Source: a virus
Taxonomy: Duplodnaviria > Caudoviricetes
Virus record (IMG/VR): IMGVR_UViG_3300044643_001654
Coordinates: 1 to 25,822 of that record
Strand: one strand, 5' to 3'
Length of the DNA: 25,822 nucleotides
The first letter of the stretch is position 1; every line of letters starts with the position of its first letter. Of this stretch, positions 1 through 25,822 are shown in pieces. The translations under genes and the position numbers were made by a program. The notes below the pieces were generated by a model. It saw only the letters and a list, made by a program, of their open reading frames with translations, was not told the DNA's origin and ran no database searches.

Positions 1-73
1 CGCCCTCGGCAAGGCTGGCAGCGTGCGTCAGGATTCCGCCCTCGCCCAGATGCTCCCCGGCATGACCGCATGA
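1..73 (+). CDS. C-terminal end of a gene truncated by the window edge, probably the portal (head-tail connector)
   Basis: Frame from base 2 reads ALGKAGSVRQDSALAQMLPGMTA* and its TGA (71-73) overlaps the next ATG (ATGA). The portal call rests on synteny only. Confidence 0.5.
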   Translation, partial: ALGKAGSVRQDSALAQMLPGMTA

Positions 74-366
74 TGGCTCCCGAAGACAAAGCCGCTGCCC
101 TCCGGCGCGAGCGTGAGCGCCAGAAGATCACCAATGCCTACCACCGTGTTTTTGCCTCCAAGGAAGGCGCTGCGGTCATCGCCGATCTCAAGACGCAGTT
201 CGCCACCGACTCACAGGTCTTCCTGCCTGGTTATGATTTCAATCCCGTGGTCGCCGCCCTCCGGGACGGCCAGCGCGGCGTGATCCTTCACATCGAAGCG
301 ATCCTCCGCAGGCCGGTCATCGCGGACGGCGACATCGAGACTCCCAAACGCAAAGTCAAAAAATGA
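70..366 (+). CDS. Bbp19-like small phage protein
   Basis: 98 aa with AYHRVFASKEGAAVIADL...ALRDGQRGVILHI, the pattern of the small protein between portal and scaffold in BPP-1-like phages. ATGA-coupled at both ends. Confidence 0.75.
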   Translation: MMAPEDKAAALRRERERQKITNAYHRVFASKEGAAVIADLKTQFATDSQVFLPGYDFNPVVAALRDGQRGVILHIEAILRRPVIADGDIETPKRKVKK

Positions 367-536
367 GCAAACCCAAACCCAAACAAGACATCCCGCCGCG
401 CCCCGAAATGGACCCCATGCTGGGCGACAAGACCATCGAACTTGTCGAGTGGCTCCGCGACTACGAGCCAGAGGAATTCCAGCGCACCTACGCCGGTCGC
501 TCGACCCATCTCGGTTACCACCCGCATCAAGTGTGA
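363..536 (+). CDS. hypothetical protein, 57 aa (not in ORF track)
   Basis: Hand translation: MSKPKPKQDIPPRPEMDPMLGDKTIELVEWLRDYEPEEFQRTYAGRSTHLGYHPHQV*. ATGA overlap with the upstream stop, fills the gap, C-ending codons like its neighbours. Confidence 0.7.
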   Translation: MSKPKPKQDIPPRPEMDPMLGDKTIELVEWLRDYEPEEFQRTYAGRSTHLGYHPHQV

Positions 537-542
537 CGCGCA

Positions 543-556
543 GTTTTGACTGATAC
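543..556 (+). promoter_or_regulatory. GTTTTGACTGATAC motif, copy 1 (5 nt before scaffold ATG)
   Basis: Exact 14-mer recurs at 1532, 18660 and 23280, with one-mismatch copies at 1661 and 13270. Confidence 0.65.
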
Positions 557-561
557 TATTT

Positions 562-1440
562 ATGGAAGACACCATCGACACCTCCGGCGAGACCTCGCTT
601 CTCGCCGCAGCCGATAACACAAGCGCATCTCCAGATGCACAGGCGCAGCCCGCTGCGGACACCTCCACGCAACCCTCAACTCCCTCGACCGGCTGGGTGA
701 ACCCGGACGGCACATTTGGAGACAAGTGGCTCGATGCCCTGCCAGAGGATTCCGCTGCCTATAAAAACTCCGTCAAAAATTTCAAAAGCGTTCCCGATTT
801 GGTCAAGGCGCTTGGGAATGCGAATGCCCTCATCGGGAAAAAACTCGGTGTGCCGAATGAGAATTCCTCACCCGAAGAGGTCGCCGCCTTCCGCCGCGCC
901 ATGGGCGTGCCGGACTCGCTGGAGGAATACAAGTTCGCTCCAGACTCCCTCCCGGAAGGGATGACATGGAGCGACGACATGGCGAAGCCGTATGCCGAGA
1001 TCGCGCACAAGCACGGCATCCCGCCATCGGCCATGAAGGAACTCGTCGCCCAGCATGCGAAGACCGAGATGTTCAAGATGGAGGCGATTCAAGCCACCTT
1101 TGAGAAGCAGCGCACCGAGGCCGTGCAAAGCCTCCAAAAAGAATGGGGAAATGATTTCGGAAAGAACATCGGACTCGCCAAGCAGGCCGCGAAGCTCGCT
1201 GGCGTGGATTCAAATTCACACGGGTTCAGCGACCCGGAGGTCGTGCGTGGCTTTGTTCGCATGGCCCAGATGATGAGCGAGGACAAGGTCGGTCGCTCGA
1301 TGGGCGGCACGGAGTTTATGACCGGCGCAGCACGCGCCAAGGACATCATGGGAAACCCAGACAACACTTGGCACAAACGCTACATGGAAGGCGACCGCGA
1401 GGCCGCTGCGCTTGTCACCTCCCTGCTCAAGCAGGGCTAA
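562..1440 (+). CDS. capsid assembly scaffolding protein
   Basis: Acidic, low-complexity N-terminus, W.DALPED...FKS..DL.K, GVP.S.EEY.F and L.KEWG.DF..N motifs, immediately upstream of the major capsid gene. Confidence 0.8.
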   Translation: MEDTIDTSGETSLLAAADNTSASPDAQAQPAADTSTQPSTPSTGWVNPDGTFGDKWLDALPEDSAAYKNSVKNFKSVPDLVKALGNANALIGKKLGVPNENSSPEEVAAFRRAMGVPDSLEEYKFAPDSLPEGMTWSDDMAKPYAEIAHKHGIPPSAMKELVAQHAKTEMFKMEAIQATFEKQRTEAVQSLQKEWGNDFGKNIGLAKQAAKLAGVDSNSHGFSDPEVVRGFVRMAQMMSEDKVGRSMGGTEFMTGAARAKDIMGNPDNTWHKRYMEGDREAAALVTSLLKQG

Positions 1441-1444
1441 AAAC

Positions 1445-1515
1445 TGCGGGGTAGTGAAAAGGTATAACACCAGTTTCATAATCTGGAATTCCGAGTTCGA
1501 GTCTCGGCCCCGCTA
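1445..1515 (+). tRNA. tRNA with CAT anticodon (Met-type, atypical, no encoded CCA)
   Basis: Cloverleaf by hand: acceptor TGCGGGG/CCCCGCT, D arm GTGA-AAAGGTA-TAAC, anticodon arm CCAGT-TTCATAA-TCTGG (CAT at 1477-1479), T arm CCGAG-TTCGAGT-CTCGG, discriminator A. Confidence 0.85.
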
Positions 1516-1562
1516 TTTTTTTTGAAAAAAAGTTTTGACTGATACCGCATCGGCGGTAATGT
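1516..1562 (+). promoter_or_regulatory. sigma70-like promoter for the capsid leader, containing motif copy 2 (1532-1545)
   Basis: T8-G-A7 tract (UP-like), TTGACT at 1535-1540, 16-nt spacer, TAATGT at 1557-1562. Confidence 0.55.
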
Positions 1563-1573
1563 CACCTTCGTCA

Positions 1574-1700
1574 GAGCAGACAACTCCTTTGTGAATCTGC
1601 TCCCAAACCCCGATCCGACGATCCGCAAGGACAACCGGCAAGGACAGGGAGCAACCATCAGTTTCGACTGATACCAACTCACCAAAAACCAAAGGAGACC
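1574..1700 (+). ncRNA. putative structured 5' leader of the major capsid gene
   Basis: Stems GAGCAGA/TCTGCTC (1574-1602), TCC-GCAA-GGA (1622-1631) and ATCAGT-TTCG-ACTGAT (1657-1672), then SD AGGAG at 1693-1697. Confidence 0.5.
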
Positions 1701-1702
1701 AA

Positions 1703-2608
1703 ATGCCCGATCTAAACGGAGTTCTGACGAACATCCCCAATCACTTCACCACCCAGTTTGATTCTAACTGGAAACACCTCGTTCAGCAAAAGAACAGCAA
1801 GCTGAAAGAATATGTGACCCTCGATTCCATCGAAGGAAAAGAGAAGTCCTACAACCAACTCGACACAACCTCGATGACGCAGATCACGGATCGCTCCCGC
1901 GACACCCGGATCAGCGATCAAGTGATGGCCAAGCGTTGGATTCGCCCGCAGCAATACGACTGCGCGAAACTCGTTGACGAGTGGGACGAGCAATTCCTCG
2001 GTGAGGTCGTCCTTCCGACCAGCCCGATCATCCAGTCCCATGCACAAGCCTATGGCCGCACTTGCGACTCGATCATCATTGGCGCTCTCGGCGGCACAGC
2101 TTTTACCGGCGCGACCGGCACAACCTCAACCGCATTGCCTGCTGGCCAGAAGGTCGCAGTCAACTTCGTGGAAAGCGGAACAGCCGCCAACTCCGGCCTC
2201 ACCATCGCCAAACTCCGCCGCGCCAAATTCATCCTCGACGCAGCCGATGTGGACGAAGAGGAGGAGCGCATCCTAGTTGTTTCGGCTCGCCAGCTTCAAG
2301 ACCTGCTCCGCACGGTTGAAGTGACCAGCGCCGACTACAACACGGTTCGCGCCCTGGTGGACGGAAACTTGAACACCTTCATGGGCTTTAAATTCCGCCG
2401 CACCCAGCTCCTTGGCCTCACCTCCACGGTCCGCTCTTGCTACGCCTATGTGAAGTCCGGAGTCATCCTCGCCGAGCGCGGACTCAAGACCCACATGGAC
2501 ATCCGCACGGACCTCTCGCACTCCCTTCAAATCCGCTCTGTGGCCAGCCTCGCCGCTGTCCGCATGGAAGAGAAGAAAGTCGTCGAGATCGCCTGCGACG
2601 AAGCCTAA
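1703..2608 (+). CDS. major capsid protein (BPP-1 Bbp17-like)
   Basis: 301 aa with F..QF..N...L.QQK.SKL, RW.....YD...LVD..D, GLTIAKL..AK and VTSADYNTVRALV.G..NTFMGFKF. Clear SD and position after the scaffold. Confidence 0.9.
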   Translation: MPDLNGVLTNIPNHFTTQFDSNWKHLVQQKNSKLKEYVTLDSIEGKEKSYNQLDTTSMTQITDRSRDTRISDQVMAKRWIRPQQYDCAKLVDEWDEQFLGEVVLPTSPIIQSHAQAYGRTCDSIIIGALGGTAFTGATGTTSTALPAGQKVAVNFVESGTAANSGLTIAKLRRAKFILDAADVDEEEERILVVSARQLQDLLRTVEVTSADYNTVRALVDGNLNTFMGFKFRRTQLLGLTSTVRSCYAYVKSGVILAERGLKTHMDIRTDLSHSLQIRSVASLAAVRMEEKKVVEIACDEA

Positions 2609-2622
2609 TTCCCGCACCCCGC

Positions 2623-2656
2623 TGGCAGACCGGGAAATGTCTGCCACCCACTTTTT
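2623..2656 (+). terminator. possible terminator hairpin after the capsid gene
   Basis: TGGCAGAC (2623-2630) pairs with GTCTGCCA (2639-2646). The T5 run is offset by 5 nt, so this is not a canonical terminator. Confidence 0.4.
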
Positions 2657-2682
2657 CAATTCTGTGATCTGACCGCGCCTCA

Positions 2683-5600
2683 ATGACAGACATCCAAATC
2701 TGCAACCTCGCCCTCGCCCGACTCGGTGATGCCCGTATCACCGCGCTCACGGACGCGACCGCACAGGCTCAGTATTGTTCTCTTTTTTACTCGCAGACTT
2801 TAGAGGAACTCCAGACGGAGTTCGATTGGCAGTTCTGCCGCAAACTTGCATCACTCACCGCCGATGCCACGGCTCCGGCCTTTGGCTACGCCCGCCGGTT
2901 CGCCGTTCCCTCCGACTTCCTGCGTCTCATCCGCCTCAACGGAATCGATGAGGATGAGAATTTCTCCAAATGGGAGATCGTAGACGGATTCATCCACACC
3001 GATCTCGCCGCTCCCGCCCAGATCGAATACATCGCCTCTGTCACCACCGCCGCGAAGTTCCCTGCGGTCTTTGTCGAAATCCTTTCCGCGAAGCTGGCCG
3101 CGAACCTCGCGATGCCGCTCACCGGCTCAAAAGAGCTTTTCTCTCAAATGGCCGAGGTTTTCTCGGCCAACATGCAGCGCCCGGTGGTCAAGTCGCTCAT
3201 CCTTGCAACCGCCAAGGACCGCCCATCCTCCACCCTCACTGAGGACGAACTGTGCCGCCAAGCCATCTTGCGCGTCGGCACTGCCGAGCAGTTCGGCCCC
3301 TCCTCGCAGGCGATGCTGCTTGCCAAGTCACTCTACCCGCAGGTGCGCGATGCGCTCCTCCTCGCTGGTTCGTGGACATGGGCGATGAAGTCCACCACGG
3401 TCATTGAGACGCTCCCGCGCCCAGAATACAAGTGGGCTTACCGCTACACGATTCCCGCAGACTGTCTGCGCGTCTTCCGGGTCAACGACTACGACTACTC
3501 AACCGGCGACTCGTCGTGGGAGGTGTCGGGCAACTTTGTTCTCACCAATGCCGACTCTGGATCTCCCGCATGGGTCGTGGACCGTGGTTATGAAGTCGGC
3601 AATGCGGTTTCCAACAACGGCGCGGTCTACCGATGCGTGGTTGCCGGCACGACTAAGCAACCAGGCGTGACATCTGGATGGACGACCGACTGGGATATCT
3701 GGCTCGGCACGGCGATTACGCTGGAATATGTCCGCAAGGTCACCGATGTCACCCTCTTCGATTCCCTCTTCATCGACCTGCTCACGGTCTCCCTCGCCGC
3801 CAAGCTCGCCGTCCCGCTGACCGGCGATGCCAACAAGGCCGCACTCCTCGCCAAGGAAACCGAAATCCTCGGCAAAAACCCCGCCATGCGCCGGGACTCC
3901 ACCGAGCGCAAGGGCCGCATCAAGCCTGCATGGCAGTCCTCCAAACTCGTCTCCTCTCGCAACGGCGGCGATGGCATTGATGGCTCGCAAGCCACTGCGG
4001 GCGGACCAGCAGGCGGCGTCAGCTACCCCTCGCTCCTCGTCACCGTAGGAACGGTCTCCAACCTCCCCACTGGCGCTACTCCCACCGTCACCAATACCGG
4101 CACAAACGACACCGCCGTTCTCAATTTCGGTCTGCCACAAGGCCCAGCCGGAACGGTTCAAGTCGGAACGACCACGACCGGCGCCGAAGGGACAAACGCA
4201 GCAGTCGCCGCCACAGGGACTCCAGAGAACCGGATTCTTTCATTCACCATCCCTCGCGGTAACACTGGCAATACCGGACCGCAGGGGCCAGCCGGAACGG
4301 TTCAAGTCGGAACGACCACGACCGGCAACCCCGGAACCAACGCATCGGTTGCCAATACCGGAACCAGCGGAGCCGCTGTTCTTAATTTCACAATCCCTCG
4401 CGGCAATGTTGGTGCGACCGGTCCAGCAAATAGTCTTTCCATTGGCTCGGTATCAACCGGCGCAGCAGGCTCGGCAGCGGAAGCCACGATAACCGGGAGC
4501 GCCCCAAGCCAAACACTCAATCTGGTGATCCCTAAAGGCGACAAGGGGGATGCCGCTACCGTGGCCGTCGGTAGCACAACCACAGGATTGCCGGGGACGA
4601 TCGCTTCCGTAGCAAATTCTGGGACATCCGCCGCAGCCGTTTTGCAGTTTACGATCCCGCAGGGAGTGAAGGGCGACACCGGTGAACAAGGCCAGACTGG
4701 CCCGGCAGGACCGGCAGGACCGCAGGGACCGCAGGGACCGCAGGGACCGCAGGGACCGCAAGGACCGCAAGGGGTGGCAGGCGGCTTGCCGCTTTCCGAA
4801 AGCAGCTACATCATCGCCAAACCCGGCGACGACCTTGCAGCTAAATATACCGCAGCAAAAGCCCTGACTCCCAACGGTGCGGCAAAATCTGCCACAAACC
4901 GCGCCCACCTTATCATTTTCCCCGGTCGCTACACACTTACCGCCGAGCTGGCGATTGACGCCGAGTTTGTCGATGTGATCGGGCTGGGGGCGCAGACGCG
5001 AAATCCTGCTGTGCTCATCGCTGGCAACACCTTAAATGTCAGCGCCAACGATGTGCGCGTGAGCGGCCTTTCTGTGGGCGCTCAGTCGTTCAAAATCACA
5101 GGCGACAAACCCTTGCAGGTTTTTGAGAACTGCGCCGGGGGCGCTTCCAGCTTCGGCGGCGGCGCTCTAATTAGCACCGCAAGCGGGACATTTACAGACT
5201 GCTCCGGGGGAGTCGATAGCTTCGGCGGCGTAGGCGTGGCCAGCGGGATTTTTGCAAATTGCAGGCTCACGACTGGCTCGTTTCCTACAATATATATCCC
5301 AGGCAAAATGAGGTCTTGCTTGGATGCGGACTATAATGTCTTCGATGCGGATGGGATATACGATCCAGACGCCAGCTCTTTTTTCACCACAGCATCCGTT
5401 ACGGACAATACAGCCAAGCTCCAATTACACGCCTTTGTGCTTGGCGTGAAACAACTCGGCCTTTGGAATGACATGGTGTGCTGGCCTCTCCGCAGCTCGC
5501 AGAACGCAGGCACAGGCTCGACCGCTTACTCGCTCGGTGGGCTGGGGACATACAACGGCACGCTCATCAATGGGCCGACTTGGGGGGCGGATGGAGTGAG

Positions 5601-6138
5601 TTTTGGAGGAAATACGCAAAGTATTCAATACAGTCCTCAATTTTCCGTAGATTTTACAAAACGTGGTTTTTCCGTGCATGCAGTTTGGAGTGCGCTCGGG
5701 GTCAGCGTTACAAGCCTTGAAGGAGATTTTCTTTTATTGGGGCAAATAGGGATTAGCACTTTGCAGAATATAATCACAACCAACGTAGGAGGAGGCACAA
5801 CGTGGATGCCGGAATCTAAAAACTACAATGGGAATCGGTATTTCCATTTTGCAAATGTCCCGACATCAGGAAACGTAGGATATGGGTGGAACGCTGACAC
5901 GCTAACATTGCAAACAAATGGGGTCAACATTGTTACATCGCCGCAGATAGCATTTACCCCTGCGAATGGAAATTATACGCTCTCCACAATAGGCCGAAAT
6001 AATTCCACGACCTCCGCAACTTCTCGGGTTAGCTATCTAATGGCATTCCAGCCCAACATTGGAATGACCGCGCAAAAAATGCAGGACATTTACACTCTTG
6101 CAAAAAACACTCTCGGCCAAGGACTCGGACTACCATGA
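2683..6138 (+). CDS. tail adaptor (tail tubular protein A/gp11-like), two tandem copies, fused to a repeat/collagen fibre and C-terminal globular domains
   Basis: [10 protein letters not shown]...W.F...P.D.LR...F...L...LAA.LA.PLTG occurs twice (aa ~1-184 and ~185-426). Then five VGTTTTG...L.FTIP.G repeats, Gly-X-Y triplets and a beta-rich C-terminus. Confidence 0.8.
4144..4326 (+). repeat. exact 39-bp direct repeat (4144-4182 and 4288-4326)
   Basis: CCAGCCGGAACGGTTCAAGTCGGAACGACCACGACCGGC twice, 144 bp apart and in frame. Confidence 0.9.
4699..4770 (+). repeat. 9-bp tandem repeat encoding collagen-like (GPA)2(GPQ)6
   Basis: GGACCGCAG/GGACCGCAA/GGACCGGCA-type units read directly. Confidence 0.9.
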
Positions 6139-6362
6139 GAACTCCCATGCCACGCTACCGCGCTACCGCGCTTCAAAACAATAGCCTTCCGTGGTTTTGT
6201 TGGGACACGACCACAGGAAGCGGCACACGCCCGATGGAATGGGGCGTCACGCTTGTGCCAACGCCGAACGACCTCGAAAACCCGACCGAGTGGACATGGA
6301 GCGCGATGCTGCCGGAGGGCACACAACTCCCAAGCTGGATCACCGTTATTTCAACGACATAA
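6135..6362 (+). CDS. hypothetical protein, 75 aa, Trp/Pro-rich (possible fibre assembly helper)
   Basis: ATGA overlap with the fibre gene. Function inferred from position only. Confidence 0.6.
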   Translation: MRTPMPRYRATALQNNSLPWFCWDTTTGSGTRPMEWGVTLVPTPNDLENPTEWTWSAMLPEGTQLPSWITVISTT

Positions 6363-6365
6363 ATC

Positions 6366-6593
6366 ATGGACAGAAAATTTAACGCAATAACAGTCGAAAC
6401 CAACGGTGTCCGCAGTATAGCGGGCGGCGGCACGGGTGCGGCTACGGCGGCAGCGGCACGAACCAATCTTGGCCTTGGCAATGTGGACAACACCAGCGAT
6501 GAGGCCAAGCCAATCTCGACGGCCACGCAGGCCGCTCTCGATGGTAAGCCATCGGCTTCACAAACAATCGTAAATGCGCTGATTTTTGGTTAG
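6366..6593 (+). CDS. short tail-fibre-like protein, 75 aa
   Basis: Contains GGTGAATAAAARTNLG and LGNVDNTSD..KPISTATQAALD, both common phage fibre shaft motifs. Confidence 0.7.
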   Translation: MDRKFNAITVETNGVRSIAGGGTGAATAAAARTNLGLGNVDNTSDEAKPISTATQAALDGKPSASQTIVNALIFG

Positions 6594-6599
6594 AAAAAT

Positions 6600-8534
6600 A
6601 TGAAATCATTCCTTGCACCAACTTACACATTCACGCCTGGAGCCTCGGGCGTTGGGACGGTCGATCTGAGCGGAATCTCTGGCTTCAATATAAAATACCT
6701 CGTTGCCATTATTAACCAGACTCGCGGCGTCACGATCTACGCGACGGGCGATGCGGGCTTGCGCTACACGGCGGTGGCTGGCACTACGGTGACGCTTTTT
6801 GCCAACACAACTGGACACAGCGCAGGTGATGTGCTGCAAGTGATTTACGAGGATCAAGCTGGCGCACCTATTGAGGATACAGCGATCCAAAATTTAGCTG
6901 CTACGCCCGTTCGACAAGTCGGGCAGATGGTGGATGGGGCTGGGTTTAGCGCCGTTGGCGCGAGTGTGCTGGATTCGTTTTTTAACGCGCCAATCGTTTC
7001 TGGCAGCGTTTCTTACAACCAAGCTGCGGGTAGCTTGAACATTTTGACAGGCACAACCGCCAATTCGGAGTTTTTGGCGCGGTCTGTGAAATCCTATCGC
7101 GGCTCGATGCGTATGCGGTTTTCGATATCGGCCTCTCAGCGTATCGCAAACAACAACCTCGCAGTGATGCTGGCCGACCTGATCGGCGAGGGGTTATCCT
7201 ACACAATCAACTCGGCGACTTCTGTAACGGTCGCTATTCCAGGGCATACTTTTAACGCGACAAATGTTGGCCAGTTTGTGCAATTCGGCGGAATTACTGG
7301 GGCGGCGGCTGTGCCGGGTAGGTATGCAATCGCCTCGGTGGTCGCTGGGGTTTCCATCACATTTACGGTGGCGGGATTCCCAGCTTCGGGGTCTGGAACT
7401 TGCACGCTCTTTGGGCGAAATTATATCCGCACTTTGGTGACAGGGACGGTGGCGACCGCCATGAGTATAGACGCGCAGCGCAATGGGTGGGCGACGGGCG
7501 ACAGTTCCGTGGCATTCAATTCAACTGTGTCGCCGGGCACGCTAGTTCAAACCGAGTGCACAGGACGCGAAATTTTCTGGAGCGATACACTTCGCGCAAC
7601 CTCGCTAAACCCAAACGTAGTAACCAGAGGGAGTCGGTACGAAAACATTCCCGATGCAAGCACTGAGTTGTATGTGTTTATGTGGAACTTCAACGGGAGC
7701 ACCGCTCCGGGGTCCTCGACAACATGGACACTGGGCTCGGTCTCGCTGGAGTCTTTCCCGAGCACTCCGGTCTACTTGCAAGGAGCGCGCTCCGTTGGCT
7801 CTGCAAACTCGTTCCCGGTAACGGCGAGTGTAACGGGCGCAACTGTAAACAGTGTTAATGCCGCAAACATTGGCATACCGGGGAGCGCCGCAGATGTGGC
7901 GTCTTCAGCGATTACAACCACAACAACGACTGCGGCGATCACTCCTGCCTTTGGCTGTAGCTATGTGGTCAGTATACCTGTGACGGTGGTGTCTGGCACA
8001 TCACCGACGATGGATGTCGATATCCAAGAGAGTGATGACACCGGCACAAACTGGTATACCGTCTATTCATTCCCCCGCATCACGACGACTGGCATTTATC
8101 GAAGCCCGAAATTGCGGCTTAACGGAAATCGCGTGCGCTATGTGCAGACAATCGGCGGCACTACGCCTTCTTTCACCCGCGTCGTCAATCGTTTGTCATG
8201 CTCGGATTCCGTTGATTCAACCCGCCAACTGATTGACCGCAGCATTGTATTGACAACGCTAAACAGCGCAACGCCAAATCTTAATACACAAAATTGCTCA
8301 AACGCTCAACTTGTCGTCAACATTGGCGCGGCGACAGGCGCTCCGATATTGCAACTCCAAGGCTCTGATGACAATGGCGCGACTTGGTATGCCATAGGCG
8401 GCACTCTCACGGCAGTTGCTTCCAGCACGGTTCAGCTCACGGTAGCCGGCATGAATTCGCAATTCCTGCGCGCTATTGTCTCCACCGCAGGGACAAGCGT
8501 CGCGGCGGGATATGTTCTCATCAAAGCATTTTAA
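6600..8534 (+). CDS. putative tail-associated/receptor-binding structural protein, 644 aa
   Basis: Thr/Ser/Gly/Ala-rich and beta-like. Two similar C-terminal modules (IQESDDTGTNWY...RVRY and LQGSDDNGATWY...FLRA). Located in the tail module. Confidence 0.65.
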   Translation: MKSFLAPTYTFTPGASGVGTVDLSGISGFNIKYLVAIINQTRGVTIYATGDAGLRYTAVAGTTVTLFANTTGHSAGDVLQVIYEDQAGAPIEDTAIQNLAATPVRQVGQMVDGAGFSAVGASVLDSFFNAPIVSGSVSYNQAAGSLNILTGTTANSEFLARSVKSYRGSMRMRFSISASQRIANNNLAVMLADLIGEGLSYTINSATSVTVAIPGHTFNATNVGQFVQFGGITGAAAVPGRYAIASVVAGVSITFTVAGFPASGSGTCTLFGRNYIRTLVTGTVATAMSIDAQRNGWATGDSSVAFNSTVSPGTLVQTECTGREIFWSDTLRATSLNPNVVTRGSRYENIPDASTELYVFMWNFNGSTAPGSSTTWTLGSVSLESFPSTPVYLQGARSVGSANSFPVTASVTGATVNSVNAANIGIPGSAADVASSAITTTTTTAAITPAFGCSYVVSIPVTVVSGTSPTMDVDIQESDDTGTNWYTVYSFPRITTTGIYRSPKLRLNGNRVRYVQTIGGTTPSFTRVVNRLSCSDSVDSTRQLIDRSIVLTTLNSATPNLNTQNCSNAQLVVNIGAATGAPILQLQGSDDNGATWYAIGGTLTAVASSTVQLTVAGMNSQFLRAIVSTAGTSVAAGYVLIKAF

Positions 8535-8538
8535 ATAT

Positions 8539-8703
8539 ATGAATAAAATATACCGATATTTTAGAAAAGTTTTCCACGGCTACGAGCTGACCCGCGAGAC
8601 GCATGAAATGCAAGAATTGGAGGGCGATGAATCTCGATTAGAAGAATGCTCGCCTACGCTTTCCAGAGTGATCATTTCGGGGGAGGAAGAAGAGAATCCA
8701 TGA
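8539..8703 (+). CDS. hypothetical protein, 54 aa
   Basis: ATG 4 nt after the upstream stop (MNKIYRYF...EEEENP), and the stop overlaps the next ATG. Start revised from 8476. Confidence 0.55.
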   Translation: MNKIYRYFRKVFHGYELTRETHEMQELEGDESRLEECSPTLSRVIISGEEEENP

Positions 8704-9080
8704 GCGACCTGAGCAAGCATTTCGTGGTGCTCCTCGCTGTCTGCCTAAACGCCTGCACCTCGACTCCGCGCAATGTAGAGCAATGGATGGCCCGCGAGCG
8801 CAATGCCTGCCTGCCGACAGCGGTCGCCATGACACAGGGTCTAAACCGCCAAGGCATCCAAGCCCGTGTCGTGCGCTACAGCTACACCCGCGATGGTCGG
8901 CCAGTCGGCCATGCAATCACAGCCTACCTCTATCCGCCGGGCAGCAACACACTCTACACCTACGACTACGAAGGATCGTGGCGCACCCGCGCCTATTGGG
9001 CCGACCCAACGGGCATCGCCGCCGCTGCCGAACGCCTACGCGGGCGCAGTGCGCCAATCATCACCGCTGAATTCTTATAA
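8700..9080 (+). CDS. predicted lipoprotein with a transglutaminase/papain-like Cys-His-Asp arrangement
   Basis: From ATG 8700: hydrophobic stretch and lipobox-like LNAC, then NACLP...GIQARVV...GHAIT...YTYD. Confidence 0.6.
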   Translation: MSDLSKHFVVLLAVCLNACTSTPRNVEQWMARERNACLPTAVAMTQGLNRQGIQARVVRYSYTRDGRPVGHAITAYLYPPGSNTLYTYDYEGSWRTRAYWADPTGIAAAAERLRGRSAPIITAEFL

Positions 9081-9084
9081 TACC

Positions 9085-9354
9085 ATGGAACAAAACCTCA
9101 TCGACGCGACAAACTTCGCCGCCGGTCAATCCGACCGCTGGCTATTCGTCGCACTCCTCATCATCGGGATATCGGCTATCGGGATTCTGTTCCGATATTT
9201 CACGGCTCGCTTGGACACCCTGCAAGACCGCATGGATGGCCAGACCGCTGAGTTTGTCGCGCACCTCAAGACCGCCAACCAAGAAATGCTTGCCGTCATC
9301 GCCAGCGCCAAAGCGGTGATCGAGCGAGTCGAGCGCAAGTTGGAGTCAAAATAA
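9085..9354 (+). CDS. single-pass membrane protein with coiled-coil tail (holin-like), 89 aa
   Basis: From ATG 9085: WLFVALLIIGISAIGILF transmembrane segment and helical C-terminus ending IERVERKLESK. Confidence 0.6.
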   Translation: MEQNLIDATNFAAGQSDRWLFVALLIIGISAIGILFRYFTARLDTLQDRMDGQTAEFVAHLKTANQEMLAVIASAKAVIERVERKLESK

Positions 9355-9355
9355 G

Positions 9356-12300
9356 ATGCCGAAGTTCGATTTCTATCCCTCATTCAATGCCGGTGAAGTC
9401 TCGCCCTTCATCGACGCCCGGACGAGCTTGGAGAAATACCGCAGCGCCTGCCGCACGCTGGAGAACTTCCAAATCCTGCCCTACGGCGGCGTCATCCGCC
9501 GACCCGGCACGGAGTTTCGCGGCACGACAAAAAACCCCAACCTCGGCGAAGTCCGCCTCATCGGGTTCAACTTCTCGACTACCACCCGCTTCATCATCGA
9601 AATGGGTGTGGGATACATGCGTTTCTGGAGCGGGGTAACCGGTGTGCCTGTAACCGTGGCCCCACCTGCCGCATGGGAGACTGGCAGCATTTACTTGATC
9701 GGCAACTATGTAACGAGCAGTGGCACGACCTACTACTGCACAAGCGCCCACACCTCCGACGCATTTGCGAGCGATCTCGCCGCAGGCCGATGGGTGGCCC
9801 AGACGATCCTTGAGGTTCCCACCCCCTACACGGGCATGCACCTGCGCGAGATCCAGTTTTCCCAGATCAACGACATCATGTACTTCGCGCACGCGAGCTA
9901 CCCGCCCTACAAGCTCTCGCGACTTGCCGATAACAACTGGACCTTTGAGATCATTGATTGGGACTACCCTCCTCTCCAAGACCGCAACGACACCGATGGG
10001 GTGATCAATGTGACGCAAGGGTCATCAGCGATTCCTCGGTGGGTTGCCGGGACGACATACGCAGCAGGCGAATATGTTCAACCTCCAGCATGGACCCAAA
10101 ATACGTCTTATGTCGTAGGAGACATCGTCGAAAATGCTTCTGTGGCCTACAAAGCCACAACAAGCCACACCTCCCCGGCATCGTTTGTAGCGACAAACTG
10201 GACGGCCCAAGCCGCAAGCGGGCTATTTCGCTACAAAACGCTTGTCGCTCATAAAGCAGGGACAAGGTTCGGGACTGATGCAAATGATCTTAAGTTCAGT
10301 TCGCTACCTCTCCCACTTAACCGCATGGGTCGCCATGTCATCAGCGCCCCCGCCAACACATTCAGCTCGGTTTTGGTAGGCCAAAAAATGGAACTCAAAT
10401 GGCCTACCTCCTACACTGGCTTCGGATCAAGCGGAGTTTCGGTCATCGGACAAAGTGCAGAGATATCTGTCGATATAACCCAAGACACCTCAAGCAGATT
10501 GAGTGAAATCGAAGGCGAGTGGGACTTGATCACAAGCGGAAAATGGAATGCAACAATTCAAATCCTGCGAATAGACAGGTCTAAAACGGGCGTTGTGGTA
10601 GCCACGGCCACGCGCAGCGGAAGCACGGTCTCGGTCTACCATCCTAACCACGGGTGGAGTGATGGTGATGCCATCAGCGTTGGGTCTGATCCGGGAATCA
10701 CTGCCACGCCATACTACACACGCGAAGCCAACATCGCGGTGACAGGCACGCATACCTACACCTACACAACACCCGACGCCACCAACACGGGAACCATCGG
10801 CATTTCCCCAGTCAATCTGACCAAAGCTGAGGTGGTGGCCGAGTTCACCCGCGACACGAACTTAGCTGGAGATGCCAACATCATCTATGCTGGAACTCAG
10901 ACAAGGCAGGCATCGATTATGATTCGGGTCATCAACTGGAGTGCCAGCACGAATACCCCAGCAATACCAGTCGCACGCATCCAACCACGCAAATCCGAAT
11001 CTGGTGGATTCGCCACCATTCTACAGGTCTACAGCGGTTCGTCGGCACTCATTCGCGTGGATTCATATCTTGGCACAAATAGGCATCACTTGCAGGCCAA
11101 TACAAAACTCTGGTCGCTCCCGGCTTTTTTCTCTGGGAACTATCCGCGCACGGTCGCGCTCCACGAACAACGCATCTTTTGGTCTGGCACATCTCGCGAG
11201 CCGGTCACCCTATGGGGAAGCGAAATCGATAATTTCGAGAACTTCAAGATTGGCGCAAATGCAAGCGACTCAGTGAAGATCACCTTGGCGGCGTCCGAGG
11301 GCAATCGAATCAACTGGCTATATTCTCAACAAAATTCGCTTCTCGTTGGAACAAGCGGCGACGAGTGGACCGTCAGCGCAGCCGATTCTGCGTCCACCCT
11401 TTCGGCAACCAACCTTGAGGCCAAGCGGCAATCAGCCTACGGCGGGAAATACCTTCGCGCCGTCATCGTCAACGATGTCCTGCTTTTTGTTCAGCGCAAC
11501 GGGCGCAAACTCCGTGAACTCGTCTACGAACTCAACAAGGACGGATGGGTCGCGCCGGATTTGACCCTTCTTGCCGAACACATCACCAACGGAGAGATCA
11601 TGGAGCTTGCATACCAGCAGCAACCCGATGCCGTGTTGTGGTGCGTACGCGGCGATGGCACGCTCATTGGCATGACCTATGAGCGCGACCAGAAGGTTGT
11701 CGGCTGGCATCGCCACACCATCGCCGACAATGCCGAGGTTGAGTCCGTGGCGACCATCTACGGTAACGGCACGGAGGACGAAGTCTGGATGGTCGTCAAG
11801 CGCACCGTCTCCGGGCAGGACTACCGCACCATCGAGCGGTTCCCGCTCCTCTGGCGCAAATACCTCGATGACCAGACCGCCAACTCATGGCGTTACCTCG
11901 ATGGATGGTCCGCCTTTGCCTCCGGCGCAGCAGGCCGCTCAATCTCCGGCCTCGACCGCTTCAATGGCAAGACGGTCACCGTCATGCAGGAGGGGCAAGC
12001 TCCCATCACCCGCACGGTCGCCAGCGGAGCAATCACCGTTCCTGCCGCAGCCGCAGGCTATGTCGGCCTGCCCTACACCTCGACGCTCACACCCATGAAG
12101 CTCGATATGGACCTTGAAGACGGTTCCTCCCAAGGCCGCAAGAAGCGCATCCACAAAATCATCGCCCGCCTCTACAAGAGCCGGGGAGGGGAGGTCCGCA
12201 CCAACAACGGCGATTGGTATGCCCTCGCCGACACGCTCTCCACCGGCGACCAGAAAATGATTCTCGCCGGTGCGTTTGGAATCGACGCAGATGTCACCTT

Positions 12301-12373
12301 GAGGCAAACTGCACCTTATCCAATGGCCGTCATCGCCCTTCAACCTGTGTGGGATACTTTCGGAAATGAGTGA
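9356..12373 (+). CDS. tail nozzle (tail tubular protein B/gp12-like) with inserted domains
   Basis: SFNAGEVSP....R, PYGGVIRRPGT, YPRTV..HEQR, FVQRNGRKLRE, DLT.LAEHI, V.GWHRH and VGLPYTS motifs. Confidence 0.88.
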   Translation: MPKFDFYPSFNAGEVSPFIDARTSLEKYRSACRTLENFQILPYGGVIRRPGTEFRGTTKNPNLGEVRLIGFNFSTTTRFIIEMGVGYMRFWSGVTGVPVTVAPPAAWETGSIYLIGNYVTSSGTTYYCTSAHTSDAFASDLAAGRWVAQTILEVPTPYTGMHLREIQFSQINDIMYFAHASYPPYKLSRLADNNWTFEIIDWDYPPLQDRNDTDGVINVTQGSSAIPRWVAGTTYAAGEYVQPPAWTQNTSYVVGDIVENASVAYKATTSHTSPASFVATNWTAQAASGLFRYKTLVAHKAGTRFGTDANDLKFSSLPLPLNRMGRHVISAPANTFSSVLVGQKMELKWPTSYTGFGSSGVSVIGQSAEISVDITQDTSSRLSEIEGEWDLITSGKWNATIQILRIDRSKTGVVVATATRSGSTVSVYHPNHGWSDGDAISVGSDPGITATPYYTREANIAVTGTHTYTYTTPDATNTGTIGISPVNLTKAEVVAEFTRDTNLAGDANIIYAGTQTRQASIMIRVINWSASTNTPAIPVARIQPRKSESGGFATILQVYSGSSALIRVDSYLGTNRHHLQANTKLWSLPAFFSGNYPRTVALHEQRIFWSGTSREPVTLWGSEIDNFENFKIGANASDSVKITLAASEGNRINWLYSQQNSLLVGTSGDEWTVSAADSASTLSATNLEAKRQSAYGGKYLRAVIVNDVLLFVQRNGRKLRELVYELNKDGWVAPDLTLLAEHITNGEIMELAYQQQPDAVLWCVRGDGTLIGMTYERDQKVVGWHRHTIADNAEVESVATIYGNGTEDEVWMVVKRTVSGQDYRTIERFPLLWRKYLDDQTANSWRYLDGWSAFASGAAGRSISGLDRFNGKTVTVMQEGQAPITRTVASGAITVPAAAAGYVGLPYTSTLTPMKLDMDLEDGSSQGRKKRIHKIIARLYKSRGGEVRTNNGDWYALADTLSTGDQKMILAGAFGIDADVTLRQTAPYPMAVIALQPVWDTFGNE

Positions 12374-12779
12374 GATTTTTCCAGCTCTCAAAATGTTCGA
12401 TCCAGAAACGGATTACCCCATTGTCAAAGAATGGTGGGTAAGCCACGGGTGGAATGCCGTGCCGCTGGCCGTGCTTCCGAAGCTGGGAATCGTAGCTAAC
12501 TTGGACGGCAGTCCCGTTGCCGCCGGGTGGCTTTACATGGACAACAGCATCGGCGTCTCAATGATGGAGTGGGTCGTTGCCAACCCGGAGGCCAAGCCCA
12601 AATCCGTCTACAGGTCGATCAAGGCCATCGTCGAATTCCTCAAAGGGCAGGCCAAATCCTTTGGATACTCTGTCATGTTGACCACATGCAAACAGGAGTC
12701 GCTGGCGCGGGTTTATGAGAAGACCGGTTTTCAACGCACAGACACGGAAATGATCCACCTTGTGCAAACCTTGAACTGA
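12366..12779 (+). CDS. GNAT-fold acetyltransferase-like protein
   Basis: PVAAGWLY...MEWVVANP...LARVYEKTGF pattern, in the usual position between nozzle and internal virion genes. Confidence 0.7.
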   Translation: MSEIFPALKMFDPETDYPIVKEWWVSHGWNAVPLAVLPKLGIVANLDGSPVAAGWLYMDNSIGVSMMEWVVANPEAKPKSVYRSIKAIVEFLKGQAKSFGYSVMLTTCKQESLARVYEKTGFQRTDTEMIHLVQTLN

Positions 12780-12780
12780 C

Positions 12781-13785
12781 ATGGCATCCGCAACCACCAT
12801 CGCCCTTACGACTGCATCCGTCCTCGCCACAGCCGCCTCGACTGGCATCGCGATGTATTCTGCCGACCAGCAGGCGAAGTCCCAAGCTGCCATTGCGGAC
12901 TACAACCGCCAAGTCAACGAACAAAATGCCGCATGGCAACGCATGGCCGCAGAGCGAGCCGCGCAGAGCGAGCAATACAACGCCCAGCTTGCAATCTTCA
13001 ATGCCCAGTCACAGCAATCGCAAGCCGCTTTCCAGTCACAGATTTCCACCTTCCAAAACGAGCAACTTCGCCAGCAATCGCAGTTCAGCGACATGCAGGC
13101 TCAGATGCAGAGCAACGCCGCTGAACAGATGCGCCAGCAGGCGGACGGGCAAGACCGCCAAGCCAAGGAGCAGGCCGACCGCATCCGCGCCGAGAAGAAC
13201 CGCATCCTCGGTCTCCAGCGCAGCCAGTTCGCCAAGGGTGGAGTCACCACCGAAGGTTCTCCTCTTGCTGTTTTGGCTGATACCGCAAATCTCTACGAGA
13301 TGCAGGTCGCCGACACGCGCCTCCTCGCCAATCTGGAATCCAACAAAAAACGCTACGAGGCGGATGTCACCGATTTCAATGCAGGCATCACCGCGCTGGA
13401 GGGTGGCATGATGCGCGACCAGGCCAAGATCAACGAGTCGGCCATCGGGTTCAACCTCAACCAAGACCTCTTCACCGCAGGCCGGAATCTGGATTCCGCC
13501 CGCATGTCCTTCAATGACGCGCAGTTTGCCGAAAAGGCCGCAGGCGCAGGCTACCGCATCTCCATGCGCCAAGCCGCCATCGAGCAGCAAGCAGGCTACG
13601 CGACCTCCCGCGCCACCCAACTTGGTGGCTACGCCGCCGGAGCCGCTGGAGTCGCCCAGATGGGTCAGATCGGCATGTCCGCCTACGGAAGCTCGAAATC
13701 CAAAGAAGCAGCGAGTGGAGCAACATCACCCGGAGGAGCCTACAACCCATACGCCCAAGTAAGGCGAGCCAAAGCCGTTTCCTAA
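12781..13785 (+). CDS. internal virion (ejection) protein, gp14-like
   Basis: Hydrophobic Ala/Thr N-terminus, Gln/Ala coiled coil, G.QRS.FAKGGV..EGSPL.V motif and Gly/Ala-rich C-terminus. Confidence 0.75.
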   Translation: MASATTIALTTASVLATAASTGIAMYSADQQAKSQAAIADYNRQVNEQNAAWQRMAAERAAQSEQYNAQLAIFNAQSQQSQAAFQSQISTFQNEQLRQQSQFSDMQAQMQSNAAEQMRQQADGQDRQAKEQADRIRAEKNRILGLQRSQFAKGGVTTEGSPLAVLADTANLYEMQVADTRLLANLESNKKRYEADVTDFNAGITALEGGMMRDQAKINESAIGFNLNQDLFTAGRNLDSARMSFNDAQFAEKAAGAGYRISMRQAAIEQQAGYATSRATQLGGYAAGAAGVAQMGQIGMSAYGSSKSKEAASGATSPGGAYNPYAQVRRAKAVS

Positions 13786-13787
13786 CC

Positions 13788-15866
13788 ATGCCAGCCATCC
13801 GACTCGTTGATATCCCAAACGCAGGCCCACAAGCCCTCGGCCCCAGCAATGTGGGCATCTCCGCGCCATCCGTGCCGCGCTTTGCGGTGGACCCACAAGC
13901 CGCGAAGCTCACCGGAGCCGCCATGGTGGATTCCTCCATCGTAACCCGTGGAGCCAAGTCGATGCTCGACCAAACGCTGGAACTCGATGCCTTTTCTCAA
14001 GAAGCCAAAGCCGCTGCAAAATTTGGCGACTCCATACAAGGTATTGGAAATGTCGCTTTTCAGTGGGGTCAAAAATTTGCAGAAGCAAAGGATTACGCAG
14101 ATATCCAGCGTGGGGAGACGATTCTCGCGGTCGCCTCACAAAAACAGAAAGCCGACCAAGCAACTCTCCCAATGGAAAAGTGGGGCGAATCTCTGGCGCG
14201 GAACCAAGAGGAAACCAAAAAGGCGCTTTCAGAAATTCAATTCAGCAACAACGCCGCTGCAAAATTCAACCCGTATTTCGAGAGTTGGTCAGTAAAATCC
14301 GAGGCGTCGATGAATGCGGAATCCCGCATTAAGCAACTGGAACTTGCCAAGACCGACATCAAGGCCAACGCCCTCCGACTCGCCGCCGAGGGCAATTTTG
14401 AAGCCTCTCTTTCCGCTTTCAAGGGTGGGGTGGACAAAGGCGTTTTTACCCAAGAGGACTTCGATAAATTTGGAGCCGACATCCGTGACAACGAAATCCG
14501 TGCCACCGAGGCCATGCAGACTGACCGGATCACCGCTGATATGATGACGGACTGGACGGTCGCCAAGCAGCACCTCACCGAATATGTCAAGACCGCCGGG
14601 GACGCAAAGGACAATGCCCGCATTGATGGCGAATACGGACAGATGCCGATGAGTAAAGTCCGCCGGTTGATGGCACAAGTCGATCAGCAAGGACGGATCA
14701 GCGAGGCGAACAACTACAACATTCTCGCCCAAGCCATCGATTCCAACACCCCGATCCGCGATGCCAACGGGAACGAAATCCTCATCACCGACAAGGACAA
14801 ACTTGAATCAGCACTGGCGTCTTACAAAGTCACCGGCACAGAGTCCAAGAAACGGTTGGAGCGGTTGATCAGCGATGAGGTGAAATATGATGCCAAGAAA
14901 ATCGCCGAAGTGAATGCGCGGTTGGCAACCTACGACCCGGCGACTGACAATGACCTCAGCGAATACGCGACCTTGCAGAACGAAATCGCCGCCAATACAC
15001 CCAAACAGCTTCGCCCGCTTCTCAATGACCGGCTTGCCCAATCGGTCAAAAAATTCAACGCCGATGGGACGCTCAAATCACCAACCGAAAAATGGCAAGG
15101 TGACATAATTAACGGAGTCTGGAATCTTGGAAAATCGGGACTCCTCGGCGATCCCGGAACGGAAAAAACATCCTCCGGCCTTTATGGAGAAAAGATCATC
15201 GACCTGCCAAAACACAATGCCTACTGGGTAAATGTGCTATCTATTCAAAATGGGTTGCGCGATTGGTTTGCTAAACCGGAGAACAAAGACAAAACCGAGG
15301 CTGACGCCATCCAATACCGCGACCAACTTATTGAGCCAAGGCTAAAAGGTAAAGCCCTTGAGTTGTTCAAACAGAAGTCGCCGCCCTCGTTTCTGCCAAG
15401 CTCTGGATGGCAAACACGCATGATGGATCGAGTGGATGCCCCAGCCGCGCCTCCATCTCCAACGCTTGAGCGTGAACAAAAAATGCGAGAAAAGGCTCAG
15501 TCCACCAAGGCCGAAGGTAAGGTGACCCACTACAACTTCCCTGGCGATCCGTATTCCGACTCCAATTCCCGCAACCGCATCGGCGCGTGGAACAACACCC
15601 TCGACGAAAATTCCCTCGCCATCTCGCCCGACATCGAGCGCAAATTCAAAGCCGCCGGGATCGGTAAGGGCGACCCTGTGGAACTCACGCTCGCCGATGG
15701 GTCCACCGTGATCCGCAACTGGGACGACCGCACGATGCAGGACGAGCAGGCTATCAAAAAATTTGGCAAGCCCCTCACCGGACGCTTCGACTTCCACAGC
15801 CCCGGCGGCAAACAGAAGAACGATGGCATGGCTGTCGTCTCATTCCGCAAAGCCACCAACGCCTAA
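13788..15866 (+). CDS. internal virion protein (gp15-like) with C-terminal putative double-psi beta-barrel (RlpA/3D-like) lytic domain
   Basis: Helical body. After a Pro-rich linker: GKVTHY...SLAISPD...GDPVEL...WDDRT...GRFDFH. Confidence 0.65.
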   Translation: MPAIRLVDIPNAGPQALGPSNVGISAPSVPRFAVDPQAAKLTGAAMVDSSIVTRGAKSMLDQTLELDAFSQEAKAAAKFGDSIQGIGNVAFQWGQKFAEAKDYADIQRGETILAVASQKQKADQATLPMEKWGESLARNQEETKKALSEIQFSNNAAAKFNPYFESWSVKSEASMNAESRIKQLELAKTDIKANALRLAAEGNFEASLSAFKGGVDKGVFTQEDFDKFGADIRDNEIRATEAMQTDRITADMMTDWTVAKQHLTEYVKTAGDAKDNARIDGEYGQMPMSKVRRLMAQVDQQGRISEANNYNILAQAIDSNTPIRDANGNEILITDKDKLESALASYKVTGTESKKRLERLISDEVKYDAKKIAEVNARLATYDPATDNDLSEYATLQNEIAANTPKQLRPLLNDRLAQSVKKFNADGTLKSPTEKWQGDIINGVWNLGKSGLLGDPGTEKTSSGLYGEKIIDLPKHNAYWVNVLSIQNGLRDWFAKPENKDKTEADAIQYRDQLIEPRLKGKALELFKQKSPPSFLPSSGWQTRMMDRVDAPAAPPSPTLEREQKMREKAQSTKAEGKVTHYNFPGDPYSDSNSRNRIGAWNNTLDENSLAISPDIERKFKAAGIGKGDPVELTLADGSTVIRNWDDRTMQDEQAIKKFGKPLTGRFDFHSPGGKQKNDGMAVVSFRKATNA

Positions 15867-15872
15867 CTTTCC

Positions 15873-18800
15873 ATGACTGATCTCATCGACGACGCAACAG
15901 CAGATTTATACCTCACAGAAATAGACAAGGTTACTGGTGATGACCGTCTGAAAATGGCGAATGCTTTAGAAAAATACGCCGATAGCCTTGCTGAAAAAAG
16001 ACGCCAACAGACCGACGAACACTTTTCCAAACTCTTCACTGACGAAGCCTATTTCGAGCAAGAGAAGGCGGCTAACACTGCCGTGCAGGAATCCATCGAC
16101 CCCGACCAAACGGCAAAGAGCGCAGCCATTGGCGCATGGCTGGAGCATCACAACGGCAGGCCCATCGACCCCATGTCCTACCAAGTCGAGCGCGATGCCT
16201 TTGCGATGGCAAACTACGGGAAGAAAAACCTCGATGACAATCAACTCTTCGATTTCATCCGTGGCGAATACAATACTCAGAAAAAGAAAACCGAGGCCAT
16301 CAACGACCTCCAAATGCAGGTCGCCGCAAAAGCACTCTCTGACGCGCACCTCGACAGCAATCGTCCATTCTTTGACGGGATTACCAATGAATTCAACCAG
16401 TGGAAAGCGAAGTATCCGGAACTGGTAGACGGCAAGAATGACGCCGCCTTCCTCTCCCAAGGCTACAAACTCTACTACGATGTATTTAACGACATCGAAT
16501 CCGTGCGTGGGAAAGCATCCAAGGCGCTTTCCACGCTCACGGCCTACACCCAAGGCAACGCCACCGACGAGGACATGCAAAGCCTCGCCAACGACTTCGT
16601 CGGCGCTCCACCCGAAGACCGCCAGAAAATCTACAAATATGTGACCCTCGCCGCGCAGGCCGGTCAGATCGACCGCGCCGGGATCGAGCAGTTTGCCATT
16701 AACATGGGGCAAGCCTTCACCCGTGGGTTCGATTTCGTTCCGCAGGGAACGCTCCAAATGCAAGAGGCAGGCGTGAACAACTGGCTGGAGTCCATCCGCA
16801 ACGGAACGCAAATCTGGGTTCCCGCCGATGGCGATCTTACCAAGGCTGTAGTCGGCAACGCTCCCGCCGGAGTCGAGTCCGATGCGTGGCGGCAGGCCAC
16901 CGTGCCGGAGGCCGAGACACTCATCCAGAGTGGCCAGAATGTGCGCGAGTCCTTCAAGGTCGTGCGCGAACTCCGCAATGTCGCCAAGACCGGCGTCGAT
17001 CCGATCCGCCCGGTGATGGAAAAAGGATCAGTCATGGGCGCGGTGGAGGGCGGAGCCTATGGGGTCGCCGGAAGCATCGGATTCCTCGGCGCGACCGCCA
17101 TCAACCCATTTCTCGGTGTCGCAGCCTACCAAGCCAACGAATACGACCGAATCCGCCTTGAGAATCCCGACATGGACATCCGAGCCGCGCAGGGTCTCGC
17201 CCTTGTCGAAGGCACATGGCAGGCCGCGCTCGACCGGGTGCAACTCGCCACCCTGTCCGGCAAGCTCCCGGTGCTTGGCCGGTTCCTCGGCAACATTGAA
17301 AACAACGGCATCCGCCGCACACTCAAGGTCGGAGCATCGGTCGCCGAGCAGTTCGGCCAAGAACTCGCGCAGGACACCGGCACGATTGTCATCGACAACA
17401 TCGCCGCCGCGCTCCGCGAGGATATGCCGGACAAGGATTTTGCCGCCGAGATGGCGAAATACGGGGAGCAGATTCCCGAAACTCTCGCCGCCTCGGTCAT
17501 GTTCGGCCTCGTCGGCGGAGGATTCGCCACCGCCGCTGACCTCGGGGTCACCGAGCAGCAGATGAAAATTGTCGGCATCAACGACAAGAAGATCGCCCGC
17601 ATCAAGCAAGCCACCTCCCCGGAGGAGGCGGATGCGCTCATCCAATCGGCCCTCGAAAGCCGAACCTCCGAGGACATCGAAGCCGGAAAGACCTACGCCC
17701 GCCAAGTCTTCAACGAAGCGCAGAACCCCTCGCCCGAATCTCCAAGGATTAGCCTGGTTGCCGGGCAGGACGGCACCGACGAATACCTCGTCACCGCGCC
17801 GGACGGAAGCGAGATGCTCCGCACCAAAAGCCAGCAGGCTGCTATGGAAGCCGTCACCCAGCACGGACACGCGCAACTTTTGAACAGGCAGTTTGAGGCG
17901 CTATACGAACCCGAAGAACTCCGGCAAATGATCAGCGACCTGTCCAATCAATGGACATCGCAGGCTTCCAAAAACACGCTCGTCATGGAATCCGAAGGCA
18001 TGAATGCCCAGCAAGAGCTGGAGCAACTCCAAGCCGCAGGCAACGCCTCGCAGATTCAAGAACTCCACAACCGGATCGCGAATTCCCCGATGAAGGACAC
18101 GCCTTATGAGCAGATCAACATCCTCGGCAAAGCCAGCGTGGACGATGTCGCGGAGATGGTTTTTCAGCCGCTCATCAAAATCAATCCCAACACCCGCCCG
18201 GAAAACCTGCGCGAGGAAATCCACCACATCGGCGTCAAGGTCGCGATCAAGAACGGCAGCGTCACACTCGACACCTTGCGCGGGTGGCTCGACGCTACCG
18301 AAAAAGCCCTTCCGGGAACCTTCCAGAACCTTGTCAGAGATTCGGAAGGCGACATCGTCGAATCGCTCGCTCAAGTGCAAGCCGCCTACGAGAACGGCAA
18401 AATCAACGCCGACGAGGAAACCAAGCTCCCGCCTTCGTTCATTGGTTACATCAAAAACATGATGCGGACTTTGGCCGAGGTCTTGCGTCGAGCAGTCGCC
18501 CTGCGCGGAGCCTTCAAGGACGGCGCTCTCCCGGCTGAATACGAGACCTTCCTCGCCGACTCGGTTGGCCTCAACCAGCAGGCGCGTGTGGACACCGCCC
18601 GCGAGCGGGCAGGCGGCGAACTTACTCAAGGGCTTTTCAATTACTCGATTGGTCAACGAGTTTTGACTGATACTGTTCCATTCAAGGGATGGTTCGGAGA
18701 TTGGAAAGTCGATCCAACAACGGCATCCAAGGTGGTCGATTCCGATGGCAAGCCGATGGTGGTTTACCACGGAACGCAAAGGCCGGATCGCGTAGGAGAC

Positions 18801-21800
18801 CGTTTCCGTAAATCCCGCGCCACTTCCGGGCCGATGGCTTTTTTCACAAACGACCCGGCCATTGCCTCGTCTTACTCCACGAACAAACGAGACACCTCTG
18901 CGGAGATGCCATCGGACTACGCCGAGTGGTTTAAATACAAGGGCAAAGGGATGCGCTCGCCGGTTGCTATCGACCGCGCATGGTGGAACCTTTCTCCCGA
19001 GGAGCGGGCTGCGGTAAACGAACGCATCTATACGATTGGCTATTCCGATTGGGATGCTGGCGAAGGCCCGATTGTCGGAAATTCGCAGAGCATCATTCCC
19101 CGCGACAGCATCGACTACGAATTGCGCCAAGCCCGTGGGAACGGTCTCCGGGCCTTGGTCGAGATGTGGCTTTCCAGCGGTTCTCTTTTCAACCAAGAGG
19201 AAAAGTTTTTGGAAGTCCTGCAAGCGGCAGGCGTTAAAGGGGCAACGCTCGACGATCCCAACGCCGCCCGCTCGGCAGTCTACCCGGTCTATCTTTCGAT
19301 CAAAAACCCGCTCGATACAGCAAGCATCCCGGGCGATGTCGTCTCAGCCTTGGAACAAGCAGGCAAGCGCAAGCGGGCCAAGCAATCCGCAGGTAAAAAC
19401 CCCGACGGATGGGATAAAAACACCATCAGCGGGAACGATTGGATGGCCGCGCTGAAAGAGGACATGGCGAAAGGAACGACCCATGCGTGGACGCGCATCC
19501 CCGATTGGGTCACAGAAACTCTGTCGTCCCTCGGATACGATGGCATCAAGGATACCGGCGGGAAAAATGGCGGAGTGCAGCACCAAGTATGGATTCCATT
19601 CAACGAAACGCAGGTCAAATCGGCCACCGGAAACCGTGGCACCTTCGACCCGACCTCGGCGAACATCAACTATTCGATTGGGAAAATTGAAGCGCCGTCA
19701 AAAGATTATTTTTCCAAACCAGACAAAGACTTTGTTCTTGGGCAGCTTTCTCCTCTCGTCCTTGAGGCTACTGGAAAATCTGACAAGCCGGTTGTTTTAA
19801 AAGTTTCTGTGGTGGGAAAAAACAAATCCGCTCACGGAGAGATTCCTGATTCGGAATCTGCAAAAATCTTACAAGAAGCCATATCTTCACCGGATTTGCT
19901 GATACTGGATCAACCAGCAAAAAGACCTAATAATTGGCATTTTGTAAGATTTGATAAATCAAACCAAGCCGTTTTGGTTGAAATGGAGGACACTAAAGAC
20001 ACCCATCAAATTGTTGGATGGATGGCAATGCGAGATAACTCCATCGCTCAAAAAATTGAGAGAGCCAAGAAGGAGGGCGGCCGCGTCCTCATAACAGGGA
20101 ATGATCCCCGGTCAGATGGCCTTTCTGATCGTCTCCTTGGCCCAAGGTTAAAAAAAGCATTGGATTCCGTAGCCGTCAAGTTTGAACCAAAAAACTACTC
20201 CATCGCGAGCCAGTCCGAGATCGACCGGGTAAACCGCGCCCTCGGCGGCATGAACCGAGGCCCGGACGAGCGGCTCAAAGTCTACCAGCGGGCCAAGCAG
20301 AAATTCTCCAAGGTCATGGCTTGGAATTCCGACGAACTCGCCGCGATGGCCGACACCGGCAGCGACGACTCCCAAATCCGCCGCACACAAATCCTTCAAG
20401 GTCTCGGCGAACTAGACGGCATCATGTCTGTCCTCCCGCCCGAAGTGCGCGGCAGGGTAGGGGGCTACACCAAGCTCGCCGGGATCGCCCCGCACGATGT
20501 CTTCAAGGACGGGGTGAAGATCTCCGAGGTCTCCGGCATGAACGGCGCAATTATCTCGGCATGGATGCGCGAAGGCCAAAACATCGGGCAGGCAGGCAAG
20601 CAGGTTTCCCTGCCACTAGGCTACACAGCAACCGAGAACCTCTCCACCAAGCGGGCCGACAAGGCCATCGCCGACTTCTTCCGCGACCGCATCAAGAAGA
20701 TCGACACCGAACTCGAAAAAGTGCTAGTGCGCGAATACACCGAGGCCATCGCCAAGGCCGTCAAGCAATCCCGCCCGAAGGCCGGTGACAACAATGTCCG
20801 CAAATCCACGCTGGGACCAGAAAAGCAAAAACTCGCCGATATGGTTCAACGCGCCACCATGATGGACGAGGATGCTGTGTCGGAACGGATGCTCCAACTG
20901 GAGCAAACCATGGCTATATCCGAGAACTCCGCCGACATGGTGGAGGAGTGGGGAATTCTCAACCAATTTGGCGACCTTAAAAACCGGAACTCCGAAACGC
21001 TCGCGCAAGCCTACGAGTGGTTCAAAGACCAACTCAAACTTGGGCGCGAAGCGTGGCGCATCAAAGAGGAAGCCCGCATCGCCGAGAACCGGGAACGAGC
21101 CAAGAAGACCGTGGAGTGGGTAGGGGAGGCAACCCGATCTGATGATTTTAAAAACAAGACATTCATGGATCGCGTATCCGATTGGGCAAACCACGCGCTA
21201 CTTGATCACGCCAGTTTTGAGCAGTTTGTCACAGCCCTTTTCCCGCCAGATGTAGCCGCAGATTTCTCAACTCGACTCCGCAAAGCAGATGTCGCTGCTC
21301 AAAAAGCCGAGATCGACCAACGCGAAGGAATTCTCAATGCGCTTCGCGAAGGAGCTAAAAATGCAGGCATCAGCGCAGGGAGGGCTTTGGAGATGCTTAA
21401 AACCGAGGCTCCAAACTCCGTGCGATATCTTCAAGGTAGAAAAGTTAAGAATACCGAATTCACCATTGAGCAAGCAGAGAAAGTCGTGCGTGGCGAAATT
21501 GATCGTAGCGATTTGACTGATGCCGATATCAAAAACCTTTCTGATGAACTTGCTGCATTGCCAGCAGACACTCGCAAAGAAAATATCACGCTCAAGCAGG
21601 TCGTTTACCCCGGAAAAGAAGTCCGCTTGCCGATGACCCGTGGGAAAGCGATCCAGCTTCTCCTTTCGTGGAACCAACCAGATGTCCAAGACAAGATGCG
21701 TCGGGAAGGGTGGAATGACGATAGCATCATTGACCTTCGCAAACTGACCTCCGATCCAGTTTCTGAATCAATGATCGCCTACGCACAAGAACTCTACGGG

Positions 21801-23267
21801 AAGGGCGCAAGCATTGTGAATCCGGTCTACTCACGGATGTTTGGCATGAACATGCCGCAAGTGAAAAACTACGCGCCGACTCGTTTTAAACATTCTGAGG
21901 ATGTTCCGGATATTGGCCTTGATGGCGTGCCTGTATCCAAGGGAAGCACTCCCAGTTTTGCAAAGTCGCGTGTGTCCCACTCATCTGAAATCGCAGCGGA
22001 AGACGCTTTAAGCGTCATGCAGCAGCACATTCTGACCCAAGCGCATTGGGTCAATTTCGCCGAATTGGCGAGGGAGTTTCGCTCGCTGCTCAATAATAAA
22101 GATGTCCGTGATGCAATCAAAAAAAAGCATGGCGACAATGTTTTGAAACTTGCAGGTCTATGGGCGGACCAACTGGAGCAAAGGGGAGGCAACCAATCCC
22201 GTGGAGCCGCATGGGCAAATGCAATACTTGGTTCTGTCATAGGAGGGCAGTCCGTGGCATCACTCGGTTTCAATCTTAAAACCTTGGCCATGCAGTTGGA
22301 CAACGCCGTGCGCTTTGGGCTTGCGCTCGACATGAAGCAAGTTGTGACTGCGATGCAATCGCCAGATCAACTGATCCAAGACATCAAAACAGTTTTTGAA
22401 AGCGATGCGCTACAAACACGCCTGCGCGGTGGCGCAACTGCGGAATCAAGGTTTCTGTTTGAAAAATACGGCGGGCGACCCGGTAAGGCTGCAAAAATCG
22501 CCGAAACATCCATGTCTCTTATTAATTGGATGGATACCGCGACAACCAGTTTCTCGGCTGCGATTGTTTACCGCGCAAATTTGAAAGAGGCGCTTGCTGC
22601 TGGAATGCCGGAACCTCTCGCTCGCGAAACCGCGCTCGATGCAGCCGCTGCTGCCATTTACCGATTTGCCCAGCCGGTTTCCTTTGGGCAAAAAAGCAAT
22701 GTTGAGAACAGCGGGAATATTTACACAAAAGCATTTTTTCTTTTTATGTCCGATCCGAGACTCAAGACCTCGATTATGGCTGATGCGATTCGTGGACTCG
22801 TCACAGGGCGTGGAGATAAATGGACGCATGTTCGCCGAATTATCGCCGTGGAACTCATGGCGGCACTCTCACATGTAGTAGCATCGTCCTACCGCGATGC
22901 ATTCACGGACGACGATGATGAAGATATCTGGACACTCGGCGGTTGGGTGAGGGCGCTCGCGCTTGCTCCATTGCAAGGGTATTTGTTTTTTGGAACGATG
23001 TTTGATTCAGTCCTCTCTCAACTTTCCGGGGCTGGTTGGTTTGCGCCAACGCAGAACCCGTTGATTAGCGTTGGGCAGTCCGGCCTAAGGGCTTTGAAAA
23101 ACGCTGATGATATTTTGGCATTTGATGATCCCGATGCTCTGCTGAAAGAGTGGGCCGCTATCGCTCGCACATTAGCGGTCGCCCCGCCAATGGCCGCGCC
23201 CGCCGTCCTTCTCAACATGGTCAAACCAGTCGTTGGCCTTTACCAGAACGCCACAACCGAAGAGTGA
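15873..23267 (+). CDS. giant internal virion / large polyvalent protein, 2464 aa, with ART-PolyVal-like and PBECR-like modules
   Basis: Last ejection-gene position. FKGWFGDW..SKVVDSDGKPMVVYHGT...VYLSIKNP...GYDGI...QVKSATGNRGTFD signature, an EEIHH zincin-like motif and a hydrophobic helical C-terminus. Confidence 0.8.
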   Translation: MTDLIDDATADLYLTEIDKVTGDDRLKMANALEKYADSLAEKRRQQTDEHFSKLFTDEAYFEQEKAANTAVQESIDPDQTAKSAAIGAWLEHHNGRPIDPMSYQVERDAFAMANYGKKNLDDNQLFDFIRGEYNTQKKKTEAINDLQMQVAAKALSDAHLDSNRPFFDGITNEFNQWKAKYPELVDGKNDAAFLSQGYKLYYDVFNDIESVRGKASKALSTLTAYTQGNATDEDMQSLANDFVGAPPEDRQKIYKYVTLAAQAGQIDRAGIEQFAINMGQAFTRGFDFVPQGTLQMQEAGVNNWLESIRNGTQIWVPADGDLTKAVVGNAPAGVESDAWRQATVPEAETLIQSGQNVRESFKVVRELRNVAKTGVDPIRPVMEKGSVMGAVEGGAYGVAGSIGFLGATAINPFLGVAAYQANEYDRIRLENPDMDIRAAQGLALVEGTWQAALDRVQLATLSGKLPVLGRFLGNIENNGIRRTLKVGASVAEQFGQELAQDTGTIVIDNIAAALREDMPDKDFAAEMAKYGEQIPETLAASVMFGLVGGGFATAADLGVTEQQMKIVGINDKKIARIKQATSPEEADALIQSALESRTSEDIEAGKTYARQVFNEAQNPSPESPRISLVAGQDGTDEYLVTAPDGSEMLRTKSQQAAMEAVTQHGHAQLLNRQFEALYEPEELRQMISDLSNQWTSQASKNTLVMESEGMNAQQELEQLQAAGNASQIQELHNRIANSPMKDTPYEQINILGKASVDDVAEMVFQPLIKINPNTRPENLREEIHHIGVKVAIKNGSVTLDTLRGWLDATEKALPGTFQNLVRDSEGDIVESLAQVQAAYENGKINADEETKLPPSFIGYIKNMMRTLAEVLRRAVALRGAFKDGALPAEYETFLADSVGLNQQARVDTARERAGGELTQGLFNYSIGQRVLTDTVPFKGWFGDWKVDPTTASKVVDSDGKPMVVYHGTQRPDRVGDRFRKSRATSGPMAFFTNDPAIASSYSTNKRDTSAEMPSDYAEWFKYKGKGMRSPVAIDRAWWNLSPEERAAVNERIYTIGYSDWDAGEGPIVGNSQSIIPRDSIDYELRQARGNGLRALVEMWLSSGSLFNQEEKFLEVLQAAGVKGATLDDPNAARSAVYPVYLSIKNPLDTASIPGDVVSALEQAGKRKRAKQSAGKNPDGWDKNTISGNDWMAALKEDMAKGTTHAWTRIPDWVTETLSSLGYDGIKDTGGKNGGVQHQVWIPFNETQVKSATGNRGTFDPTSANINYSIGKIEAPSKDYFSKPDKDFVLGQLSPLVLEATGKSDKPVVLKVSVVGKNKSAHGEIPDSESAKILQEAISSPDLLILDQPAKRPNNWHFVRFDKSNQAVLVEMEDTKDTHQIVGWMAMRDNSIAQKIERAKKEGGRVLITGNDPRSDGLSDRLLGPRLKKALDSVAVKFEPKNYSIASQSEIDRVNRALGGMNRGPDERLKVYQRAKQKFSKVMAWNSDELAAMADTGSDDSQIRRTQILQGLGELDGIMSVLPPEVRGRVGGYTKLAGIAPHDVFKDGVKISEVSGMNGAIISAWMREGQNIGQAGKQVSLPLGYTATENLSTKRADKAIADFFRDRIKKIDTELEKVLVREYTEAIAKAVKQSRPKAGDNNVRKSTLGPEKQKLADMVQRATMMDEDAVSERMLQLEQTMAISENSADMVEEWGILNQFGDLKNRNSETLAQAYEWFKDQLKLGREAWRIKEEARIAENRERAKKTVEWVGEATRSDDFKNKTFMDRVSDWANHALLDHASFEQFVTALFPPDVAADFSTRLRKADVAAQKAEIDQREGILNALREGAKNAGISAGRALEMLKTEAPNSVRYLQGRKVKNTEFTIEQAEKVVRGEIDRSDLTDADIKNLSDELAALPADTRKENITLKQVVYPGKEVRLPMTRGKAIQLLLSWNQPDVQDKMRREGWNDDSIIDLRKLTSDPVSESMIAYAQELYGKGASIVNPVYSRMFGMNMPQVKNYAPTRFKHSEDVPDIGLDGVPVSKGSTPSFAKSRVSHSSEIAAEDALSVMQQHILTQAHWVNFAELAREFRSLLNNKDVRDAIKKKHGDNVLKLAGLWADQLEQRGGNQSRGAAWANAILGSVIGGQSVASLGFNLKTLAMQLDNAVRFGLALDMKQVVTAMQSPDQLIQDIKTVFESDALQTRLRGGATAESRFLFEKYGGRPGKAAKIAETSMSLINWMDTATTSFSAAIVYRANLKEALAAGMPEPLARETALDAAAAAIYRFAQPVSFGQKSNVENSGNIYTKAFFLFMSDPRLKTSIMADAIRGLVTGRGDKWTHVRRIIAVELMAALSHVVASSYRDAFTDDDDEDIWTLGGWVRALALAPLQGYLFFGTMFDSVLSQLSGAGWFAPTQNPLISVGQSGLRALKNADDILAFDDPDALLKEWAAIARTLAVAPPMAAPAVLLNMVKPVVGLYQNATTEE

Positions 23268-23268
23268 T

Positions 23269-23296
23269 TTGACTATAGTGTTTTGACTGATACCAT
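23269..23296 (+). promoter_or_regulatory. sigma70-like promoter for the lysis genes, containing motif copy 6 (23280-23293)
   Basis: TTGACT at 23269-23274, 16-nt spacer ending TGA, TACCAT at 23291-23296, ATG at 23303. Confidence 0.55.
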
Positions 23297-23302
23297 CTAA
23301 CC

Positions 23303-23479
23303 ATGAAAAACCTCATCACCTACATTTTAAACCGGGCGCAGGAACAAAGTAGCTGGAGGGGCGCGATTTTAATTTTAACCGCACTGGGCTTGAAGCTGGA
23401 ACCCCAACTTCAAGAGGGAATCTTGGCGGTTGGGTTGTCGGCAGTCGGTTTGATCAACCTACTTCGTAAAGAAAAATGA
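23303..23479 (+). CDS. putative holin, 58 aa (not in ORF track)
   Basis: Hand translation: MKNLITYILNRAQEQSSWRGAILILTALGLKLEPQLQEGILAVGLSAVGLINLLRKEK*. Two hydrophobic segments, basic tail, upstream of the lysin, ATGA-coupled. Confidence 0.7.
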   Translation: MKNLITYILNRAQEQSSWRGAILILTALGLKLEPQLQEGILAVGLSAVGLINLLRKEK

Positions 23480-23718
23480 AGCCGCGCCGGATCGCCGCAG
23501 GACTGATCGTCGTTGCCTTCGTGGCGCTGGCATTCTTGACCTCCTGCGTCAGCGTTCCGGTTCCGCCATTCGGTGACCGGCGAGGCGAACTCGGCAACCT
23601 GCAAGTCAGCGTGTCGGTGAAATACATTCCTCTCACCAACCCCGAACTCCCCGGAGATCAGAATCTCAATCACGCCTGGTCGAAATTCGGCGAGGCAAAA
23701 GCCCTCAAAGACAAATGA
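23476..23718 (+). CDS. lipoprotein in the lysis cassette (possible spanin component)
   Basis: Basic N-terminus, hydrophobic core, lipobox LTSC and Pro-rich mature part. Confidence 0.6.
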   Translation: MKPRRIAAGLIVVAFVALAFLTSCVSVPVPPFGDRRGELGNLQVSVSVKYIPLTNPELPGDQNLNHAWSKFGEAKALKDK

Positions 23719-24233
23719 CCAAGCTCCTCGCCGAAATCGCCGCCTCACAAATCGGAGTCCGCGAGGAAGGCGGGAACAACAACGGAGCAAAAATCCGCGA
23801 CTACCAAAAGGCCACCGACCTCAAGCCAGCATCATGGCCATGGTGCGCGGCCTTCGTGGACTGGTGCATCGCCGAGTGGCTCGACCACGCCGGCGTCCGC
23901 GACTGGCTCAACCTCAAATCCTCCACGCCGGAGGACTGGCGACCCAAAACGGCGCTTGCATACGGATTCCTCGGCTGGGCCAAAGACCGCCCGAAGACCT
24001 CCATCATCCTTCACGACCGCGAACTCGCGAGACCCGGCGACATCGTCGTCTTCGATTTCAGCCATGTCGGAATCGTCGAGTCTGATTCCGGCCACCAGAT
24101 CATCACAATCGAGGGCAACACCAACGGGCGAGGGGAGCGAGACTCAGAAACGGGAGACGGAGTTTGGAGAAAAGCACGGCAAAAAACCATCGCTCGGAAC
24201 TTCATCCGAATCCGCCCAGTAACATCTGGATAA
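23715..24233 (+). CDS. CHAP-domain endolysin/amidase
   Basis: A.SQIGVRE..NN.G, PWCAAFV.W, PGDIVVF..SHVGIVE and TIEGNT motifs. Confidence 0.85.
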   Translation: MTKLLAEIAASQIGVREEGGNNNGAKIRDYQKATDLKPASWPWCAAFVDWCIAEWLDHAGVRDWLNLKSSTPEDWRPKTALAYGFLGWAKDRPKTSIILHDRELARPGDIVVFDFSHVGIVESDSGHQIITIEGNTNGRGERDSETGDGVWRKARQKTIARNFIRIRPVTSG

Positions 24234-24312
24234 TTTTATAATCGATAATTGCGTTAAAAAAGACCAGTTATTCACAGAATCGCGTTTCAGTAGGAGAAGA
24301 GAATCGCGTTCG

Positions 24313-24355
24313 TAAGTCGTTGATCAACGAGTTGCAAAAAACCATCAAATACTTA
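24313..24355. promoter_or_regulatory. IHF-like sites in the attP arm
   Basis: GATCAACGAGTTG (24322-24334), its overlapping inverse (palindrome TCGTTGATCAACGA at 24317-24330) and CATCAAATACTTA (24343-24355) resemble WATCAANNNNTTR. Confidence 0.5.
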
Positions 24356-24416
24356 CGAAAAAATGCCACAAGATGCCACAAGCACATCTTAAATAACTCG
24401 AAATCAACGAGTGTTT

Positions 24417-24471
24417 CGCGACTCAAAATCGCGTTCCGCAAGGAGTGTCGGTTCGATCCCGACCGCCGGTA
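24417..24471 (+). pseudogene. 3' half of tRNA-Leu(CAA), the attP identity block
   Basis: CGCGA-CTCAAAA-TCGCG anticodon arm, long variable arm TTCC-GCAA-GGAG, T arm GTCGG-TTCGATC-CCGAC, acceptor 3' strand CGCCGGT-A. No 5' acceptor strand or D arm upstream. Confidence 0.88.
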
Positions 24472-24485
24472 GTTCCTTCGATATC

Positions 24486-24525
24486 AACCCGCAGAAGCCC
24501 ATAAACAAAGGCGCTGCGGGTTTTT
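24486..24525 (+). terminator. terminator-like hairpin after the tRNA fragment
   Basis: AACCCGCAG (24486-24494) pairs with CTGCGGGTT (24514-24522), running into a T tract. Confidence 0.5.
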
Positions 24526-24614
24526 CGTGTCCGGCCTTTGTGGGACTCGTTTTTCCTTGTTTGGACAAATAAAGGTTGCGGAAATGCCACAACTGCCACA
24601 AGGTTTGTCCAGTT

Positions 24615-25607
24615 ATGTCTTATCGAGTTACAGAAGATCGGTCGCGGAGGACTTCGCCTTGGGTGCTGACCATACCAAAATCGGTGGCCGGTCGCAGGCT
24701 GCGGTATTTTTATGAGACTGAAGCGATGGCTTGGAGCGAGGGGCCGAGGTTGTTGGCGAAGCTCCAGAAGGGCGGGACGGATGCTTTGGAGGGGGAGGAC
24801 GGCCCGACGATGGAGCGGGTTGTGGCAATGTTTGTGGCACTTTTTCAAGACAGGTCGAAGTCACATCGAGAGAAGGTGGAGAAGGTGGGCAAGTGGCTGG
24901 CGAGGGATTTCCAGTGCCAACTGAAAGCGGTGTCGCCAATAATGCTGGTCCAGTGGTTCGCGAAGATTCCGGGTTCGGACACGCAGCGGGCCACGGTCTA
25001 TCGTTATGTCCGGCTTTTCTTTAATTGGTGCGTGAAGATGGACCTGCTGGATCGGTCGCCGTTCCGGGCGGTGGATTGTCCGAGGGCGAGGTCTCGGAAG
25101 GGCATACTCAACGCCGATGAGATGCGGGCGCTTCTCGATGCGGAGATGAGCGACTCGATGCGGGCGTCGATCTTGCTGGGCGGGTTCGCGGGGCTGCGCT
25201 CGATTGAGGTGCAGCGGATGAACTGGGAGGACATCGATGTGAAGGCTGGGCAGATTTGGGTTAGGCCGGAGGTCTCTAAACAGCATCACGGCATGATGGA
25301 CCGGATCGTGGATTTCACGGAGCCGATGACGAAGAGGAAAAAATTCTTTACCGGCAAGAAAGGCCGGATCGTGCCGGGGAGTGCGCGGGCGCATTACGAG
25401 GAGCGAAAGCGGTTGGCGGCGAAGCTCGGCTGGGATGGGTTTCCGGAGAATTCGCTCCGGCATTCGTTCGCGACCTATCATTTGGCGAGGTGCAAGAGCG
25501 CGAATTTGACGGCATTCCAGATGGGGCATTCTAACTCCGCGATGGTGCAACGAGTCTACGCTGTTCCCGCTGCCAGAGCAGACGAGAAGGCGTGGTGGAG
25601 GATTTGA
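24615..25607 (+). CDS. int: tyrosine recombinase/integrase
   Basis: GFAGLRSIE (Arg I), SK, NSLRHSFATY (box II) and MGHSNSAMVQRVY (His, Tyr). ATG 24615 preferred over TTG 24576, which overlaps the arm sites. Confidence 0.9.
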   Translation: MSYRVTEDRSRRTSPWVLTIPKSVAGRRLRYFYETEAMAWSEGPRLLAKLQKGGTDALEGEDGPTMERVVAMFVALFQDRSKSHREKVEKVGKWLARDFQCQLKAVSPIMLVQWFAKIPGSDTQRATVYRYVRLFFNWCVKMDLLDRSPFRAVDCPRARSRKGILNADEMRALLDAEMSDSMRASILLGGFAGLRSIEVQRMNWEDIDVKAGQIWVRPEVSKQHHGMMDRIVDFTEPMTKRKKFFTGKKGRIVPGSARAHYEERKRLAAKLGWDGFPENSLRHSFATYHLARCKSANLTAFQMGHSNSAMVQRVYAVPAARADEKAWWRI

Positions 25608-25610
25608 CCT

Positions 25611-25793
25611 ATGCCTTACGCGAATAAAAAAACGCAGAAAAAATTCATGGCTCGGCAATACAAGACGAAGTATGCGACCGACGACAAATTCAAAGAGGCC
25701 GAGGCTATGCGGAAGGCGGACTGGTATCAGCGAAATCGCGAGAAGGTGATTGCGCGAGTGATGGAGAATCGTGCGAAGAAAGTAAAACAATGA
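25611..25793 (+). CDS. small basic hypothetical protein, 60 aa
   Basis: Starts 3 nt after the int stop. Lys/Arg-rich helix (WYQRNREKV). Confidence 0.6.
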   Translation: MPYANKKTQKKFMARQYKTKYATDDKFKEAEAMRKADWYQRNREKVIARVMENRAKKVKQ

Positions 25794-25822
25794 ACATTCC
25801 GGACAAAGAAATTAAAGACATC
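25790..25822 (+). CDS. start of next gene (partial)
   Basis: ATGA overlap. MNIPDKEIKDI runs off the window. Confidence 0.45.
   Translation, partial: MNIPDKEIKDI

Follow-up and report, generated by a model that had tools for sequence, protein, structure and literature searches.

Exchangeable whole enzyme modules were found in a slot within the fixed frame of a 2464-aa phage protein. Crossovers sit at a short tag (NYSI in this protein), and codon use shows that selection acts on the tag as a peptide. The tag likely marks a place of cutting or docking by which the modules would be delivered to the host. The window, the whole stretch of DNA that was analysed, is 25,822 nucleotides long. The features of the protein within it are listed by window coordinates and strand.

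15873..23267, +, polyvalent protein, 2464 aa; from gene order, probably the last of three internal-virion/ejection genes
15873..17972, +, N-terminal frame, aa 1-700, without a Pfam family
17973..18617, +, zincin-like domain, aa 701-915, candidate tag reader; AlphaFold model pLDDT 82
18213..18227, +, E781-E782-x-x-H785, replacing HExxH; position 782 is E or D in 135/135 relatives
18360..18362, +, E830, third-ligand position, invariant in 135/135 relatives
18639..18650, +, tag 1 (NYSI), aa 923, opens the slot
18639..19667, +, cassette 1, ART-PolyVal ADP-ribosyltransferase-like module (large insert, 343 aa), PF18760 match
19668..19679, +, tag 2 (NYSI), aa 1266, separates the two cassettes
19668..20192, +, cassette 2, LPD13 module, AT-rich, possibly a BECR-fold RNase, 175 aa; PF18825, GC3 0.38
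20193..20204, +, tag 3 (NYSI), aa 1441, closes the slot and opens the C-terminal frame
20193..23267, +, C-terminal frame, 1024 aa; weak match (22%, E 3e-6) to a structural protein of Tenacibaculum phage Gundel_1

Gene context

The ORF (15873-23267) is encoded within the virion morphogenesis module. Its neighbours are the capsid, two tail tube proteins and internal virion protein phrog_418, and the gene order around it was repeated in complete relatives. At least two disparate conflict domains (ART-PolyVal and LPD13, both above the Pfam cut-off) are combined in the protein, and domain content differs among its orthologues (103 arrangements in 152 slots). The ORF is assigned to the phage-type polyvalent proteins. 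In phage T7, the three internal-virion genes gp14-gp15-gp16 follow the tail tube genes and are not known to contain an effector slot. The ORF is placed similarly, after the tail tube genes and with three internal-virion genes; a match to T7 gp16 was not found in sequence comparison of the ORF. Gene position and analogy with phi24B gp47, a polyvalent protein of 2811 aa that has been found in virions and for which a role in ejection is proposed (bioRxiv 10.64898/2026.04.10.717836), suggest that the 2464-aa protein is likely packaged and ejected into the host. The frame of gp47 differs, with LPD5, LPD1, LPD38 and MuF-C, and no cassette slot or tag is described in the available portion of that preprint.

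The source is an uncultured freshwater phage. A tyrosine integrase is encoded in the window, and a prophage was found in a Terrimicrobiaceae assembly that contains three members of the protein family. The frame of the 2464-aa protein is itself also mosaic. Hydrophobic segments in the protein were marginal (two at 1.5), too slight a basis to claim membrane anchoring.

Tags and cassettes in the window protein

The first-pass annotation had placed NYSI at aa 923, 1266 and 1441 (nt 18639, 19668 and 20193), and the three copies were confirmed; NYSI is the sole 4-mer present three times in the protein. The likeness of the first two junctions (14/16 nt, 18637-18652 versus 19666-19681) and the lengths of the modules between junctions (343 and 175 aa) were reproduced. 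A shift of codon style had been proposed at the second and third junctions and was borne out, with GC3 falling from 0.64 in module 1 to 0.38 in module 2 and rising to 0.80 immediately after it. GC3 just upstream of module 1 was 0.74, and it also falls to about 0.5 near aa 1750, remote from any tag. Three NYSI copies in one protein are not beyond chance alone, because 59% of 500 shuffled versions of the 2464-aa protein also contained some 4-mer in triplicate. The tag is made significant by the relatives, not by its triple occurrence here. A repeat finder applied to the ORF returned no family made up of the tags.

Module 1, described previously as ART-like, is ART-PolyVal (PF18760, E 1.8e-20, 74.6 bits against a cut-off of 31.2). 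When the ART-PolyVal triad was inspected, a YHGT-type motif was present in 99/112, and the last strand mostly read H-x-V-W-I-P, without a conserved acid. For module 2, described as AT-rich and RNase-like, the composition was upheld, but the Pfam family is LPD13 (PF18825, E 4e-21) and not a named PBECR family; a PDB sequence search with this module gave no match. Its ESM-Atlas neighbours were weak (PBECR2/3 and MuF_C, scores 0.89-0.92, recognition under the tool's mark), and the RNase-like label, which comes solely from these neighbours, is possibly correct. The LPD13 cassette is shared at 98-100% identity by two phages whose frames differ.

Variation of the slot among relatives

Slot length between the conserved flanks ranged from 229 to 1175 aa, and 152 distinct slots yielded 401 modules in 53 module clusters and 103 arrangements. 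At least two different left neighbours were found for 26/30 common module classes, and the ART-PolyVal class of cassette 1 was found in 23 positions, with 4 different neighbours on its left and 8 on its right. Cassettes among relatives include ART-PolyVal, Kinase-PolyVal, LPD3, LPD13, PBECR5, GNAT, ParB-like and DUF7178. No Pfam match was obtained at the thresholds used for 23/41 module representatives scanned, and PADLOC returned weak matches only, for 2/22 modules. The earlier proposal of a plug-in slot was checked on homologues of the flanks: different domains or, among distant relatives, none lie between the tags, and invariant content between NYSI sites was not seen. Relatives with an empty slot retain one tag or a variant of it at the domain boundary. 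Four lake assemblies showed no joint lacking a cassette; rare variants drop out of such contigs.

In 82 full-length proteins (a set that includes the query), 350 tags were counted in 69,338 slot residues, a few of them probably chance matches, versus 6 in 155,649 residues outside. The site of the final tag was exact in 82/82 close proteins and at most 25 aa away in 61/82 more distant ones. Tags in distant proteins (n = 98) numbered 3.7 per 1000 aa in the slot versus 0.4-0.6 outside, and tag flavour in these 98 was protein-specific (2.0 versus 1.28 matches, 0/1000 shuffles). About five kinds of tag-less fusion exist and are tolerated.

Breakpoints and conservation of the tag

DNA identity began at a median of 0 from the tag start (79/91 combinations within -6..+5 nt) and ended at a median of +15 nt; selection of pairs, anchored on tags, confines these change points to about -30..+42, so that precision is overstated and distant crossovers are invisible. 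In one lake contig both cassettes were on another frame, joined at 18636, and in a second a different cassette end was joined at 20192.

Serine was retained in 210/211 N[YF]xI[GAS] contexts and was never Thr or Cys. At 122 internal junctions the tag Ser codons were AGY in 79 and TCN in 43. Third positions in tag codons varied like the gene background, and tag replacements were conservative at the peptide level. The retained Ser is encoded from both codon boxes, TCN as well as AGY; selection is thus on the peptide, and the tag is no fixed recombinase site. The DNA microhomology is a by-product of the conserved peptide, because codons follow the background and Ser uses both boxes. NYSI had also been proposed as an in-frame microhomology swap site; breakpoints do map to the tag, but its DNA sequence is not a conserved word.

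These data bear on two DNA-level explanations. An integron-like site-specific recombinase, moving cassettes at a DNA site, would agree with the precise junctions and with the tyrosine integrase; it is largely refuted and retains hardly any probability, since a fixed DNA core at cassette ends was not present beyond the codons of the peptide, and synonymous variation equals background. It is also unlikely that the tag is a recombination seam only, with short-homology annealing duplicating the boundary, exchange homogenising the copies and the peptide serving as a neutral linker. Crossovers map to the tag as this would predict, tag-less fusions survive, and extra shared DNA lies beside many junctions (exact matches of at least 12 nt in about 10% of unrelated junction pairs). 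Annealing-type genes are present in complete relatives (RecT-like in G001, below the cut-off, and in G004; Sak4-type in G003, the Sak4 family being absent from 4/5). However, the exact match between unrelated junctions is usually no more than about 6 nt, third positions behave as background, Ser moves between codon boxes with no Thr or Cys in between, and substitutions are conservative, all of which argue against this reading.

The zincin-like domain

The slot is adjoined directly on its upstream side by a zincin-like domain, a candidate protease with a non-canonical site that was not remarked in the first-pass annotation. The site reads EExxH in the window, canonical HExxH was found in 2/135 relatives, and HExxH or HExxxH was found nowhere in the 82 close proteins. 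In 23/135 relatives the site reads R-[ED]-x-x-Q, a form unable to bind zinc in the usual way. Tags per protein were equal for the EExxH form (mean 4.14, n = 57) and the RDxxQ form (4.17, n = 24). A canonical zinc protease acting in cis was considered as a candidate and is weakened by the non-canonical site and by the tags kept beside RDxxQ.

The first AlphaFold model of the domain (21 sequences) was poor (pLDDT 60) and gave no structural match. Whole-domain fold matches were PPEP/lethal-factor-type zincins (Z 4.0-4.9). Zincin matches span 103-150 residues of the aa 701-915 model at Z 3.4-4.9, which is modest, and the topology fits a three-stranded sheet, an active-site helix and a Glu helix. 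Two of the fold matches are the zincin-like domain of lethal factor, which we take to be non-catalytic. A Foldseek search of the PDB with the better model gave no match at E<=0.001, and its BFVD matches were solely proteins of uncultured phages, several of them polyvalent. The domain had no Pfam match, PDB sequence searches gave nothing useful, and no isolate phage or cultured relative matching it was found. In the model the tag forms a strand (E222-227), with low confidence. Prediction of a complex between the domain and the tag-2 peptide scored 0.00 and was uninformative either way.

We give roughly even chances to the reading in which the zincin-like domain recognises the tag as a site of release, the tag also doubling as an annealing-type recombination seam. 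The fixed frame would hold a slot of exchangeable modules, each bounded by a [NSD]-[YF]-S-[IV]-[GAS] tag. Phage-encoded single-strand annealing proteins would exchange modules among co-infecting phages and prophages, with the tag supplying roughly 12-15 nt of similar DNA, and crossovers at the tag would survive because the reading frame and whole domains are kept. The polyvalent protein would be packaged and then ejected into the host. There the putative reader would recognise the tag and cut, freeing ART, kinase, GNAT, PBECR and unknown effectors for different host targets before phage gene expression. With tags being lineage-specific, tag and reader would co-evolve. The RecT-like and Sak4-type genes of relatives, the integrase in the window and the prophage agree with this reading. 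The invariance of the presumed catalytic-base acid and third-ligand Glu (135/135) counts for release; the scarcity of HExxH, the tags kept at R-D-x-x-Q, the tag-less fusions and the modest fold match count against it.

Alternatively, the tag may be an uncut binding signal, docking in beta-strand form either on the ejection machinery or on the frame, such as in a dead zincin cleft. Cassettes would then be packed, ordered or unfolded one by one for tail passage, and modules would act tethered. This is a real but lesser possibility. It is favoured by the full tag sets kept at non-canonical and R-[ED]-x-x-Q sites, the low-confidence strand model, the translocation-type, presumably non-catalytic, zincin-like domains among the fold matches and the tag retained by empty-slot relatives. 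Comparison with N4 vRNAP gp50, a very large protein that is ejected and has a zincin domain with HExxH and subdomains joined by flexible links, also favours docking over release, since gp50 is described, in the portions of the reports available, as unprocessed and as beads on a string (PMC13434306, PMC13492108); unlike the protein studied here, it has fixed content (RNA polymerase) and is described there without a tag array. Against docking, the catalytic-base acid is invariant, the residue after the tag is small in 210/228 contexts (G 141, A 55, S 14), resembling a protease subsite preference, and tags are frame-specific, mostly alongside intact HExxH in other frames.

Cutting at the tag by a host protease or a separate phage protease would explain tags beside dead-looking sites, and a gene in the scaffold position carries a weak PHROG 'protease' label (E 6e-5). 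We regard this as very improbable: the wide differences of tag between frames fit a frame-encoded reader, and no further protease family was found in the window genes or in 21 scanned proteins of two complete relatives (partial gene coverage).

Comparison with known systems

In polymorphic toxins (CDI, Rhs, MuF), a conserved peptide before the swappable C-terminal toxin is the place of both swapping and processing. These systems have a single terminal toxin and an immunity gene, whereas the phage protein has a row of several cassettes inside it, and an immunity gene was not seen beside the ORF.

The polyvalent protein class, its mosaicism (Helicobacter orthologues) and release by a peptidase were put forward by Iyer et al. 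(2017; PMC5512222), so that the suggestion of an undescribed system goes too far. As far as the available portion of that paper goes, it describes similarly large virion-module proteins with ART-PolyVal, kinase, GNAT, PBECR, ParB and LPD domains and a zincin-like peptidase proposed to free them, and it does not name a junction motif; here, in contrast, a peptide tag lies at exact boundaries, and the peptidase site departs from the canonical form. No published description of the tag was found in a literature search at title/abstract level, which covered few subscription papers.

Because exact sites can be named as candidates, together with a candidate enzyme and its residues, the 2017 conjecture of polyvalent protein processing becomes testable. 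The tag divides polyvalent proteins into exact domains without homology (the 53 module clusters), and the slot modules are candidate virion-delivered counter-defence or takeover proteins. A protein-level signal can steer recombination into in-frame, whole-domain swaps.

Other frames

Polyvalent proteins might generally be bacterial-virus polyproteins, in which a frame-encoded, zincin-derived protease acts on its own tag and cassettes are re-tagged on transfer; the protease here would lack the zinc-binding histidines, its carboxylate-rich or Arg/Gln sites cutting with another metal or none. We offer this broader idea tentatively and consider it rather doubtful. Where the same ART cassette sits in unrelated polyvalent proteins, it is re-tagged with the word of the protein concerned (FMPEG, RLRRK, YSPDV). 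HExxH is carried by 52/74 of the other-frame proteins. In these 74, the word ending the ART cassette recurs at the protein's own N-junction (score 13.5 versus 8.2, 0/2000 permutations); the own word ranked in the top 5% for 29/74 and outside the top 20% for 32/74.

The cassette slot

The slot lies in the following feature of the window:
15873-23267, + strand, polyvalent-protein ORF (the query), 2464 aa encoded

NYSI was found at aa 923, 1266 and 1441, as the first-pass annotation had reported, and was the sole 4-mer with three occurrences in the protein; 59% of shuffled queries held some thrice-occurring 4-mer. The modules between these copies were identified with Pfam as ART-PolyVal and LPD13, in that order. 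GC3 was 0.74 in the upstream flank, 0.64 in module 1, 0.38 in module 2 and 0.80 in the downstream flank, in agreement with the codon-style shift described previously at the second and third junctions.

Two flank searches yielded 49 viral loci. With the window added and three duplicates removed, both flanks were present in 38, whose slots (502-1188 aa) were divided by the tag ([NSD]-[YF]-S-[IV]-[GAS]; NYSI in the query) into 44 classes. In every one of the 82 full-length proteins (query included), the C-terminal frame began exactly at the final tag. The first tag was offset by -1 to +4 in 70 of these and by +28 in 12; loci of the latter type carried a VFSR variant where the first tag was expected. 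In the same proteins 350 tags lay inside the slot and 6 outside. Proteins and loci were then pooled, giving 152 distinct slots with 401 modules (≥45 aa) in 53 clusters and 103 arrangements. Both window cassettes were found again, 95-100% identical, on frames with N-part identity of only 57-80%. The cassette slot is a real feature, with exchangeable content as the first-pass annotation had proposed. An empty slot was present in 7 of 82 more distant proteins with both frame ends placeable. These seven retained one strict tag (three proteins) or a variant (four; FST, HSI, LSL, LSM), which suggests that the ancestral state was one tag at the boundary of the domain.

Mini-cassettes of 12-54 aa with a tag on either side were seen in the slots of loci L008, L019, L033, L035 and L046, one of 29 aa recurring in 10/38 loci; they are probably deletion remnants or spacers. 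Two relatives, P0168 and P0211 (4086 and 3739 aa), had slots as long as 1500-1900 aa, with some nine tags. For the cassette at L035:747-1706, PADLOC gave a match to PsyrT that was weak (E 2.8e-5), and Pfam gave none.

Position of identity switches

Switches were analysed at 132 junctions from 33 loci, with five near-duplicates and one edge case removed. Identity started at a median of 0 in junction pairs with a common right side and stopped at a median of +15 nt in pairs with a common left side. The rule by which pairs were selected was anchored on tags and limited change points to about -30 to +42; the analysis therefore shows that switches are concentrated at the tag, and not that they occur nowhere else. 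About five kinds of tag-less fusion were present among the pooled slots, and frames had also recombined at other places, so that breakpoints, placed at NYSI by the first-pass annotation, cluster there without being restricted to it. Lake assemblies (contigs from four runs) showed such switches directly: in one contig both cassettes sat behind another upstream frame, with divergence from 18636, and in a second the downstream frame was joined at 20192 to the end of a different cassette. Relative P0017 shared both cassettes with the query, and the N-part at 80%; over the C-frame it aligned at only 22%, hence the frame is itself mosaic. Within the C-terminal frame (window ~21100-23267), GC3 fell from ~0.75 to ~0.5 at a place with no tag.

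Conservation of the tag

The tag is conserved at the peptide level. When each position was freed in turn, Ser was found in 210/211 contexts (Thr or Cys never), Y/F in 210/210 and I/V in 216/216. Across 128 distinct junctions, N, Y and I codons roughly matched gene background and Ser codons were split (TCN 77, AGY 51); exact nucleotides common to junctions unrelated on both sides had a mode of ~6. A fixed recombinase DNA site was rejected on this basis. The proposal of an in-frame microhomology swap site held for the concentration of switches; what is conserved is the peptide, not a DNA word. That the tag is a recombination seam only would fit this concentration and is improbable given the conserved peptide.

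Annealing proteins were found in the complete relatives (RecT-like in G001, just below cut-off, and in G004; Sak4-type in G003). Passages of two papers (PMC5499656, PMC8093625) describe proteins of the RecT/Sak4 sort as acting on short, diverged homology. Swaps are presumably made by such phage proteins, and selection would retain those located at the tag.

Frame-specific tags and the candidate reader

Relatives of the upstream domain were taken from a profile search (best 150 of 339). In the 98 long distant relatives among them, [YF]S[ILVM] was six- to nine-fold denser inside the slot, and tag copies were more alike within one protein than between proteins. The ART cassette occurred on unrelated frames in at least 82 proteins (from the best 120 of 360 matches). 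Both cassette ends could be located in 74 of these; there, the word that follows the cassette reappeared before it above chance, only 29 placed their own word in the top 5%, and 52 contained HExxH. Words repeated in single proteins included FMPEG (nine times), RLRRK (seven) and YSPDV (five). A tag specific to its frame points to a reader encoded together with that frame.

The candidate is the zincin-like domain directly upstream of the slot. Its model (aa 701-915, pLDDT 82) consists of a sheet, a helix with E781-E782-x-x-H785 and a helix with E830. Domain-spanning structure matches, to Pro-Pro endopeptidases and zincin folds of the lethal-factor type, had Z scores of 3.4-4.9, short of what the tool counts as clear. 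The two acids (E or D at the E782 position, and E830) were invariant in 135/135 relatives, with site forms EExxH (42), EExxE (40), EDxxE (13), RDxxQ (12), HExxD (12), RExxQ (11), HExxH (2) and other (3). Tag numbers were equal beside EExxH and RDxxQ sites. The domain would therefore either cut by non-standard chemistry or only bind. R-[ED]-x-x-Q replaced HExxH in 23/135 relatives with both acids retained (e.g. P0173, P0189, P0191, P0208, P0213, P0222, L016); by sequence these forms appear spread over several lineages, and they may reflect a functional state instead of decay.

We give the tag about an even chance of being a cleavage site. Docking without cutting, which the non-canonical sites would allow, is a less likely reading. 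Iyer et al. 2017 (PMC5512222), in the passages concerned, already describe the protein class and its mosaicism, propose that a peptidase frees domains post-injection, and give N4 vRNAP as packaged uncut. A polyvalent protein carried in the virion, phi24B gp47, is likewise described in part of a preprint (bioRxiv 10.64898/2026.04.10.717836). No description of a junction tag of this kind was found in the literature searched.

Host and gene neighbourhood

The host is probably a member of Verrucomicrobiota, because a relative whose upstream domain is 62-66% identical forms a prophage that adjoins housekeeping genes on a Terrimicrobiaceae contig of 432 kb, and three family members occur in the assembly to which that contig belongs (G002 contigs C12, C6, C45). 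The two small contigs among these could be misbinned. A further match was on a contig of 36 kb assigned to a Methylococcus bin, perhaps also wrongly.

The window, a fragment of the virus record (25.8 kb, completeness 66%), has a scaffold-position gene followed by capsid, two tail tube proteins, three internal-virion genes, the lysis genes and an integrase; complete relatives (38-39.5 kb) additionally have terminase and portal. At its C-terminus (window ~15530-15866), the internal-virion protein of 692 aa resembles a double-psi barrel peptidoglycan enzyme, with no Pfam match of that kind. In tail tube protein A (phrog_394, window 2683-6138), fusion to a collagen-containing fibre gives 1151 aa, against ~200 aa in distant relatives, and tail tube protein B (window 9356-12373) has CBM_5_12 repeats within an insertion (1005 aa vs 760-770 aa in distant relatives).
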